The position numbers were made by a program, and so were the translations under genes. A DNA stretch of 64,000 nucleotides from Candidatus Latescibacterota bacterium (lineage in GTDB: Bacteria; Latescibacterota; CBDEFO01): contig OZ252149.1 in the NCBI GenBank assembly GCA_965248755.1, forward strand, positions 1,312,001 through 1,376,000, read 5' to 3'. The number at the start of each line of letters is the position of its first letter. Position 1 is the first letter of the stretch. The notes beneath the pieces are model-generated. The model was not told the DNA's origin, did not search any database, and saw only the letters and a list, made by a program, of their open reading frames with translations. Positions 1 through 64,000 of this stretch are shown piece by piece.

Positions 1-124
1 CCACAGAATCGAGATTGCTTCGCCTTCGGCTCGCAATGACACCGAAGGCGGTTAAACGACATAACTATAATATAATACAATCCCTTAATTAATGCACGGC
101 GTTTTTTGTGAATTATTCAGGCTA
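1..124 (+). mobile_element. MITE copy 1 (partial, cut by window start)
   Basis: Near-identical to the right half of the elements at 38386, 44475 and 54212; ends TGAATTATTCAGGCTA. Confidence 0.85.
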
Positions 125-187
125 ATAAGGAGAAAAAAAGGGCAGACAGTGTACAGGACTTCCTACCTACCCTGGCTGGCGTAAATC

Positions 188-2323
188 TTGGGCGATAAAA
201 GGATGGTCAATTCAAGGGATTCTGACAGGGTAAAGATAAAAGAAGCCATAGAGAAACTGGATGGTCTTCCCACACTGCCTTCGGTGGTGGTGGAGATAAT
301 GAACAGGGTGCTCGATGAGAGGTCCAGCATCCAGGATGTCGCAGAACTTGTGGAACAGGATCCATCTCTGACAGCTAAAGTTCTCATGGTTGCCAACTCC
401 GCTCACTACGGAAGGCCCAAAGCCGTATCCACAGTTAAAGATGCCATAGTTACCCTGGGATTTAATAAGCTCAAGAGCATCGTGTTGAGCATCTCTTTGA
501 TAGACACTTTGGAATCGCTGGAAAACTCCAAGTTAGACATCAAGGAGTTCTGGCGACACTCCTTGTCCTGCGCTGTTTTATCCCAGGACATAGCAGAAAG
601 GCTCTGTTTCGACTTTTCCGATGAAGTGTTCGTAGCCGGTTTGCTTCACGATATAGGGAAACTAATTCTGGATGTGCAGGTCCCTGACAGATTTGGGTGT
701 GCGCTCGAACTATCTATCAAGGAGAGAATCGACTCTCCTGAGGCGGAAAGGCGCACAATCGGAGTTGACCACGGTCTGGTGGGGAAGTGGATTATGGAAA
801 AGTGGAGACTGCCCGATCATCTGATCGGAGTTGCCTGGCTGCATCACACCCCGCCAGATTTAGATACAAAGAAGAACGGACGGGAACAGCTTATGACCTC
901 TTTGGTCGCTTTGGCTGATAACGTATCCAATGCCTGTTCCGGAAAGATCTGGACAGTTGGATCCTTCGATAAGATAGAAAAGCTAAAAGATAGATTCAAG
1001 ATGTCCGAAGACGACCTAAAGGAGATAACTTCAAAGGCCACAGAAAAAGTTGAGGAGATAGCTCAGATTTTAGGTCGAGACATAGGCTCCAGGCAGGACA
1101 TTTTTACTCTTGTGCAGAGAGCCAATCAGGAACTGAGCCGGATGAGCCTGGATTTAGATCACTCCTATCGAAAATTGCAGGAGGCGCAAGAGCAGATAGT
1201 CCGGATGGAAAGGCTCAATGTTTTAGGACACGTAGCAGCGGGAATTGCACACGACTTTAATAATGTTCTAGCTACGATTTTGGTCAATGTCTCCCTTGCA
1301 AAGTATGCAAAATCGGAAGATGAAATCTCTGAGGTATTGACTACGATAGAGAAAGTGTCCATAAAGGCAAAGGACTTGACCCAGCAATTGCTCACCTTTT
1401 CCAGCGGCGGAGCGCCGATTAAGGAGACGATCTCTATCTCAGAATTAATAAAAGATTCAGTCGGCTTTGCCTTGAGAGGCTCCAATGTTAAGTGCGAATT
1501 CTCCTTCCCTGACGGTCTTTTGGCGGTTGAAGTTGATGAAGGACAGATAAGTCAGGTCATCAACAATTTGATTATCAACGCTGACCAGGCAATGCCCCAC
1601 GGCGGGACAATTAAGATGCGTGCTGAAAATGTTACCGTAGGAGCAAAAGGCGCTCTCCCTTTGCAGGAGGGAAAATACATAAAAACATGCGTTGCAGATC
1701 AGGGGATCGGTATAGCCCAGGAGCATCTTGATAAGATATTCGATCCCTTTTTCACGACTAAACAGGAGGGCAGCGGCCTTGGTCTTACGACTTCCTATTC
1801 CATAGTTACGAACCACGATGGGTACATAAGTGTAGAATCCGAGTTGGGAGTTAGAACCACCTTCCATATCTATCTCCCCGCTACCTCAAAAGAAATCCAG
1901 ATAAAGGAAGATGTAGAGGAAAAACCCCTTGCCGGCAAGGGCAAGATTTTGATCATGGACGATGAGGAAGACATCAGAGAGTCCCTCAGCCAGATACTGA
2001 CTCATTTTGGATATGAGGCACAGTTTGCCGAAGATGGCGCCGCAGCTATCAAGCTTTACAAGCAGGCCCAGAAATCAGGACAGCCCTTTGATGCAGTTAT
2101 TATGGATTTAACTGTGCCTGGCGGTATCGGGGGAAAAGAAGCCATCAGGAAGCTGCTTGAAATAGACCCTGAGGTTAAGGCCATTGTATCGAGCGGTTAT
2201 TCTAACGATCCGGTATTAGCCAATTTCAGGCAATATGGTTTCAGCAGTTTTGTTGCCAAACCATATAAGGTCGAAGAACTGAGCAAGACATTACGCGAGG
2301 TGATAATGGGAACGAGTGAATGA
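188..2323 (+). CDS. HDOD-domain hybrid sensor histidine kinase (HDOD-HisKA-HATPase-REC)
   Basis: LPTLP..DPSLTAKVL and GLLHDIGK (HDOD), IAHDFNN H-box, NLIINA, DQGIGI, FFTTK, GLGL boxes, C-terminal receiver. Confidence 0.9.
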   Translation: MGDKRMVNSRDSDRVKIKEAIEKLDGLPTLPSVVVEIMNRVLDERSSIQDVAELVEQDPSLTAKVLMVANSAHYGRPKAVSTVKDAIVTLGFNKLKSIVLSISLIDTLESLENSKLDIKEFWRHSLSCAVLSQDIAERLCFDFSDEVFVAGLLHDIGKLILDVQVPDRFGCALELSIKERIDSPEAERRTIGVDHGLVGKWIMEKWRLPDHLIGVAWLHHTPPDLDTKKNGREQLMTSLVALADNVSNACSGKIWTVGSFDKIEKLKDRFKMSEDDLKEITSKATEKVEEIAQILGRDIGSRQDIFTLVQRANQELSRMSLDLDHSYRKLQEAQEQIVRMERLNVLGHVAAGIAHDFNNVLATILVNVSLAKYAKSEDEISEVLTTIEKVSIKAKDLTQQLLTFSSGGAPIKETISISELIKDSVGFALRGSNVKCEFSFPDGLLAVEVDEGQISQVINNLIINADQAMPHGGTIKMRAENVTVGAKGALPLQEGKYIKTCVADQGIGIAQEHLDKIFDPFFTTKQEGSGLGLTTSYSIVTNHDGYISVESELGVRTTFHIYLPATSKEIQIKEDVEEKPLAGKGKILIMDDEEDIRESLSQILTHFGYEAQFAEDGAAAIKLYKQAQKSGQPFDAVIMDLTVPGGIGGKEAIRKLLEIDPEVKAIVSSGYSNDPVLANFRQYGFSSFVAKPYKVEELSKTLREVIMGTSE

Positions 2324-2378
2324 TCCTGTAGGTAAAGAGTCTCTAAATGTAAAAGAGTCGGCGATACTCAAACACACA

Positions 2379-2408
2379 GTCCGTCAGAAATGGCGGGCTT
2401 TCTTTTTA
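2379..2408 (+). terminator. Putative intrinsic terminator
   Basis: gtccgtca-gaaa-tggcgggc hairpin followed by a T-rich tract. Confidence 0.6.
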
Positions 2409-2478
2409 TATAGTATTTATAGAATAGTTTATTCATACTAAATAATTGTAGAATATATATGTTATGATTTGAAAAAGG

Positions 2479-2507
2479 TTGACAAAGAGTCGGCATCGTC
2501 GTATATT
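2479..2507 (+). promoter_or_regulatory. Sigma70-type promoter
   Basis: TTGACA-17 nt-TATATT. Confidence 0.6.
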
Positions 2508-2715
2508 AAGACCCTGTCCAGTTTGGGGTTCACGTCATATCATAAAACAATAGTTGAAACTTTTTATCGACAAGTGCTTGATCCTAATTGCTTTTTACTA
2601 AGAGGACAGCGGCAAGGGGAATAGGCTTTTACGCGATACTGTACAAAACCTTTAAACTGTCAGAACTTGAAGATGTGCTGACAAAAACTTCAGCATGAAT
2701 TGAACTAAAGCTAAG

Positions 2716-3321
2716 ATGAAGATTAAAACACTGATAATTGACGACGACAAAGAATTTAGCGATTCGCTTAGTCATTACCTTACTCAAGAGGGTTTTGATG
2801 TTGAAAGTGTCACTGATCCCAAAAGGGCGATGGACAAACTTAAAAGTGGGATGCATCACGTGGTACTTCTGGATCTAAAAATGCCCGCAATAACAGGTGA
2901 TGATCTCCTTGTAGACATAAGGAAGTTCGACTCGGATGTGTCTGTAATCGTAGTGACGGGTTACCCGAGTACGGAATCGGCTGTCACCACGATGAAGCTG
3001 GGCGTTACTGATTACATTACGAAACCATTCAGGATGCCAGAACTTTTAGATGTTATTCAAAAGGCTCTGGCTGAGAGGGGCCTGGAAATTGATCCTGACG
3101 AAAAGTTAGCATCAGAGATAGGACAAAGGATTCGAGCTTTAAGGCAGGAAAAAGGGTTAACGATCAAGCAGTTGGCAAACAGGACAGGGCTATCGCTAAG
3201 CCTAATATCCAAGATCGAATTGGGAGACAGTTCAGCTTCAATTTCTACTTTACGTAAGATCGCCTCCGCCTTAAAAGTCCACATAAGTTACTTTTTTTTA
3301 GTGAGACAGGATAGAAATTAA
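2716..3321 (+). CDS. Response regulator with C-terminal XRE-type HTH
   Basis: IIDDD, LLDLKMP and KPF receiver motifs; IGQRIRALRQEKGLT...SKIELG HTH_3. Confidence 0.9.
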   Translation: MKIKTLIIDDDKEFSDSLSHYLTQEGFDVESVTDPKRAMDKLKSGMHHVVLLDLKMPAITGDDLLVDIRKFDSDVSVIVVTGYPSTESAVTTMKLGVTDYITKPFRMPELLDVIQKALAERGLEIDPDEKLASEIGQRIRALRQEKGLTIKQLANRTGLSLSLISKIELGDSSASISTLRKIASALKVHISYFFLVRQDRN

Positions 3322-3874
3322 ACTTATGATCGTGCAGGACATTTTAGACAAAAAGTTTGGCGATAGGAATGGAAGAGCGGGAATGAACTGAACCCGTTTT
3401 TCTGAGCACGTAATTGGACAAGTAAAGCAAGTTTTTCGCGTTGGTTGCACAGACTACCCGACTTGACAGTCTTACCTTTCTGTTGGTGGGCATACCTATT
3501 CTACCAAATCGAGTGGTGCAAGACAACTTATTTCTAATGTACATCTGTAAAGATAGAAGGTTTATTTGACATAACAGCCCCCGTGGAGACTCATTTTGAG
3601 CTCTTGCATGATTCTAAAAACTTGCTAAGCCATCTGTCCAGTTTTGATGTTTTGGGGTTCACGTTACTGTTTTGGGAGAAGAGCCTTCCGTTACGTGAAG
3701 GAGGATAAGACATGGCAACCGACTTCAAAGTGCTGAACATGATAAGAAGGATCCCCATGTTCGGGGAACTCTCAGTGGATGAGGCAAAGCTGGTGCTGAG
3801 CGTATGCCAGCAGAAGGAGTATCAGCCCAATGAGGTGATATTCAAGTACGGGGGAGGCAGCAGTGAGATGTTGA

Positions 3875-5500
3875 CCGACATTCCCCATATCACATTCATG
3901 AGGGATTATATTTCGATACATTCTTGTTTCTGAATTAATATTACCACTTTTACATTTTTCAACAAGTACTTTTTTCAATTAAAATAGTATTTTCCTCTGA
4001 ATTATCACTTTCTTTGTGTTTAAATCCTCCAATTAGAGACACCTCTCCATCGACTCACAAAAAAATGTGGCAGTTTAAACAGAATAACATCGCAATCGTT
4101 CAATCCGGGATAATATTTCGGCAAATAACCTCTTGTCTATCCCAACCTCAGCCATTTGAAACGTAATATATCCGCTGTGTCTGACAATCTTCGCTCCGAT
4201 TTTGATAAATTTCACGAGGAGGCTGCGTAGTGACCAGTGTTTGATTTTCTTCGGAAGAACAAAACGTCGCAGGAAGTTGCCCAAGTTGTAAGCCAGAACA
4301 AACAGCCAGAGCCTCACCTGATTGGAGACGAAACGCTTGCATGAGAGTCGGGTCCAGTTCAGAGCATACTTGCCCTCCTTAATCCACTGCTCAGCTCTGC
4401 CACGGCCATTGTAGAAGTGTACCACGCCTTCTGGCTTGGCGCTCATGTTGGTCACGATAAATCCCACTCTTGGGAATAACTCCCCTTGGTGCCATTCAAC
4501 CTTGGCGACCACTCGCCTCGATTGATCCCAACTGGCCGCTTTATATTGAAATTCATATAACGATACAATCGGTTTCCTCGGCGGTCGTCCAACTGGCCGA
4601 GTCAGCAGGTATCGTATCTTTTCATAGAGTATCTCATTTGCGGGAAGCCGAATGGCATACAAATAGCCGTTTCCCTCCAGATAATCATAAATCTCAGGCT
4701 TTGCGAATGCAGCATCGCCTCGAAAGTATTTCCTATTCTTCTTGCTCTCGTATCTCTTGACGATCGGTTCCAGAACTTCCTTCCAACGATCAGCACTGTG
4801 AACATTACCAGAGCGAAGTAGGACTCCTTCACAATCCCCGAACTGATTGAAGCAGAACACTGGATGAAAACAGGTACATCCGAAATGACCGTTGTAAGCT
4901 GATCCTTCCTGCTGGCCATGTACCGGACTCTCCGAACTGTCCATGTCCAGAATGATTCGTTGATGCTGTGTTTTACTCATCGCTTTTTGAACCCACTTGC
5001 CATTGATATCTGACAAGTTTCTGAGATTGTCATGCTGAGTCAGTATATCAGTTTCAAAACGTCCTATCGTGTTGGAGCTGGCAGCTTGCCTGCCTTTGTC
5101 CTTCTTTCCGGTAATCGCTCGCATGACGGGATCAACGGATAATCGCTCGGCGTCATTTACATCTTCATATCCTGCAAGACGGCTGTATATCGATTGACGC
5201 AGGAGAGTAGATATATCATGTTGGATATTACGGCCTGTGCGTTTATCGGTAAAAACCGCTGATACCGAATCAAATAATCCCAGTGCGTAATCAAGGTCAC
5301 GATACGCAAGAAGTCCACCGTTTGATGTCACCTTTGCACCATGAAATTCAAGCTTTATTCCTCCATCAAAACCTACTTTGATTCTTTCACCCTCTGGATG
5401 ATCAATATTTATCCGCCATTTATGAGTCTTATTTATTGTAATATAACATGTTCTGGCGACTTTGACAACCATTTTTCGGGTCTAATATGGCGAATGGGGG
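3875..5500 (-). mobile_element. IS1380-family insertion sequence
   Basis: 16-bp imperfect TIRs (CCGACATTCCCCATAT / CCCCCATTCGCCATAT); 5-bp target duplication GTTGA at 3870-3874 and 5501-5505. Confidence 0.92.
4075..5472 (-). CDS. IS1380-family DDE transposase
   Basis: GYEDVND, ILDMDSS, RGDAAF and YNGRGRAEQWIKEGK motifs. Confidence 0.93.
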   Translation of the reverse strand: MVVKVARTCYITINKTHKWRINIDHPEGERIKVGFDGGIKLEFHGAKVTSNGGLLAYRDLDYALGLFDSVSAVFTDKRTGRNIQHDISTLLRQSIYSRLAGYEDVNDAERLSVDPVMRAITGKKDKGRQAASSNTIGRFETDILTQHDNLRNLSDINGKWVQKAMSKTQHQRIILDMDSSESPVHGQQEGSAYNGHFGCTCFHPVFCFNQFGDCEGVLLRSGNVHSADRWKEVLEPIVKRYESKKNRKYFRGDAAFAKPEIYDYLEGNGYLYAIRLPANEILYEKIRYLLTRPVGRPPRKPIVSLYEFQYKAASWDQSRRVVAKVEWHQGELFPRVGFIVTNMSAKPEGVVHFYNGRGRAEQWIKEGKYALNWTRLSCKRFVSNQVRLWLFVLAYNLGNFLRRFVLPKKIKHWSLRSLLVKFIKIGAKIVRHSGYITFQMAEVGIDKRLFAEILSRIERLRCYSV

Positions 5501-6228
5501 GTTGATCCTCATGTCTGGTGAACTGGACGTAAGGTCCCTCGGCGGTGTCAGCGTAGCTCAGATCAACCCTGGACAAATGGTAGGGGAAATGGGCGTCATC
5601 ACGGGAAAGATCAGGTCAGCGACGGTAGTTTCTTCAGAAAAGTCAATAGCGCTGAGCTTGAACACCGCGGAGTTCGACAGACTGCTCAGAAAATACCACT
5701 ATATAGGTCTCAAGATGTTAAGAAATGTTATAAACGATCTCTCTGTAAAGACCAGAATAAGCAATTCCCGATTTTTTACGTAACCCTAGGGGTTTAGCTG
5801 ATGGATAGGAGCACCGCAGATCAATCCTAAGGCACTCTAAACACTCCAACGGGAAGGAGCATTACCTTTGGGAGTGGTATGGACGTGAATAAGATGAAAG
5901 CGGCGTATGAGAAAATGCAAAAGAATAGATAGGAAGCATCGCACTTAGCAGGTGGACTGGAGAACGTTTCGTAGTACAGAGACCTTTGACGCAAAGGAGT
6001 TCAACGATGGAGCTTTTGTGGCCAGGCAACCGATCTTTGAAAAAGAGCAAGATCTCTAGCCTTAGGATCTATTGTTTCGCGCCGGGCTCGATAGCTTCTA
6101 TTAGAGCTCGAACAGAGACCAAGCCTCATTGAGGTTATCACCGAGAGTTTAGTGATAGTAACTGGAGTGGGCGAGCTGCAATTTTAAGTAGGACGAGGTC
6201 AAGCGACAGTCAAACTTGACCGCGATAC

Positions 6229-6420
6229 TTATATATAGTCATCAGGATGCTTCAAGTGTTCGCACCGGCAATCAGGAGATTCATGTAATCTTTGCCAGGG
6301 AAGATAGCCCTCCAGATTCTTATCCGCCCCCACGTATGCCTGTGCCCTGTGGGTATTGTCTTTGGGATCGGTCACAGAGACATCCACACGGTCGTAGTAT
6401 TTTGGGTATCCTCCTTTTTT
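6229..6420 (-). pseudogene. Gamma-glutamylcyclotransferase-like gene remnant
   Basis: Fragment GYPKYYDRVDVSVTD...AQAYV resembles the C-terminal half of GGCT/AIG2; no intact 5' part. Confidence 0.45.
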
Positions 6421-6685
6421 TGTCAAGGTCGGGAAATTCGTCGCCAGGAATCTCAAATGCTATGGCCTATACCCTATCCCCTGGGCTCGAAGAAGTAGCC
6501 AGGGACTCTCCCTTTGCATCCCCGAAAATCAGAGAAAAATATTCCTTGCATGTTTGAAATTATGTCGTATATTTTGTACTCAGATGAATCACATCATGAT
6601 GATTTCTGAATCTTTAAGGGAGGATGAGCGTCTAAATGATGGGGAATATCTTTGTCAACCCTTATTCCTGAAGGGAGTGATCAGT

Positions 6686-7486
6686 ATGAATAGACGTATA
6701 ACAGCGTTGTTGGCTATCGGAATCTTCGCTTCATTCTTCGCATTCGGGTGCGGCTACACCAAGCTCAGAGCCCCCAGAATGCCCTCCGACAGTCCTAAAG
6801 GCGAAGAGATCGAAGACAAGTGGCTAAGAGGCGAGATCTCCGACGAAGATTTTCCCGACGTCGAAATTATCAATGAGGGGCCAGAGACAGGTGAGATCAG
6901 TCCGCTTGACAAATACGACCCTTATGCACCGGGTGTTAGGAACCGCAGATCGTATCCCGGTGATTACGGATCTTACAACGGGTTGGGCTACTACGACGGC
7001 TACGGTTCTCCTCTTAATTCCGGATATTACGGAGATACTGGGGGCTACTATGGAAATTCCGGAGGGTACTATGTGCCTCCTGGATATGAACTGGTCCCGA
7101 TAAACGATCCTGCTCAGACAGACCCCAATACGGTCAAAGAGGGGGATATCATAGAGAAGATCAATGTACCTGCTGGACACGAACTTGTGAAGGTCGGCAA
7201 TTCGTACGAGCTCAGGCCTATTCCGGGCTACCAGCCTGAGCCTATACCAGCCCCTCAGAGGACGAGGACACTGTCGATAAGGCGGAGCGCCGAGAGGTCG
7301 CCTTATAGCAGTTCGTACACTGCCGAGCAGTCGAGAACGGAGAGCATCCGGACTGTCAAGCGCTCTGTGTCGTCAAGCAGGGCTGGTTCTGCCTCCAAGG
7401 CATCAGCTGGAAGCAGTAAGAAAGCGGCTAAATCCAGTTCGAAAAAATCTCCGCCTAAAAGGAGAACAGGACAAGGAAGATTCTAA
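6686..7486 (+). CDS. Putative lipoprotein with G/Y-rich repeats and a S/K/R-rich tail
   Basis: RBS GGGAG, signal peptide ending AFGC, low-complexity body. Confidence 0.7.
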   Translation: MNRRITALLAIGIFASFFAFGCGYTKLRAPRMPSDSPKGEEIEDKWLRGEISDEDFPDVEIINEGPETGEISPLDKYDPYAPGVRNRRSYPGDYGSYNGLGYYDGYGSPLNSGYYGDTGGYYGNSGGYYVPPGYELVPINDPAQTDPNTVKEGDIIEKINVPAGHELVKVGNSYELRPIPGYQPEPIPAPQRTRTLSIRRSAERSPYSSSYTAEQSRTESIRTVKRSVSSSRAGSASKASAGSSKKAAKSSSKKSPPKRRTGQGRF

Positions 7487-7533
7487 CGTAGAACTTTAAG
7501 GAATTGCACCTTCATCAGACTGAGGAATATAGT

Positions 7534-7570
7534 GCAAAAGGGAGAGCCTAATATAGACTCTCCCTTTTGC
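7534..7570. terminator. Intrinsic terminator hairpin
   Basis: gcaaaagggagag...ctctcccttttgc inverted repeat. Confidence 0.75.
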
Positions 7571-7629
7571 CATTTTCGGCACACCAAGAAAGTTCTTCGA
7601 AACTCTTTTGGGAAAAGGGGAAATAAGCG

Positions 7630-9471
7630 GTGAAGAGACACGCCCTCTTGTTCATATCCCTGCAGATCAGCAGGGCTGCCCTGTCTCCCCCCATTAAATC
7701 TATCGGGCGTTACTGTCTTCTGTCTGCTTTAATCGTGCTTGCAGGTTGCGCCAGTCCTGCCAAAAAACACTACCGAGCCGGAAGTGAATACCATTCCAGA
7801 GGTCTTTTGGACGAAGCCATATCCGAATACCGGCAGGCTCTCGACATACAGCCCGAATACGCCAGAGCGCAGTTCCATCTGGCAAATGCCTACTCAGATA
7901 AGGGTCTCCTGAACGAGGCTGTATCGGAGTATAAGAAGGTACTTAAGAGGTATCCCGGATATGCAGAAGCCCACTATAACCTCGGGCTGGTATATGCCTT
8001 AAAGGGCCTACTGGACGAAGCTATCAAAGAGTACGAAAGGGCGCTGTGGATATATCCGGATTTCGTGGAAGCTCACTACGGCCTTGGAGAGGTTTACAGA
8101 CAGAAGGGACAACTAGACCGAGCCGAAGCAGGATACAGAAGGGCACTGAGGCTCTACCCAGGTTTTGCTGAAGCTCACCACGGCCTTGGAGAGGTTTTTA
8201 GAAAGAAAGGATGGTCTGACCGTGCTATTTCAGAATACCAGACCGCCATCGGCATACGTCCCAGCTACGAAGAAGCGCACTATGGCCTTGCGTTAGTGTT
8301 CGCAGACAAGGGACTTCTGAAAGAATCCATCGCGAGATATCAAAGGGTGCTAGAGCTGGATCCCAATTTCGTCCAGGCTTACCTCCAACTTGGAAACGCC
8401 TACAAGAAAGAGGGACTCCTGGATCGGGCTACAGATAGCTATAGAAAAGCAATAGACCTTTATCCTGATTACGCTGAAGCCCACAGGGAATTAGCTGATG
8501 CCTACAGACGAAATGGGATGGCCAACGAGGCACTTGAAGAATATAGGATCTACCGGGAGAAAGAGCTCCTTTACAGAGCCAGACCGCACAACAGCTTGGC
8601 TCTTTCCTACGCCAACAACGGCCTTATGGATGAAGCTATAAAGGAATGGAAAGAAGCATTAGAAATATATCCCGGCTACGCCGAAGTCCATAACAACCTT
8701 GGAAACGCTTATCTGCAGAGGGGTACAATCGAGGAAGCTATAAGAGAATACAAAAACGCCATAAGGATCGAGCCGAGCCTCGCCTTAACGCACAGCAATC
8801 TCGGAAGCGCATACTCCCAGAAGGGGTTGTTGGACGAGGCAATAGTAGCATGGAAGGAAGCAGTAGAGATTGAACCTAACTACGCCGGAGCCCACTATAA
8901 CCTTGGAAACGCCTACTCCCAAAAGGGGATGATCAACGATGCTATAGAGGAATACAGAAAAACTGTGGAGATAGATCCAAAACAGGTGCTGGCACACAAC
9001 AACTTAGGGGTAAAATACTATTACAAGGCCCGATACGATGAGGCTATATCGGAATTCCAGAAAGCCCTATCTATTGACTCCAGCTATGTAAACGCCCAGT
9101 CTAACATAGGGGACATATATAAACACAGAGGAATGTACAACGTTGCCGTAGCTGAGTTTCAAAAAGCCCTGAAGATGAATCCCCACTACGGCTACGCTTA
9201 TGGCAGATTGGCCTCCATCTACTACATCCAGGGTCTATACGAACAGGCCCAGTCAGCCCTAGAGGAGGCAGAAAAGTTCCAGGACGATCCCTGGGCATCC
9301 TACAGCATCGGGTGCTACTACTCCCTCAAACGCGACCTACAGACGTCCCTTATGTGGATCAAACGGGCAATTGATCTTGGGCTTAAAGACTTCGAATGGA
9401 TGAAGCACGATAAGGACTTAGACTTCATAAGAGAGGAACCTGAATTTAAGGAGATGATCGCATCAGAGTAA
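7630..9471 (+). CDS. TPR-repeat lipoprotein
   Basis: LAGC lipobox; many 34-aa AHYNLG/AI.EY..AL...P repeats. Confidence 0.92.
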   Translation: MKRHALLFISLQISRAALSPPIKSIGRYCLLSALIVLAGCASPAKKHYRAGSEYHSRGLLDEAISEYRQALDIQPEYARAQFHLANAYSDKGLLNEAVSEYKKVLKRYPGYAEAHYNLGLVYALKGLLDEAIKEYERALWIYPDFVEAHYGLGEVYRQKGQLDRAEAGYRRALRLYPGFAEAHHGLGEVFRKKGWSDRAISEYQTAIGIRPSYEEAHYGLALVFADKGLLKESIARYQRVLELDPNFVQAYLQLGNAYKKEGLLDRATDSYRKAIDLYPDYAEAHRELADAYRRNGMANEALEEYRIYREKELLYRARPHNSLALSYANNGLMDEAIKEWKEALEIYPGYAEVHNNLGNAYLQRGTIEEAIREYKNAIRIEPSLALTHSNLGSAYSQKGLLDEAIVAWKEAVEIEPNYAGAHYNLGNAYSQKGMINDAIEEYRKTVEIDPKQVLAHNNLGVKYYYKARYDEAISEFQKALSIDSSYVNAQSNIGDIYKHRGMYNVAVAEFQKALKMNPHYGYAYGRLASIYYIQGLYEQAQSALEEAEKFQDDPWASYSIGCYYSLKRDLQTSLMWIKRAIDLGLKDFEWMKHDKDLDFIREEPEFKEMIASE

Positions 9472-9693
9472 GCGATCTCTGTCTGTGAGGAGATAAAGCT
9501 TCTATCTGTTGTGTGGCTGGTCGCTCTCGCCCACTCCTGTAAGATATACGGAGAATACCCCGACACTACGTCATATACCTACCCCATCGGCTAAACGGGC
9601 AGGAAAGCCTGTCAAATCAGCAACAAATGATTACATATTGTACAACTTGCACCGACCACGATGATTTTGAGTGTTTACTCCTTCAGCTTTTGT

Positions 9694-9765
9694 GCCTAAC
9701 AACCAAGCTCTCCAGCCGTTATGCAACGTAGCGGAAAAGCGGTGGGGCGCGTGGTCATGTTATGT
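9694..9765 (-). other. Integron attC site (72 bp)
   Basis: Minus strand ACATAAC...GTTAGGC imperfect palindrome; clear paralogue of the 10685 site. Confidence 0.8.
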
Positions 9766-9989
9766 TTTTCTGTTAATTGTAGCGGAAGTAACCCATCAGA
9801 AGGGGTAAAGTGTCTGCATGTGCTCTATCTGTCCAAGAGAGTGCATCGTGTTCTTCAAATAGTTCCTATTTCTTTGGTGACGAGAACTTTGATCAAAATA
9901 TGTTGCCTAATCTATAGCAAAACTATACAATATGATCCCATTTAACCCATAATTGGCGTTTTCGGACGACTTCTACTGTAGCAACTATT

Positions 9990-10598
9990 TCACAAGGCTT
10001 TTAATGATATTTCAATTTTTGGAGCGATATCAAGATCCTTATTGGGTTCTCGTATAGGTTTGATGCTTCTGAGTTCGACTATCATTTCAATAACGACATT
10101 TCTGAATGTATTAATTTCAAACATGATTTCTTCAGGTTTTTTTCCACCATATCTATCGTTGCGCACAAACAGCGTAATTTTATCAGTCTGCCAATCTCCT
10201 CTATATCCATAATCAGCCCTCCAATGAGCTGGTTGAGAAAAGTACCGAAAAGAATTTAAAAAATATTGTCGTACATGTGTCGGATCTTCAAAAGCATCAT
10301 TACTTGAACCGAATGGAAGCTTAAAAGTTGCCTTAGCATCTTTTATCGAAATTCTGTGGAGTTCTTGCATAAATGAGAGAGGGTTATGCAAGTGTTCAAT
10401 TACATGGCTCGCAAAAAATTCTTCGATGTAATTTTCTTCAAAAGGTAAAGGGGTGTGTTTGCAATCATCCAAATCAGCCACGATATCTACGCCTTCAAGT
10501 TCAGCGGAGTCCAAATTAATCCATCCATCTAGTATATTTCTTCCACATCCTAAATGTAGTTTCCTCATTTTATCTTTAACATATTTATGTTGATTCAT
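9990..10598 (-). CDS. Class I SAM-dependent methyltransferase (gene cassette)
   Basis: LHLGCG, GWINLD, HVIEHL and DPTH motifs; AT-rich; lies between two attC sites. Confidence 0.88.
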   Translation of the reverse strand: MNQHKYVKDKMRKLHLGCGRNILDGWINLDSAELEGVDIVADLDDCKHTPLPFEENYIEEFFASHVIEHLHNPLSFMQELHRISIKDAKATFKLPFGSSNDAFEDPTHVRQYFLNSFRYFSQPAHWRADYGYRGDWQTDKITLFVRNDRYGGKKPEEIMFEINTFRNVVIEMIVELRSIKPIREPNKDLDIAPKIEISLKAL

Positions 10599-10684
10599 TT
10601 TTCCCCTCTCGCAATTTGCAGCCATGTTAATGACAGCATGAACACTGCTAGCTTGATAATTCTATTTCTAACACATCTTACGAA

Positions 10685-10756
10685 AGCTAACAACCAAGCT
10701 CACCAGCCGTTATACAACGTACCGGAATAGCGGTCAGGTGTAGCGCCTTGTTATAT
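10685..10756 (-). other. Integron attC site (72 bp)
   Basis: Minus strand ATATAAC...GTTAGCT, 4 nt after the stop of 10761-11558. Confidence 0.85.
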
Positions 10757-10760
10757 TTCA

Positions 10761-11558
10761 TTATTCTCGAATCGAAATAATTTCCATTCCAATTCTATAT
10801 CTTTCGCTTATGCTATAAGTTAAGGGGTTAAATCCATGCTCAGTTAATAATGAATAAAGGAGCTTCCGTCCAAAATTATGGTAATGCTCTATTTCTATCC
10901 AATATGGATTCTTGTTTTCTTTGGTTAAGGCCTTCCAAAGAAACGAATCCATATTAGGACACGATATGAACAATACTCCCCCTGGTATTAACAATTTATG
11001 AGCATGAGAAAGTGCTTCCCTTGGGTACGGCATATGTTCCAAAATGTCGGCCATCGAAATTACTGTAAAGCTGTTAAATTGTTTAAAATCTTTTAATTCC
11101 ATGCAGTGAGCTTCAAATTCTAGTTGCTTCATTTTGTCTACAGCTATTTGGCGAAGATCAATACCAACTGGCTCAAAACCATATTCTTCACATGTTGTCA
11201 TTAATGAACCGTTACCAAAACCAACATCCAACCATTTACCTTTCTTGCCATTTAAGATAGAAGATACTTTATCAATCATTCTTGCATAAAAATATCGAAA
11301 CTTCTCAACATCCTTAACATTAAATAACTGATAGTCATGGGTTTTGCTAAAAAGAATATCTGTCGCCTCTTTAGTAAAGTATCCATCTGCAAAACTGTGA
11401 CCACAGGTATTACATTGCTGCCAGTTTATAAATCCAGGAAGTTCCGAATTGTATAGAGGGTAAGACCGACAGTCAGCAGAAATCGACAAATTAAAACTTG
11501 TAGACTCACACAAAGGGCAACATCTATACAGTTGCCTGGACTTTTCGATTAATGGCAT
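10761..11558 (-). CDS. Class I SAM-dependent methyltransferase with N-terminal Cys motifs (gene cassette)
   Basis: CPLC...CNTC, LDVGFGNG, DILEHMP; AT-rich. Confidence 0.9.
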   Translation of the reverse strand: MPLIEKSRQLYRCCPLCESTSFNLSISADCRSYPLYNSELPGFINWQQCNTCGHSFADGYFTKEATDILFSKTHDYQLFNVKDVEKFRYFYARMIDKVSSILNGKKGKWLDVGFGNGSLMTTCEEYGFEPVGIDLRQIAVDKMKQLEFEAHCMELKDFKQFNSFTVISMADILEHMPYPREALSHAHKLLIPGGVLFISCPNMDSFLWKALTKENKNPYWIEIEHYHNFGRKLLYSLLTEHGFNPLTYSISERYRIGMEIISIRE

Positions 11559-11796
11559 TATTCAATCTCTTGTAGGTATAGAGGTAGAAGATATTGAAAA
11601 TGTCCACCTGAACTATACATGTTATGTCTCTGTCGACTTCAGATTCCTTCTATGCACAATATGACGATAATATTGGATACTGAAATCACACTAATAGTAT
11701 AGAAACGCGCATCACTTGCTCCGAGGAGTCCACGCGAACGACGGCTATCTCGGAGTCGATATGCATGCGCTGCTTATGTCTTTCTTATCTTGGCGT

Positions 11797-12828
11797 TCAT
11801 CCGCCAAATTCAGTTGTTCCATCCGGTTTCGATACAATTGCCTCAACGACAGCCATCGTCTTCAGCGCGTCTTCAGCAGAGGGGTAAGGCTCACGGTTCT
11901 CCAGGATTGCGTCCACGAACTCTCGGATTTCGCCGGCAAAGCCCTGGAAGAAGTGTCGCGTCTGCCCCATGTTCGGGATTCCATAGTCTGGACGCCAGAC
12001 GCGTATGTCGTCCAGATCGAACTCAGGAGCCACTTCTGGCAGACTCGGAGCCAGGACATCAATGCCGTCGCGTCCCTGCCTGTGAACCTCCATATGGTGT
12101 ACATTGTCTACCACGATCAGGGCGTTCTTCCCGTCGAGTATCCCAGAGATTTCCACGCGCTCCTGAATCCGGGGCTGCGACGAGTCGAGCATGAGTTGAG
12201 CGACCTTTCCTGACCGGAAACGAAGCGTCACGGCCAGAGATAGAGTCCGACTTAATTCGACAAGGTGGGAAGTTACACTTGACACCTCCCCGAAAAAGCT
12301 GATTGCAAGATCAATGGCATGACAACACATGTCCAGAACCATTCTCCGGAGATCGGTGTTTGGCCAGTGTCCGTACTTGAGAAACCCCATCGCTGGTTCG
12401 AATTGCCCCGTCTCGATTAGGTGTCTCACCTTGACGTAGGTCATGCCGTGGCGCTTCACGAAACCAGCCATGATGAATACGTTATTCTTCCGCGCCAGAT
12501 CAACAAGCTCCTGAGTCCGTCTCAAGTCAGGAGCAGGGGGTTTCTCGACAAAAAGATTCAAGCGGCAGGCAAGCACCTTTTTGCCGATCTCGTAGTGCAT
12601 TTCGGATGGCCCAACGACGAGAACCCCATCTAAATCGCTCTCGGATAGCATCTTCTCAACGTCGACGTAGTACGAGGATGCACCGAATAGCCGAGCGTTT
12701 CGTGCCGCAAGCTCTTCATCCAGATCGCATACAGCCTCCAAGCTACACCTCGCATATCGGAGCATCGGGTACAAGTTGTTTGTGGCATGGGTTCCGCAGC
12801 CAACAAAGCCTATCTTTGCATGAGTCAT
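11797..12828 (-). CDS. Gfo/Idh/MocA-family oxidoreductase
   Basis: IGFVGCG Rossmann motif, VEKP motif. Confidence 0.9.
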   Translation of the reverse strand: MTHAKIGFVGCGTHATNNLYPMLRYARCSLEAVCDLDEELAARNARLFGASSYYVDVEKMLSESDLDGVLVVGPSEMHYEIGKKVLACRLNLFVEKPPAPDLRRTQELVDLARKNNVFIMAGFVKRHGMTYVKVRHLIETGQFEPAMGFLKYGHWPNTDLRRMVLDMCCHAIDLAISFFGEVSSVTSHLVELSRTLSLAVTLRFRSGKVAQLMLDSSQPRIQERVEISGILDGKNALIVVDNVHHMEVHRQGRDGIDVLAPSLPEVAPEFDLDDIRVWRPDYGIPNMGQTRHFFQGFAGEIREFVDAILENREPYPSAEDALKTMAVVEAIVSKPDGTTEFGG

Positions 12829-12900
12829 AGCTTCTCCTTAAATCTGCGCGCCAGACCTTGGCGAGCTAAGTCATATAACCGTAGGGGTTCCGCGCTCAGG

Positions 12901-14028
12901 TCAAGCGAGTGACCACCGAGTCGCCACGAGGGTGGGCTTCTCATCTGACGGCACGAGTTGGTAATAGACGGTCAGCATCTCCCCCGGTTCGAGTTCCACG
13001 GTCGAGGGATAGCCCAGATCTACGCTCGTGGCATCGTCGCGGAGCACAATCTCGTTGTCCACGTCCCACGTGGCGCAGCCGTCATGGCTCATAGAGGCGC
13101 GCTGTCCCATCGGTTCGCGGCGGTACCCGTAGCTGGCCAGCACGTCGCCGCAATGAAGGCGGAGCAGATGGGCCGGATAGCCCCAGATGGGCGTCGGCCT
13201 GATCACGCTCCATGTCTTGCCGTCGTCGTTGCTTTCGCACTGATGCAGAAAATGCTGGGAGGCATCTTTGTCGCTCGGGGTGTGCCTCCACATACAGACG
13301 ATCCGCCCGTCGTCTACTTCGACGGCGTGTGGCTCGCTAAAGGTGTGAGTTTCGCCGAACCTCTTATCTACGGGCATGGTCCCGATCAGGCTCCATGACT
13401 GTGCCTCATCGGTCGAAGCGGCACAAGCCAGAGTCCTTGCGCCTTCGCCACCCTCGTCTGTGATGATTCCGACCAAACGGAGACTCCCATCGCTAAGCTG
13501 GATCGGACCGTGCGGCGTCATCACGATTGATCGCACCGGTTCTTCCCAGGTTCGTCCCCCATCAGTCGATCGTCGGGTATAGGGTTCGTGGATCTTGGTT
13601 CCAACCCACTGCTTTCGGACGTCGTCGGGAATCTTGTCACAATGCCTCCGCCAGGCCTCCCACTCCTTTGGCGTGGGCCAGAGACCCCACTCCTTGTTTG
13701 GTACGGGGCCGCGGTAATTCTCCAGGACCTCGCGGGTGTCAGTGACGAACCAGCTCATGACCAACGTTCCTGATGTTAGTGCGACAATGCCGGTGTCGCG
13801 GTCGTCCAACGGCGTGTTGTTTACAGTCTCGGCCGCCGACCACGTCTCGCCTCCATCGCTGCTACGGATGAGCTGGCTCTTGCCGTAGGGGCAATGATGA
13901 GTCTCACGGTCGCCGGAGAAGATGGCCAGGCTCTCGCCGTCTGCCGTCTGCGTCACTGTTGGGAAGCCGATGAAGTCGCCGGGTTGCCGGCATATCACCT
14001 TGTGCCAATGGATGGCGGTCCGTATCAT
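12901..14028 (-). CDS. Sialidase-family (BNR/Asp-box) protein
   Basis: Several SxDGGxTW Asp boxes, DLGYP. Confidence 0.88.
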   Translation of the reverse strand: MIRTAIHWHKVICRQPGDFIGFPTVTQTADGESLAIFSGDRETHHCPYGKSQLIRSSDGGETWSAAETVNNTPLDDRDTGIVALTSGTLVMSWFVTDTREVLENYRGPVPNKEWGLWPTPKEWEAWRRHCDKIPDDVRKQWVGTKIHEPYTRRSTDGGRTWEEPVRSIVMTPHGPIQLSDGSLRLVGIITDEGGEGARTLACAASTDEAQSWSLIGTMPVDKRFGETHTFSEPHAVEVDDGRIVCMWRHTPSDKDASQHFLHQCESNDDGKTWSVIRPTPIWGYPAHLLRLHCGDVLASYGYRREPMGQRASMSHDGCATWDVDNEIVLRDDATSVDLGYPSTVELEPGEMLTVYYQLVPSDEKPTLVATRWSLA

Positions 14029-14055
14029 AAGTCCTCACTCCTCATTGCCAATAGA

Positions 14056-14755
14056 TCAAATAAACAGACATTTTCGCCATTTGACATCCCCCGGCTCCGT
14101 CGCCGGGTCTCTGAGCCCCCAGTTTAACTCCCCTTCTCCATGGAACGAGTTCTCTTCCGGCCTGGTATCAAGAGTGTAGTTCTTTGCACTGTCATCTATG
14201 GACTTCCCTCCAGCCCAACGTCTTGCTTTACGGTGGGCGAGTCCAGCACCGTACCGTGCACGCATCTTGTTAGCTTTCCGTCTACTTTTTAACCGATCGC
14301 GGTAGACTCCGGGAGATAAGCCTTTGATCTCAACTGCACCTACCGCTTTTGCGTAGAAATCAGCAGGACCAACCCCGCCTATGATTGCGTAACCGTATCC
14401 GTTTGCCGCCATAGCGTGTAGACAGCACAGTAACAATGCTTTGCCAATTCCGCAAGAGAGCTTCTCTTCGACAACACCTGTGGGTCCGAAGAAATTCTTG
14501 CAGGTGCAGTCATAACAGGCAATACCTATGATCTCGCCTTCCTCTGTGGCTAGAAAACAGGAAATGGGATGGTTACTGAAAGCAACGTCGCTTTCACTTG
14601 TCCACTCACCGACAAATTTGCCGTCGACCCATTTGATCACCTCGGATTTTTCGTAGGACATCGCACGACGGACACCTACCCCCTGTTCCCTTAGACCCTT
14701 GAATAGAAGGCTCTACTGCGGGGAGATCATACAACTTCACCAGCATATCAAACAT
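14056..14755 (-). pseudogene. GNAT acetyltransferase cassette, frameshifted near the 5' end and reading through its attC
   Basis: MFDMLVKLYDLP start at 14755 is out of frame with ...RRAMSYEKSEV; FGPTGV, GIGKALL, YAIIGG motifs. Confidence 0.75.
14213..14275 (-). other. Integron attC site (63 bp)
   Basis: Minus strand AGCTAAC...GTTGGGC with internal imperfect palindrome. Confidence 0.8.
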
Positions 14756-14784
14756 ATGGCTCAGGCCTCCCATTAATTTTCAAA

Positions 14785-14830
14785 GGCGAACTATTAGTTA
14801 ACCAAAATAACTTTCAGTTATCATAACTTA
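14785..14830 (-). other. attI-like site 1
   Basis: GGTTAAC-5 nt-GTTCGCC; homology with the 18305 site stops exactly at the GTT crossover. Confidence 0.7.
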
Positions 14831-14853
14831 GATAATGATTGAAACCAATTTCC

Positions 14854-14882
14854 AATTTATTGTTATACCCTTTGAAAGTCAA
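14854..14882 (-). promoter_or_regulatory. Pc-like cassette promoter 1
   Basis: TTGACT-17 nt-TAAATT pointing into attI-1; both boxes conserved in copy 2. Confidence 0.6.
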
Positions 14883-15113
14883 CCATATTAATTCATGTCT
14901 AATTTTGAAACAAATAGTGCAAACTCCGATATTTTGGTACTGCTTTCCTTGACAGAGCGACAAGAATTTTGCAGTAGGGATACCCCTCCCATGTCTGCTC
15001 AAAATAGCATTCCTTCAAATGTTTATTGACAACTTTCTGTTTTATGCTTAAGCTGTTGGCACAGCAATGGAAGGAAACATCTATTACAAGAAGACCAATA
15101 TGGAGGTTGAAAT

Positions 15114-15275
15114 ATGACTTATGACTTGCTTGTCAAAGGCGGGATGCTCGTCGACCCTGCACTGAAGCTCCACGCGAAAAAGGACGTGGCTTTTACAAAT
15201 TCCGTCGTTTCCACTGTCGGTGATGATCTGCCTAAGACGGAGGCGCGCGAGGTGCTGGACGCAAGTGGTCGAATC
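15114..15275 (+). pseudogene. Truncated copy of the amidohydrolase gene (first ~54 codons)
   Basis: MTYDLLVKGG...VLDASGRI nearly identical to the 18635 gene, then similarity ends. Confidence 0.9.
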
Positions 15276-15482
15276 TCACGCCATGCTGGTTTGGGGAAGT
15301 CCTTCTCCTTGCGGTAGAAATACGTTGGCTGCGAAAGCCCTTCGAACGAACGATCCCGGATCATCTCTGCCCACAAGCCAGGGATCAGGTCATTTATAAA
15401 CTCCACAGAATTGACCATAATTGAAGGGACTGATGGTCCCGTCAAAGACAGGATTCCGTGTAATCTTGATCTGCGAATTCAT
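15276..15482 (-). pseudogene. Truncated, frameshifted cassette gene resembling a GH51 arabinofuranosidase N-terminus
   Basis: ISPFNYGQF / VEFINDLIPGLWAEMIRDRSFEG in two frames, just downstream of the attC at 15531. Confidence 0.6.
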
Positions 15483-15530
15483 TAAGAGACCTATTCTCTG
15501 GAGAGGAATGCCAGTTCTACTCTTACTGCT

Positions 15531-15587
15531 GCCGAACGTGTGCTTCAGGCGCGGTTTCCAGCCGTCGGCTGGAAACAGTAGTTATGC
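15531..15587 (-). other. Integron attC site (57 bp)
   Basis: Minus strand GCATAAC (contains the TAA stop of 15582-16469)...GTTCGGC. Confidence 0.85.
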
Positions 15588-16469
15588 ATTACCCTGATCG
15601 ACCCAGTCGAGCTCTGCAATCCGGAAGCCCGTCAGATCAGGCAGTAATGCCGCAATGTAGTACCGTCCCCTGTGTTCTATGATCTCCGGTGCGGCAACGG
15701 GCAGTGTCCCCACATAGAAACGATCGTCGTCGATTCCGAAACTCAGCGGGTCAGGCGAGCAGTATTGTGTATTAAGGTTGTCCACCCCATATCTCTTATT
15801 GCGGAACAGACAGAACAATCCCTCGACTTCAACGACGAATGGACATTCACAATTTCCTAACCAACCAGTTTGTCTGGCGGCGGCCCCTCCCGCACACACA
15901 ACAACGGGATCGCTCCAATCGAGGAGATCGGGAGAAGTACGGCAGAAGACGGCTGCCGCCGGCTTTGCGTCTTCCTTGTGCCCCATGTAGTAGCAGTGAA
16001 AAACACCGTCGACCGTCAGAACCATGGGGTCGCGGCTGTTCTCGTACGGCCCGGAAAAGAGGTCGGGTTGGCCGTTTTTACCCAACACGCGCTCGAACGA
16101 TTTTCCGTCCCTGCTCCTGGCAAGGCAAATGCGATTCCAGTCTCCATAGAACATGTAGTACGTGTCGTTCTCTTTGATGACATGTGGGGCCTGAAGGCCG
16201 CCTTCCGTCTCGCCGAGGTCAACCCTTGCCTCCATGGCGACGCCCTTCGGCTCCCAATGCTCCTGCTTTAGGTCTGTTCCCTCCCATCTGTAGAACAGCC
16301 GCGTCTGTCCGCCGCAGGCGGTGTGTCTGATGCAGGACCACAGCTGCCAAGTGCTGTCTTCTGCTTGCCATACTGCGAAATCAACAGGCTGCTGGTGAGG
16401 TGTTCCGTAATGTCTCAGATTAGGATTGCCCGCCACTTGCCACCACTGACTGCTTATCTGAGGCCGCAT
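15582..16469 (-). CDS. Beta-propeller glycoside hydrolase (GH32/43-like) gene cassette
   Basis: QAPHV, RDPMV, ECPFV and APEI motifs; cassette start GTTATGC is exactly complementary to its attC R'' GCATAAC. Confidence 0.82.
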   Translation of the reverse strand: MRPQISSQWWQVAGNPNLRHYGTPHQQPVDFAVWQAEDSTWQLWSCIRHTACGGQTRLFYRWEGTDLKQEHWEPKGVAMEARVDLGETEGGLQAPHVIKENDTYYMFYGDWNRICLARSRDGKSFERVLGKNGQPDLFSGPYENSRDPMVLTVDGVFHCYYMGHKEDAKPAAAVFCRTSPDLLDWSDPVVVCAGGAAARQTGWLGNCECPFVVEVEGLFCLFRNKRYGVDNLNTQYCSPDPLSFGIDDDRFYVGTLPVAAPEIIEHRGRYYIAALLPDLTGFRIAELDWVDQGNA

Positions 16470-16491
16470 GCTAATTCCTCCTATTCAGAAT

Positions 16492-16553
16492 GCATAACGT
16501 CATGCGGCTAACACGCGCGGTCCTCCGCGTCGGTGTGCAGCCGCTTGTTCGGT
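16492..16553 (-). other. Integron attC site (62 bp)
   Basis: Minus strand ACCGAAC aagcggctgcacaccgacgcgg...ccgcgcgtgttagccgcatgac GTTATGC. Confidence 0.88.
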
Positions 16554-16682
16554 AAATATCGTCTGAATATGTTTGAGAAATCGTCCTACATCGGGAACTC
16601 AAGCGGGTACCCGCCGTTTGCCTTGTTATGTCTGACCCAGGAAATTTGACCGCTTTGGTATTGTAGCCGACGCCGAACCGGA

Positions 16683-17591
16683 CTACGCATCGGGTCCATA
16701 AGACGGAATTGTCCAGTTGTGACCCAACGAACGCTGGAAGTCCTGATACTCACTCAGGATGTCATCGCGGCCCAGAAATGTCTTATAAACCAGTCGGCCG
16801 TTCCATTGTCCTTCTGGCTGCTCTGCAGGATCCCTCGCATAGAGGAAGAAATCCCACGCCGGGTTACGGTCCGAACGATCTTCGACAAAGCCACCTCCGC
16901 CCATGCCGTGCGAGATCACGACGCCACGAGGACTTTCAAACATCAACACGAACACCATGTCACCACGGCGGCCCAACATCATCGGAACAGTGTACCGAAT
17001 GGGTGCACGCGATGTATACAATCCGCGGTCATGTGCCCCGAAATGCAAATCGTACGAATCGGCTTCCCAGGTTACCGCACTGTCTCGACCCTGAAACGTC
17101 GTACAGAACTGAATCCACATCAGCGCGTCATAGGCATCCCGACTCAACAGGTAAATAGCCTTGTTCTCCGGTTGATGGATGTAATTGGCAAAGAAGAAAC
17201 CGGCAAATTCCGTGGGAAACGCCCCTGAATCATGCAGGCGATAGCGGAAAGTCCAATCCACGTGGGAAGGGCCTGCCGTCCGATAGGTCATCCAACTCTC
17301 GACATGGTGCGTGGGGGTGGGCGTCTGGTACAGAGTGACCTGACGCAGTTTGTCATCAACGAGCAATTCCGTCGGGTGATCTTTGGGCTCCGTCGCGTGC
17401 GGAGCAGACAAGGGAGCAATGAACTCAAAGTTCATACCGCAAAACCTGGGCACGAACAAGGGTCGACAATCGTGAACTGATGTGATCTGCCAGATGCCGT
17501 TGTATCCTGCTTGGTGGTCCTGATGCGCGGAGTTGTCCCCAATCAGAAGTGACAATTCCTCGGTCTGCAACTGATGAAAATGTTGCGACAT
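16683..17591 (-). CDS. Conserved hypothetical protein (possibly galactose-mutarotase-like), gene cassette
   Basis: Long ORF with HQAGYNG, GFFFANYI and GGG..NPAWDF; lies between attC sites. Confidence 0.7.
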   Translation of the reverse strand: MSQHFHQLQTEELSLLIGDNSAHQDHQAGYNGIWQITSVHDCRPLFVPRFCGMNFEFIAPLSAPHATEPKDHPTELLVDDKLRQVTLYQTPTPTHHVESWMTYRTAGPSHVDWTFRYRLHDSGAFPTEFAGFFFANYIHQPENKAIYLLSRDAYDALMWIQFCTTFQGRDSAVTWEADSYDLHFGAHDRGLYTSRAPIRYTVPMMLGRRGDMVFVLMFESPRGVVISHGMGGGGFVEDRSDRNPAWDFFLYARDPAEQPEGQWNGRLVYKTFLGRDDILSEYQDFQRSLGHNWTIPSYGPDA

Positions 17592-17706
17592 AACCCCATT
17601 CCTTTCCGTCCGACGAAATAAAGGTCTCTGGAAGAGGGCGGGAGAACCGTGTCTGCTCAAGAGCGATTTCCCCCGCTCTTTTGTTCTCTAGCACCTTGCC
17701 GTTTGA

Positions 17707-17779
17707 GCCTAACGCTTGAACTCATGTGCTATGAATGAGCGCCAGCGAATACATAGTCAGGTGGAGTGATTCGTTAGGC
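17707..17779 (-). other. Integron attC site (73 bp)
   Basis: Minus strand GCCTAAC...GTTAGGC, 8 nt after the stop at 17788. Confidence 0.88.
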
Positions 17780-17787
17780 AAAACATT

Positions 17788-18284
17788 TCAGCAAGGTCTT
17801 TCTTCAGTTTGTTCTATCATGGCACGAAGCATCTGAATACGTCCAATATGTACCCCAGTATGTCCTACGGTCTGGTAAAGTACCCTGGCAACCGAATTCC
17901 CTTCAAACGAAGACTCAGGAATATTGTGATAGTCGTCATCTGCTAAATTAGAAATAAAATTATGAGTCAGACTACGAACTTGTCGGAACCATTCGTTAAC
18001 CGCATCAACATTGTCTATACGTTTTCGAACAACTTCCGGAGCAGGCCAATCTACACCAAAAATGTCGTATTTTCTGGGAATAATCTCTTCCTCCTTTTGG
18101 GCTTGAAGCAAAACGCCGACATGAAATCGCTCTCTATGTGCAATATGTCCAATATGCACATAGACTTTTCTGATGTGGCACCCCAAAAAAGTTGCTCCTC
18201 GGATAATCCTTCTGTTTCTTTCACTGGATCAGCATACCAGTAAGCCATGCCCAAAAGCCCAATGTGCTGCATCATTCCATTCAT
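17788..18284 (-). pseudogene. DinB-family gene cassette, frameshifted
   Basis: GLSEEQLFW in one frame; HIGHIAHRE...HTGVHIGRIQMLR in another. Confidence 0.75.
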
Positions 18285-18304
18285 TCATATTATTGCTCCT
18301 TCTT

Positions 18305-18350
18305 GCCCAACCAAAAATTAACCAAGTTGGTTTCCAGTTACCGTAACTTA
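18305..18350 (-). other. attI-like site 2
   Basis: GGTTAAT-5 nt-GTTGGGC directly upstream of the first cassette RBS (AAGGAG). Confidence 0.72.
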
Positions 18351-18374
18351 GAGAATGATTCATAACTAATCTGC

Positions 18375-18403
18375 AATTTACTGTTAAAACCCTTGAAAGT
18401 CAA
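18375..18403 (-). promoter_or_regulatory. Pc-like cassette promoter 2
   Basis: TTGACT-17 nt-TAAATT. Confidence 0.6.
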
Positions 18404-18634
18404 CCATATTATTTCATGTCTAATTCTGAAACAAATAGTGTAAGCTCCGATATTTTGGTACTGCCCTCCTTGACAGAGCGACAAGAATTTTGCAGTAGGG
18501 ATACCCCTCCCATGTCTGCTCAAAATAGCATTCCCTCAAATTTTTATTGACAACTTTCTGTTTTATGCTTAAGCTGTTGGCACAGCAATGGAAGGAAACA
18601 TCCGTTACAAGAAGACGAATATGGAGGTTGAAAT

Positions 18635-19774
18635 ATGACTTATGACTTGCTTGTCAAAGGCGGGACGCTCGTAGACCCTGCACTGAAGCTCCACGCGAAA
18701 AAGGACGTGGCTTTTACAAGTGGCGTCGTTTCCGCTGTCGGTGATGATCTGCCTAAGACGGAGGCGCGTGAGGTGCTGGACGCAAGTGGCCGCATCGTCA
18801 CGCCAGGGATGATCGATTTGCACGTCCATGTGTTCTACGGCGTCAGCCACTTCGGCATCGAGCCTGACCCTACCTGTCTGGCTAAGGGAGCAACCACAGT
18901 GGTCGACGCAGGTTCTGCGGGAGCGGACACCTTTCCGGGCTTTCGCAAGTATGTGATTGACGTGAGCGGGACGCGCATCCTGGCGCAGCTCAACATTGCG
19001 TCACAGGGGATGCTGACCCTCGAAATCGGAGAGTTCGAAATCCCTGAGTACGCAAATGTGGACAAAGCGTGCCAGATGATAGAAAAGCACCGCGATGTGA
19101 TTCTGGGTGTGAAGGTTCGACTCACAAAGAACCTCATCGTCAGCGAGAGGTCAGGGATGTCGCCCCTGCACCGAGCGCGCGAGGCCGCAGACGCGGCCGG
19201 ATTGCCCATCATGGTTCATCCGCAGGATGCCTGGTGCGGTTCGATTGACGATATTCTAGCCGTTATGCGCAAGCGAGACATCCTGACTCACTGCTTCCAC
19301 GGTATGGCGTGCGGCATCCTGGACGATCATGGTCAAGTGCGAAAATCGGTGCGTGAGGCGATGGAGCGCGGCGTCGTTTTCGATGTTGGGCACGGGGCAG
19401 GATCGTTCAACTGGAAGGTTGCTGAACGAGCGATGGAGCAGGGAGTCGAGCCTCAAACTATCTCATCGGACCTGCACATTTACAACATAGACGGTCCCGT
19501 CTACGACCTGGCGACGGTGGTTACCAAGTTTCTTCGTCTGGGCTTAACGCTCGACAACGCGATCGCGAAGGTTACGGCTGTTCCTGCTCAGACAATTTTG
19601 ATGCCAGATAAAATCGGTACACTCTCGGTCGGAGCATGGGGCGATGCGGTCGTCTTCGAATTACGTTCAGGAGAATTCCAGTTGCAGGACACGGACGGCG
19701 ACATGCGCATCGGCAAGCAGAAGCTCGTTCCCGTGGCGGTCGTCAAGGGCGGGCGGGTCTATCGGCAGAGCTGA
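18635..19774 (+). CDS. Amidohydrolase/deacetylase (dihydroorotase-like) metallohydrolase
   Basis: PGMIDLHVH, DAGSAG, GVKVR, THCFHG, DVGHG, ISSDLH. Confidence 0.92.
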   Translation: MTYDLLVKGGTLVDPALKLHAKKDVAFTSGVVSAVGDDLPKTEAREVLDASGRIVTPGMIDLHVHVFYGVSHFGIEPDPTCLAKGATTVVDAGSAGADTFPGFRKYVIDVSGTRILAQLNIASQGMLTLEIGEFEIPEYANVDKACQMIEKHRDVILGVKVRLTKNLIVSERSGMSPLHRAREAADAAGLPIMVHPQDAWCGSIDDILAVMRKRDILTHCFHGMACGILDDHGQVRKSVREAMERGVVFDVGHGAGSFNWKVAERAMEQGVEPQTISSDLHIYNIDGPVYDLATVVTKFLRLGLTLDNAIAKVTAVPAQTILMPDKIGTLSVGAWGDAVVFELRSGEFQLQDTDGDMRIGKQKLVPVAVVKGGRVYRQS

Positions 19775-19782
19775 GTCATATT

Positions 19783-20073
19783 TTATCTACACAGCAGGCG
19801 ATCCTTCGGTTTTGTTCGACAAGTTGACTGCGAAGCCATCAATTCTGTTACCTTGCAAGCGCCGCGATATTTAAAATAATAACCGTCCTGTGCTCTCACT
19901 TCAATGGATTCTCCTCCGTTGAGCTCCTCCTCAGGTCTCATTCCATATTGTTTCACTTCTGCATCTGAACTAAACACCTTAAACTCCCGGTAAAGGAAAC
20001 TGCACAAGTCAGTTTCCACTTGCCAGAATATTTCGTATAAATGTCGGTTTCGAGTGGTCACATCAAGCTCCAT
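19783..20073 (-). CDS. Hypothetical protein
   Basis: ORF with upstream AGGTGG; no recognised motif. Confidence 0.35.
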   Translation of the reverse strand: MELDVTTRNRHLYEIFWQVETDLCSFLYREFKVFSSDAEVKQYGMRPEEELNGGESIEVRAQDGYYFKYRGACKVTELMASQSTCRTKPKDRLLCR

Positions 20074-20229
20074 TGTCCACCTTTCCTCAATCTATCAAAC
20101 TGCAGTTACATCATCATATTTTAACCATATGTTTTGCCCAATATCCTTATAAAAATACCCAATCTCACTCCCAGAGTCAAGTAAGAATCAACTGTTATTC
20201 AATTGTTGTAAGTGCCTCAATTCTTTTGC

Positions 20230-20258
20230 TTGACAAGACATAGGTAATCACTTACATT
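20230..20258 (+). promoter_or_regulatory. Sigma70-type promoter
   Basis: TTGACA-17 nt-TACATT upstream of the aminotransferase. Confidence 0.55.
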
Positions 20259-20312
20259 TGCCTCCACAGAGATACAGTGCTACAACGGTTATGAGTATTA
20301 TAGGGGGACTAA

Positions 20313-21692
20313 ATGGAACCTCTTTCAAATGAAAATGCATCGTTGGAAGACTATCTAAAGCTCGATCGGGAACACGTCTGGCATCCGCTATTTCAGCACA
20401 AACTGCTGGAAAAGCAGAACCTGATGCTGATTAAAGAGGGTCGTGGGACAAAATTAATCGACTACGAAGGGAACGAGTATCTGGATGCCTATGCCGGTCT
20501 ATGGAACGTGAATGTCGGCTACGGCCGCCAGGAGATCGCAGATGCGGTCTACCAGCAAATGAAGACGCTATCTTACTATCCCCATTCGCAGCTTAATATC
20601 CCGGCAACGCGTCTGGCGGACAGATTAAGCTCCATGCTGCCCGAGGATCTGAACCATGTTTTCTTCTCAAACAGCGGATCTGAGGCCAACGAGACAGCAC
20701 TGAAGATAGCAAGACAGTACGGTCGGCAGAAATTCCCTGGTCAGAACCGCTACAAGGTCATCGCCCGCTATCGAGGATACCACGGGTTCACCTTCGGAGC
20801 GATGTCGGCGACCGGGCAGACGCCCAGACGCGCTAAGTTTGAGCCTTTGGTTCCGGGATTTCATCACGCCCATCCTCCCTACTGCTATCGCTGTCCATTG
20901 GGTCTTTCGTATCCAGAGTGCAACGTAGCGTGCGCCGACGATATTGAAAGGATCATAGAGAACGAGGGGCCAGAGACTGTGATAGCCGTTATCGCAGAGC
21001 CGATCATAGGTGGCGGCGGAGTCATTGTTCCCCCCGACGATTATCTTCCAAAGCTCCGGGAGATCTGCGACCGCTACGATCTCCTTTTGATTCTAGATGA
21101 AGTAATCACAGGCTTCGGCAGGACTGGAACGCTATTCGCCTGCCAGAGATGGAAAGTTGAGCCCGACATCATCACTTTAGCCAAAGGCATAAGCAGCGGT
21201 TACCTTCCTTTAGGAGCGTGTGTAACCACATCCCCTGTCTTTGAGGCGTTCCTCGGAGAACCTGAAGATCACAGAGAATTCTCCCAGGTCAGCACCTACG
21301 GCGGACACCCCGTCTGCTGTGTCGCCGCTTTAGCCAATCTGGACATACTCCTTGCCGAAAGGCTGTGGGAAAACTCCGAAAAGATCGGAACTTACCTTCT
21401 CGGCAGACTGAAGCAGCTCTTAGAACTTCCGATTGTGGGCGACGTCAGGGGAAAGGGATTGATGATCGCCCTGGAACTGGTCAAAGACAAGGACAGTAAG
21501 ACTCCGCTGGATACCGAATCTGTCCTTAAAATCCAAAGGCACATCAAAGAAGAAGGCGTCCTGGTTGGAAGAGTTGCCTATGCTTCGTTCGATCCGGAAA
21601 ATATCCTTTTCGTCTCTCCGCCCTTAATTCTGACGAAGTCTGAAGCGGATACTATAGCAGATGTCTTCAAAACCGTATTGGAAAGGGCTTGA
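20313..21692 (+). CDS. Class III PLP-dependent aminotransferase
   Basis: SGSEANE, YHG, DEVITGFGRTG, AKGISSGY. Confidence 0.93.
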   Translation: MEPLSNENASLEDYLKLDREHVWHPLFQHKLLEKQNLMLIKEGRGTKLIDYEGNEYLDAYAGLWNVNVGYGRQEIADAVYQQMKTLSYYPHSQLNIPATRLADRLSSMLPEDLNHVFFSNSGSEANETALKIARQYGRQKFPGQNRYKVIARYRGYHGFTFGAMSATGQTPRRAKFEPLVPGFHHAHPPYCYRCPLGLSYPECNVACADDIERIIENEGPETVIAVIAEPIIGGGGVIVPPDDYLPKLREICDRYDLLLILDEVITGFGRTGTLFACQRWKVEPDIITLAKGISSGYLPLGACVTTSPVFEAFLGEPEDHREFSQVSTYGGHPVCCVAALANLDILLAERLWENSEKIGTYLLGRLKQLLELPIVGDVRGKGLMIALELVKDKDSKTPLDTESVLKIQRHIKEEGVLVGRVAYASFDPENILFVSPPLILTKSEADTIADVFKTVLERA

Positions 21693-21711
21693 GAAATCTG
21701 TAATGAAGTGA

Positions 21712-23019
<1,308 letters not shown>

Positions 23020-23185
23020 GTTGAACCCGTGCGTGGTGTGTCAGACTGTCTGAGACGCAAGCGGGTACACAACAATTGCTGCCCTACGGACTTCATTATC
23101 GGCATTCTATTGTCGTGGGTCAGTCCCCGATTGAATCTATCGGGACCTGTCTGACACGCAGATTTGGGGAAACGGAAGGAGACGC

Positions 23186-23397
23186 ATGGTCTACCTTCTG
23201 GGAATCGACGTTGGAACTACGGGCGTAAAGAGTATGCTGAGGAGTTGGTAAAGGTCGTGGATTCGACAGAGCCGATAGAGGAAAATGTCAGCACGTACAG
23301 GGATTTCTACTCGGTCTTCAGATCCCTCTATCCGGCCCTGAAAGACACATTCTCAGAAGTTTCAAAAGTTGTAAGCAAATATCGGAGGGAAGATTAA
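23186..23397 (+). pseudogene. FGGY sugar kinase (xylulokinase-like) remnant with a large internal deletion
   Basis: RBS plus MVYLLGIDVGTTGVKS joined out of frame to the C-terminal ...YRDFYSVFRSLYPALKD. Confidence 0.75.
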
Positions 23398-23403
23398 GTT
23401 CGG

Positions 23404-24477
23404 ATGGAAAAGAGAACGCTCGGAAGGACAGGGCTAGAGATAACCTCAGTAGCCTTCGGCGCAGCGCGTCTGTCGGAGCATCTCGATGCGGCTGTGGACA
23501 CCGTAAAGAGCGCCCTGGATTTGGGGATCAACTTCATAGACACCGCCAGAAGCTATGGTGACAGCGAGGAGAAGGTCGGACACGGGATAAAGGGCAAAAA
23601 GAGAGAGGATTTCTACATAGCCACAAAGACTCAGCCTGTCGATTCTGATATGGCTCAGCGGGACATAGAAACGAGCCTTTCGATCTTAGGTCTAGACAAC
23701 GTAGATCTCTTCTACGTCCACGGGTGCAACGATCCCGAAAGATTTCACAATACGATGAGCCCGGGCGGAGTTTTAGAAGGGTGCCAGAAGGCAAGGGATA
23801 GAGGCTTAACCAGATATATAGGGGTAAGCTTCGATCATTTTCAGCCCATGCCACTGGATCGAATGAGAACCCTTATCGAGACGGATGAGTTCGATGTGAT
23901 ACAGGTTCCTTTCAACCTTGTGCGCACCGAGAGAGTCGATGAGGAGATCATACCGCTCGCCAAAAAGAAGAACATAGGGGTCTTTGTCAACTATCCGACC
24001 TACGAGGGACACCTTGCACAGGAATGGGGAGTCTTCAAAAAGATTTTGGGACCTTACGCAGACACGCCCGGACAGGCCGCTCTCCTCTACATACTTTCTC
24101 ACGACGGTGTCAGCGCGGTTCTTTCCGGGATGAGCACGCCCCAGATGGCAGAGGAGAATGTCGCCGTCGGACATATTATCGAAAAGCTGTCTTCTGCGGA
24201 GCGTCGGAACATCGTGGAGAAAGTCGAAGCCCTGGGACTGGGGCCGTGCAGGAGCTGTGCCCTTTGCCACCCCTATTCGAATGGCATTCCCGTTCAAAAG
24301 ATAATGTTCGGCTACGACTGCTACACGAGATTCGGGTATGAATGGGCTAAAGAAGAATATGAATCTTACAGAGAGCAGGTTGAATCGTGCGAAGACCTCA
24401 AAGCATGCGATGAGGTCTGCCCTTACAGTTTCGATGTCCTTAAAATGCTCAAAGATGTCTATGCAAACAGACAGTAG
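23404..24477 (+). CDS. Aldo/keto reductase with C-terminal Fe-S domain
   Basis: LGRTG, IDTARSYG, IATK, YVHG; CRSCALC...CP. Confidence 0.92.
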   Translation: MEKRTLGRTGLEITSVAFGAARLSEHLDAAVDTVKSALDLGINFIDTARSYGDSEEKVGHGIKGKKREDFYIATKTQPVDSDMAQRDIETSLSILGLDNVDLFYVHGCNDPERFHNTMSPGGVLEGCQKARDRGLTRYIGVSFDHFQPMPLDRMRTLIETDEFDVIQVPFNLVRTERVDEEIIPLAKKKNIGVFVNYPTYEGHLAQEWGVFKKILGPYADTPGQAALLYILSHDGVSAVLSGMSTPQMAEENVAVGHIIEKLSSAERRNIVEKVEALGLGPCRSCALCHPYSNGIPVQKIMFGYDCYTRFGYEWAKEEYESYREQVESCEDLKACDEVCPYSFDVLKMLKDVYANRQ

Positions 24478-24599
24478 GTAGACCCGCGGGTCTGCTCTGC
24501 AATCTGGGCGAACCACTTTGTGGCTTGTAGCGACATCGCTCTGCACGCTGCTACTTGGATTCGCTCCTACACAGACTACAGGAAAGGAGAAGAACAACT

Positions 24600-25082
24600 A
24601 TGAAGATCACCGTCTTGTTCACGATTTTTGCCTTTGTTTTCACTGCGATGTTTTCTCTTGCCCACGCCCAGACGAAAGATGCCATAGCCATCCGCAAGGT
24701 ATTAGAAGACGAGATGATAGGATGGAAAAGAGGCGACATCGAGAAGATAACGGAGCACTATCAGCCTCACTTCACAGGATACGACGGGCTCGAAAAGGCT
24801 GATCCCAGGGAGTGGCGAATCCTGTTTAGCGACCTGGATGAATTCAAGGACTACCTCGAAGAGAGGTTCTCCAAGGTGGAATACGATCTCAAAAGGACCG
24901 CCACCAAAACTGAGGCCAGAAACAACAGAGCCTATGTAGTAACTCAGGAACAGGGCAAGACCACACACAAAGAGACAGAGATGACAAGGGAGTTCGATCA
25001 CTTTAACTTCTGGATGCTGGAAAAGGTGGAAAATGAATGGAAGATAACCGGATTTGTCTTCAAGTTCGCCGTGCCTGAATAG
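24600..25082 (+). CDS. Secreted NTF2-like/SnoaL/DUF4440 protein
   Basis: Signal peptide ending AHA; GWKRGDIE...LEKVENEWKI. Confidence 0.75.
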   Translation: MKITVLFTIFAFVFTAMFSLAHAQTKDAIAIRKVLEDEMIGWKRGDIEKITEHYQPHFTGYDGLEKADPREWRILFSDLDEFKDYLEERFSKVEYDLKRTATKTEARNNRAYVVTQEQGKTTHKETEMTREFDHFNFWMLEKVENEWKITGFVFKFAVPE

Positions 25083-25329
25083 TTAGCTAGGTAAACAGTA
25101 GTCAGTAGCCCCCCGATTGAAGCTAACTGGGATAAACGTGGCCCCAATATCTCCTTTCTAAGTCATCATTGCGAGCCAAGCGAAAGGTTTGCGAAGCAAC
25201 TTCATATAGACTGCCTTGTCTACTGTTTGCTACTTACTATTCTGGATCTCTATTGTCACCTCCAGACCATTTTGACCTGAAACTTAAGAAAGGACACAGA
25301 GGCTTGCTCTCCCTGGAGGCCGGTAAGGT

Positions 25330-26202
25330 ATGATTTCCTACAGATGGGGTACCTTGCTTTTAGCTACCTTTGTATCCGCCACGATTCTGATTATTTCGCT
25401 ATTAGTATCTGGATGCAAAGACGACGAAAAGAGTAAATCCCAGGATCCCTTCACCCACGAACCGCTCGACAGAACCTTAATGCGGTTTACAGATAGTAAA
25501 GGAATGGTGGACTACGCCACTTTAAAAGTGGATTCGGAAGACCTCGAAACCTATATAGATCTGCTGCAAGGCTACAGCCCTGAAAAAGATCCGGATGCGT
25601 TCCCCACAAGAGATGACAGATTGGCTTACTGGATCAACGCATACAACGCCTTCGTCATCAAAGGAGTTGTGGACAACTATCCCACAGACAGCGTTCTTAG
25701 CATCAAGATGTTTAAAGGCTTCTTCTGGATGATCAAATTCAACGCAGGTGGCAACAAATACTCACTCAAGCAAATAGAGGACGACATAATAAGGGAAAAG
25801 TTCAAAGAGCCGAGGATACACTTTGCCTTAAACTGCGCCTCTCTGGGATGTCCGCGCCTTGAAACGAAAGCCTATCTTGCCCATAACCTGGAGGGTAGGC
25901 TCGAAGAATCGGCCCGGTACTTCATAAACGAGGAACACAATGTCAAGATAGATGCGGAGAACAAAATCGTGTACCTCTCCTCCATCTTCGACTGGTACGC
26001 AGATGACTTCAGGGACTGGTATAAAGAGAATTTCAACGTGGCGGATGCTCATATACTGGACTACATCAAGCTCTACATAGCAGACGACAAAAAAGAGAAG
26101 ATAGAATTTGCTAAAGACAACTACAAGATTAAATACTACAAATACGACTGGGGACTGAGTGACCTTAACAGAGGAGAGTCGTCACTCTCCTCTGTTAAGT
26201 AG
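25330..26202 (+). CDS. DUF547-domain lipoprotein
   Basis: VSGC lipobox, LAYWINAYNA, PRIHFALNCASLGCP, YDWGL. Confidence 0.92.
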   Translation: MISYRWGTLLLATFVSATILIISLLVSGCKDDEKSKSQDPFTHEPLDRTLMRFTDSKGMVDYATLKVDSEDLETYIDLLQGYSPEKDPDAFPTRDDRLAYWINAYNAFVIKGVVDNYPTDSVLSIKMFKGFFWMIKFNAGGNKYSLKQIEDDIIREKFKEPRIHFALNCASLGCPRLETKAYLAHNLEGRLEESARYFINEEHNVKIDAENKIVYLSSIFDWYADDFRDWYKENFNVADAHILDYIKLYIADDKKEKIEFAKDNYKIKYYKYDWGLSDLNRGESSLSSVK

Positions 26203-26418
26203 ACAGCAAGAAGGTAGGGGAGGATGCCCTGCAAGAACGTAGGGAGGATGCCCTGTATTGACTACGAGATTAGCTTCCCCCCGACCCCCGATAGAGTCAA
26301 TCGGGGGTGCTCGCAACGACGGTTTAGAGGATTCGTAATGACGTTGCCGGGCTTCGGCTTCAGTCATTGCAAGGGGTGGAACCCCGAAGCAATCTCACCT
26401 TTCTACTGTCTACTATGT

Positions 26419-27140
26419 TCAGTCGTCTGAGCCGCCTCTGAGTATGAGCAGGCGGATAAGGTGGATGACAGCCACAGCTGCTGACGCCAGATAGGTCAGC
26501 GCCGCGGCATTTAGGACTTTCCTGGCGGACTTTATTTCGTCCTGAGCCAGATATCCCTCCCCTGTGAGGATCTTTATGGCTCTGCTGCTGGCGTTAAATT
26601 CGACGGGCAAAGTCACAAAGTGAAACGCGACAGCCAGGGTAAACAAGGCTATGCCAAGGTCTATCAGGGGTTCATATCCGAAGAAGAAGCCTCCTATGAA
26701 CAAGGGCCCCATGCTAATTTAGATCCGAAGCCTACTACGGGCACTAAGCTGGTTCCTCAAAGACAGTGGGGCGTAGCCTGCAGCCGTAGCCTGCAGCGTG
26801 CTGGAGCGCGTGTCCTGTCTCGTGTGCGGCGATACCTATGGGCGGACACAGACCTTGAGGAATAGACGCCCTCCGAAAGCCGCATAACTCTGTCGCGCGG
26901 ATCGTAATGATCCGTCAACTGGCCATCTATCACCTCCACTGCCACATTGTGAAGGCCGTTGTGATCCAAAAGCCTTCTGGCCACCTGTGCGCCGGTCAGT
27001 CCACTCCTTGCGTAAACCTCACTGTACCTGGAGTATGAACTCTTTATCTTAGCCTGAGCGTAGAGGGTGAGGATTATGGCAGGGATCAAAAGGATGAAGG
27101 TGGGGTCCCAAAATAAGGGGAAGAAGAATAGAGGATATAT
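26419..27140 (-). pseudogene. YugP-like zinc metallopeptidase, multiply frameshifted
   Basis: LTDHYDP, HETGH and TLPVEFNAS..AAALTY fall in different frames; 13-bp tandem duplication gctgcaggctacg. Confidence 0.85.
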
Positions 27141-27168
27141 GGATTTAACCCCCTGATTTTGAACTTCA

Positions 27169-28119
27169 CTATTCGAATTGTTCTTTTTGAGACAACCTGT
27201 AGCCGCGGACAAATTCAGAGGCGGTCATCTTCTTTTTACCGGCAGGTTGAACCTCCAAAAGCCGGAGAAAACCCTCTCCAGTGGCTACTACTATCCCATC
27301 CTTGGGATCAGATACTATAATCTCCCCCGGCTTACTTTTACATTCTCGCTCCTCACGAGCAGCCCTATGTATTTTAAGTTCCTTCTCCCTCCAGATCGTG
27401 AACGCTCCAGGGTACGGATTTGTTCCCCTTATAAGGTTCCTTATCGTCTCTGGGCCTTTATTCCAATCAATCCTGCCGTTTTCCTTCTTAATCTTAGGGG
27501 CTTTCGTCGCTCCCACTTTGTCCCCAATTGAGTCTATCGGGGATTGAGGGATACGTATAGCCATTCCTGACTCCAAGAGTTCTATAGTCTCCACGAGCAT
27601 ATCTGCGCCTTCGGCTTTCAGTCTGTCGTAAAGCTCTCCTGCTGTCTCGTCATTTCCTATTTCGACTTTCTCCTGTAGGATTATGTCCCCGGTGTCAACC
27701 TTTTCGTCTATTACGAATGTCGTAAGACCCGTCTCCTTTTCACCATTTATGATGGCCCAGTTTATGGGTGCCGCTCCTCTGTACTTGGGCAATAGAGACG
27801 CATGTAGGTTAAGCGAACACAATCGGGGTATCATCAGAACCGAAAGAGGCAGGATTCTAAAGGCTACGACTACAAAAAGATCGGGTCGAGCGTCGGAAAG
27901 GGCAGAGTGGAAATGGGAATCTTTGAGGCTTACAGGCTGCATTGTGGGGATATTGAGTCTCTGCGCTTCCACCTTAACCGGGGAAGGTGAAAGCTTCTGT
28001 CCTCTTCCTTTCGGAGTGTCTGGACGAGTCACAACACACACACAATCGTGCCTGCTCCCTGCAATCCTCCCAAGAGACGGAACGGCAAAATCGGGCGTCC
28101 CCATGAAGATCAATCTCAT
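27169..28119 (-). CDS. fmt: Methionyl-tRNA formyltransferase
   Basis: FMGTPDFAV, NLHASLLPKYRGAAPI. Confidence 0.98.
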   Translation of the reverse strand: MRLIFMGTPDFAVPSLGRIAGSRHDCVCVVTRPDTPKGRGQKLSPSPVKVEAQRLNIPTMQPVSLKDSHFHSALSDARPDLFVVVAFRILPLSVLMIPRLCSLNLHASLLPKYRGAAPINWAIINGEKETGLTTFVIDEKVDTGDIILQEKVEIGNDETAGELYDRLKAEGADMLVETIELLESGMAIRIPQSPIDSIGDKVGATKAPKIKKENGRIDWNKGPETIRNLIRGTNPYPGAFTIWREKELKIHRAAREERECKSKPGEIIVSDPKDGIVVATGEGFLRLLEVQPAGKKKMTASEFVRGYRLSQKEQFE

Positions 28120-28130
28120 ATTAAGACTGT

Positions 28131-28442
28131 CTATTCTTTAAGTTTTGATACCGCCGATCGAGAGACCTCTACTTTCACATTGTCGGCTATCCTCAGAACT
28201 AAGATATCATCTTTCTCATTGATTCCGACTATGGAACCGTGTATGCCTCCTGTAGTTACGACCTTGTCCCCTTTTCTCAAGTTCCTAATAAGCTCCTGAT
28301 GTTCTTTTTGTTTTCTGTGCTGAGGACGTATGATAAGGAAGTAGAAGATCAGAAAAATAACTATCAAAGGAAGAAAGCTGAGTATTCCCGCTCCACCGGA
28401 GTCTCCTCCCGGTAGCGTCATTGCGTAGACTTGGTCAATCAA
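28131..28442 (-). CDS. yajC: Preprotein translocase subunit YajC
   Basis: FYFLIIRPQ, GDKVVTTGGIHG; follows tgt. Confidence 0.97.
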   Translation of the reverse strand: MIDQVYAMTLPGGDSGGAGILSFLPLIVIFLIFYFLIIRPQHRKQKEHQELIRNLRKGDKVVTTGGIHGSIVGINEKDDILVLRIADNVKVEVSRSAVSKLKE

Positions 28443-28726
28443 GCGAACCTCCTGACTTTAATTATGGTTGGCACTGTCAACTGGATTTCGAAATCCGTCC
28501 CGCATCTGTCGGGCCAGTCCCCGATTGCTTCTATCGGGGACGCGTGTCTGCTCAGAAACTAAACTACGGACCGGGCTGCTCGGTCCCTGGGCTCTTTCTT
28601 AGGGTGCATGAGGTGGTGACATCAAAGCACGAAGTGCCCTTGCCCCTGCACTCGTAGAGGCGATCTTGCACCCTTTACCTTGTATGTCGTTAACTGCCTA
28701 CTAATTGGGGTGCTCCATCCAGAACT

Positions 28727-29869
28727 CTATGCCTCATATTCCGAGTAAAATTCAGCTCTCCACTCAGAAAAGGTTCCTTCTATTATGGACTGGCGCATCT
28801 GGCGCATCGTCTCCAGGAAAAAATAGAGGCTGTGAAATGTGGCAAGCCTCAGCGCGAGTATCTCCCCTGTCTGGAACAGATGACGGATATAAGCGCGACA
28901 GTAGCGGCGGCAGGTGGCACAGGGACATTGTGGGTCTATTGGAGAAAAGTCGTGGGCGTACTGGGCATTTTTGAGCACCATCTTGCCCTTCCGAGTGAAT
29001 ATCGTGCCGTTGCGCGCATTCCTGGTCGGAATCACACAGTCGAACATGTCCACTCCCCTTGCGACGCCCTCTACCAGATCGGCAGGGTGGCCGATACCCA
29101 TAAGGTACCTGGGTCTGTCCGCGGGTAATAACTCGGCTGTGCAATCTACTATCTCCCACAATTTGGCTTTCGGCTCGCCGACCGCAAGTCCTCCTATTGC
29201 ATACCCGGGCAGGTCCAATTCCATCAGGCGCTCTGCGCTCTTTACTCTCAGATCTGGATAGACACTGCCCTGAACTATCCCGAAGAGAGCCTGCCTCTTC
29301 CCAGATTCCTCCACAAGAGACCTATGCCTTTGAATAGATCGCTGGGCCCATCTTAAGGTCATTTCCGACGATCCCTTGGCCTGCTCGTAAGAGCAGGGAT
29401 AGGACGTGCACTCGTCGAACACCATGATTATATCCGCACCTAAAGCGTGCTGTATCTCCACTGCACGTTCAGGCGTCAAAAGATGGTATGAGCCGTCGAA
29501 GTGCGACTGAAATGACACTCCTTCTTCGGTTACTTTGTTCAGATCGGCGAGGCTAAAGACCTGATAGCCCCCACTGTCGGTCAGCATAGGACGCTCCCAG
29601 CTTATGAACTTGTGGAGCCCTCCTGCTTTTTCGATAAGCTCGTGGCCAGGTCTGAGATATAGGTGATACGTGTTGCACAGGATTATTTGTGCGCCCATAT
29701 CCTCAAGTTCACCTTGAGACATAGTCTTGACCGTCGCCTGAGTGCCCACAGGCATAAAGACGGGTGTGGGCACCTCGCCATTAGGCGTCCTTAATATCCC
29801 GGCTCGGGCTTTTGTGTCCTTATCCACTGCTATAATTTCGTATTGAAAGTCTTCCCTGTGGTCTATCAT
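28727..29869 (-). CDS. tgt: tRNA-guanine transglycosylase
   Basis: [32 protein letters not shown]. Confidence 0.98.
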
Positions 29870-29906
29870 CACCTCGCTAAGTTGTAGGCTCAAACTCTAT
29901 TACTAC

Positions 29907-31433
29907 TTACTTGTCTTTACTGTTACTGTAAAATTCCTTTATCAGATTATCCATATACGCTTTAGGGTCCGTTACGACCTCTGGTGTAACTGTAAATTTG
30001 TCCACATTCATAAGCTTGAGTCCGTGACCGTAATCGGCGAGCATATCCGAACATAACGTCCTGGCATCTGTGCCGATCTCCCTGGCCTTCTGAAGTATAG
30101 CCCCTATCGCCGCCTTTGAGAAATCTATCTCTATGTTGTTCTCTCTGGAAAAGTCGTCTTTGTATTTTCTTATAGATTCAAAGTTGAGGAACTTTTCAAT
30201 CTCGACGTCTGGGTCTTTCACTATCTCCTTTGTTACCCTAAGATACTTTACGTCAGTTGAGGGAAATCTCTTTTCAAATTTCAGCAGTGCCCTTTCGCAG
30301 ACGCTGACCAGTCCCCTGGCTCCGGTCTTTTCCTTTATGGCCTTCTTAGCTATGCTCCTAAGGGCTTCATCGTCGAACTCTATCTCTATACCGTAGGCTT
30401 TGAAGTCCATCTTTTTGCCCATTATCACTGGACTATTGGGATTTTTCAGAATCTGGTAGAGGTCGTCCTCTCCTAAATGCTCCAGAACTGCCACCATAGG
30501 CAGTCTTCCGACGAATTCGGATTCAAACCCGTAGTTTATGAGATCCTCTGATTTTACCTGCTTGAGGTCCTCTGTGTTATCATCCTTCTTTTTTCTATGG
30601 GCGTCCGCGGTGAATCCCACAGGCTTTTTGTTGATCCTCTTCCCAATTATGTCCTCCAAACCTGTAAAAGCTCCGCTTACAATGAACAGGATGTTTCGGG
30701 TGTTTATTTTCTTTCTTTCCACTTTTCCTGTCCTTTGGAACTGCATCATCGATTCCATCTGCGCCGTCATATCGTGTGGCGCTTTAAGATCCACCTCGGT
30801 CTCCTCCATAAGTTTCAAGAGGTTGCGCTGAACGCCTGTCCTGGAGACGTCGGGTCCCACGATAGTGCCGGCGGTGGCTATTTTGTCTATCTCATCTATG
30901 TAGATTATCCCATATTGGGCAAGCTCTATATCTCCCTTGGCTTCGCTCACAAGATCTCGTACCAGATCCTCAACGTCTCCACCCACGTATCCCGTCTCAC
31001 TGAACTTAGTGGCATCTCCCTTGACGAAAGGAACACCAATTTTCTGAGCTATAAGCTTTATGACATAGGTCTTCCCGACGCCTGTGGGGCCTATCATTAT
31101 GATATTGTTCTTTATATCTCCGACGGAAGTCCCCTGCTCCTTGTTTTCTAGCTTCATCCTGTGGAAGTGCGTGCAGATCTTGGTCGCAAGTATCTCCTTT
31201 GCATCCTGCTGTTTGATAAGGAAGCGGTTCAGATATTCTTCTAACTCCTCAGGTTTCAGATCAAAGTCGATTTGAGCAGCTCTTTCCTCCGTCGTCTGCT
31301 GTCCCTCCTGAGAACCTGCGGTCTGTCCTTCAGGGATTACGACATTTACCTCCTGACCGTATTTTTGAGAGAGGAACTCTTTGAGTTCCTTTTGAAGCTC
31401 TGCGGGGTTGGGTATTTTGTTTTGCATAGTCAA
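29907..31433 (-). CDS. clpX: ClpX-like AAA+ ATPase lacking the N-terminal zinc domain
   Basis: GPTGVGKT, DATKFSETGYVGGDVE, IDEIDK, VGF loop, TGARGL. Confidence 0.8.
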   Translation of the reverse strand: MTMQNKIPNPAELQKELKEFLSQKYGQEVNVVIPEGQTAGSQEGQQTTEERAAQIDFDLKPEELEEYLNRFLIKQQDAKEILATKICTHFHRMKLENKEQGTSVGDIKNNIIMIGPTGVGKTYVIKLIAQKIGVPFVKGDATKFSETGYVGGDVEDLVRDLVSEAKGDIELAQYGIIYIDEIDKIATAGTIVGPDVSRTGVQRNLLKLMEETEVDLKAPHDMTAQMESMMQFQRTGKVERKKINTRNILFIVSGAFTGLEDIIGKRINKKPVGFTADAHRKKKDDNTEDLKQVKSEDLINYGFESEFVGRLPMVAVLEHLGEDDLYQILKNPNSPVIMGKKMDFKAYGIEIEFDDEALRSIAKKAIKEKTGARGLVSVCERALLKFEKRFPSTDVKYLRVTKEIVKDPDVEIEKFLNFESIRKYKDDFSRENNIEIDFSKAAIGAILQKAREIGTDARTLCSDMLADYGHGLKLMNVDKFTVTPEVVTDPKAYMDNLIKEFYSNSKDK

Positions 31434-31648
31434 AATCCTTTTGATTATATAGGCGTCAAACTTCCCAATACTAATAATAAGGTCATATTCTCATTTTGTC
31501 AAGGTTTTACCTTCAAAGCTAAGTCCTTCTAAGAGTCTGTTATCTAAGCTTTTCAGAGTGAGTATAAGGTCTAAGAGTCCCTTTTCCCCTTGCTTATATT
31601 CGTAACGTCTGTTATCTTTTGTTATGCAAACACACAGGGGTTAGCTTA

Positions 31649-32041
31649 ATGGCAAGATTCGTCATACAAAAGCACAGCGCCAGGAATCTTCACTACGATT
31701 TCAGACTCGAAATGGACGGCGTTCTCAAATCCTTGGCTGTACCTAAGGAACCCACCGACAAGAAAGGCGTCAAGAGATTGGCGATAGAAGTGGAGGACCA
31801 CGATCTGGACTACATCGACTTTGAGGGAACCATCGAAGAGGGAGAGTACGGCGCAGGAAAAGTGGAGATATGGGACAAAGGGAGCTATGTGTTGAAGGAA
31901 AGGAGCCTGGAGTCCGTTTTGTTTGAGCTAAACGGCGGAAAGTTGAAAGGCTTGTTCAGGCTTATAAAGACGGACTGGTCACCGGGGAATAATTGGCTGC
32001 TTGTAAAGAGCGGACAAGACGCCGGGAAAGAAAAGGCTTGA
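31649..32041 (+). CDS. Stand-alone LigD 3'-phosphoesterase domain protein
   Basis: FVIQKH.A..LHYDFRLE, RLAIEVEDH, YGAGKVEIWDKG. Confidence 0.92.
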   Translation: MARFVIQKHSARNLHYDFRLEMDGVLKSLAVPKEPTDKKGVKRLAIEVEDHDLDYIDFEGTIEEGEYGAGKVEIWDKGSYVLKERSLESVLFELNGGKLKGLFRLIKTDWSPGNNWLLVKSGQDAGKEKA

Positions 32042-32114
32042 CCCGAAAATAATAAAGGTTTATCTTGATAGTGGAGATGCAGTTTTTCTATATTCAAGCT
32101 GCTAATTTTCCGAT

Positions 32115-32813
32115 ATGTCCAGCGGCACAATAGACGACTATCTTACCTTTTACAGAGACCTCTTAAGACAGAGCCTGGGGTTCTATAATGAGTATTTTCC
32201 CCAGCTGATGACCATTTCGGTCCTGATCTATCTACCCTGTTTTATCATAGTCAATCTCTTCCGGACAGAGGGTTCACCTGCAGGACTGTGGCAGGCTCCT
32301 CTTACGGTTTTAAGTTCACTTGTATTTATAGGTTTTGTATGGCGGGTCTATTCAGGAAAAGAAGCGACAATAGCTGATGCCTTCGGGACCTTCTCACTGG
32401 GGCTCTTCTTGAGGCTCCTTTTAACGCGGCTCTTGGAGACCCTTTTCATACTGGCGGGACTGATACTCTTGATAGTGCCCGGGATTATCTTGGGCGTATG
32501 GTTTTTCTTTATAGAGCAGGTCGTGGTTATAGAGGGAGAATCGTATATAAAAGCGCTTCAAAAGAGCAGAGAAATTATAAAAGGCAATTGGTGGAGGGTC
32601 TTCTGGATGGGACTTGTGATGCTGTGCATAATGGTTACAATCTATCTTTTTACGGATCATTTTGTAAAGCTCATCTTCCCTACAGCCCAAAAGTGGGGAG
32701 CAGGTATCTTTATAGCACAGACGTTTCTGACTCCTTTTGAGGCCGTGGTAAGTACCACCTTTTATTTCTCTTTAACGCAATACAATGCAAAATCTGTGCA
32801 ACATGACGGATAA
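32115..32813 (+). CDS. Membrane protein
   Basis: Several hydrophobic helices; LLIVPGI...ALQKS..IIKGNWWRV. Confidence 0.8.
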   Translation: MSSGTIDDYLTFYRDLLRQSLGFYNEYFPQLMTISVLIYLPCFIIVNLFRTEGSPAGLWQAPLTVLSSLVFIGFVWRVYSGKEATIADAFGTFSLGLFLRLLLTRLLETLFILAGLILLIVPGIILGVWFFFIEQVVVIEGESYIKALQKSREIIKGNWWRVFWMGLVMLCIMVTIYLFTDHFVKLIFPTAQKWGAGIFIAQTFLTPFEAVVSTTFYFSLTQYNAKSVQHDG

Positions 32814-32857
32814 AGTTAAAATTGCAAAGCACTGAATTAAGGAGGTAAATTCAAGAT

Positions 32858-33442
32858 ATGGAGGAAGATAGAAATTTAGTGGAGATAATCCGGGAACACG
32901 ACGTAATGTCCAAGTTCCTAAAGACAAGGAGAATATTTCTGTGGGGCCCTATTGACGACGAGATATCCAAGGATGTGGTTGGAAAGCTTTTGTTTTTGGA
33001 ATCTGAAGATTCCGCCAAGGATATTTCTGTGTACATCAACAGCCCAGGAGGGAGCATATCCTCAGGGTTGGCAATATACGACGCGATGCAGAACATAGAG
33101 CCAGATATATCTACAATATGTATGGGCATAGCTATGAGTATGGGAGCGGTGCTGCTGGCAGCCGGAACTTCTGGAAAACGGTACGCTTGGCCTCATTCGA
33201 GGATGATGATACACCAACCCCTCATTATGGGCAGGGTTACCAGTCCCGCCTCGGACATCGAGATCGAAGCCAAGGAGATAATAAAATTAAGAGACGAGAT
33301 AAATCAGATCTTTGTGAAGCATACTGGGCAACCTAAGGATAAGATTGATGCAGATACAGACAGGAACTTCTACGTGTCAGCAGAAGAGGCGGTAGAATAC
33401 GGACTAATTGATGAGATCATAGGGCCAAAAGTCAACGTATAA
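32858..33442 (+). CDS. clpP: Clp protease proteolytic subunit
   Basis: YINSPGG, AMSMGA, MIHQP, DRNFY. Confidence 0.97.
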   Translation: MEEDRNLVEIIREHDVMSKFLKTRRIFLWGPIDDEISKDVVGKLLFLESEDSAKDISVYINSPGGSISSGLAIYDAMQNIEPDISTICMGIAMSMGAVLLAAGTSGKRYAWPHSRMMIHQPLIMGRVTSPASDIEIEAKEIIKLRDEINQIFVKHTGQPKDKIDADTDRNFYVSAEEAVEYGLIDEIIGPKVNV

Positions 33443-33470
33443 CCTTACACTGCATAGGAGTGATCTCTAT

Positions 33471-34151
33471 ATGGAACCTAATCTGCTCAAGCATGTCCCG
33501 CTTTTTCAGGAGCTGAAAGAGGATGAATTGGAGGCATTAGCCAGTGTAGCTCTCTACAAGACCTTCCCAAAGAACACTGTAATCCTGCTAGCTGAGGAGG
33601 AAGGGGATACACTGTTTATTATAGACAAGGGGAGGGTCAAGGTGACGATCTTAAGCGAAGATGGAAGAGAGCTCATACTGGACATACTCAGCAAGGGGGA
33701 TTTCTTCGGTGAGATGTCTCTTTTAGACGGCAGGCCGCGATCAGCCACTGTAGTGGCTATAGAGGATAGTGAACTTTTGATCTTAAGGCGCGGGGATTTC
33801 ATCCGACTGATTGAAAGGATCCCCCGTATTGCAGCCCAGGTGATGGCTATTCTTGCCTCTCGTTTGAGGAAAGCAGATCAAAAGATAGAGGGGTTGGCGC
33901 TCTTAGACGTAACGGGACGAGTTGCCGGAACGCTGCAGCAGTTGGCTCAGGAGCACGGAGTTAGCGTCGAAGATGGCATAATGATACAGAACCGTCCGAC
34001 CCATCAGGTGCTGGCAAATATGTCAGCAACGACGCGGGAGACAGTCTCCAGAGTCCTAAAGAAATTAGAGCATCAGGGTTTTATCTCAACTCAAGGGAAG
34101 AATGTAATCATACTTAGAGACAGGGAAGCAAAGGAAGATATAACTAATTAA
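33471..34151 (+). CDS. Crp/Fnr-family transcriptional regulator
   Basis: FFGEMS..RPRSA cNMP site; TTRETVSR HTH. Confidence 0.95.
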   Translation: MEPNLLKHVPLFQELKEDELEALASVALYKTFPKNTVILLAEEEGDTLFIIDKGRVKVTILSEDGRELILDILSKGDFFGEMSLLDGRPRSATVVAIEDSELLILRRGDFIRLIERIPRIAAQVMAILASRLRKADQKIEGLALLDVTGRVAGTLQQLAQEHGVSVEDGIMIQNRPTHQVLANMSATTRETVSRVLKKLEHQGFISTQGKNVIILRDREAKEDITN

Positions 34152-34164
34152 AGTGACGTGTCTT

Positions 34165-34236
34165 TTGAAAATGGCAGTTGAAAATAGAGTCAAAGTTTTA
34201 GTAGTTATGGGTGACGACCAAGTCAAAAGGTCAATA
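34165..34236 (+). repeat. 72-bp diverged copy of the 5' end of the sigma-54 regulator gene (34988-35059)
   Basis: MAVENRVKVLVVMGDDQVKRSI vs MAVEKRFKVLVVTDDDQVKRSI. Confidence 0.85.
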
Positions 34237-34286
34237 CATGAGGAGATGGTACGAGTTTCTCCTCTTTCATGCTGGAGGTGTAGAAC

Positions 34287-34712
34287 ATGAACATTGCTGA
34301 ATTCGTGAGAACTACAGATTTCGGCCGGGGCTTGAGCGATGAAGAATCTGAAAAGTTAGCAGGAATATCAAGTGACGTGGGATTCACTGCGGGCGAGAAA
34401 ATCTTCGAGCAGGGAGATATAAGTGACGCCCTCTACATTGTAAGATCGGGGGCTGTGGAGATAGACATAATGACAAATGAAGAAATGAGGTTGGTGGTGA
34501 ATATGCACCCAGGAAACGTCTTCGGAGACATGGCGTTCATTGACACCAGACCCCGCAGTGGAGCAGCTAAAGCCGTTATGGACTCTCAGATCCTTGTATT
34601 CAGCAAGGACAAATACGACAAATTCGCCGAGGAGGAACATCAGACTGCACTCAAAGTCATGACAAACATAGCAAGAGTCATGGCGTCACGAATCAGATCG
34701 ATGGACAGATGA
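34287..34712 (+). CDS. Cyclic-nucleotide-binding domain protein
   Basis: LYIVRSG, FGDMAFIDTRPRSG. Confidence 0.92.
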   Translation: MNIAEFVRTTDFGRGLSDEESEKLAGISSDVGFTAGEKIFEQGDISDALYIVRSGAVEIDIMTNEEMRLVVNMHPGNVFGDMAFIDTRPRSGAAKAVMDSQILVFSKDKYDKFAEEEHQTALKVMTNIARVMASRIRSMDR

Positions 34713-34913
34713 ATACTTGTTGATAGGAACTGTTTCACGCTTGGAATAACAAGGATTGACCAAGCTAAGAGCTACATGATGAAGCCCGAAGAAATATTGG
34801 TCTTTGTGGTTCGAATGAACACTACCCTGAGCTGCTGAAGTACAGCCGAAGGTGTATTGAAACCCTGCAAACAGGATGGATCAAATCTACTCGACCGGAG
34901 CTTTGTAAGGAGG

Positions 34914-34969
34914 CTGAATATCCCTGAATATCCCTGAATATCCCTGAATATCCCTGAATATCCCTGAAT
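34914..34969 (+). repeat. Tandem repeat, 10-bp unit CTGAATATCC, five full units plus a partial one
   Basis: Directly visible. Confidence 0.95.
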
Positions 34970-34993
34970 TAATCTGGTACGCCTCTATTGAAT

Positions 34994-36493
34994 ATGGCAG
35001 TTGAAAAGAGATTTAAAGTTTTAGTAGTGACGGATGACGACCAGGTAAAAAGGTCAATATCATCAACACTTGGGAAGGACGGCCACGAGGTCATAGCAGT
35101 AGATAACGCCAATGTGGGGCTCGGACTCGTAAAGCGAGGCAAGGCGGATATGGTTGTGGTCGATTCGTCCCTTCCAAATGAGGAAATGGCGCAATTTTCT
35201 CCTCAAAAGGGCCACAACGATCGCCCTATCTTTGTTCTGGCCCTGATGCAGAACGGCTCTGTGAACGTGGACGCGGACGATTTTTTGGAAAAGCCGATAG
35301 ACGGTGACAAACTCCGGGAGATTGTAGAGAAGACAATCAGCAGAAAAAGATTTCTGGATGAATGTCCCATATTAGGAAAGTCCGAGCGGATAAGTGAGAT
35401 AATTGAAACCATCGTTCAGATAGCCCCCACAAATGTGAACGTATTGATTTCGGGCGAAAGCGGAACGGGCAAAGACCTTGCAGCAATATCAATTCACCAT
35501 TACAGCGGCAGAAAGGGACGATTCCTCCATGTTAACTGCGGGGCTATACCTGAAAATCTGTTAGAAAGCGAACTTTTTGGCCACGAAAAGGGAGCATTTA
35601 CCGGGGCCCTGTCTCAAAGAAAGGGCTACTTCGAAGCCGCAGACCAAGGGACGATATTCCTGGATGAGATCGGAGAGATGTCCTTAATGATGCAGGTCAA
35701 ACTCCTGCACGTTCTGGACGAAAAGGAGTTTATAAAGGTGGGCGGAGACTTGCCTATAAGAGTAGATGCAAGAACGATAACCGCCACGAATAAGAACTTA
35801 AGGGAGAGGGTAGCACAAGGAGAGTTCAGGAGAGACCTTTTCTACAGATTAAGGGTAGTGGAAATAAGGATGCCTCCTTTGAGAGAAAGAGTAGAGGACA
35901 TTCCCCTTTTGGCACATTACTTTATCAAAAACTACGCTGAAGAAAACAAAATAGATTTTAAAGGTATCTCAGATGAAGCTGTAGACGTCTTGACAAATTA
36001 CTCGTGGCCCGGGAATATAAGAGAATTGAAGCACACTATCGAAAGTATGATGGTACTTTCACAGAATCTGTACATAACTGCTGACGACGTATATGGCCAT
36101 TTAAACCGAGACATAGCCTCGGACAGAAATCTACCGATCCCGCTCAACAAGACGCCCGAGCAATCGGAGAGAGAACTGATCTACAGAGCTATTGTAGGCT
36201 TAAAATCCGATATAGATGAGCTCAAAAGATACGTTACATCGGACAAAAGAAGAAGCCTGGAAGATTCGGCTATCTACACTCCACAAGATACATATTTTAG
36301 GGAGGATAGCACGGTAGAAAGGGCTGAGGAAATAGCGGAGGAAGAGAACGTAAAGTCTCTTGGTGAGGTAGAAAAAGACCATATCGTCAGGGCCCTGAGA
36401 TCTGTAGGGGGAAATCGAAGGAAAGCTGCACAAATTTTGGGTATAGGAGAAAGAACGCTGTATAGAAAGATCAAAAGTTTTGGAATTTTGTGA
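34994..36493 (+). CDS. Sigma-54-dependent response regulator (REC-AAA-Fis HTH)
   Basis: GESGTGK, GAFTGA, FLDEIG, WPGNIREL, ERTLYRK. Confidence 0.95.
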   Translation: MAVEKRFKVLVVTDDDQVKRSISSTLGKDGHEVIAVDNANVGLGLVKRGKADMVVVDSSLPNEEMAQFSPQKGHNDRPIFVLALMQNGSVNVDADDFLEKPIDGDKLREIVEKTISRKRFLDECPILGKSERISEIIETIVQIAPTNVNVLISGESGTGKDLAAISIHHYSGRKGRFLHVNCGAIPENLLESELFGHEKGAFTGALSQRKGYFEAADQGTIFLDEIGEMSLMMQVKLLHVLDEKEFIKVGGDLPIRVDARTITATNKNLRERVAQGEFRRDLFYRLRVVEIRMPPLRERVEDIPLLAHYFIKNYAEENKIDFKGISDEAVDVLTNYSWPGNIRELKHTIESMMVLSQNLYITADDVYGHLNRDIASDRNLPIPLNKTPEQSERELIYRAIVGLKSDIDELKRYVTSDKRRSLEDSAIYTPQDTYFREDSTVERAEEIAEEENVKSLGEVEKDHIVRALRSVGGNRRKAAQILGIGERTLYRKIKSFGIL

Positions 36494-36642
36494 TCCGGGC
36501 CATCAAAAAGGCGGCGTGGGCGCTGCGTGCGCTGCTGCCAGCCCTTTTTGCGGAGGGCACGAATTGTCAAAGTGGTCGAAGAACTTTCTTGGGGGAAAAG
36601 GAGTCTTCCGCATCGTGCCGGACCAGATGAAGGTAAGATCTA

Positions 36643-36819
36643 ATGAAGAAAAGGGATTTCTTAGGTATTGTATTTGAGTGCTGCAAGGTCTATGGAAGGG
36701 CCTACATCAACGACTCCGAGACGGCCTATACTGGAAATTGCCCAAAGTGCTACAAGCCTGTTGAGATAAAGATAGTAAAATATGGGGGATCTAAGGATAG
36801 GTTCTTCAAGGTCGGTTAG
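36643..36819 (+). CDS. Small putative zinc-binding protein (58 aa, not in ORF track)
   Basis: MKKRDFLGIVFECCKVYGRAY...YTGNCPKC...DRFFKVG; stop 3 nt before the thiD ATG. Confidence 0.75.
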   Translation: MKKRDFLGIVFECCKVYGRAYINDSETAYTGNCPKCYKPVEIKIVKYGGSKDRFFKVG

Positions 36820-36822
36820 GGG

Positions 36823-38169
36823 ATGTCTATCAAGAAAGTGCTCACCATCGCAGGATCGGATTCTGGCGGAGGCGCAGGTATACAGGCCGATTTAAAGACG
36901 ATAACCGTCTTGGGCGCATTCGGCACGAGCGCAGTGACCGCACTTACCGCTCAAAATACCTCAGGCGTTCAGGGGATATACGAGGTTTCCCCAGATTTTG
37001 TGGCACAGCAGATAGATTCTGTGGTTCTGGACATAGGGACTGACGCGGCAAAGACCGGGATGATGGCTAATCGGGATGTCATTAAGGTCGTATCGCAAAA
37101 GATCAAAGAGCATCAAATCTCGAACGTGGTCGTGGACCCTGTGATGGTGGCAAAGGACAACAGCAGTCTCTTAACCGAGGGAGCAGAAAAAGCACTCTCA
37201 GATGAGCTGATACCCCAATCTTTCCTAGTCACGCCCAACATACCTGAAGCTTGCGTGCTCTCCGGCATCCATATTAAAGATACGAAAGATATGGAGGAAG
37301 CGGCTAAGAGGATATACAACAGGGGATCCAGAAATATCCTGATAAAGGGAGGGCATTTACATGGCCCGGCAGTGGACATCCTGTTCGATGGAGATGGGCT
37401 CTATAGATTTGAGTCAGAAAGAATAGATACTAAGAACACACACGGCACAGGATGCACTTATTCGGCGGCCATAGCGACGTTCCTGGCGCAGGATTTTCCT
37501 CTGAAGGAAGCTATCAACAAGGCCAAAAAGTTTGTAACTTCGGCTATCAGATTTTCACTGGATATAGGAAAAGGACACGGCCCCACCAATCACTACGCCC
37601 CTTTGGGAAGAGAAATGGAAAGGTATAGTGTAGTCCAGGATCTTAAGGCAGCAGCCCAAAGGCTCAAAGAAGGTAACGGAGCGCATCTGATGCCGGAGGT
37701 GCAATCTAATTTAGGATGTGCCCTGCCTTTTGCCGAGGCCCCGGAGGATGTAGCGTCCTTTCCGGGGAGGTTGATCGGACACAAAGATCTGATCTCTTAT
37801 GTTTTTGACCCCCAGTTCGGAATCTCACACCATATCTCAAGGATTATCCTGACGGCGATGAGATACGATCCTTCTGTAAGATCAGCTATGAACATCAGAT
37901 ATTCACCGGAGATAGTAGAGCGCTGTGCGGACCTGGGATTTGAGATCGGGAGCTTCGATCGTAGGAAAGAGCCAGAGGATATCAAAGAGTTAGAGGGTTC
38001 ATCATTGGCCTGGGGTGTGGAAAGGGCTATAGAAAAAAGCGGAAAGGTCCTGGACGCGATTTACGACCAAGGCGGCTGGGGCAAAGAGCCGATGGTCAGG
38101 ATACTGGGGAAAAATCCATCACAAGTGGTGGATAAGGTTCTAAAGATAGCAAAATCGCTCTTGAAATAA
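36823..38169 (+). CDS. thiD: HMP/HMP-P kinase fused to ThiN thiamine-phosphate synthase
   Basis: AGSDSGGGAGIQAD, THGTGCT; C-terminal PEVQSN...GGWGKEPM. Confidence 0.95.
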   Translation: MSIKKVLTIAGSDSGGGAGIQADLKTITVLGAFGTSAVTALTAQNTSGVQGIYEVSPDFVAQQIDSVVLDIGTDAAKTGMMANRDVIKVVSQKIKEHQISNVVVDPVMVAKDNSSLLTEGAEKALSDELIPQSFLVTPNIPEACVLSGIHIKDTKDMEEAAKRIYNRGSRNILIKGGHLHGPAVDILFDGDGLYRFESERIDTKNTHGTGCTYSAAIATFLAQDFPLKEAINKAKKFVTSAIRFSLDIGKGHGPTNHYAPLGREMERYSVVQDLKAAAQRLKEGNGAHLMPEVQSNLGCALPFAEAPEDVASFPGRLIGHKDLISYVFDPQFGISHHISRIILTAMRYDPSVRSAMNIRYSPEIVERCADLGFEIGSFDRRKEPEDIKELEGSSLAWGVERAIEKSGKVLDAIYDQGGWGKEPMVRILGKNPSQVVDKVLKIAKSLLK

Positions 38170-38385
38170 GCGTAAACTGAATAAGTGGATAGTAAGCGGA
38201 GCACCGCCTTCACCCTGATGCGTTATTGCGAGGCGGCGTGGACGCTTTGCGGGGGTGGAAGCCAGCCACGAAGTGGGCGAAGCAATCTGGCAGTCACTAG
38301 ACAGGTGCACCATATTTAGGAGGCAATGGTCAGACAGGAATGTCTGACCTCCCTTTTTATATGCGTTTCGTAGCACAGACATTCT

Positions 38386-38620
38386 TAGCCCGATTAGTTC
38401 ATAAACTTGGTGGAGTCATCGCGAGGAGCAAAGCGACAAAGCAATCTCAAGGTTTTATAGTGGTCTCCGATGAGAGCCGGAGAGTATTACATCTACCACA
38501 GCATCGAGATTGCTTCGCCTTCGGCTCGCAATGACACCGAAGGTGGTTAAACCGCATAACTATAATATAATACAATCCCTTAATTAATACAGGGGCTTTT
38601 TTTGTGAATTATTCCGGTTA
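38386..38620 (+). mobile_element. MITE copy 2 (235 bp)
   Basis: TA-GCCCGATTAGTTCA...TGAATTATTCCGGT-TA. Confidence 0.88.
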
Positions 38621-38706
38621 GCTGTTCTATTTGGGTCTTTACAATCTTGCCCAACCTTTTTTACCCTATACGTAATTTGCTCTCTTTGGCTCTCAAAAAA
38701 CGAACA

Positions 38707-38735
38707 TTGACTTTTACGTAAAAGTTAGTTATAAT
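38707..38735 (+). promoter_or_regulatory. Promoter overlapping a palindromic operator
   Basis: TTGACT-17 nt-TATAAT with perfect palindrome ACTTTTACGTAAAAGT at 38710-38725. Confidence 0.75.
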
Positions 38736-38790
38736 TAAATTAAGTCTACATTGCTGTAAGCGCTTTTCTTTTTCGGCATGGTTTTTATTT

Positions 38791-39256
38791 ATGAAAAATA
38801 GGACATTGATAAAGATAGGTGATCTGCAAAGCAGGCTGTTATCACCACTCGGACATTGCGCTACTACGAAGAGTTGGGCATGATAGATCCGGTAGAGCGC
38901 AGCGAGGGAGGATTCCGGCTCTCTTGGATGGATCAGTTGAAGAAGCTGAAAATCATAAAGAATTTGAAAGCTTTAGACTTTGAGCTGGAGAGTATAAGGG
39001 AAATACTCACCCTGAAAAAGCGGAGTGACATGGGAAGGCGATTTAGCCGTCAAGGTATTGGAAATCTTAGAGCTTCAGATACGTCACATCGACTCCAAAA
39101 TAGAACAGTATGTGAATATAAGACATGATATTATGGATATTTACGAGATCATAAAGGAGTGCCTGCCCTGCAATACAAAAATCGAAAAGAGGGATGTATG
39201 GAGTGTCCTGTGCTCAAGGAAAGGGAAGAGCTAACTGATACTGTTCAGGTTATAGT
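38791..39256 (+). pseudogene. MerR-family regulator, frameshifted
   Basis: IKIGDL / AKQA..TTRTLRYYEELG..RSEGGFR / coiled-coil C-terminus lie in different frames. Confidence 0.8.
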
Positions 39257-39289
39257 TTAGGTGTTTACAACTAATTGACGGAGGTCAGG

Positions 39290-39502
39290 ATGAAAGTAGA
39301 GGTCAAAAGGGATCTTTGCATCGGTGCGGGAACATGCATAGATGTAGCCCCTGAGGTCTTTGATTTTGATGGTGAGGAGATAGCGATTGTTGTTGATGAG
39401 CACGGCGCTGATGATGAAACTTTGTGGGAGGCCGCCGAGTCCTGCCCTGTGGACGCTGTCTTCCTTTACGATGAGGAAACAGGAGAGCAGTTATATCCTT
39501 AG
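39290..39502 (+). CDS. Ferredoxin (3Fe-4S/4Fe-4S type)
   Basis: CIGAGTC...AAESCPVDA. Confidence 0.92.
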   Translation: MKVEVKRDLCIGAGTCIDVAPEVFDFDGEEIAIVVDEHGADDETLWEAAESCPVDAVFLYDEETGEQLYP

Positions 39503-39520
39503 ACGTCACTTTTAGAATGA

Positions 39521-40558
39521 ATGTTTAGAACTTTGGATAAGATAACAGACGAATTTGGTAGGCCACTTAAAAGCCTTCGCGTATCAGTTACAGACAGGTG
39601 CAACCTGCGCTGTCAGTACTGTATGCCTGAGGATGAGTACACGTGGATTAACCACGATGACATCCTCACCTTCCAAGAGATCAGCGAACTTGTAGATGTC
39701 TTCACCGGGCTCGGTGCAGAAAAAGTGCGGCTGACCGGTGGAGAGCCGCTCTTGCGCAAAGGTCTTGAGGACTTGGTCAGGATGCTTGCAAGCAACGCTC
39801 GCATCAAGGATCTGTCTATGACAACGAACGGGTCTTTAATGACAGAATACGCGCAGTCGCTCTACGATGCCGGACTCGAACGCATTACGATTAGCCTGGA
39901 TACTCTTAGACCTGATCGTTTCAAGGCGTTGACCCGAAGCGGTAGCCACGAAAAAGTGCTCGAGGGAATAGAATCGGCCCTGAAGGCAGGCTTCAAAGGA
40001 TCTAAGATCAACACAGTGGTCATTCGCGGGTACAACGACGATGAAATTGCGGATCTAATTACATACGGAAAACAGGTTTCTGCTGAGGTCCGCTTCATCG
40101 AGTACATGGACGTCGGTGGAGCGACCAGGTGGACGATAAACAAAGTCTTCTCCCGAAGGGAAATTCTCGAAACACTGGAAAGACATTACGGACCGATCGA
40201 GCCCTTGGCCCAAAACGGTTCAGCGCCTGCTGATCGGTACATTCTGTTGGACGGAACCGTCTTTGGTATCATCGCTTCAACAACAGCTCCCTTCTGCAGA
40301 TCCTGCGACAGGAGCAGGCTCACGGCAGATGGTATGTGGTATTTGTGTCTATACGCAGGCAACGGAACCAATCTGAAGCAATCTCTGCGCGACGGTGTTT
40401 CAAAAGAAGAGATCGAGTCTATAATTTTACGTAGATGGAACGAGAGAAGCGACCGTGGGGCAGAAGAAAGAAGGGAACTTTCCCACAGGGACATCCTCTA
40501 CCCGGCAGAAGAGCTCAAACAAGACCCTCACCGCGAAATGCATACCAGAGGAGGGTAA
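39521..40558 (+). CDS. moaA: GTP 3',8-cyclase
   Basis: SVTDRCNLRCQYCMP, FCRSCDRSRLTADG, C-terminal GG. Confidence 0.97.
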   Translation: MFRTLDKITDEFGRPLKSLRVSVTDRCNLRCQYCMPEDEYTWINHDDILTFQEISELVDVFTGLGAEKVRLTGGEPLLRKGLEDLVRMLASNARIKDLSMTTNGSLMTEYAQSLYDAGLERITISLDTLRPDRFKALTRSGSHEKVLEGIESALKAGFKGSKINTVVIRGYNDDEIADLITYGKQVSAEVRFIEYMDVGGATRWTINKVFSRREILETLERHYGPIEPLAQNGSAPADRYILLDGTVFGIIASTTAPFCRSCDRSRLTADGMWYLCLYAGNGTNLKQSLRDGVSKEEIESIILRRWNERSDRGAEERRELSHRDILYPAEELKQDPHREMHTRGG

Positions 40559-40578
40559 CGTACAACCAGGGGGAACTT

Positions 40579-41520
40579 ATGGCAAAAGTGTTAGGGGTTT
40601 TGTGCACACGAAGAAGGAGAGGCAACACAGGGACGCTTCTGAAAGAAGCGATTCAGGCGGCATCAGAAGTAGAGAACGCCGAAGTGGAGATGCTCTATCT
40701 GGCCAACTATAAGTTCGGTCCCTGCTTAAGCAGTTTCTGGTGCCTCAAGAATGACGGGAAAGGTTGCTGTCTAAGGGATGACTTCGGACATCAAGGAGAA
40801 GGTGAAATCTTCGTTAAAACGAAGAATGCAAACGGTATTATCTTAGCAGACCCGGTGCAGTTTTGGAGCCCGTCAGCTATGGCTCACACTTACTTCGAAC
40901 GGCTCTATCCGTTTCACTGGTCGGACGACATCAATGGGGTTCCCTTCGGATCGATCTCGTGTGCTACAAATCAGGGCTTTCAGCTTATGGCAACCCAAGA
41001 GATATGCAAGTGGGCTTTCACTATGAAGCTGAAATACATAGGCGGAATTCCCGCTCATACGGCCCAGATGGCTAAGATGGTGGAAAGGTCAAGGGACCTG
41101 GGACGAAAAGTAGCCGAAGCTGCTGTCTTAGATGAAAAAGAGGGCAGAAAGAAATTCACCGAACAGGGAGTATATGAGCACTACAAGGACAAGCCCTGGA
41201 AGGTTTACGAGTATTATTTCGAGAACCTGACGGACGGAAAGTTCGAGTGGAAGGGTTCTATAATTGAGGAGTCTTTACGGAAGGGGACGTTCCCAAGACC
41301 AGAGGCGAAAAAACTATTAGAAAAGGCGGGGGAAGAGTTTAAGGAGGCTCTAAAATATTATAAGGAAGGGGACCGGAAAAAAGCGGTTCAATATCTACTG
41401 GAGGCCGGAGACTTTTGGACTCACGGCACGTGGACGCAGTTTGTCATTGATGCTCTGAAGGTGGACCAACCCGAAACCTACAGACCTCTGGAAGATGCGG
41501 GAGAAGTAAGAGACGTATAG
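40579..41520 (+). CDS. Flavodoxin-family (iron-sulfur flavoprotein-like) protein with C-terminal extension
   Basis: RRRGNT, PCLSSFWC...C..RDD, ADPVQF. Confidence 0.8.
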   Translation: MAKVLGVLCTRRRRGNTGTLLKEAIQAASEVENAEVEMLYLANYKFGPCLSSFWCLKNDGKGCCLRDDFGHQGEGEIFVKTKNANGIILADPVQFWSPSAMAHTYFERLYPFHWSDDINGVPFGSISCATNQGFQLMATQEICKWAFTMKLKYIGGIPAHTAQMAKMVERSRDLGRKVAEAAVLDEKEGRKKFTEQGVYEHYKDKPWKVYEYYFENLTDGKFEWKGSIIEESLRKGTFPRPEAKKLLEKAGEEFKEALKYYKEGDRKKAVQYLLEAGDFWTHGTWTQFVIDALKVDQPETYRPLEDAGEVRDV

Positions 41521-41630
41521 AGATCTTTGCAGGACGATGTCTGATGCCGGATACAGATCTCTATCCGGCGTATTCTTATCAAAAGTTAAGATGTAGCACG
41601 GTTATGTTGTGCACCCGGAGATAGCTATCA

Positions 41631-42797
41631 ATGTTACCCAAGAGGAACTGGATCAAGATCCTTAAGAAGTCCGCTGATCAGCCGGGATATGCACTAAGTG
41701 CCCTGAAGAAGCGCTCCAAATCGTATCTTACATATCACCTGTACGACGGATACAGCGCATATCCTGAGACCATCTCCTTATTTTTGACGTTCAAGTGCAA
41801 CCTCAGATGCTTCATGTGCGGTCAGTGGGGGGACGAAGGTTCTTTCAAGGAGTTTTCGTCAGATGTTTTGAGGTCTCAACTGTCGGTGGATGAGATGAAG
41901 GCAATAGTGGACGATGTCTCGTCCTTCAAGCCGAACTTCACGCTGTTTGGCGGAGAGCCGATGATCTATAAGGGATGGATAGAGGTCGTTGACTACATAA
42001 AGAGCAGGGGGATGCGCTGCAATATCGTCACCAACGGGACATATCTGGAAAAGTACGCAGAGGATATAGTGAGAGTCGGTCTGGACGAGATTATCCTGTC
42101 CCTGGACGGCGTTGGGGAGGTACACGACAAGTCAAGAGGGGTAGACGGATTTTACGAAAAGCTTTACAATGGAGTCCTGGCTATCAATAAGTTGAAAAAG
42201 GAAGAGAAGAAATCCGCTCCCATCATCAACGTGAACTGCACAATATCTGAGGTGAACTACCAGAGCTTAGAGGAAGTGGCAAAGGTCGGAGGTGAACTGG
42301 ACATAGCGACGGTGAACTTCCATCACATGCTTTTCTTTAACAGGGACACGTATGATAAGCACAACGTCTTCTTCGAGGAGAGATTCGGACACAGGTGTCA
42401 CGACTGGTCCGGATTTGTGAGGGAGGATCAGCCTGACATGGACGTGGAGTGCCTGTTGGAGAAGATGGACTACATTAAAAAGAACAGATGGGGAGCTTAC
42501 GTAACCTTCTTCCCGAACTTTACGGCCGACGAGATTAGGCAGTGGTACCAGGAAAAAGAGTTCAAATCCACAAGTTACAAGAATAGGTGCGTTAGCCTCT
42601 GGATGACGGCCTACATATTCCCCGACGGCGAGGTCAGGCCATACCATTCGATGGACTTTTCCCCGGGCAACGTCAGGCAAGAACCGTTCAGCAAGATATG
42701 GAACAACGAGAAGTACAAAGACTATCGGAAGTTGGTAAAGGAAATAAAGACATTTCCGGTCTGCCACAAAGGCTGCACCGAACTCTATAGATATTGA
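41631..42797 (+). CDS. Radical SAM protein with SPASM/twitch domain
   Basis: CNLRCFMC, GGEP, TNG, SLDG. Confidence 0.92.
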   Translation: MLPKRNWIKILKKSADQPGYALSALKKRSKSYLTYHLYDGYSAYPETISLFLTFKCNLRCFMCGQWGDEGSFKEFSSDVLRSQLSVDEMKAIVDDVSSFKPNFTLFGGEPMIYKGWIEVVDYIKSRGMRCNIVTNGTYLEKYAEDIVRVGLDEIILSLDGVGEVHDKSRGVDGFYEKLYNGVLAINKLKKEEKKSAPIINVNCTISEVNYQSLEEVAKVGGELDIATVNFHHMLFFNRDTYDKHNVFFEERFGHRCHDWSGFVREDQPDMDVECLLEKMDYIKKNRWGAYVTFFPNFTADEIRQWYQEKEFKSTSYKNRCVSLWMTAYIFPDGEVRPYHSMDFSPGNVRQEPFSKIWNNEKYKDYRKLVKEIKTFPVCHKGCTELYRY

Positions 42798-43369
42798 AAC
42801 TGCAAGTATCCATGTTTCAGTCCTGCCTAAACAGATATCTTTAGATTGCGAGTCCCTTTCGTCTAGCTATATCCTGCCTATCTTCTAACCCGATAGCGCA
42901 TCCAGCAAAAAAGCCTTCCTCGATCTTAATTTCCCGAGTGGCTTGGGGGAAGTTCTTGTAGAAAAGGATTTCTGCTTCAGTATCCTCTCTCTGTACGAAT
43001 CTTCCTATTCCCTCCAGCAGAGGTCATCCGAGTCGTACAGGATCACTTAAACACCTAAGCTCCTTGGGCACGATGGGAACTCTGAACTGGCTGAAGCAAG
43101 GCAAATCTTAAAGGATCTCCAGTTTCAATATACTCCTCAAGCACAGCAGATCTTGACTAGATCCAATTGGGCTTGTTCTCCAAACAGCGCCCGAGGCTGT
43201 CTGCCTGCGGAGATGTACATGAAGATCGTCGGATGGGGCATGCCCCATCCCTGCGCCAGACCAATGAACAAAACCGCCCCAGACTACTGCAACTTGGAGC
43301 TTTGCGGGGGAGAAACCACGTATAAAACCTAAACGAGTCTATCCATTTTGGTTGTGCAATAGGTCTGAA

Positions 43370-43579
43370 TCAGTTATCAGAAACCAGATCCACCACAGAT
43401 ACATTCAGCGCGGTGGCTATTCTCCTGAGAGTGCTCACAGTGAAGCTATGGTCTGAACTCTCCCACTTCGAGACTACCGACCTGTGGACTCCCACTTTCT
43501 TGGCCAACTCATATTGCTTAAGGCCGCGCATCTTTCGGTGCTTTCTGACATTCTCTCCTACAGTCACCGTTATCACCAC
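43370..43579 (-). CDS. XRE-family HTH regulator
   Basis: VGENVRKHR..LKQYELAKKVGV..SVVSKWE. Confidence 0.8.
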   Translation of the reverse strand: MVITVTVGENVRKHRKMRGLKQYELAKKVGVHRSVVSKWESSDHSFTVSTLRRIATALNVSVVDLVSDN

Positions 43580-43838
43580 CGTATAGATTAGGGGTTAAGC
43601 TAACTTCAGAATCCCCTCCCTACGCTCAATATACAAAGAATCTTCCTAAAGTGCAAGTTTTTTGTTTTAATTTCTTATTAAATGTTGTGTGCTATAAAAT
43701 GATATTCTCCCGCCGATAAAGAAAATTCCCGATAGATTCAGTCTTACCAAGAATCCCACTATTCTCTTGTGTTTTTCTCCCTCTAACGCTATATTTCCCT
43801 ATAAGAAAGGCAGGCGAAAAGAATTGAGAAGTTGTGCG

Positions 43839-44477
43839 ATGTTTTTTCTGATGATCCTTATTGTTTCAACTTCTAAAGCACTGCGGGCAGAAAGTTATTA
43901 CAGCTCTAAACTCCGCCAGATAATATCCGAAACATCTGTCTTTGAAGGCAACTTTGTTATAACTGTTATCCCGCTGACTGAGGAACTTACAGCCGCCAAA
44001 GTCTACGCCAAGATGAGTAAGGAGGGACACAGCAGACAAGAGATAAGAGAAGAAATAAAAAAGAAGACGCAAAAGGAGAAAAAGCTTATTGCGATAATAA
44101 CGGTAAAGTTTAAGGGTGATTCTCTGTCGCAGGCTCCGACAGCAATTTCTCTACCCGAAGATCTGTCAAAATACATATTTGTCGAAAACGACAGGAGCAA
44201 CTTCGTCCCATGCAAGATAGCCAGACCGGCCGTGGAGCAGGTGGATTCAGATCAAAGTTCTGCTGTCATCCCTTTAGTTTTCCATACAGAGTACCAAAAG
44301 GGCAAGAAGGAACACAATATCTTAGAGGATACGGAATACATCGAATTTGTCGTAGGAGGCCTGGGCTTTTCCAACAACCGCATCCGCTACGACACCCCCT
44401 TAAGCGATCTATGCAAAGATGCTTCACAGGATATCAAGAGTCTGTGGGAAGAGGCAAGGGACAATAGCTCTTTCTAA
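43839..44477 (+). CDS. Hypothetical secreted protein
   Basis: Long ORF with hydrophobic N-terminus. Confidence 0.6.
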   Translation: MFFLMILIVSTSKALRAESYYSSKLRQIISETSVFEGNFVITVIPLTEELTAAKVYAKMSKEGHSRQEIREEIKKKTQKEKKLIAIITVKFKGDSLSQAPTAISLPEDLSKYIFVENDRSNFVPCKIARPAVEQVDSDQSSAVIPLVFHTEYQKGKKEHNILEDTEYIEFVVGGLGFSNNRIRYDTPLSDLCKDASQDIKSLWEEARDNSSF

Positions 44478-44707
44478 CCCGATTAATTCATAAACTTGGT
44501 GGAGTCATTGCGAGGAGCAAAGCGACGAAGCAATCTCAAGGTTTTATAGTGGTCTCCTATGAGAGCCGGAGAGTATTACATCTACCACAGAATCGAGATT
44601 GCTTCGCCTCCGGTTCGCAATGACACCGAAGGTGGTTAAACGGCATAACTATAACCTAATACAATCCCTTAATTAATAGACGGCTTTTTTGTGAATTATT
44701 CGGGCTA
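44475..44707 (+). mobile_element. MITE copy 3
   Basis: TA-ACCCGATTAATTCA...TGAATTATTCGGGC-TA. Confidence 0.9.
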
Positions 44708-45571
44708 ACTATGTTCTTCGTGTGTCTTAAAAAAGAAGGGATTCTGTGCCTTTTCCTCCCCGACTGTCGTAGCTGGTCCGTGTCCGCAGAACAGATTCGT
44801 CTCATTTGAAAGCGAGAGGATCTTGTCCCTTACAGAGTTGATCTGGTCATGGTAGGCTCTGGGCCAACCTCCTCTTGCTCCACCCATCGATCCGGCAAAT
44901 AGCGCATCGCCTGTAAAGGCGTTTCCCACTGTGACGAAAGAAACCCCTCCTTTAGTATGACCTGCTGTGAGCTTTACCGATACGGCCAGGTTGCCTATTT
45001 GAACGTGGTCCCCTTCCTCTATTGTATCGTCAATGTCCCGTGAGGATACGGGCCCTAACTCTTTTTTGTGTATGAGAGCGGGAACCTTCAGATGATCCTT
45101 TGCAGCTTTTAAGGCTCCCACGTGGTCGCCGTGTCCGTGGGTCAGCAGGATGTATTGGAAATCTAAACCTGATGATTCGACTTCGGTGATGATCCTGTTA
45201 GCTTCAGCTCCTGGATCTATCAAAGCCCCCATTTTCGTCTCTGTGCAGCCGAGTATGTAGCAATTAGCTATAAGGCCGGCTCCAACAGGCAGCATTTTGA
45301 CTCTCACACCGGAGGTATCTTTACCCTGGGGATTCTCGGGTACCCAGGCTTTATGCGCAGAGTCGATGAGTTTGTCGGGATGGAGGCCGAGGACATCTGC
45401 AAGGAGTCTTATCTTATCGTCGGGAGGAACGTAGGCGTAATCCTCTATTTGGTCGAGTTCTGAAGATGAGATCCCGGTCCTTTCGGATATTTGGAGCGCG
45501 GATATTTCCGTCCCGAACCGGGCTTTCGATACTATATCGCCAAATTCATCTTCTAATTCTACAGGTGGCAT
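44705..45571 (-). CDS. MBL-fold metallohydrolase with N-terminal HTH
   Basis: THGHGDHVG, GHT, GDALF, GHG. Confidence 0.92.
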   Translation of the reverse strand: MPPVELEDEFGDIVSKARFGTEISALQISERTGISSSELDQIEDYAYVPPDDKIRLLADVLGLHPDKLIDSAHKAWVPENPQGKDTSGVRVKMLPVGAGLIANCYILGCTETKMGALIDPGAEANRIITEVESSGLDFQYILLTHGHGDHVGALKAAKDHLKVPALIHKKELGPVSSRDIDDTIEEGDHVQIGNLAVSVKLTAGHTKGGVSFVTVGNAFTGDALFAGSMGGARGGWPRAYHDQINSVRDKILSLSNETNLFCGHGPATTVGEEKAQNPFFFKTHEEHS

Positions 45572-45878
45572 GGCGTTTCATCTCCTTTCGCAGTGGGAGT
45601 TCCACATCTAAGATGGCTTCAAGGATAGATAAATAGAGTAGACAGTAGGGGTGAGGTCTACTCGTCCAGTATTCAGTAGATCGGGCACTTCCCACTAGAT
45701 TTACTGGGGGTGAACCCCCGATAGCATGATTCGGGGGCAGGCCCCCTCGCAATGGCCTTTCCGTTTCGTCATTGCGAGCGAAGCGAAGCAATCTCGATTG
45801 TTGTCACCAAAGACCTGAGCAAGCTCGGGAAAAATGTTACTTATTTGTCCGAATCAAAAACAACCGGTCCCTTTTGGA

Positions 45879-45907
45879 TTGACATTGATGCGTCTGTCGG
45901 ATATATT
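45879..45907 (+). promoter_or_regulatory. Sigma70-type promoter of rpe
   Basis: TTGACA-17 nt-TATATT. Confidence 0.65.
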
Positions 45908-45941
45908 ATTACCGTGATCACCACAGATTCGGGAGGCACCC

Positions 45942-46598
45942 ATGGTCAAGATAGCTCCATCGTTCCTATCTGCAGATTTTTCCCGTTTGACAGAAGAGGT
46001 CAAGGCCGTCGAAGAGGCAGGCGCGGACCTGATCCATCTGGACGTAATGGACGGTCACTTTGTGGACAACATAAGTTTCGGCTCTATGGTCGTCGAGACG
46101 ATTGGAAACCTTACTGATCTTAAACTCGACGTTCATTTGATGATAACAGACCCTGAACGCTACTTGGACAGGTTTATGCACGCAGGCTCAGATTCAATAA
46201 CTGTCCACGCCGAGATCTCGGGAGATGTACAAGGCATAATCGAGCGCATTAAAGACAGTGGACTATCCGCAGGTGTGGCGATAAGCCCCCAGACTCCGAC
46301 TGAGGCTTTCAGTCCCTTTTTGTCATCTATTGACTTAGCCCTTATAATGTCCGTCGAACCCGGCTTCGGAGGACAGCCTTTCATCCCCGAATCTGTAGAT
46401 AAGATAAAGCAACTGAGAGCCTGGATCGACCGGGAGGGCTTCGACACAGAGATAGAAGTTGACGGAGGCATCGGCGTCGAAAATGCAAGAGAAGTCACAG
46501 AAGCAGGTGTGGACATACTCGTAGCCGGCTCCTCCGTTTTCAAAAGAAAGGGCGGTCCCCTTCGTAACATAAAAGCGATAAGAGAGGAGGCAGAATAG
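45942..46598 (+). CDS. rpe: Ribulose-phosphate 3-epimerase
   Basis: IAPSFLSADF, HLDVMDGHFV, PGFGGQ, VDGG. Confidence 0.98.
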   Translation: MVKIAPSFLSADFSRLTEEVKAVEEAGADLIHLDVMDGHFVDNISFGSMVVETIGNLTDLKLDVHLMITDPERYLDRFMHAGSDSITVHAEISGDVQGIIERIKDSGLSAGVAISPQTPTEAFSPFLSSIDLALIMSVEPGFGGQPFIPESVDKIKQLRAWIDREGFDTEIEVDGGIGVENAREVTEAGVDILVAGSSVFKRKGGPLRNIKAIREEAE

Positions 46599-46641
46599 GT
46601 AGACCGTAGTCAGCGCACCGCCTCCCATCCCTGCTTGCTGT

Positions 46642-48453
46642 CTACTTATTTGTGGTCTGTGAACTCAGCTTTAATCCCAACTCCTTCAACTGCGCGTCCG
46701 ATATAGGTGTCGGAGAGCCATCCACCAGAGAAAAAGCGGCGTTTGTCTTCGGGAAGGCGATTACCTCCCTTATCGACCTGTTGCCTGTCAAAAGGGCCAC
46801 CAGACGGTCGAACCCGAAAGCTATCCCCCCGTGCGGCGGCGCACCGTACTCGAAGGCGTCCAGCAGAAATCCGAACTTATCCTCCGCTTCGTCCTCTGAT
46901 ATTCCCAACAACTTAAACATCCTGTTTTGAAGTTCTCTGTGAGAGATCCTTATGCTCCCACCGGCGATCTCAGTGCCATTTAACACCAGATCGTACTGTC
47001 TTCCTCTGACATTCAGCGGATCTTTCTCCATAAGGTCCACGTCATTCTCCATCGGCGATGTGAACGGATGCTGCATTGCCGCGAACCTCTTCTCCTCCTC
47101 GTTATACCCCACAAGCGGAAATTCTGTGATCCACAGAATGTTCCATTTTCCCTCGTCAAACAGATTGAGTTGTCTGGCTATCAGAAGTCTTATCTCCGCC
47201 AGCACAGAGCCGACCACGTCCTTCTTATCTGCAATAAAGAGCAGAAGGTCGCCCGCCTCCACGCCTGTGGCTTCGGCTATCCCCTTTAAGTTATCCTCTC
47301 TGAAAAACTTGACAATTGATGAGTCGAACCCCAACGTGGGATGTCCTTCCGGATCAACTATCTTCATCCATGCGAGGCCCTTGGCACCCGACTCGATTGC
47401 AAAGGCAATCAGATCGTCCACCTGTTTCCTGGAGAAGCTCCCACATCCTCTCGCATTGATGCACTTTACTTCACCTCCCGATTCCAGCGCGCCTCTAAAG
47501 ACTCTGAAATCACAGTCTTCCACGGCCTGGCTCACGTCAATCAGTTCGAGCCCAAACCTGGTATCGGGATGATCCGTCCCGTACTTCTCCATCGCCTCTT
47601 TGTAAGTCATCCTTGGAAAGGGCATCTGGAGTTCGACTCCCAGGACCTCCCTGAATATACTCGTTGTGACGCTCTCGGCAAGCGACATTACGTCCTCCTC
47701 CTCCACGAACGACATCTCAATATCTATCTGGGTGAACTCCGGCTGCCGATCCGACCTTAAATCCTCATCCCTGAAGCACTTTACGATCTGATAGTACCTG
47801 TCAAATCCCGCCACCATCAGTAGCTGCTTGTAGGTCTGGGGAGATTGGGGGAGGGCATAAAAACTCCCGTGGTGGATTCTACTGGGAACAAGGTAATCTC
47901 TGGCGCCCTCAGGCGTGCTCTTCATCAGAAAAGGCGTCTCTATCTCTACGAAACCCTCGTTATCTAAGAAATACCGGGTCGCCCTGTAGGCCTTATGCCT
48001 TTTGATCAGATTATCCTGCATTGTCGGACGCCTCAAGTCCAAATACCTGTACCTCAACCTCAGCTCCTCATTTGTATCCGTGCGGGACTCAATAGCAAAA
48101 GGCGGCGTATCAGACTCGTTCAATATCCTCAGCTCCGTGCAGTCCACATCTATCTGTCCAGTCTTCAGCTTGGGATTCTCCATCCCTTCGGGTCTCCGTT
48201 GAACAGCTCCCTTGATCGCAATCACGTACTCGCTCCTTAATTCCTCCGCTTTCCTGTGGACGTCCAGACTCTTCTGAGGGTTGAAGACCACCTGTGTTAT
48301 GCCCCACCTGTCTCTTAAATCCACAAAGATCACTCCACCGTGGTCCCTTCGCCTTGCCACCCATCCCATAAGGATGACGTCTTTTCCTATGTGCTCTGCT
48401 CTGAGTTCCACACAATTATGAGTCCTTCTCCAGCCCCGTATAGTATCAGCCAT
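46642..48453 (-). CDS. aspS: Aspartate--tRNA ligase
   Basis: RRRDHGG, TPEGARDY, FRDEDLR, YGAPPHGG..GFDR. Confidence 0.98.
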   Translation of the reverse strand: MADTIRGWRRTHNCVELRAEHIGKDVILMGWVARRRDHGGVIFVDLRDRWGITQVVFNPQKSLDVHRKAEELRSEYVIAIKGAVQRRPEGMENPKLKTGQIDVDCTELRILNESDTPPFAIESRTDTNEELRLRYRYLDLRRPTMQDNLIKRHKAYRATRYFLDNEGFVEIETPFLMKSTPEGARDYLVPSRIHHGSFYALPQSPQTYKQLLMVAGFDRYYQIVKCFRDEDLRSDRQPEFTQIDIEMSFVEEEDVMSLAESVTTSIFREVLGVELQMPFPRMTYKEAMEKYGTDHPDTRFGLELIDVSQAVEDCDFRVFRGALESGGEVKCINARGCGSFSRKQVDDLIAFAIESGAKGLAWMKIVDPEGHPTLGFDSSIVKFFREDNLKGIAEATGVEAGDLLLFIADKKDVVGSVLAEIRLLIARQLNLFDEGKWNILWITEFPLVGYNEEEKRFAAMQHPFTSPMENDVDLMEKDPLNVRGRQYDLVLNGTEIAGGSIRISHRELQNRMFKLLGISEDEAEDKFGFLLDAFEYGAPPHGGIAFGFDRLVALLTGNRSIREVIAFPKTNAAFSLVDGSPTPISDAQLKELGLKLSSQTTNK

Positions 48454-48714
48454 GTCGTTCTCCGTCACTAAAGTTTGCGAAGATGTTCCATTTTCTGCTA
48501 TTTCTTCAGTCTTTCGTCTAAATATAGATTGGGTCCGAAGATGCCACTTCTTAAAGTAAGAGCGGGGCAACTCCGCCCCTACATGTAATTGCCGCTTACA
48601 AGAAAGGGATGTTGGAAACTGATCGCCCGATCCTTATAATGATTGCCCTATGATCTCATGTGCACTCTTGAAAGAGGACCGATTATAAGGCTGTAAACAT
48701 AGGGATGATGTTAG

Positions 48715-49107
48715 TTACTCTCCTGCCGCCGGGACGCTGCTATTCCAGATGTCCGCAGTCATCTTCCATGTGCCATCGGCCTGTCGTTTCCGGACTAGTA
48801 CATATTTGCCTGTGTCCGTCATGGCCTGGCCGCCCTCTGGCTGAATGTTCAGCGTGTAGGCGCCGATCTCATATGCCAGGTTGCCGTCGTAACCTACACC
48901 CACGCTTTCCAAATTTATATCCCAAACACCCATTTCTAAGGCGCCTTCCCAGAACGCTTGAATCGCCTGCCTCCCGCTGACCATTTCAGTGTTAGGGGGA
49001 AGGAGTTTCGCATCCTCAGCGTAGAGGGCAGCTACTGCAGCTGCGTCACCCCGATTAACAGCTTCACAAAACTGGGTGTTCGTTTCCTCAATTGCTTGCT
49101 GGACCAT
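48715..49107 (-). CDS. DUF4440/SnoaL-like protein
   Basis: GDAAAVAALYAEDA, GKYVLV..RQADGTWK. Confidence 0.88.
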   Translation of the reverse strand: MVQQAIEETNTQFCEAVNRGDAAAVAALYAEDAKLLPPNTEMVSGRQAIQAFWEGALEMGVWDINLESVGVGYDGNLAYEIGAYTLNIQPEGGQAMTDTGKYVLVRKRQADGTWKMTADIWNSSVPAAGE

Positions 49108-49248
49108 GTTGTTTTCCTCCGTTTCGTCGGATCAGGTTGGTCTTTCCGGAAAAGGCTATCCTGAAATACCTACGATCAATAGACGTCCCGCCAAGCACAC
49201 TGTCGCCGAAATACAGTTGTGCGGCGTTGGTTATCTCTTATGTTCCCT

Positions 49249-49509
49249 CTAACGCTCCAGGATTTTCTCCCGCACCCAGGCATTGACAAGCGTCTCGGGT
49301 GAGGTTTGTTTTGACCTGGCAATTGCCGTTAGTCTGTCGGCAAGTTCAGCATCAAGGGCAATTAGATGCCCCTTTCGTTTGATGTCCACTTCGAAATCGA
49401 CTTCCGGAATTTGATCGAAGTATTCACCCAAATCGTGGTTGTCAAAGAGCTCCACCAGCTCATCCAGGGACCCGGACTGAGGTAGGCTCGTTGCTTCACT
49501 TTTTGCCAT
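49249..49509 (-). CDS. CopG/BrnA-type antitoxin-like protein (orphan)
   Basis: ELVELFDNHDLGEY...IARSKQTSPETLVNAWVREK. Confidence 0.7.
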   Translation of the reverse strand: MAKSEATSLPQSGSLDELVELFDNHDLGEYFDQIPEVDFEVDIKRKGHLIALDAELADRLTAIARSKQTSPETLVNAWVREKILER

Positions 49510-49676
49510 ATTGCCTTCTCTCCTTTGGGCCACATCTCAACTACATAATGCCTCCCATCCTCATTGAGTCTGTCCGATGATTTCTGGCAGGCAATGGCGC
49601 ATAACGGTCCCCCAAGTTTGCGAAGCAGGCGGAGCGAAGTGGTGGCCGTCTGGGTGGGCTGAAATGGGACCGCGAA

Positions 49677-51260
49677 CTACATATTCCCATATTTTCCCGA
49701 ATAGATCTCTCTCAAGACCGGCTTCTGGACTTTGCTCGTGGCCGTTGTGACGGGCAGGCTGTCTACGAACTCGACGTATCTGGGTTTCTTGTATCCTGCA
49801 AGATTTTCCCTTACGTATTGTATGACTTCGTCTTCTGTAATATCCGCTCCATCCTGAGGGACTACGACAGCAAGTACCGATTCTCCCCATTCTTTGTCAG
49901 GCACTCCGATAACCGCTGTGTCCTTTATCTTTTCGTGTGTCTTGAGGAATTTCTCTATCTCGACGGGGTATATGTTCTCTCCGCCGCTGATGATCATATC
50001 CTTCGAGCGTCCGGCGATGTAGATGTAACCCTCTTCGTCATAATAAGCCATATCTCCGCTGTAGAGCCAACCGTCTTTGAGGACTTCCTCTGTTTTATCG
50101 GGCATATTCCAGTATCCCTTCATTATCGTAGGCCCTTTAGCGATTACTTCACCGACCTGTCCGACCTCTACATCGTTTCCGGCCCCGTCCACTATTCTGA
50201 TTTCGACGAAGGGATGAGGTTTTCCGACCGACCCTATCTTCTCTTTGTTATTTCTTGTGAGCTTTGAGAACGTTATTACGCAGCCCGCTTCTGTGAGGCC
50301 ATAGGTAACATAGACGTCTGCATTGAAGAGGTCCATGACCCCGTCCAACAGATCCTCAGGGAGTGTGTCCGATGAGCCGAGACACCTTCTAATCGAGCTT
50401 ACATCGTATTTGTGTCTGTCCTCGAGGGCGAGTATGCGCCTCCAGACTGTGGGCACACAGAAGATATTGGTGAGTCTGTACTTTTGGGCCGCGATCACTA
50501 TCTCCTCTGGGTCTGCTCTATCCAGGATGACAACTGTGGCTCCCGCTATGAAGTGAGGAAGGAGTATGCAGTCCGGGCCTCCTGTGTGGAAGAGAGGATA
50601 GACTATGATCCCTACGTCTTCCTCCACGTTGCCCGTCCTCAAAGACCATGCAAGGGCGTGAAGATAGTGGTTTTTATGCGTAAGAAGAGCCCCTTTCGGA
50701 AAACCGGTCGTGCCGCTTGTGTAGAGGATTATATGCGGGTCATCTTCGGATATCTCAACTTCAGGTTCTGCAGACGGATAGGAGTCTATGAGTTCCTCAA
50801 GGTAAATCGCATCGGGGTCAGGCGCCGACCCCGTGACGGCCTTCTCTCCAAAGTAGATAGTCCTTCTCAAAGTACGAAGGTCTGACAGGATGGGACCTAC
50901 GGCATCGTAGAATTGAGTGTTTACTATGAACAAAGAGGTCTGTGACTGGTCGATTGTATATTTTATCTCTCCGGCTTTATACCAGAAGTTTACGGGTACT
51001 ATTATGGCACCTGTCTTGGCAACCGCAAAGTAAACAATTACGTATTCGATGGAGTTTCTGCCCAGGATGGCGACCCTGTCCCCCTTTTTGACGCCGATGT
51101 CCATAAGGGCGTTGGAGAGGCTGTTGACCTTTTCATTTAGCTGTCCGTAAGAAAGGGATCGGTTGCCAAAAATGACGGCTATTTTGTCCCTGAATGTGTT
51201 GAAATGCGCGTTTCTGCGAAGAATGTTGCCCAATAACATATTACGAATCCTATCTGTCAC
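49677..51260 (-). CDS. Acyl-CoA synthetase (AMP-forming)
   Basis: YTSGTTGFPKG, YGLTE, SGD, GRSKDMIISGGENIYP. Confidence 0.95.
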   Translation of the reverse strand: MTDRIRNMLLGNILRRNAHFNTFRDKIAVIFGNRSLSYGQLNEKVNSLSNALMDIGVKKGDRVAILGRNSIEYVIVYFAVAKTGAIIVPVNFWYKAGEIKYTIDQSQTSLFIVNTQFYDAVGPILSDLRTLRRTIYFGEKAVTGSAPDPDAIYLEELIDSYPSAEPEVEISEDDPHIILYTSGTTGFPKGALLTHKNHYLHALAWSLRTGNVEEDVGIIVYPLFHTGGPDCILLPHFIAGATVVILDRADPEEIVIAAQKYRLTNIFCVPTVWRRILALEDRHKYDVSSIRRCLGSSDTLPEDLLDGVMDLFNADVYVTYGLTEAGCVITFSKLTRNNKEKIGSVGKPHPFVEIRIVDGAGNDVEVGQVGEVIAKGPTIMKGYWNMPDKTEEVLKDGWLYSGDMAYYDEEGYIYIAGRSKDMIISGGENIYPVEIEKFLKTHEKIKDTAVIGVPDKEWGESVLAVVVPQDGADITEDEVIQYVRENLAGYKKPRYVEFVDSLPVTTATSKVQKPVLREIYSGKYGNM

Positions 51261-51689
51261 CTATTCTGAGACGAGGATTTTACAATTGCCTTCAACGACT
51301 ATCGTATGCTCATGGTTTTTAGACACTCCACTAAAAGCTACTACCCCCGATTTCTTATCAGGCTTGAAGTCCTTGGATTCTACCTCCCACTCTGTCGTAA
51401 TCGTATCTCCGGCGTGGACGGGTGCTCTAAAGCGGAAGTCTATCTGGACGAGGGCTACGGCTTTGCTCGAAAGGTGGTTCCCGAGGACGCCGCACATAAC
51501 GCCTGCGGTCAGACAGCCGTGCGCGATGGGCAACTTGAATCTGGTCTTCTTTGCAAACTCCCTGTTTACGTGGATAGGGTTGAAGTCCTTAAATATCCCA
51601 GCCCCTGTAGATATGTGATGCTCCGTGATGGTTACGGCATCGGAGATTATGTCTCCCTCTTTGAGGTCGTGAAATCCCCGGGGGTTCAT
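51261..51689 (-). CDS. MaoC-family dehydratase
   Basis: DFNPIH, IAHG, FRAPVHAGDT. Confidence 0.92.
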   Translation of the reverse strand: MNPRGFHDLKEGDIISDAVTITEHHISTGAGIFKDFNPIHVNREFAKKTRFKLPIAHGCLTAGVMCGVLGNHLSSKAVALVQIDFRFRAPVHAGDTITTEWEVESKDFKPDKKSGVVAFSGVSKNHEHTIVVEGNCKILVSE

Positions 51690-52084
51690 GATTTGATCTT
51701 GTCTTTTACTCTGGACCCAAATCTTTCCACGTCTATTATGAAGCGTTCGTGCGTTCCTTCCCCGATCTTCTCCATTTCATCGAAGGCCTCCACCTGGAAG
51801 ACACAATTCCTTCCGTCTATTCCTATAAGCTTGGAATTTACCGTCACCTTCATTCCGATGGGTGTGGCCGCAAGGTGCTTTACCTCCACCTGTGTCCCGA
51901 CGGAGTTTTCGCCCTCCTCAAGATAGGGCTCTAAGACCTTGTGGGAGGTCAACTCCATAAGGTCAATCATCGAGGGCGTCGAATAGACAGGCGGAGCACC
52001 CCCGCCTGAAAATGTGATGACCTCCTTTGCAGTCACGTTGATGGAGATTTCTGCATAAGCTCCGATCTCAGGTTTCTCTTTCAC
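51686..52084 (-). CDS. FlK-like hotdog thioesterase
   Basis: VYSTPSMI.LME, VGT..EVKHLAATP, GTHERF. Confidence 0.92.
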   Translation of the reverse strand: MKEKPEIGAYAEISINVTAKEVITFSGGGAPPVYSTPSMIDLMELTSHKVLEPYLEEGENSVGTQVEVKHLAATPIGMKVTVNSKLIGIDGRNCVFQVEAFDEMEKIGEGTHERFIIDVERFGSRVKDKIKS

Positions 52085-52093
52085 TCTATTCTC

Positions 52094-53113
52094 CTATCCC
52101 TGAAGTTCCTTTCTTACGATCTCTGCCCCTTCTACCATGTTTTTAAGCTTGATACAGGAGATCCACCTGGGAAGCTGAAAGAATCCGCAGTCGGGGTTAA
52201 TGTATAACTTCTCCGGCGGAACGTATTTCAGCACCTCCCTTATCCTTTCTGCAACGTCCTGGGGAGTCTCCACGTAGAAGGACTTGATGTCCACCAGGCC
52301 CGCTCCAAATTCCCTTTCTTCGTCGAACTCCTTATAGATGTCTATTTCGCTCATCTCCCTGTTTGCAAATTCAAAAACGAACTGGTCTACTCTGGCGTCC
52401 AGAAGGTCGGGGAACATCCAGCGGTATGCCCTCTTTCCTCTGGAGCGGCTGGCAAGATTTCCAAAGCAGATGTGAATTCCTATCTTTGCGTTTACGCCCT
52501 CCACCGACCTGTTGAATAGCTCCACCCAATCTTTAGTGGCCCCGGGGATGATGGCGTAAGACGGCTCATCGAGTTGTATCCAGTCCGCCCCAGCTTCGAC
52601 GAGGCTTTTGAGTTCTTTGTTCACCACGTCCGCAAATTCCCACGCAAGCTCTAATCGGTCTTTATAGACCTTACCGGGTTTTATATGTATAGTAAGAGTT
52701 AAAGGTCCAGGGCAGGTTGCTTTTACGGCTCTGTTAGTGTTCTGCTTGAGGTATTCAAACTCCTCCACGATACCCAGGCCTTCAGGGACGGTGATCTTTT
52801 CCTCAGCGAGCCATCTCTGCGGGCTGTCGTACCCGTACAGTCCGACCTTACGGAGTGGAGGCTCCGAAACGATTCCCTTGAAGCGTCTGTAGAAACTCTG
52901 GACAAAGTACCACCTCCTCATTTCGCCGTCAGTTATGATGTCTATGCCCGCTTTCTCCTGGTCGAGGATAGCGATGTTGACGGCATCGTCGAAGGTCTCC
53001 TTTATATCTGTCTGGCCGTAGTTGCCCTTGTCTATTTCGTCCAGGGCGGTCCAGAGCCAGCTGGGTGTTGCGTAGCTTCCTACTACTGTTGTGGGAAGGA
53101 GGAGATCTGACAT
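52094..53113 (-). CDS. Cobalamin-independent methionine synthase II family protein (single domain)
   Basis: TTVVGS, DGEMRR, QLDEP, HICFGN, PDCGF. Confidence 0.9.
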   Translation of the reverse strand: MSDLLLPTTVVGSYATPSWLWTALDEIDKGNYGQTDIKETFDDAVNIAILDQEKAGIDIITDGEMRRWYFVQSFYRRFKGIVSEPPLRKVGLYGYDSPQRWLAEEKITVPEGLGIVEEFEYLKQNTNRAVKATCPGPLTLTIHIKPGKVYKDRLELAWEFADVVNKELKSLVEAGADWIQLDEPSYAIIPGATKDWVELFNRSVEGVNAKIGIHICFGNLASRSRGKRAYRWMFPDLLDARVDQFVFEFANREMSEIDIYKEFDEEREFGAGLVDIKSFYVETPQDVAERIREVLKYVPPEKLYINPDCGFFQLPRWISCIKLKNMVEGAEIVRKELQG

Positions 53114-53474
53114 CTTATTTCCTTTCTCTGTAGTTTATGAACGCTCTGTTGCTGGCAAGGTAGAGAGGCGATTAAAATATACTGATAGAACTATCCGATG
53201 TCAAGCTTCGAAGGGTCTGCAGCTTAAAATACAGAGTAGATAAGCAACCAAACCCAATCATTAAGCGTCTTATTCTGTAGACATCAAGTAAGCATTAAAG
53301 TATATTTGTGCGGGTTGTAAGAAGATGGATCCCCATTGCCCCCTGTACAAAAAAGGAGGATCAAGGCAATGTCATTGCGAGTTCCCGATTGAATCTATTA
53401 GGGGTCGGGGAAGCGAAGTAATCTCATTCAAAGATTCTAACCATAACCAGTGTCATCAAGGCGGGATACAAATT

Positions 53475-54134
53475 ATGAGACTTGTCTATTTGCTGTTCCT
53501 TAGGAGTATGACCGTTTTGCTTTTGGGTGCTACAGGGATCGCTGCGCAAGAGGGCCGGGGAGATAATGAATTAGAATCCGTACGGAAGGCCATCCGCACC
53601 AGAACTTCTGACTCTATTGCAGCTATCGACAACCCGCAATTCGTGAGCGTCGAGGAAGCCGAAAGCTTCCTGAATCCCGCTGACGGAGTAATTGGGGTAC
53701 ATCTCAGAGGCATCGCCAAAGCATATCCGATCAAATTTCTGGGTGGCCGCGAAGTAGTCAACGATTCGCTCGGCTCGGACCCAATCGCTGTGACATGGTG
53801 ACCCATAGTGGCAGAGGATATCGTGCATATTCCCAAAATAGACCGCCAGATCGCCATAAGTCGTGGGATCAGGGACACCAGTTTTACCTTCGGAGTGTCA
53901 GGAATACTGCGCAATAGCGCTTTGGTTCTGTATGACCGCAACACTTTCAGCTTATGGACTCAAAAGGGCGTTGCTATTGCCGGCCCTTTGAAGGGCATCC
54001 GCTTAAAAGATATCCCTTCAGAGCGCACGACCTGGGAAAAGTGGAAGATGAAATACCTACATTCTCTGGTGATGGTCAAACCACCGCGCTCCACAGGACG
54101 TCCGAAAATCCCTTCGCGGAAACGTTTTCGTTAG
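53475..54134 (+). CDS. DUF3179-domain protein, probable selenoprotein (in-frame TGA at 53799-53801)
   Basis: Two in-frame ORFs joined as VTW-U-PIV at the family's TYCP Cys position; FGVSG.L.NS.LVLYDR.T.SLW.Q follows. Confidence 0.8.
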
Positions 54135-54211
54135 TCGGCCCATCTTAACCTCTCTGCCTGTTGTGACACGATTTTTCCTATAAACTTTCTGTACAAAAAA
54201 ACTAAACGTTT

Positions 54212-54446
54212 TAGCCCGAATAATTCACACAAAAAGGCCGTGTATTAATTAAGGGATTGTATTATATTATAGTTATGCTGTTTAAGCTCCTTCGGTGTCC
54301 TTGCGAGCCGAAGGCGAAGCAATCTCGATTCTGTGGTAGATGTAATACTCTCCGGCTCTCATAGGAGACCACTATAAAACCGTGAGATTGCTTCGTCGCT
54401 TTGGTCCCCGCAATGACTCCACCAAGTTTATGAATTAATCGCGTTA
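54212..54446 (-). mobile_element. MITE copy 4 (inverted)
   Basis: Reverse complement of the 44475 element, with TA ends. Confidence 0.9.
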
Positions 54447-54834
54447 GAAAAGTTTTTCTCAGAAAAACGCGTCATCCAATGGCCAGGGATCGCATAAACG
54501 CTGCAGTGACACGACACGTTTTGGTAGCCCCCAAAACGCGTCACTCTGACAAAAATCTGTCCAGATTCTCCTTCGGAACAGCATCATAAACTTCTATCTT
54601 CGAGGCAGGGTTATGGAGGATCTCGAAGAGCTTGTCAAAATCTTCCTTCAAGGCTGTACCGTGGTAGTAGGTCTTCCTATCTTTTCTTTCCCTCCCTTTT
54701 TTAAATCTCTTATTCATTCATCTGCCGAAAGCCTGTGCACTTTGCGGCCGTTCTCTTCACGCCATTTCAAATGTTCCCTGTATGCCCTGCCTGCTTCCAC
54801 CCTCTGGACAAACAATCTTGACGGAGGAGGATAG

Positions 54835-54875
54835 AAAAAGCCCCGTCCTCCTGAAAGAGCGGGGCTAAACTTTTG
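54835..54875 (-). terminator. Intrinsic terminator after the cyclase gene
   Basis: agccccg...cggggct hairpin with A/T tracts. Confidence 0.6.
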
Positions 54876-54894
54876 CGTTCCTACCTTCTTTCAA

Positions 54895-55923
54895 CTATCT
54901 TATCGCAATGGGCCTCATTGTAAATCCTGCAGTAGCGCCCTTTATTTTATTTGTGACACCTATGTAGAGGAATTCATATACCTCATCTTTTGCCAGATCC
55001 TCTAAATAGTGAAACTCAGCTATGTGCACTCCCTGTTCTATCAAGAGGTACTCATGTACCGGCACAAAACTTGTGCTCCCCTGGGGTGGAGGCTGCTGTT
55101 CGAGGCCGGACGTGTCAGATCCTATCATAATCGTCCCCTTGTCCTCCACCAGCCACTTGGCCGAAGCCAGATTTATCCCTGCTCTGTCGTGAGCTTCTAT
55201 CTTCTCGTGATCTGCACCCGTTTCGCCCCAATATATTAGAGTCCCCGTCCTTATCAACACAGTGTCCCCCGGCTTCAGTTCCACGCCCTGCTCTTTTAAA
55301 GCCCCACTCAGGTCATCCGGTGTGATGCCATATCCGCTCTCTAAAGCCTCTTGGCCCTTGAACTTTGCAACATCTATCATCACGCCCCTCGTCACGACAG
55401 GAGGGATGTTCTCGGCTCCTGCCTTCCTCGGCCCCCAATTTCCTCCCCAATCCTCCTCTTTGAACCCGTTGTACCAGTGATTATCCTCCCCGACAGTGAC
55501 GTGTCCAAGACCGTCTATCTGCGTGGCAACGTTGTCCGACAGAAAAAGAGCGTTGCTGTGCCAGGCAAGCCCAGCGGGATTTACCTCGGGCGCAACAAAC
55601 GGGAGGTCCTGCTGTCTCTTTACGCCCTCAGGGGTCCTGAAAGATATGATCTCGGCTGGAGAATGTCCCGGCCACTTATACGATGTCCTGTCGTACAAGA
55701 TCCCCAGATCGTAGACCTTGCCCTCCTTGACCAGTTTAACAGCCTTTAACACACTCTTTTCGGTCATAGCGTTCAATGCTCCGACTTCGTCATCAGGACC
55801 CCAAATCCACCCCCAGCCCTCTCCCTTCTTCCATCCCTTAATATCTCCAGCCCATGTTTCAAAGGATGCGACGATTAAAAGAGCCGCAAGAACCGATAGC
55901 CACAGATGCCAGAATCTCACCAT
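54895..55923 (-). CDS. Secreted cyclase-family (kynurenine formamidase-like) metallohydrolase
   Basis: WGPDDEVGALN, TQIDGLGH, GDTVLIRTG, IGSD. Confidence 0.9.
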   Translation of the reverse strand: MVRFWHLWLSVLAALLIVASFETWAGDIKGWKKGEGWGWIWGPDDEVGALNAMTEKSVLKAVKLVKEGKVYDLGILYDRTSYKWPGHSPAEIISFRTPEGVKRQQDLPFVAPEVNPAGLAWHSNALFLSDNVATQIDGLGHVTVGEDNHWYNGFKEEDWGGNWGPRKAGAENIPPVVTRGVMIDVAKFKGQEALESGYGITPDDLSGALKEQGVELKPGDTVLIRTGTLIYWGETGADHEKIEAHDRAGINLASAKWLVEDKGTIMIGSDTSGLEQQPPPQGSTSFVPVHEYLLIEQGVHIAEFHYLEDLAKDEVYEFLYIGVTNKIKGATAGFTMRPIAIR

Positions 55924-56132
55924 TTTGATACCTCCTTACGGTTAGGGATTTACCTTGAACACATCCGATGATCCTGATTCAGAGCCAACAAACCTGGTTT
56001 CCCTTGGCTTGCGAATTTGATTCTCTCCTCTCTGATCTAAATACCACTCCCCAGCAGCATATCGCTATTCCATCTGGAGGCCTTTAAATAGGTCTACCAC
56101 CGAGATCCCCCCCGATAGATTCAATCGGGGGT

Positions 56133-57626
56133 CTACGAGTCCGGTTGGTAGTTCAAGCTGGACGCATACGGACCGTATTCGACTACGATTTCCACATCTT
56201 CAATTATCACTCCTCCTTTGAACCCATCGGGTCTCTTCTCCAACGACACCTCTAACAGGTTCTCACCCTTATGTGGACGTTCCCCTTCCAAGTGTAATTC
56301 CAACCACTGACCGGGGTACGGAACATTACTTTCTCCGATCTTGTGTGGTCCGCCGAATGTGCGCGTGCAAGTCTCTTTGGACAGAGACCTCCCGTTCAGC
56401 AGGATCGCAAGATTGTCCGCCGTCACCAGATTACTGACGTTGATCTTAAGTCGTACTTCACGCACGCGCTCAGAAGAACCTTGTATATCATCTGATATAT
56501 AGAAGGGGATCTCATAGCGTCTGTTCGGATCCGCAGACGGGATTTCAATCGGCAGTGCCGCATCATATACAAGCCCGATACCTGTAGCTTCGCACCGCCT
56601 CGGCAGTACATAGTGCTTTTCCCCCTCTTTTGATAGTTCGGGATCGCCTATCTCCGTGAGAATTCTGCGTTCCGCATCTCCTAATGGCCACTTCAAAAAC
56701 CAGGTGTAGAGACCATCGACGCCTCGATCCCAGAAGTTTCCCGCAGCAGCTCGCATCATCTCAGGTGTAGCATACTTTCTCAGATGAGATCCTACGCTCT
56801 CTGCTTCTGAGTAGGGTTGAAGCACTGCGTAGACAGATGCGCTGTCGTTTTGATGAGCCGATTGAATGAGCCAATCAATGGGCATGTCAGGGTCAAGTAT
56901 AAAGTAGCCGTACAAAAACGGCACCACAAAGTCAACGATTCCCTCCTCAAACCACGTGCGCACGTCCAATCCCGCCTCAAGGCACATCTTTTCGGTGGGG
57001 AATACGCGAGCTCCGACCTGCCCAGGCTCGCCCGGCCTATTCCGGACCATCTGGGAGATCTTACCGACGTACTCTGTCATCAACGGAGTGTGCTTTTCCA
57101 CTTCGTCGGGCTTGAAGAAGAACGGGGGATAGCCGAAGTCCAGCTCTATCCCCTCTACAGAATACTCTGTAGCCAGCTCCTCAAGGACTGCAAACTGATG
57201 ATCGCGCGCCTCTGGATGAGCAAAGTTCAGACAGCCCTCCATCGGCCCGGGCACACCGATCTGATAGTGCGGTTCACTCCCGCTGAAGGATCCCATACGC
57301 AGGCTTGCGAAAAAGTCTATACCTGCCTCATGCGCCCGGTCGATGAGCACAGTTAGTGGATCGAGGCCCCTGTCAATCAGGCTCTGCATATTCTTCCGTG
57401 CACGCCACGCATAAGCGAATGGACTTTGATCTCCACCCCATTGTGCTCCAATCTTAGAGGGGTAGAAGAGTCCGCCACTTGAGACTCCGTAGATGAACGT
57501 GTCAACGGCGGTGCCTGCGACTTCGTCTATCGGCCTCCAGGCGTCCTCCAGCTTCATGGGGGGCTCGAAGGCGTATAGATAATAGTGGCGTGCATCGTTA
57601 AAGTAGATCGTTCGACGTCGTCTCAT
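56133..57626 (-). CDS. GHL10-like TIM-barrel protein
   Basis: YFNDARH, FASLRM, LNFAHPE.R, EGIELDF. Confidence 0.7.
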   Translation of the reverse strand: MRRRRTIYFNDARHYYLYAFEPPMKLEDAWRPIDEVAGTAVDTFIYGVSSGGLFYPSKIGAQWGGDQSPFAYAWRARKNMQSLIDRGLDPLTVLIDRAHEAGIDFFASLRMGSFSGSEPHYQIGVPGPMEGCLNFAHPEARDHQFAVLEELATEYSVEGIELDFGYPPFFFKPDEVEKHTPLMTEYVGKISQMVRNRPGEPGQVGARVFPTEKMCLEAGLDVRTWFEEGIVDFVVPFLYGYFILDPDMPIDWLIQSAHQNDSASVYAVLQPYSEAESVGSHLRKYATPEMMRAAAGNFWDRGVDGLYTWFLKWPLGDAERRILTEIGDPELSKEGEKHYVLPRRCEATGIGLVYDAALPIEIPSADPNRRYEIPFYISDDIQGSSERVREVRLKINVSNLVTADNLAILLNGRSLSKETCTRTFGGPHKIGESNVPYPGQWLELHLEGERPHKGENLLEVSLEKRPDGFKGGVIIEDVEIVVEYGPYASSLNYQPDS

Positions 57627-57871
57627 GGATAACCTCCATTTTCTTTGTTAATTCCAAACCTATCTTTCATTTAATTCAGTTCGCCAACTCATCTACCGCA
57701 ACCCCCGATCCCGCCGACCCTCAATAGATTCAATTAGGTGTTCAATCGGCGGGTACACTCAATCGGGGATTCAATCGAGCGTTGAGCGTTAGGAACCAGC
57801 TAAATTTGTCGTAAACTGTCCGGCGACCGCGTCAGAGTGGGAACTTGGTTCGGAATAGTAGATGGCATCTG

Positions 57872-59557
57872 CTACTTTTTCTTCAAAGTGATCGGTTGTT
57901 GTCCGATCCGCGACAGCGAAACCGTCCCCTTGAACGGCTCGTACTCACTGCTGTACCTCTTATAAACCTCTATCTCCACATCCCTAGGCACGGGAGCCTC
58001 CACCGCCCGGTGAAAGAAACCGTATTGGTCGGTGTGGCAGTGCCACTGATCTATCTCCACACAGACACCCCCAATTGCCCTGTCTTGCTCATCTACCACC
58101 TGACCGCGCACTGCTCGACCCGCTTTGAGGCTAAAGTCCTGCGACTCCGCCTGCGGCCCGACCCTAATATGTCGATGCTCTGGCGCGTAATCTTCTGCCT
58201 CCACTGTTAGTACCAGCTCACCGAGCTTGACGGCCTCGAATCGGAACTTCCCCTGCGTGTCGGTCTCCACCGTCGGGAAACCGCTACCCTTCTGAATCGA
58301 TCGGTATCCCAATTCGGGAATATATTCCGCCAGCACCATCCGGGTTGGGTGATCATTGGGAAAGGTGACTCGCTTCGACCACCCGACGGGATCCACTGCC
58401 CAGGAGTCGGCAGCGTAGCGGTTCGGGCTCCGCTCCACCTTCGCGCCCACAATCGGGTTGTCCTGTTCATCCAGGGCGCGTCCCGTCAACACCGCGCGCG
58501 CCGGAGATACCTGCACACGCTCGACTGTGATCGGAAAGACCTTTGTGCCATCCTCGTCGCTTCCGATAGCCACCAGCTTGTTCGGGCCAACCTTTATCAT
58601 ATCAAACTGGCCGGTGTTGGAGGGCTCAATCAAATGCGTGAAGCTGATGCGGTTGCCCCATGTGTGCCCATTGTCCGTGCTGAAGGCCACGTGGAATCCC
58701 GGCCGTCCATACTCGCACGCTACCACACCGTTATCCAGCACCTGCAGTGTCGGCGAGATATTCATCAGGTGGGGATTCGTCGGCACCGGCTCGGTCCACG
58801 TCTTTCCCTGATCGTCCGACCAACAGACGTACATCGGCTTGTATTCCGCCGGCACGTGCGAGTACTGCGCCCGAAGCATGGCCAGCATCTGCCCGTTCGG
58901 CAGGAGAGCGATGCTCGGCTCGCAAGAGCCGAGGTACTGACCCGGAAGCTCAGGGTTCGGATCATCGGAATCATAGGCTATTGTCGCGTAATACCGCCAC
59001 GTGTGGCCTTGGTCATCCGATCTGATCAGGTACGCCCGGTGTTGAATATCGCCCTCAAATCTGCCGTACACCGGCGCTAGCACATCTCCGTTAGGAAGTT
59101 GTAGCATCTTACCTTTGGCAAAGGTAAGATCTCGTACGTCAAGACCAGGCGCAACAATGGGGACGTACACCTGAGCTATCTCCGTCTCCCAGTTCATCAT
59201 GTCATCGGTGAACCGGAGAAAGAGCGTATCGAAGCAGTACTCTTCCCCTTCAGTAGAGGAATCAACGATCGAGGCAGGCATGATCACGCCGCCGTCGCGC
59301 AGTGTCCCGCTGTTCTGGCCGCCGCCCAGCTCAGGTGGAGAATCCATCTCCTGACTCCACGTCAGCCCGCTATCGGTGGAGATCCGGTAAAACGCAGGCC
59401 GCGTACCGGGCTTTGGATAGAACGCCGCCACGACCCCTGTCCGCGACACCATCAAAACCGAGGTATTCTGATAGGCCAAAGAGCTGAGCTTAGTTGGCTC
59501 GCCGAGGGTGATCTTCAGGATTTCGGTCTGTTCAGCACGCGTATATATCTTATCCAC
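57872..59557 (-). CDS. Sialidase-family protein with carboxypeptidase-regulatory-like domains
   Basis: SxDxGxTW boxes; TD..G.F.F beta-sandwich repeats. Confidence 0.85.
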   Translation of the reverse strand: MDKIYTRAEQTEILKITLGEPTKLSSLAYQNTSVLMVSRTGVVAAFYPKPGTRPAFYRISTDSGLTWSQEMDSPPELGGGQNSGTLRDGGVIMPASIVDSSTEGEEYCFDTLFLRFTDDMMNWETEIAQVYVPIVAPGLDVRDLTFAKGKMLQLPNGDVLAPVYGRFEGDIQHRAYLIRSDDQGHTWRYYATIAYDSDDPNPELPGQYLGSCEPSIALLPNGQMLAMLRAQYSHVPAEYKPMYVCWSDDQGKTWTEPVPTNPHLMNISPTLQVLDNGVVACEYGRPGFHVAFSTDNGHTWGNRISFTHLIEPSNTGQFDMIKVGPNKLVAIGSDEDGTKVFPITVERVQVSPARAVLTGRALDEQDNPIVGAKVERSPNRYAADSWAVDPVGWSKRVTFPNDHPTRMVLAEYIPELGYRSIQKGSGFPTVETDTQGKFRFEAVKLGELVLTVEAEDYAPEHRHIRVGPQAESQDFSLKAGRAVRGQVVDEQDRAIGGVCVEIDQWHCHTDQYGFFHRAVEAPVPRDVEIEVYKRYSSEYEPFKGTVSLSRIGQQPITLKKK

Positions 59558-59695
59558 AGGTGATTGACTCCGAGTATGATTTACGTTAAGAAACCTGCAG
59601 AGCTGTTCTCAGAACCTGAAGTCTTGCTCCAATATATCCTGTTATGCTATGGATGTCAACCGGAAAGGGGTGCGACCACTGCGAACGGGAATATG

Positions 59696-59794
59696 TAGGG
59701 GCAGACCCGCGTGTCTGCCCTGAAAATACGGAGGTGCCTGTGCGTGTCCGCAAATAGACACGTAAATTGGCCGAACACATGGGTTAGCCCCTGC
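59696..59794. repeat. GTAG-type REP pair
   Basis: GTAGGGGCAGACCCGCGTGTCTGCCC...GGCCGAACACATGGGTTAGCCCCTGC; degenerate relatives near 23016, 24474 and 48560. Confidence 0.65.
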
Positions 59795-59805
59795 TTATTT
59801 GCTGT

Positions 59806-60312
59806 TCACAGCTCAGCGGCCCTGAGCCTTTTAATAAGAACCGGGACCATAAAAAGGGCGATCAGAATCTCAGGGATCACATAGCTTCCGTTGTAAAGGG
59901 CGGAGTAGATCCAGACCGGAGTTCCCTGTGTAGCGTACTCCCCGAAGAATATCACACCTGACAGAAAGTGAGACGATCCTCTTGCCAGGCCTCCGATTAT
60001 AATTCCTGCAAAGGGCAGCTGTGTGAAGAATCCAGAGATACCCAGAAGCCCAAAGGCAAGAGGATAGTCTAACACGAGTTGGAGAGGGTGAATGATGTAA
60101 GGGTCTATTATAAGCTGGAGGAATCCCAGAATAGCCCCGGCGGTCATCCCTACTTTGGGGCCATCTCTTAAAGCGAGGATATAGATGGGTACGGCCTCAA
60201 GGGTTATAGATCCTCCATAGGGCATCCTATAGATCCTGACTAGAGAAAGCAGAACGCCCAATCCACACGCTGCTGCGATTTGGGCGACTTTTCTTGTCTC
60301 TAAAGCACCCAT
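59806..60312 (-). CDS. thiT: Energy-coupled thiamine transporter S component
   Basis: MPYGGSIT, IIHPLQLVLDYPLAF, HFLSGVIFF, YSALYN. Confidence 0.92.
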   Translation of the reverse strand: MGALETRKVAQIAAACGLGVLLSLVRIYRMPYGGSITLEAVPIYILALRDGPKVGMTAGAILGFLQLIIDPYIIHPLQLVLDYPLAFGLLGISGFFTQLPFAGIIIGGLARGSSHFLSGVIFFGEYATQGTPVWIYSALYNGSYVIPEILIALFMVPVLIKRLRAAEL

Positions 60313-61499
60313 CAGTTTACGGAGTAGCTCTTAAAGCCCTCGTAGAACGTCTGCACAGTCACCTTGATAATCCCCGTTATAGGGACAGCAAGGATCATAC
60401 CTATGATTCCGAGCAGTTGACTCCCGACCAGGACTACAAAGAGCACGACCACAGGATGCAGATTGACACTCCTTGCCACCACAACCGGAGAGATAAAAAC
60501 TCCATCGAGAGTCTGGATCACCGCAAATGTCAACGCAGCCGGAACGAAACCTCCGATCCCCTTTTGAATCAAAGAGACGATGATCACTATCGAGGCTGTA
60601 GTTATAGGGCCAAGATACGGAATGAGATTTAAGACTCCGGCAGCCACCCCTATGACAAGATAGTACTTCAATCCTATTATCCGGAGCGCAGTCGTCCACA
60701 GTAAAGCTATGGTAATAGAGACCGTAAGTTGACCCCTTATGTATCCGCCTATTTGCTTATCTATCCTGTAAATGAGGTTCAAAATCATCTCAAAGTACCT
60801 GTTCGGTACGAGTTCAACGAAGCTTGCCTTGGCAGTTGGGGCCTCTTTTAGCACAAAGAACGCCACTACAGGAGCTATTACCAGGAAGAATATTAAGGAG
60901 AAGAGGTTGACTACCAAAGACACCGATCTTCCTAAGAGCTGTGCAAGAAGTTTCCCTATGTTCTTAAATATGTCCTCCGAATATTGGCTTATCTGATCTG
61001 TGATGCTCTCAGCCTTAAATCCTGGGATAAGATCGGACATAAAGCGCGGTAGCCGCGATTCTATTTGAGTTTGTAACTTCCCGATAAGTTCGTGTGCATA
61101 TTCAGAAAGCGCAGCCCCCACCGTATCTGAAGCAGCGCTCCTGGTTGTCTCAAGCGAATCTGGGTGCGCGCTTTCTGTGGCGGCCAGAAGAGCCGGTAAT
61201 ATATTTCCTGTCAGTCCCTTTATTTCGTTGGCAAGTAGAGGTGCAACAAATATCATGATTAAGACTGCCAATAGAGCGAGCACCAAGTAGATTATCAAGA
61301 TAGCCCATCCGCGCCCTATGCCTAATCCTTCGAGTCTGTTGACCACAGGATTGAATAGATAGGCAATAAGAAAGGCCAGTGCGAACGGGAACAGTATGCC
61401 CTTGATGGCTATCAAAAACCATACAACAAGTGAAATAGCCGCCAGGATAAGGAGGATCTTAATTATCTGTGTGGACGCAGGAAAACCGGCAGCAGCCAC
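60312..61499 (-). CDS. AI-2E family transporter
   Basis: YIRGQL, LIPYLGP, LHP, GMILAVP. Confidence 0.92.
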   Translation of the reverse strand: MAAAGFPASTQIIKILLILAAISLVVWFLIAIKGILFPFALAFLIAYLFNPVVNRLEGLGIGRGWAILIIYLVLALLAVLIMIFVAPLLANEIKGLTGNILPALLAATESAHPDSLETTRSAASDTVGAALSEYAHELIGKLQTQIESRLPRFMSDLIPGFKAESITDQISQYSEDIFKNIGKLLAQLLGRSVSLVVNLFSLIFFLVIAPVVAFFVLKEAPTAKASFVELVPNRYFEMILNLIYRIDKQIGGYIRGQLTVSITIALLWTTALRIIGLKYYLVIGVAAGVLNLIPYLGPITTASIVIIVSLIQKGIGGFVPAALTFAVIQTLDGVFISPVVVARSVNLHPVVVLFVVLVGSQLLGIIGMILAVPITGIIKVTVQTFYEGFKSYSVN

Positions 61500-61565
61500 T
61501 ATGCGTTCTCCCTATTTAGAGCTTATTAGACGCCGATGTTTTTACTTCTTGATCCCCAATTGAAT

Positions 61566-62171
61566 CTATCGGGGATCAATCTCTAATGCCGCCTGAACTG
61601 CTTCGATTTCCTCATTCAGCGCGTGTACTCTTTCACCGGTCATCTGATCTAGCCGTATGAGAATCTTAAGAGCCAGTCGCGGCTCTTCAGCGATGAGCTC
61701 CATCAAAGTCGATCGGTGGAAGATGATAAGTTCACTGTTACCGGAGGCTACAGCACAGACCGGATTGGGATGCTCATCCAAAAGAGACAGTTCCCCGAAG
61801 AAATCCCCTTCCTCTAAATGAGCCACCTTGCCTCGATCGTTAAGTATATCAACGCTCCCCTTTTTGATGATATAAACACCGAGGCCGATCTCGCCCCGGT
61901 TGAAGATCGCCTCGCCTTCGGCAAAGTCTTCCTTCTGGACGACCTTGCTTATCTTCTTTATCGACCGCTGGCTCAAGTACCCGAATAGGACAGACTCTTT
62001 GAGGATGCAGATCAACTCATCATTAGATGATCTTTGACCTTTGAGTATCCTGTTTCTTATAAAGTTAAGTCGCATGGAATTTTTCGTTCTGTAGGGAATG
62101 CGAGGATTGCCTGGCCGCTCAATGGCTTGCTGCCTCTCCAGCAAAGGGCCCATGATGCCGCCCATTGACAA
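61566..62171 (-). CDS. Cyclic-nucleotide-binding domain protein (start uncertain)
   Basis: VYIIKKG, GDFFGELSLL. Confidence 0.85.
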   Translation of the reverse strand: MSMGGIMGPLLERQQAIERPGNPRIPYRTKNSMRLNFIRNRILKGQRSSNDELICILKESVLFGYLSQRSIKKISKVVQKEDFAEGEAIFNRGEIGLGVYIIKKGSVDILNDRGKVAHLEEGDFFGELSLLDEHPNPVCAVASGNSELIIFHRSTLMELIAEEPRLALKILIRLDQMTGERVHALNEEIEAVQAALEIDPR

Positions 62172-62339
62172 TTTTCTTCTCTCACAATGATGCTTATCTG
62201 GCTTCGGCCTTTAGTCTTTGCGAGAACACCTCTCTCTTTACTGCCTCCACTCCTCAGCGAAGCTCCCACCGGGCCCCCCGACCCCGTCAGGAGTTGCGAC
62301 TCCTAAGGAGACGCGAAGGGGAACCAGAACCGATCTGAT

Positions 62340-63116
62340 CTATTTGAGCAGAAACTTTAAAGTTATGATCGCTCTTTGATCTACCTGTTCTTGACCCCCT
62401 GCCAGGGGTTTGAAGCGCCATCTTCGAAGAGCAGTCATCGCGGCGTTTTCAAGTTGAATATTCAATTTGATCACAACGCTCATGCTCGGTTTAACGTTGC
62501 CCTTGGGATCGACCCAGAACTCTATCTTCACGTTGCCCTCTTCCTGAACGCCGGGTGGATATGTGGGGCGCACAGAGCTTATTATGTCTCTGATCTTGCC
62601 CTCCCATTCGATCTCGAAGCTGACGACATCTTTGCCCACATTCTCCGATTCTATTCCGGCCCCCGGCTCTGTTCCGACTCCGACCCTTTCGTTTATGAAC
62701 GTCTCTTTTTTCCTTGTCGTGCCTATACCGGTCTGGGACTGATCGTAAGACGTTTGGCTTTTGGGAACAAATATCTCTTTTTTCTGTTCCTCCGAAACGT
62801 CCTGTGTGGAGATTAACTTCTGCTCTTTGGGGACGTAGATAGTAGGCTCTTCGATCTCCAACATCTTGCGATCAGGAGCCTGCACCCTTTGAGTTGGATC
62901 CTTGTCCTCTTCCTGGTCACTTGAGAACTCCTCCATGGCGCGCTCGATGCTCGCCTTGGATATTTGTCCCAGGCTCATTTCTACAAAGACAGGGCGTTCT
63001 AATTCGACCCCTACCGTGATCTTGAATAGTATAAGGGCAAGCAGGACATGAAGGGCAACCGATATAAAAAAAGCTCCCAGCAGGTTTTCAGTGATTCTTC
63101 CCGGAATATCTTTCAG
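62340..63116 (-). CDS. TonB-family energy transducer, probable CTG start
   Basis: PTYP...G.V.IEFWVD..G...WRFKP; frame is open upstream of the ATG at 62978 through a SVALH TM helix. Confidence 0.8.
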   Translation of the reverse strand: MKDIPGRITENLLGAFFISVALHVLLALILFKITVGVELERPVFVEMSLGQISKASIERAMEEFSSDQEEDKDPTQRVQAPDRKMLEIEEPTIYVPKEQKLISTQDVSEEQKKEIFVPKSQTSYDQSQTGIGTTRKKETFINERVGVGTEPGAGIESENVGKDVVSFEIEWEGKIRDIISSVRPTYPPGVQEEGNVKIEFWVDPKGNVKPSMSVVIKLNIQLENAAMTALRRWRFKPLAGGQEQVDQRAIITLKFLLK

Positions 63117-63251
63117 TGGTACTCACCACCTTTAAATAGTGGACTGGGCAAAAGTTAAGGCTCTTCAACGGGCAGGGCATCCAGCCAGAAAGACATTACA
63201 CTTAGTGCCTTTGTGTCCTTGTGTCTCCCTTCAGGCTAGGCTTCGGCTTCT

Positions 63252-63659
63252 TCACTCTTGGATTACCTGTGTAGCGATCAGGAAGTCCTCAGCGCCTGCC
63301 CTTTTGGATACGTCGATGACGTCCACCAGCTTTTCCACCGACACCCGCTTATCCGGCCTGATAACCACAGCCGGATTGCCCAGAGAGCTTGTGATCATCT
63401 GCCTGATTTGAGACGGGAGCACAGACCTGGACACCCTCTTATCGTTTAAATAGAGCGTCCCGTCCTGTGCTATCGTTACTACAATAGCCTTTTCAGCGCT
63501 GACTTCGGTACTTGCGGTTCTCGGAAGCTCAACCTTGATCCCCGGCTGAAGTATGTACGTGGAGGACAAAAGGAAAAACACAAGAAGGAGAAAGACTATA
63601 TCTGTGAGGGATATAGTCGCAAAACTCGTGATCATACGACTTTTCGGCCTTATGTTCAT
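63252..63659 (-). CDS. exbD: Biopolymer transport protein ExbD/TolR
   Basis: SLTDIVFLLLVFFLL, VELP. Confidence 0.92.
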   Translation of the reverse strand: MNIRPKSRMITSFATISLTDIVFLLLVFFLLSSTYILQPGIKVELPRTASTEVSAEKAIVVTIAQDGTLYLNDKRVSRSVLPSQIRQMITSSLGNPAVVIRPDKRVSVEKLVDVIDVSKRAGAEDFLIATQVIQE

Positions 63660-64000
63660 TTTTCATCCTCTCTAAAAAGCAGGTTCAGAAGTTCCGCAGA
63701 ACTCGTCTCTATCTCGAATGCGTGCCTTTGTATTCTGCTTATAAAGTAGTTGTAAAAGATTAAGGCCGGAATTCCCACAGTCAATCCCTCAGCTGTCGTG
63801 ACCATAGCCTCCCAGATGCCTCCCGCCAGAACTTGAGTGTTCACGTTCCCGCCCAGGTCCTCAATTTTCATGAATGCCTTTATCATCCCCGTTACCGTTC
63901 CCAAGAAGCCTATCAGCGGAGCCACTCCTGCTACAGTTCCCAGGATGCCAACGCGTCTTTCAAGCTGAAACACCTCGGCGTTTCCGGCGTTTTCTATAGC
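63656..64000 (-). CDS. exbB: MotA/TolQ/ExbB proton channel (5' end outside window)
   Basis: APLIGFLGTVTGMI, GGIWEAMVTTA. Confidence 0.92.
   Translation of the reverse strand, partial: AIENAGNAEVFQLERRVGILGTVAGVAPLIGFLGTVTGMIKAFMKIEDLGGNVNTQVLAGGIWEAMVTTAEGLTVGIPALIFYNYFISRIQRHAFEIETSSAELLNLLFREDEK

Follow-up and report, generated by a model that had tools for sequence, protein, structure and literature searches.

A duplicated segment with two short integron-like platforms

The locus described here raises the question of how two apparent integron platforms, each heading a different gene cassette, come to lie within a few kilobases of each other in a stretch of 64,000 nucleotides (the window) that holds no integrase gene. 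A first-pass annotation had described a segment of ~490 bp present twice, which repeat comparison bore out, and its minus-strand motifs, TTGACT-17-TAAATT, a palindrome and GGTTAAY-5nt-GTT, could be located in both copies. Within this segment, the integron-like part spans only ~145 bp, made up of the promoter boxes, the palindrome and the L-5-R site, and it ends at the G/TT at which attC-bearing cassettes begin. The features are as follows (platform units placed by motif positions and comparison of the copies).

14213..14275, minus: attC-like site closing the GNAT cassette (R''..R' layout direct; fold z -1.46, weak)
14273..14791, minus: GNAT cassette, first behind copy 1 (frameshift near 14703 in the source genome, intact with 166 aa in the sister species; R'/R'' 5/7)
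14789..14935, minus: platform unit copy 1, ~145 bp, 25% GC
14803-14789, minus: GGTTAAY-5nt-GTT of copy 1 (L box 14803-14797, crossover G 14791)
14828-14816, minus: palindrome of copy 1
14882-14854, minus: Pc-like TTGACT-17-TAAATT of copy 1
14937..14973, plus: scar of copy 1, a degenerate IS3-like end (element of 1.26 kb; placed by alignment with the IS end)
14974..15283, plus: truncated amidohydrolase duplicate, upstream region and first ~55 codons (ATG 15114; 276/290 identical to copy 2)
15276..15537, minus: fourth cassette, 3' end cut by the duplicate (resembles a glycoside hydrolase by eye; neither Pfam nor NCBIfam gave a match)
15531..15587, minus: attC-like site 3 (fold z -2.85; MFE structure not the canonical hairpin)
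15582..16469, minus: third cassette gene, GH43/GH32-like propeller (below cut-off)
16506..16561, minus: attC-like site 2 (fold z -2.48)
16683..17660, minus: second cassette gene, 325 aa, no family
17707..17779, minus: attC site at the end of the DinB cassette (bottom-strand hairpin of canonical form, z -2.55)
17788..18311, minus: DinB-family cassette, first behind copy 2 (DinB_2; 5' part frameshifted; R'/R'' 6/7)
18309..18456, minus: platform unit copy 2, 30% GC
18323-18309, minus: GGTTAAY-5nt-GTT of copy 2 (L box 18323-18317, crossover G 18311)
18348-18336, minus: palindrome of copy 2
18403-18375, minus: Pc-like TTGACT-17-TAAATT of copy 2
18458..18494, plus: IS-end scar of copy 2 (30/38 positions shared with the left end of the IS, by visual count)
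18635..19774, plus: intact amidohydrolase/deacetylase, EF_0837-like (PRK09237)

The tandem duplication is not a misassembly, because the sister species G001 (96% complete) carries the same tandem as the source genome G000 (98% complete, one contig); short-read contigs from other studies concur. A single contig of run X1 covers 14946-18496 without a gap, and the copy-1 platform or its junction is represented in contigs of runs X5, X6 and X11. At the far end of the duplicate, an 8-nt junction word (15276-15283) is common to the duplicate and to the cassette that it cuts, one base out of register.

The amidohydrolase is a neighbour of the platforms

As annotated, the amidohydrolase is complete in copy 2 and truncated in copy 1. 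Its label as dihydroorotase-like had to be given up: PRK09237 scored 410 bits against a cut-off of 371, while no dihydroorotase model scored above 60 bits (cut-offs 442-728). Nor could we uphold the view that the gene belongs to the element, given that it is missing alongside copy C of G001 and that an IS-end scar separates it from the platform unit. Other genomes match the amidohydrolase in its coding part only, and the platform unit is absent from their gene. The amidohydrolase is thus a neighbour outside the platform element. G000 has 118 matches to the IS3-like element behind the scar (HTH_Tnp_1 and rve domains), 68 of them full-length.

No intact integrase gene in either genome

A tblastn search of the window with two full IntI proteins gave no match at E<=1, in agreement with the first-pass annotation. 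Its suggestion that an IntI encoded elsewhere in the genome serves the platforms found no support, as none of the candidates exceeded the TIGR02249 cut-off in G000 (0/21) or G001 (0/16). With this profile and tblastn, no intact intI was detected in either genome, and the IntI-like matches in them are C-terminal remnants no longer than 93 aa; a full IntI is present in 17 of 168 genomes of the phylum. Two candidates for a 5' intI stub at the platform gave no match at E<=10, and a stub found no support either from a profile of 47 long-IntI N-termini, which did not score above shuffled sequences (300 of 493 shuffles were equal or higher). The arrangement of a complete integron, with intI adjoining attI, is therefore lacking here.

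The platform units resemble attI sites and head real cassettes

G001 contains three copies of the unit, namely A (position-equivalent to copy 2 of G000), B (the orthologue of copy 1) and C. An attI simple site is an inverted pair of 7-bp sites with a G/TT crossover (PMC3146285), and such an L-5-R pair is found in copies 1, 2, B and C, with similarity ending at the crossover; copy A instead stops at the palindrome's own GTT. The three complete platform variants share a [G/A]TT end followed by three different cassettes. Integrons may optionally have accessory direct repeats of core-like sequence ahead of the simple site (PMC3146285); here, a core-like 7-mer opens the palindrome ~36 nt upstream, matches the DR1/DR2 words of that paper at 6/7 positions and is absent from copy C. 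The palindrome itself differs between copies 1 and 2 by two changes that compensate each other. Facing the cassettes is a putative Pc-like promoter with 9/12 consensus positions that is conserved over five copies (-35 invariant in 5/5, -10 TAAATT in 4/5), a match that is weak by itself, with 8 sites in the region compared with 4.4+/-2.1 in shuffles. The attI-proximal part exists in four alleles that are 75-80% alike (copy 1/B, copy 2, C, and A over its remaining part).

The proposed reading of attI- and Pc-like platforms without integrase, heading real cassettes, is supported. The R' at the start of each cassette pairs with the R'' of that cassette (5/7 for GNAT, 6/7 for DinB and 6/7 for copy C of G001). 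The genes behind the two copies do differ: the DinB cassette matches DinB_2, and the GNAT assignment derives from Pfam on the G001 orthologue, the scanned G000 fragment having no Pfam match. Both first cassettes are frameshifted in G000, with the frameshifts matched gap-free by contigs of run X1. Strict attC heuristics gave 0, 0 and 1 sites, and attC sites were therefore taken gene by gene; these sequences aligned too poorly to build a covariance model. Three attC-like sites follow copy 2 (z -2.5 to -2.9, one of them canonical) and a weak one follows copy 1, with z<=-2.4 reached by 3 of the 7 candidates folded and no intI nearby, which is what defines a cluster of attC sites lacking integrase (CALIN).

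Homologues of the unit beside an integrase were sought widely. None adjoined an intI in the 166 other phylum genomes, where one chance match (E=0.009) lay inside a gene, or in 27 loci examined, 26 of them around phylum intIs. The match in genome G056, inside a housekeeping gene, was discarded as chance, and a third nhmmer match in G000 (E 2.6) proved to be an attC-like site instead of a platform unit. A pattern scan of GTDB returned 10 matches (two G001-type copies and eight by chance), none beside intI; two JGI scans returned 18, all by chance and none with an IntI, and one further scan returned 0. Rfam gave 0 matches in the window. As no homologue was found beside intI, the identity of the unit as attI rests on the logic of its junctions. 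We consider it probable, as part of the overall explanation below, that each copy is a genuine but orphaned platform, with a putative accessory palindrome and a putative Pc upstream of its attI simple site.

The first cassettes differ together with the attI-proximal part

The first-pass annotation had homology stopping exactly at the GTT. Similarity does end there, but it has already fallen to 61/81 in the last 81 nt, compared with 336/354 upstream (20/81 versus 18/354 differences, p=6.4e-7). Between copy 1 and its G001 orthologue, which keeps the GNAT cassette, no such step exists (1/81 versus 15/354, p=0.33). An exchange of cassettes at the GTT after duplication is not supported, given this step ~80 nt upstream of the crossover: the cassette difference would have travelled with ~80 nt of attI. 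Likewise, the differing first cassettes expected among relatives were not seen for copy 1, which retains GNAT in G001, X5 and X6, while the DinB cassette is absent from G001 and from runs X5, X6 and X11. Most likely, divergent attI+cassette blocks were stacked by recombination anchored upstream and then froze. In Acinetobacter, homologous recombination replaces cassette arrays without IntI (PMC3410848). ComEC is present in both genomes, a weak pointer given that 10 of 14 controls also have it, and no donor was found for any platform allele.

A second, reverse-type attI family

G000 holds two attI families with 13 sites in all. The second family is dispersed: in G000, 11 of its 13 matches extend to the crossover, in G001 16 of 20, and their 5' ends vary. 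These sites lie behind the intI stop with co-oriented cassettes, as in the reverse integrons of Treponema denticola (PMC4909258) and the archaeal attI downstream of intI (10.1101/2022.02.06.479319), from which they differ in being multi-copy and accompanied by C-terminal intI scraps only. Such scraps stand directly upstream of 3 of 11 G000 copies and at 6 of 11 loci of family f6, which belongs to the same phylum, never as an intact intI. The unit of the window belongs to a different sequence family. A crude scan found an attC with matching R'' behind 2 of 10 second-family copies. In two of four orthologous pairs the cassette changes exactly at the crossover, with identities of 77/80 and 74/79 just upstream, and these swaps look like IntI exchange. 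IntI-mediated dispersal of the family was rejected, as its 5' junctions lack a consistent G/TT.

Competing explanations

The explanation that we favour, and hold to be probable as a whole, combines orphaned platforms, block stacking and decay. IntI would have inserted the cassettes at an earlier time, either at this locus or in donor integrons; the junctions carry its signature, and the timing is our inference. The intI gene would have been lost at the IS-end scar that now links the platform to an unrelated amidohydrolase. A second, divergent attI+cassette block may then have been added by recombination, yielding the tandem, its entry presumably homologous on the conserved amidohydrolase/-35 side and illegitimate, through the 8-nt microhomology, on the other. 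Since the genome has no intact intI, the platforms would now be at most promoters for their first cassettes, and decaying. The same genome appears to repeat the process on a larger scale with the second, reverse-type attI.

If the platforms were instead live landing pads, duplicated and then reloaded at G/TT in trans by an IntI from a transient mobile element or a recently lost gene, one could account for copies that all end at the crossover (with A ending at a possible secondary crossover, the palindrome GTT), for the second-family pairs that switch cassettes there, for full integrases in the phylum and for the statement that CALINs can be mobilised in trans (10.1101/2025.06.18.660453). We nonetheless judge this unlikely: both genomes are without intact intI, the identity step lies 80 nt upstream in the window pair, copy 1 is followed by one and the same cassette throughout (G000, G001, X5, X6), and among the joints and loose ends listed from four runs neither GTT led into a new cassette. 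We give a lower probability still to purely vertical decay, in which old resident integrons were broken and copied by the IS3-like element while the attI-proximal part diverged in place and gene conversion kept the upstream part alike. The abundance of that element, whose ends occur at the junction in the window and also at 3 of the 11 junctions of the second family in G000, and the listing of intI loss and rearrangement as CALIN sources (Cury et al., PMC4889954) fit such a history; most second-family junctions, however, are not IS ends, and the attI-proximal part is not fast-evolving in orthologues (1/81), yet differs strongly between the position-equivalent copies 2 and A.

The least probable reading is that the unit is no attI at all but a promoter/operator element with a hot secondary site of the attG type and repeated cassette uptake. 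IntI does insert cassettes at genomic GWT hot spots (10.1101/2022.09.11.507474), and the unit was never found beside intI. An attG site is a genomic GWT site that is short, bears no relation to attI and carries a CRGM right motif (same source); the platform sites have the GTT and are long homologous repeats. Against this reading stand the AT-richness of the unit (25-30% GC versus 49% for the genome), its occurrence solely at the head of cassettes (5/5 copies), the inverted L-5-R pair with a core-like site upstream, and its absence from the amidohydrolase gene of other genomes.

Relation to known systems and implications

We class the locus as a CALIN variant that retains and multiplies its platform. 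Like the CALINs of Cury et al. (PMC4889954), which have two or more attC sites with no intI in the vicinity and for which intI loss is among the origins listed, it lacks the integrase, but it keeps attI and Pc, duplicated in tandem, whereas that paper treats CALINs as attC clusters. It shares with the Xanthomonas ilvD integron, whose intI was inactivated or deleted (10.1101/2025.06.18.660453), a platform frozen after integrase loss and cassettes common to descendants; that system is described as one ancestral locus, in contrast to two attI families with 13 sites in G000 and alleles differing upstream of the crossover. The attG/SALIN systems (Loot et al., 10.1101/2022.09.11.507474) similarly have cassettes at dispersed chromosomal G/TT away from intI, expressed from a nearby promoter, a role that Pc may play here, but at unrelated short genomic sites rather than at repeated homologous platforms of 145-190 bp. 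A search of titles and abstract openings in the openly accessible literature found, as a provisional result, no report of multi-copy attI or of Latescibacter integrons of this kind.

Integrase-less cassette clusters are common; where they come from and how they are expressed is unsettled in the field, since attI and Pc go unrecognised outside a few classes, and in most integrons attI is not searchable (PMC4889954). In the present case it is the repetition that brings to light two attI families, with exact crossover points and numerous alleles, in near-complete genomes without intI, and it provides ready substrates for attI assays. The window pair alone is a modest relic; what merits further attention is the pattern across the genome. 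The platforms look like collected promoter-plus-gene modules, now frozen, which suggests that cassettes may spread, and gain expression, in recipients lacking an integrase by travelling as promoter+attI blocks. As a tentative proposal, doubtful when taken in all its parts together, the attI+Pc platform in the G000 lineage and family f6 may be a multi-copy expression module decoupled from the integrase: genomes without intI would gather ten to twenty blocks, each made of promoter, attI and first cassette, line them up in tandem at hot spots and renew them through platform-anchored recombination or a visiting IntI, and would thereby amount to a distributed, integrase-free integron.

A duplicated composite repeat precedes two different cassettes

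As the first-pass annotation had described, a ~490-bp segment occurs twice in the window, and the promoter boxes, the palindrome and the L-5-R/GTT motif it had placed in each copy were all recovered in place. Beyond the GTT the copies continue into different genes, encoding a GNAT protein (assigned by Pfam on the intact orthologue in G001, a sister species of the same genus as the genome of the window, G000) and a DinB-family protein, respectively:

14789-14935, minus strand: platform of copy 1, followed by the GNAT cassette
18309-18456, minus strand: platform of copy 2, followed by the DinB cassette

A misassembly is excluded, since the tandem is also present in G001 and one short-read contig of sequencing run X1 covers 14946-18496 without a gap; the G001-type allele was also found in contigs from three other studies.

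The repeat is composite: an AT-rich unit of ~145 bp adjoins the crossover, a scar of ~37 bp comes next, and beyond it a divergent gene is represented by its upstream region and its 5' end. This gene was correctly taken for an amidohydrolase but not for a dihydroorotase; curated cut-offs assign it to PRK09237 (amidohydrolase/deacetylase). Its proposed place within the platform did not hold up either. A third copy of the unit in G001 (copy C), ~5 kb further on, lacks the hydrolase and has a CBS-domain gene downstream, matches in other genomes of the phylum are limited to the hydrolase coding part, and the scar is similar to an end of a 1.26-kb IS carrying HTH_Tnp_1 and rve domains (labeled IS3-like from this layout; 118 matches in G000, 68 of them full copies). 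These observations indicate that the amidohydrolase is a neighbor of the unit, joined to it through an IS end. The IS3-like element lies at G000:C1:462037 and ~70 other places, its full copies sharing at least 91% identity; many copies have short target duplications, and its ends were found at several platform junctions.

Further features of the window were as follows:

1-107, 38386-38604, 44475-44693 and 54212-54453, several orientations: ~220-240-bp repeat, probably a MITE; one copy is inserted in G001 at the position of 11371-11374
23125-23144, 26287, 27523, 53384, 56111 and 61555: REP-like family of ~20-bp palindromic intergenic repeats
4075-5472: DDE_Tnp_1_4 transposase, absent from the same place in G001
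34914-34975: 10-bp unit repeated in tandem ~six times, ahead of a sigma-54 response regulator

Both genomes lack an intact integron-integrase

The reported lack of an integrase in the window was confirmed, with two full IntI queries giving no match at E<=1. The suggestion that an IntI elsewhere in the genome serves the platforms was not borne out: in G000 (one contig, 98% complete) and G001 (96% complete), 0 of 21 and 0 of 16 TIGR02249 matches, respectively, were above cut-off, the IntI-like matches being C-terminal scraps no longer than 93 aa. A six-frame search with IntI-specific domain motifs gave four matches, none in an integrase. An intact intI is absent from both genomes, while a full IntI is present in 17 of 168 genomes of the phylum. 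intI was the component missing in the complete-integron test, and the window element is a CALIN (a cluster of attC sites without integron-integrase) as defined in PMC4889954.

The AT-rich unit as a putative attI

Resemblance among the three complete unit variants stops at the same [G/A]TT, and the 7-mer at the cassette start pairs with the R'' of its own attC at 5/7, 6/7 and 6/7 positions (GNAT, DinB and copy C); in copy C, the match extends to six of six bases on the cassette side. Each starting 7-mer has an inverted partner 5 nt upstream, an arrangement that fits the simple-site definition (PMC3146285). The array of copy 2 has three attC-like sites (fold z -2.55, -2.48 and -2.85), only the first of which folds as a full canonical hairpin, plus a truncated fourth cassette, and that of copy 1 has a single, weaker one (z -1.46). 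The same -35 box is found in 5/5 copies; a double change distinguishes the palindromes of copies 1 and 2 while leaving the 6-bp arms perfect. The claimed attI+Pc platform thus stands in its site layout and cassette junctions, but the promoter-match count in the region is near chance, and the unit was never found beside intI, whether in 166 other genomes of the phylum, in pattern scans or in the 27 loci examined. Taken together, the sequence strongly argues that the unit is an attI, and we infer that it would function as attI and Pc.

A short divergent frame suspected to be an intI start was rejected, as it scored no better than shuffles, 300 of 493 of which reached its score or exceeded it. 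Two similar attC sites (9694-9765 and 10685-10756) lie around methyltransferase genes; in G001 (L059:16150-17240), copy C and its CBS cassette stand in place of the second methyltransferase gene, and the first attC is cut by them immediately ahead of its R'.

The two copies differ upstream of the crossover

Each platform had been proposed to change its cassette at the GTT after duplication. IntI exchange at G/TT would leave all sequence upstream of the crossover unaltered. Identity between copies 1 and 2 is 276/290 over the hydrolase part and 60/64 in the stretch reaching the -35 box, then falls to 61/81 over the final 81 nt (p=6.4e-7 for the drop against the rest). This last stretch is not hypermutable, since copy 1 matches its G001 orthologue at 80/81 positions there and has the same GNAT cassette, which is also found in runs X5 and X6. 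The identity step, lying upstream of the crossover, contradicts the proposed change at the GTT and places the breakpoint close to the -35 box, implying that attI and cassette arrived jointly. A divergent attI+cassette block, presumably of foreign origin, was probably added by homology-anchored recombination, with an illegitimate second junction; where the truncated hydrolase copy runs into the fourth cassette, the two have an 8-nt word in common. In Acinetobacter baylyi, experiments have shown that cassette arrays can be replaced by homologous recombination independently of IntI (PMC3410848). ComEC is present, but 10 of 14 controls have it too.

The G001 copy at the position of copy 2 (copy A) is another allele, which diverges past the -35 box, ends at the palindrome GTT and lacks the DinB cassette. 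At L059:9010-9050 (window joint 17605-18345), this GTT is followed by 7 unexplained bases and then by the cassette 2 leader, which may reflect IntI action at a secondary site, or else a deletion. The first cassettes of both copies are frameshifted in G000, and source-like contigs match these points gap-free, which suggests that platforms and first cassettes are in decay.

A second, reverse-type attI family

Elsewhere in G000, a ~190-bp stretch lies behind three IntI scraps, the same in each, ending in G/TT with different genes downstream; by this layout it is a reverse-type attI. Eleven of its 13 BLAST matches in G000 extend to the crossover (last 80 nt 89-96% alike), with the same G/TT end and each before a different gene.

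Second-family copies reaching G/TT (G000:C1)
213180, 15579, 3679519, 1397621, 291057, 22421
380960, 3502207, 21145, 184189, 20452

G001 has 20 matches, 16 of them to the crossover, and five genomes of one family (f6) of the phylum, picked because they already matched, have 10, 9, 17, 2 and 4; one of these five (G047) has a full IntI elsewhere in its genome. The 5' ends are variable, several being IS ends, and no consistent G/TT was seen at the 5' junctions. In a crude scan, only 2 of 10 copies were followed by an attC whose R'' matched, so the downstream genes cannot all be taken as proven cassettes. Among four orthologous pairs compared, two kept the cassette and two changed exactly at the crossover; such a change favors IntI exchange since the lineages separated, or else recombination with donors of very similar sequence. 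The interval from tRNA-Ser to tRNA-Ala holds four copies in G000 and five in G001 with zero cargo in common, repeating the stacking seen in the window. This hot spot (G000:C1:14615-24466; also L192) lies between two tRNA-Ser genes and tRNA-Ala/dnaX. A lone attC-like site (G000:C1:1423346-1423420), flanked by two small genes on the minus strand, suggests further dispersed cassettes in G000.

No title or abstract opening among the papers found describes attI+Pc platforms in tandem, or in many copies across a genome, where intI is lacking. Integrase loss (10.1101/2025.06.18.660453), reverse integrons (PMC4909258; 10.1101/2022.02.06.479319) and attG insertions (10.1101/2022.09.11.507474) are already known. 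The window platforms would work like the expression half of an integron.

Follow-up and report, generated by a model that had tools for sequence, protein, structure and literature searches.

The window, i.e. the whole stretch of 64,000 nucleotides analysed here, belongs to the genome of a Candidatus Latescibacterota bacterium (G000) and contains the gene fmt for methionyl-tRNA formyltransferase, of which no second full-length copy was found in the genome. Within fmt lies a short palindrome that an earlier reading, made from the letters of the window (hereafter the sequence-only reading), had assigned to an intergenic hairpin family. The assignment holds: the family comprises 572 copies genome-wide and, at up to 3 mismatches, gives 12 strand-matches at 9 places in the 64-kb window, compared with 0 in 100 shuffles. 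The features discussed below are:

27169..28119, minus strand: fmt, methionyl-tRNA formyltransferase, an open frame of 316 aa with Pfam domains PF00551 and PF02911
27523..27543, minus strand: codons of the inserted peptide SPIDSIG (Fmt residues 193-199), in the inter-domain linker
27521..27543, no strand assigned: full 23-nt hairpin in fmt (T + 21-nt core + A), delimited by alignment and end co-variation
28518..28540, no strand assigned: intergenic hairpin copy that replaces 3 bases (net +20); the orthologous site is empty in the congeneric genome G001, as it is in contigs from three other runs
26286..26306, minus strand: intergenic copy (core), common to G001, apparently nested in a degenerate copy
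23125..23145, plus strand: intergenic copy (core), 1 mismatch
25111..25131, plus strand: intergenic copy (core), 3 mismatches, adjoining heptamer-like repeats
7688..7708, plus strand: copy (core), 3 mismatches, close to where an ORF may have its 5' end
45716..45736, minus strand: copy (core) of a CCTG-extended subfamily, 4 mismatches, empty in G001, net +28
53383..53403, plus strand: copy (core), 3 mismatches, adjoining a remnant of a GTCA-type REP
56110..56130, minus strand: copy (core), perfect match to the consensus
61554..61574, plus strand: copy (core) from which a minus-strand gene call takes its TAG stop

The gene that follows fmt (26419-27212) runs through two frames and exhibits several small indels relative to G001; it is either a pseudogene or the product of an assembly error, and it encodes a putative zinc-peptidase-like membrane protein. 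Elsewhere in the window (31619-32041), a stand-alone gene for a LigD 3'-phosphoesterase domain (PF13298) has been identified; Ku and the LigD polymerase were not found in this genome, and a search of five genomes was negative for both (0/5).

The seven-residue insertion in Fmt

In the minus-strand translation, the context of the palindrome reads IPQ-SPIDSIG-DKVGATKAPK, and the claim that SPIDSIG represents seven extra residues is confirmed by the alignment with homologues, in which it appears as a clean insertion. Among 150 rows (the query, 29 genome loci and 120 database proteins, which are not independent of each other), the spacing between Q192 and K209 amounts to 9 residues in 141 rows and to 8 residues in 5, i.e. 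146/150 rows have no insertion, and 16 residues were found in four rows: the query, its own locus, the congener G001, and protein P0001, which is 94% identical to the query and has the same linker as G001. The solved Fmt chains also lack about seven residues at this position, as seen in two alignments. The insert falls between the two Pfam domains, and in an AlphaFold2 model with a mean pLDDT of 92, values below 50 are confined to residues 195-201; in this model, made for Fmt as a single case, the insertion is predicted to form an inter-domain loop. We have also looked for the same residues in genomes devoid of the repeat, and found that the 29 genomes from the same phylum whose Fmt has no insertion are also without the repeat, with 0-3 strand-matches to the hairpin each. 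The refuting case named in the sequence-only reading, the same residues in homologues from repeat-free genomes, did not occur among them.

Between G000 and G001 the fmt insert differs by two synonymous bases. A G001-like allele, with its two synonymous changes, is also present in contigs assembled in two other studies, where fmt has no indel and an intact frame. The insertion cannot be put down to faulty assembly; it has a net gain of 21 nt and predates the split of the G000 and G001 species.

The repeat unit

The repeat is an imperfect palindrome of 23 nt (Y + 21-nt core + R), with a stem of 8 bp that includes the Y-R pair, a conserved T/T opposition at core positions 8 and 14, and a variable base in the centre. 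Among 550 non-redundant copies, the outermost pairs T..A (249) and C..G (167) are far more common than C..A (33) and T..G (32); this co-variation indicates that the element is a 23-nt stem-loop, and the 21-nt unit of the sequence-only reading is to be corrected accordingly (27521-27543, T...A, in fmt, where the core, 27522-27542, has 2 mismatches to the consensus given in that reading). The T/T opposition is kept in 519/550 copies, and one stem pair has been changed from G:C to A:T, with the double change in 28 copies vs single changes in 13 and 12, counts that are inflated by related copies. One subfamily has a CCTG or CTTG extension, and a position matrix of the 572 copies reveals no fixed flank. 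The element is non-coding and non-autonomous.

Abundance and distribution

The 572 copies in the 4.54-Mb genome comprise 105, 188, 138, 99 and 42 at 0, 1, 2, 3 and 4 mismatches, respectively. In a survey of the phylum, the family was found to be abundant in 2/168 genomes (G000 and G001), and one other genome has a single copy; there are about 570 hairpin sites in one genus. A scan of species genomes for the exact core returned at least 80 loci; among those listed, 68 are titled Candidatus Latescibacterota, and the other 12, in each of which the outer bases are paired, belong to Deltaproteobacteria, Thermodesulfobacteriota and one Nanoarchaeia contig. Four deltaproteobacterial or thermodesulfobacterial genomes (hereafter Delta-type) exhibit 26-92 strand-matches each, and the Nanoarchaeia one a single site, while the exact free core had no match in viral contigs.

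Other repeats are also abundant in G000, including a 169-nt dimer of the GTCA-type REP, heptamer tandem repeats, and 20-22-nt palindromes of unrelated sequence; genes for RAYT or Ssn were not found in this genome. A sister palindrome, whose core measures 17 nt and whose outer pair is mostly C..G, occurs in 40 copies (at up to 2 mismatches) and is polymorphic between G000 and G001.

Filled and empty sites

The sequence-only reading had proposed a very small mobile palindrome, and its mobility is evident from a comparison of G000 with 2.4 of the 4.6 Mb of G001, supplemented by 32 short loci. Among the G000 copies with an orthologous site in G001, 37/234 are empty in G001, and 49/253 of the G001 copies are empty in G000, a few on either side being diverged copies or poor alignments. 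Of these 86 sites taken as empty, 50 are anchored and non-redundant, and 37 of the 50 have a net difference of 18-30 nt: 19 nt in ten events, 27 in nine, 20 in six, 26 in three, 18, 21 and 24 in two each, and 22, 29 and 30 in one each. Since 2.4 of 4.6 Mb of G001 were compared, this spectrum is a sample; the footprint counts draw on two genomes, one of them (G001) covered to about half, and on crude gene calling. The empty alleles correspond to the uninterrupted state of REP-like repeats, of an IS3-like element, and of paralogous genes, which identifies the events as gains. The 23-nt mobile hairpin is real and has been active recently.

The hairpin is not inserted as a fixed cassette. It either replaces 2-5 target bases as a whole, mostly 4 or 3 and sometimes 2 or 5 (net +21 to +18), or is accompanied by about 4 further bases (net +26/+27), which form either a direct repeat of 3-4 nt or an extension (CCTG/CTTG). 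In fmt we infer the replacement of 2 target bases with a net gain of 21; the same footprint is directly visible in two other genes that have DNA paralogues, where the 23-mer replaces exactly 2 bases, and in comparisons with G001. Direct repeats of 4 nt flank 23/550 copies (3.3 in shuffles, with a maximum of 10), and a minority of copies exhibit a duplication-like footprint, some of which may go back to a CTTG/TTGA extension of the donor; 21 of the 46 3-nt repeats (TAG/CTA) probably reflect the periodicity of the heptamers. Some copies have spread passively, inside the IS3-like element (15 copies) and the 169-nt REP dimer. Targeting of hairpin loops is not supported by the 37 clean events: 11/37 empty sites lie in such loops vs about 26% of random positions, and the folding energy gives p=0.054.

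Copies in genes and the frame filter

Gene calls covering 78% of the genome (made with a home-made, crude caller) contain 71/572 copies, and a strict in-gene test found 34/572 copies vs 276/600 random positions, i.e. a depletion in genes. The count of the motif by frame, suggested in the sequence-only reading, has shown that all 71 genic copies are read in four stop-free frames, as SPIDSIG, SPIESIG, PDRFNRG and PRLNLSG; 21 further copies provide a stop codon. Net gains are a multiple of three in 6/6 events in confident genes vs 10/31 elsewhere (Fisher p=0.003), which shows that the keeping of the frame results from selection and not from the design of the element. The commonest outcomes, net +19 and +20, would break reading frames, and only those with net 18, 21, 24 or 27 persist in genes. 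The proposal that a length divisible by three explains the tolerance of the palindrome is not supported, the unit being 23 nt and its footprint variable.

Tolerance in housekeeping genes as such is real: the frame of fmt is open, its copy is one of dozens that have survived in frame, and PheS, LpxD, SecA and SMC also carry copies. Residues added by genic copies number mostly 6, 7 or 9, and paralogue alignments show mostly +7 and +9. Compared with their relatives, PheS (a name read from motifs) has 6 additional residues in 14/16 rows and 5 in the other 2, LpxD has 13 to 15 in 16/16, SecA has about 7-8 in its variable C-terminal region, and SMC has a longer loop in the hinge region, which is also variable. 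This smc loop (locus L454) holds both the 23-nt family and the sister palindrome, and in G001 smc is split at the hinge loop, where there is a nested insertion; the split is either a real break or an assembly error. Within genic copies, 22 synonymous and 66 non-synonymous changes were counted, with 31% synonymous expected, so that selection on the encoded peptides is not supported (p=0.92). In the absence of a synonymous excess, the peptides look neutral, and they appear to be tolerated rather than selected.

The search for a mover

An associated nuclease of the HUH/RAYT type, which the sequence-only reading suggested looking for, did not materialize: Y1/RAYT (PF01797) had 0 matches in G000, a genome that is 98% complete, and in G001. 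Y1 genes do exist in the four Delta-type genomes that carry the family, and among the 25 of 30 matching loci covered, none has a Y1 gene flanked by the hairpin and one holds a copy with 4 mismatches, far from the gene. DUF559 was not found in G000 either, and 5 DUF559 loci of other carriers are not flanked by the hairpin. A search of G000 for a small GIY-YIG/Ssn-like gene gave a sole match of 608 aa, the size of UvrC, and neither a motif scan nor tblastn revealed such a gene. The genes of G000 that have a hairpin copy on both sides were rejected as candidates, as they looked like ordinary host genes. There are two reverse transcriptase (RT) genes in G000, one retron-like and cut by an IS3-like element, the other of 507 aa (types read from sequence); neither has a flanking hairpin pair of its own, and the nearby copy rides in the IS. 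The retron-like RT (L231:1387-3273) has a YADD motif and is interrupted at its 3' end, and beside it is a 301-aa ORF, which we take to be similar to a retron effector.

A small SsnA-like GIY-YIG gene has been found in G001 (L234:1400-1790) between NTS-type repeats, adjoining a partial duplication of a putative sua5-like gene; it is absent from the orthologous site in G000 and hence looks like a mobile repeat-ssn-repeat unit, but the repeat on its flanks is not the 23-nt hairpin. In the Delta-type genomes, many hairpin matches are loop variants, which in one locus (L091) were seen with a GTCA tag. The putative tagged parent is a GTCA-tagged, CCA-tailed REP, whose stem is nearly identical to that of the T..A 23-mer and which occurs at no fewer than 122 metagenome loci (at least 122); at one among those listed (L363:240-840), an Ssn-like gene has a REP dimer on each side, and each dimer contains this tagged form. 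The tagged form also has 7 matches in viral contigs, whose ORF lists include no Ssn-like ORF, and a single GTCA-tagged match in G000. Within 8 nt of either foot of the 572 copies, GTAG occurs 43 times, TGTC 42, GTCA 18 and CGTC 10 times. The published degenerate SRM string matches 0/572 free copies and 0/128 tagged hairpins, but the NTS-like flanks of the ssn gene in G001 escape it as well.

According to the accessible portions of one report (PMC11893778), Ssn enzymes cut ssDNA a few bases upstream of CGTC-tagged hairpins, ssn genes are flanked by their repeats in the manner of an IS, and cleavage by SsnA depends on bases upstream of the palindrome; there the enzymes are described as cutting, not inserting, DNA.

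Possible mechanism of insertion

The explanation we favor, with a probability of about 60%, is that of a 23-nt hairpin with a variable footprint and a frame filter, derived from a tagged REP and moved in an Ssn-type manner. The unit, its mobility, the footprint and the filter are established by the observations above, and the derivation and the mover are what we propose. The 23-mer would be a tagless derivative of the stem-loop of the GTCA-tagged (CGTC-class) REP. A GIY-YIG ssDNA nuclease of the Ssn type, available in trans or at an earlier time, would release or recognize the hairpin in single-stranded form, after which polymerase and ligase of the host would seal it into a nick or a short gap. 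Loss or doubling of target bases would then depend on how far the cuts are offset; in genes only the in-frame outcomes survive. An Ssn-type nuclease as the mover is our best lead, though a tentative one that we would not yet bet on; it is suggested by the near-identical hairpin that forms the stem of the tagged REP flanking the Ssn gene in the one locus mentioned above. Against it stand the failure to find an Ssn-like gene in G000, the different repeat on the flanks of the G001 ssn gene, the single tagged match in G000, and the free copies, which have no upstream bases of the kind on which SsnA cleavage depends. A broader generalization is speculative and has perhaps one chance in four: by losing their tag, hairpins of Ssn-class REPs could give rise to a distinct class of mobile elements of 19-27 nt, consisting of a stem-loop only, able to cross phyla unchanged and inserted by a replace-or-duplicate process unlike those of DDE enzymes, HUH enzymes and site-specific recombinases, with Ssn as a part of the integration machinery. 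If true, such elements steadily write short loops into essential proteins, and Ssn is more than a cutter.

Movement may alternatively need no dedicated enzyme, the hairpin being copied by template switching or microhomology-primed synthesis during repair of nicks, gaps and stalled forks. This has a real but clearly minor chance of being correct. It agrees with the lack of a candidate enzyme in the search of G000, with flanks that often resemble the element's own sequence (TTGA, TGAA, TCAA, TCTA), with variable footprints, and with the surroundings of the 550 copies, 82 of which look nested, 111 are within 40 nt of GTCA-type REP motifs, and 66 are beside heptamer repeats. However, the empty/filled pairs involve whole hairpins with paired ends and not random fragments (in a search confined to complete copies), the T/T opposition is conserved and a stem pair has undergone a compensatory change, and an identical 21-mer with paired ends recurs in unrelated phyla.

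Less probable is an RNA-templated process, in which an RT copies the transcribed hairpin at a nick, and the offset of the second cut leads to deletion or duplication. Target-primed insertion typically leaves deletion-or-duplication footprints, so the type of footprint fits, and G000 does hold two RT genes. Neither of them has its own flanking hairpin pair, however, there is no orientation bias of copies between co-directional genes (173 vs 162), and hybrid perfect palindromes are almost absent (5/550). The same count has led us to reject twin-strand writing from one template, which predicts such hybrids.

Movement of a REP/REPIN by a RAYT (HUH Y1) transposase is improbable, and for extant genes largely refuted. 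The imperfect hairpin with its conserved mismatch and the Y1 genes in four Delta-type carriers recall such a system, but PF01797 had no match in either G000 or G001, the Y1 loci of other carriers offer only the one distant copy, there is no fixed GTAG/CGTC tag, and HUH strand transfer is precise, while the footprints observed here are not. Finally, a fixed 21-nt frame-keeping cassette, as might be read from the net +21 in fmt and the +7 aa in several paralogue comparisons, or a binding or uptake motif selected by point mutation (DUS/HIP1-like), is ruled out for practical purposes by the filled/empty sites, which are clear indels and not substitutions, as well as by ends paired at 23 nt, net +21 in only 2/37 clean events, and the strong depletion in genes.

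Comparison with known systems

In the open full-text literature, no description of this hairpin family, its consensus or its peptides was found. How REPs, SDRs and RPEs multiply is a long-standing question. The family described here supplies information that tends to be lacking, namely dozens of before/after pairs between two close genomes, with footprints from 5 target bases lost to about 4 gained, and direct evidence that in-frame protein insertions are survivors of a frame filter; a candidate Ssn nuclease and a tagged parent hairpin are now available for tests in vitro. Non-coding DNA is shown here to be a source of surface loops in housekeeping enzymes (Fmt, PheS, LpxD), and the recurrent SPI(D/E)SIG, PDRFNRG and PRLNLSG peptides in proteins of the genus are accounted for.

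The hairpin does not behave as a MITE, as there is no target duplication of a fixed length (the 4-nt repeats are rare and target deletions are commoner), and abundant IS-like elements carry it internally and not as their ends. With GTAG REPs and REPINs it shares a short imperfect hairpin, a conserved mismatch, and hundreds of copies, as far as these are described in the accessible portions of the sources (PMC3116915, PMC3733652), but it has no GTAG tag, its footprint is imprecise, and RAYT was not found in G000 or G001. The likeness to Rickettsia palindromic elements (RPEs), only far shorter, that had been noted from the fmt copy extends to in-frame copies in unrelated conserved genes (Fmt, PheS, LpxD, SecA, SMC): both are palindromic repeats inserted in frame into unrelated housekeeping genes and giving rise to recurrent peptides, according to the available parts of PMC10969869 and PMC3733652. 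They are set apart, by description and not by the RPE consensus, in size and host (about 100-150 bp in the Rickettsia lineage vs 23 nt in other phyla). According to the same parts of these sources (PMC10969869, PMC3733652), nearly half of RPEs lie in ORFs, vs 6-12% of the 23-nt hairpins, which moreover use four frames and whose frame-keeping is seen as a filter acting on variable footprints.

The SDRs of Nostocaceae are, like the 23-nt hairpin, very small, mobile, and without a known enzyme. Those that Elhai et al. are said to have described in 2008 (Genome Res) reportedly measure 21-27 nt and are nested in one another as well as in heptamer repeats and miniature elements. As far as this description goes, and compared by description only, the hairpin has the same traits of a size within 21-27 nt, filled/empty polymorphism, and nesting in itself and in heptamers. 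Papers citing that work (PMC4390886, PMC5861425, PMC3116915) state, in the accessible portions, that SDR5 inserts precisely into HIP1, whereas the 23-nt hairpin has no fixed target and a variable, delete-or-duplicate footprint.

The CGTC-tagged REPs include, in the portions of PMC3733652 and PMC11893778 that could be consulted, CGTC-1 to -4, dRS3/NTS and RPE-4/-6, with Ssn-related motifs; intragenic REPs and stop codons provided by REPs are described there too, and the relation of untagged to tagged hairpins is listed as open (PMC3733652). The stem-loop of the GTCA-tagged, CCA-tailed REP of L363 is nearly the same as the 23-nt hairpin, while in the free hairpin the tag (CGTC/TGTC-A) and the CCA-type tail are gone and the copies are mostly single, not dimers. 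In this reduced form, the hairpin is among the smallest mobile DNAs seen adding loops to proteins.
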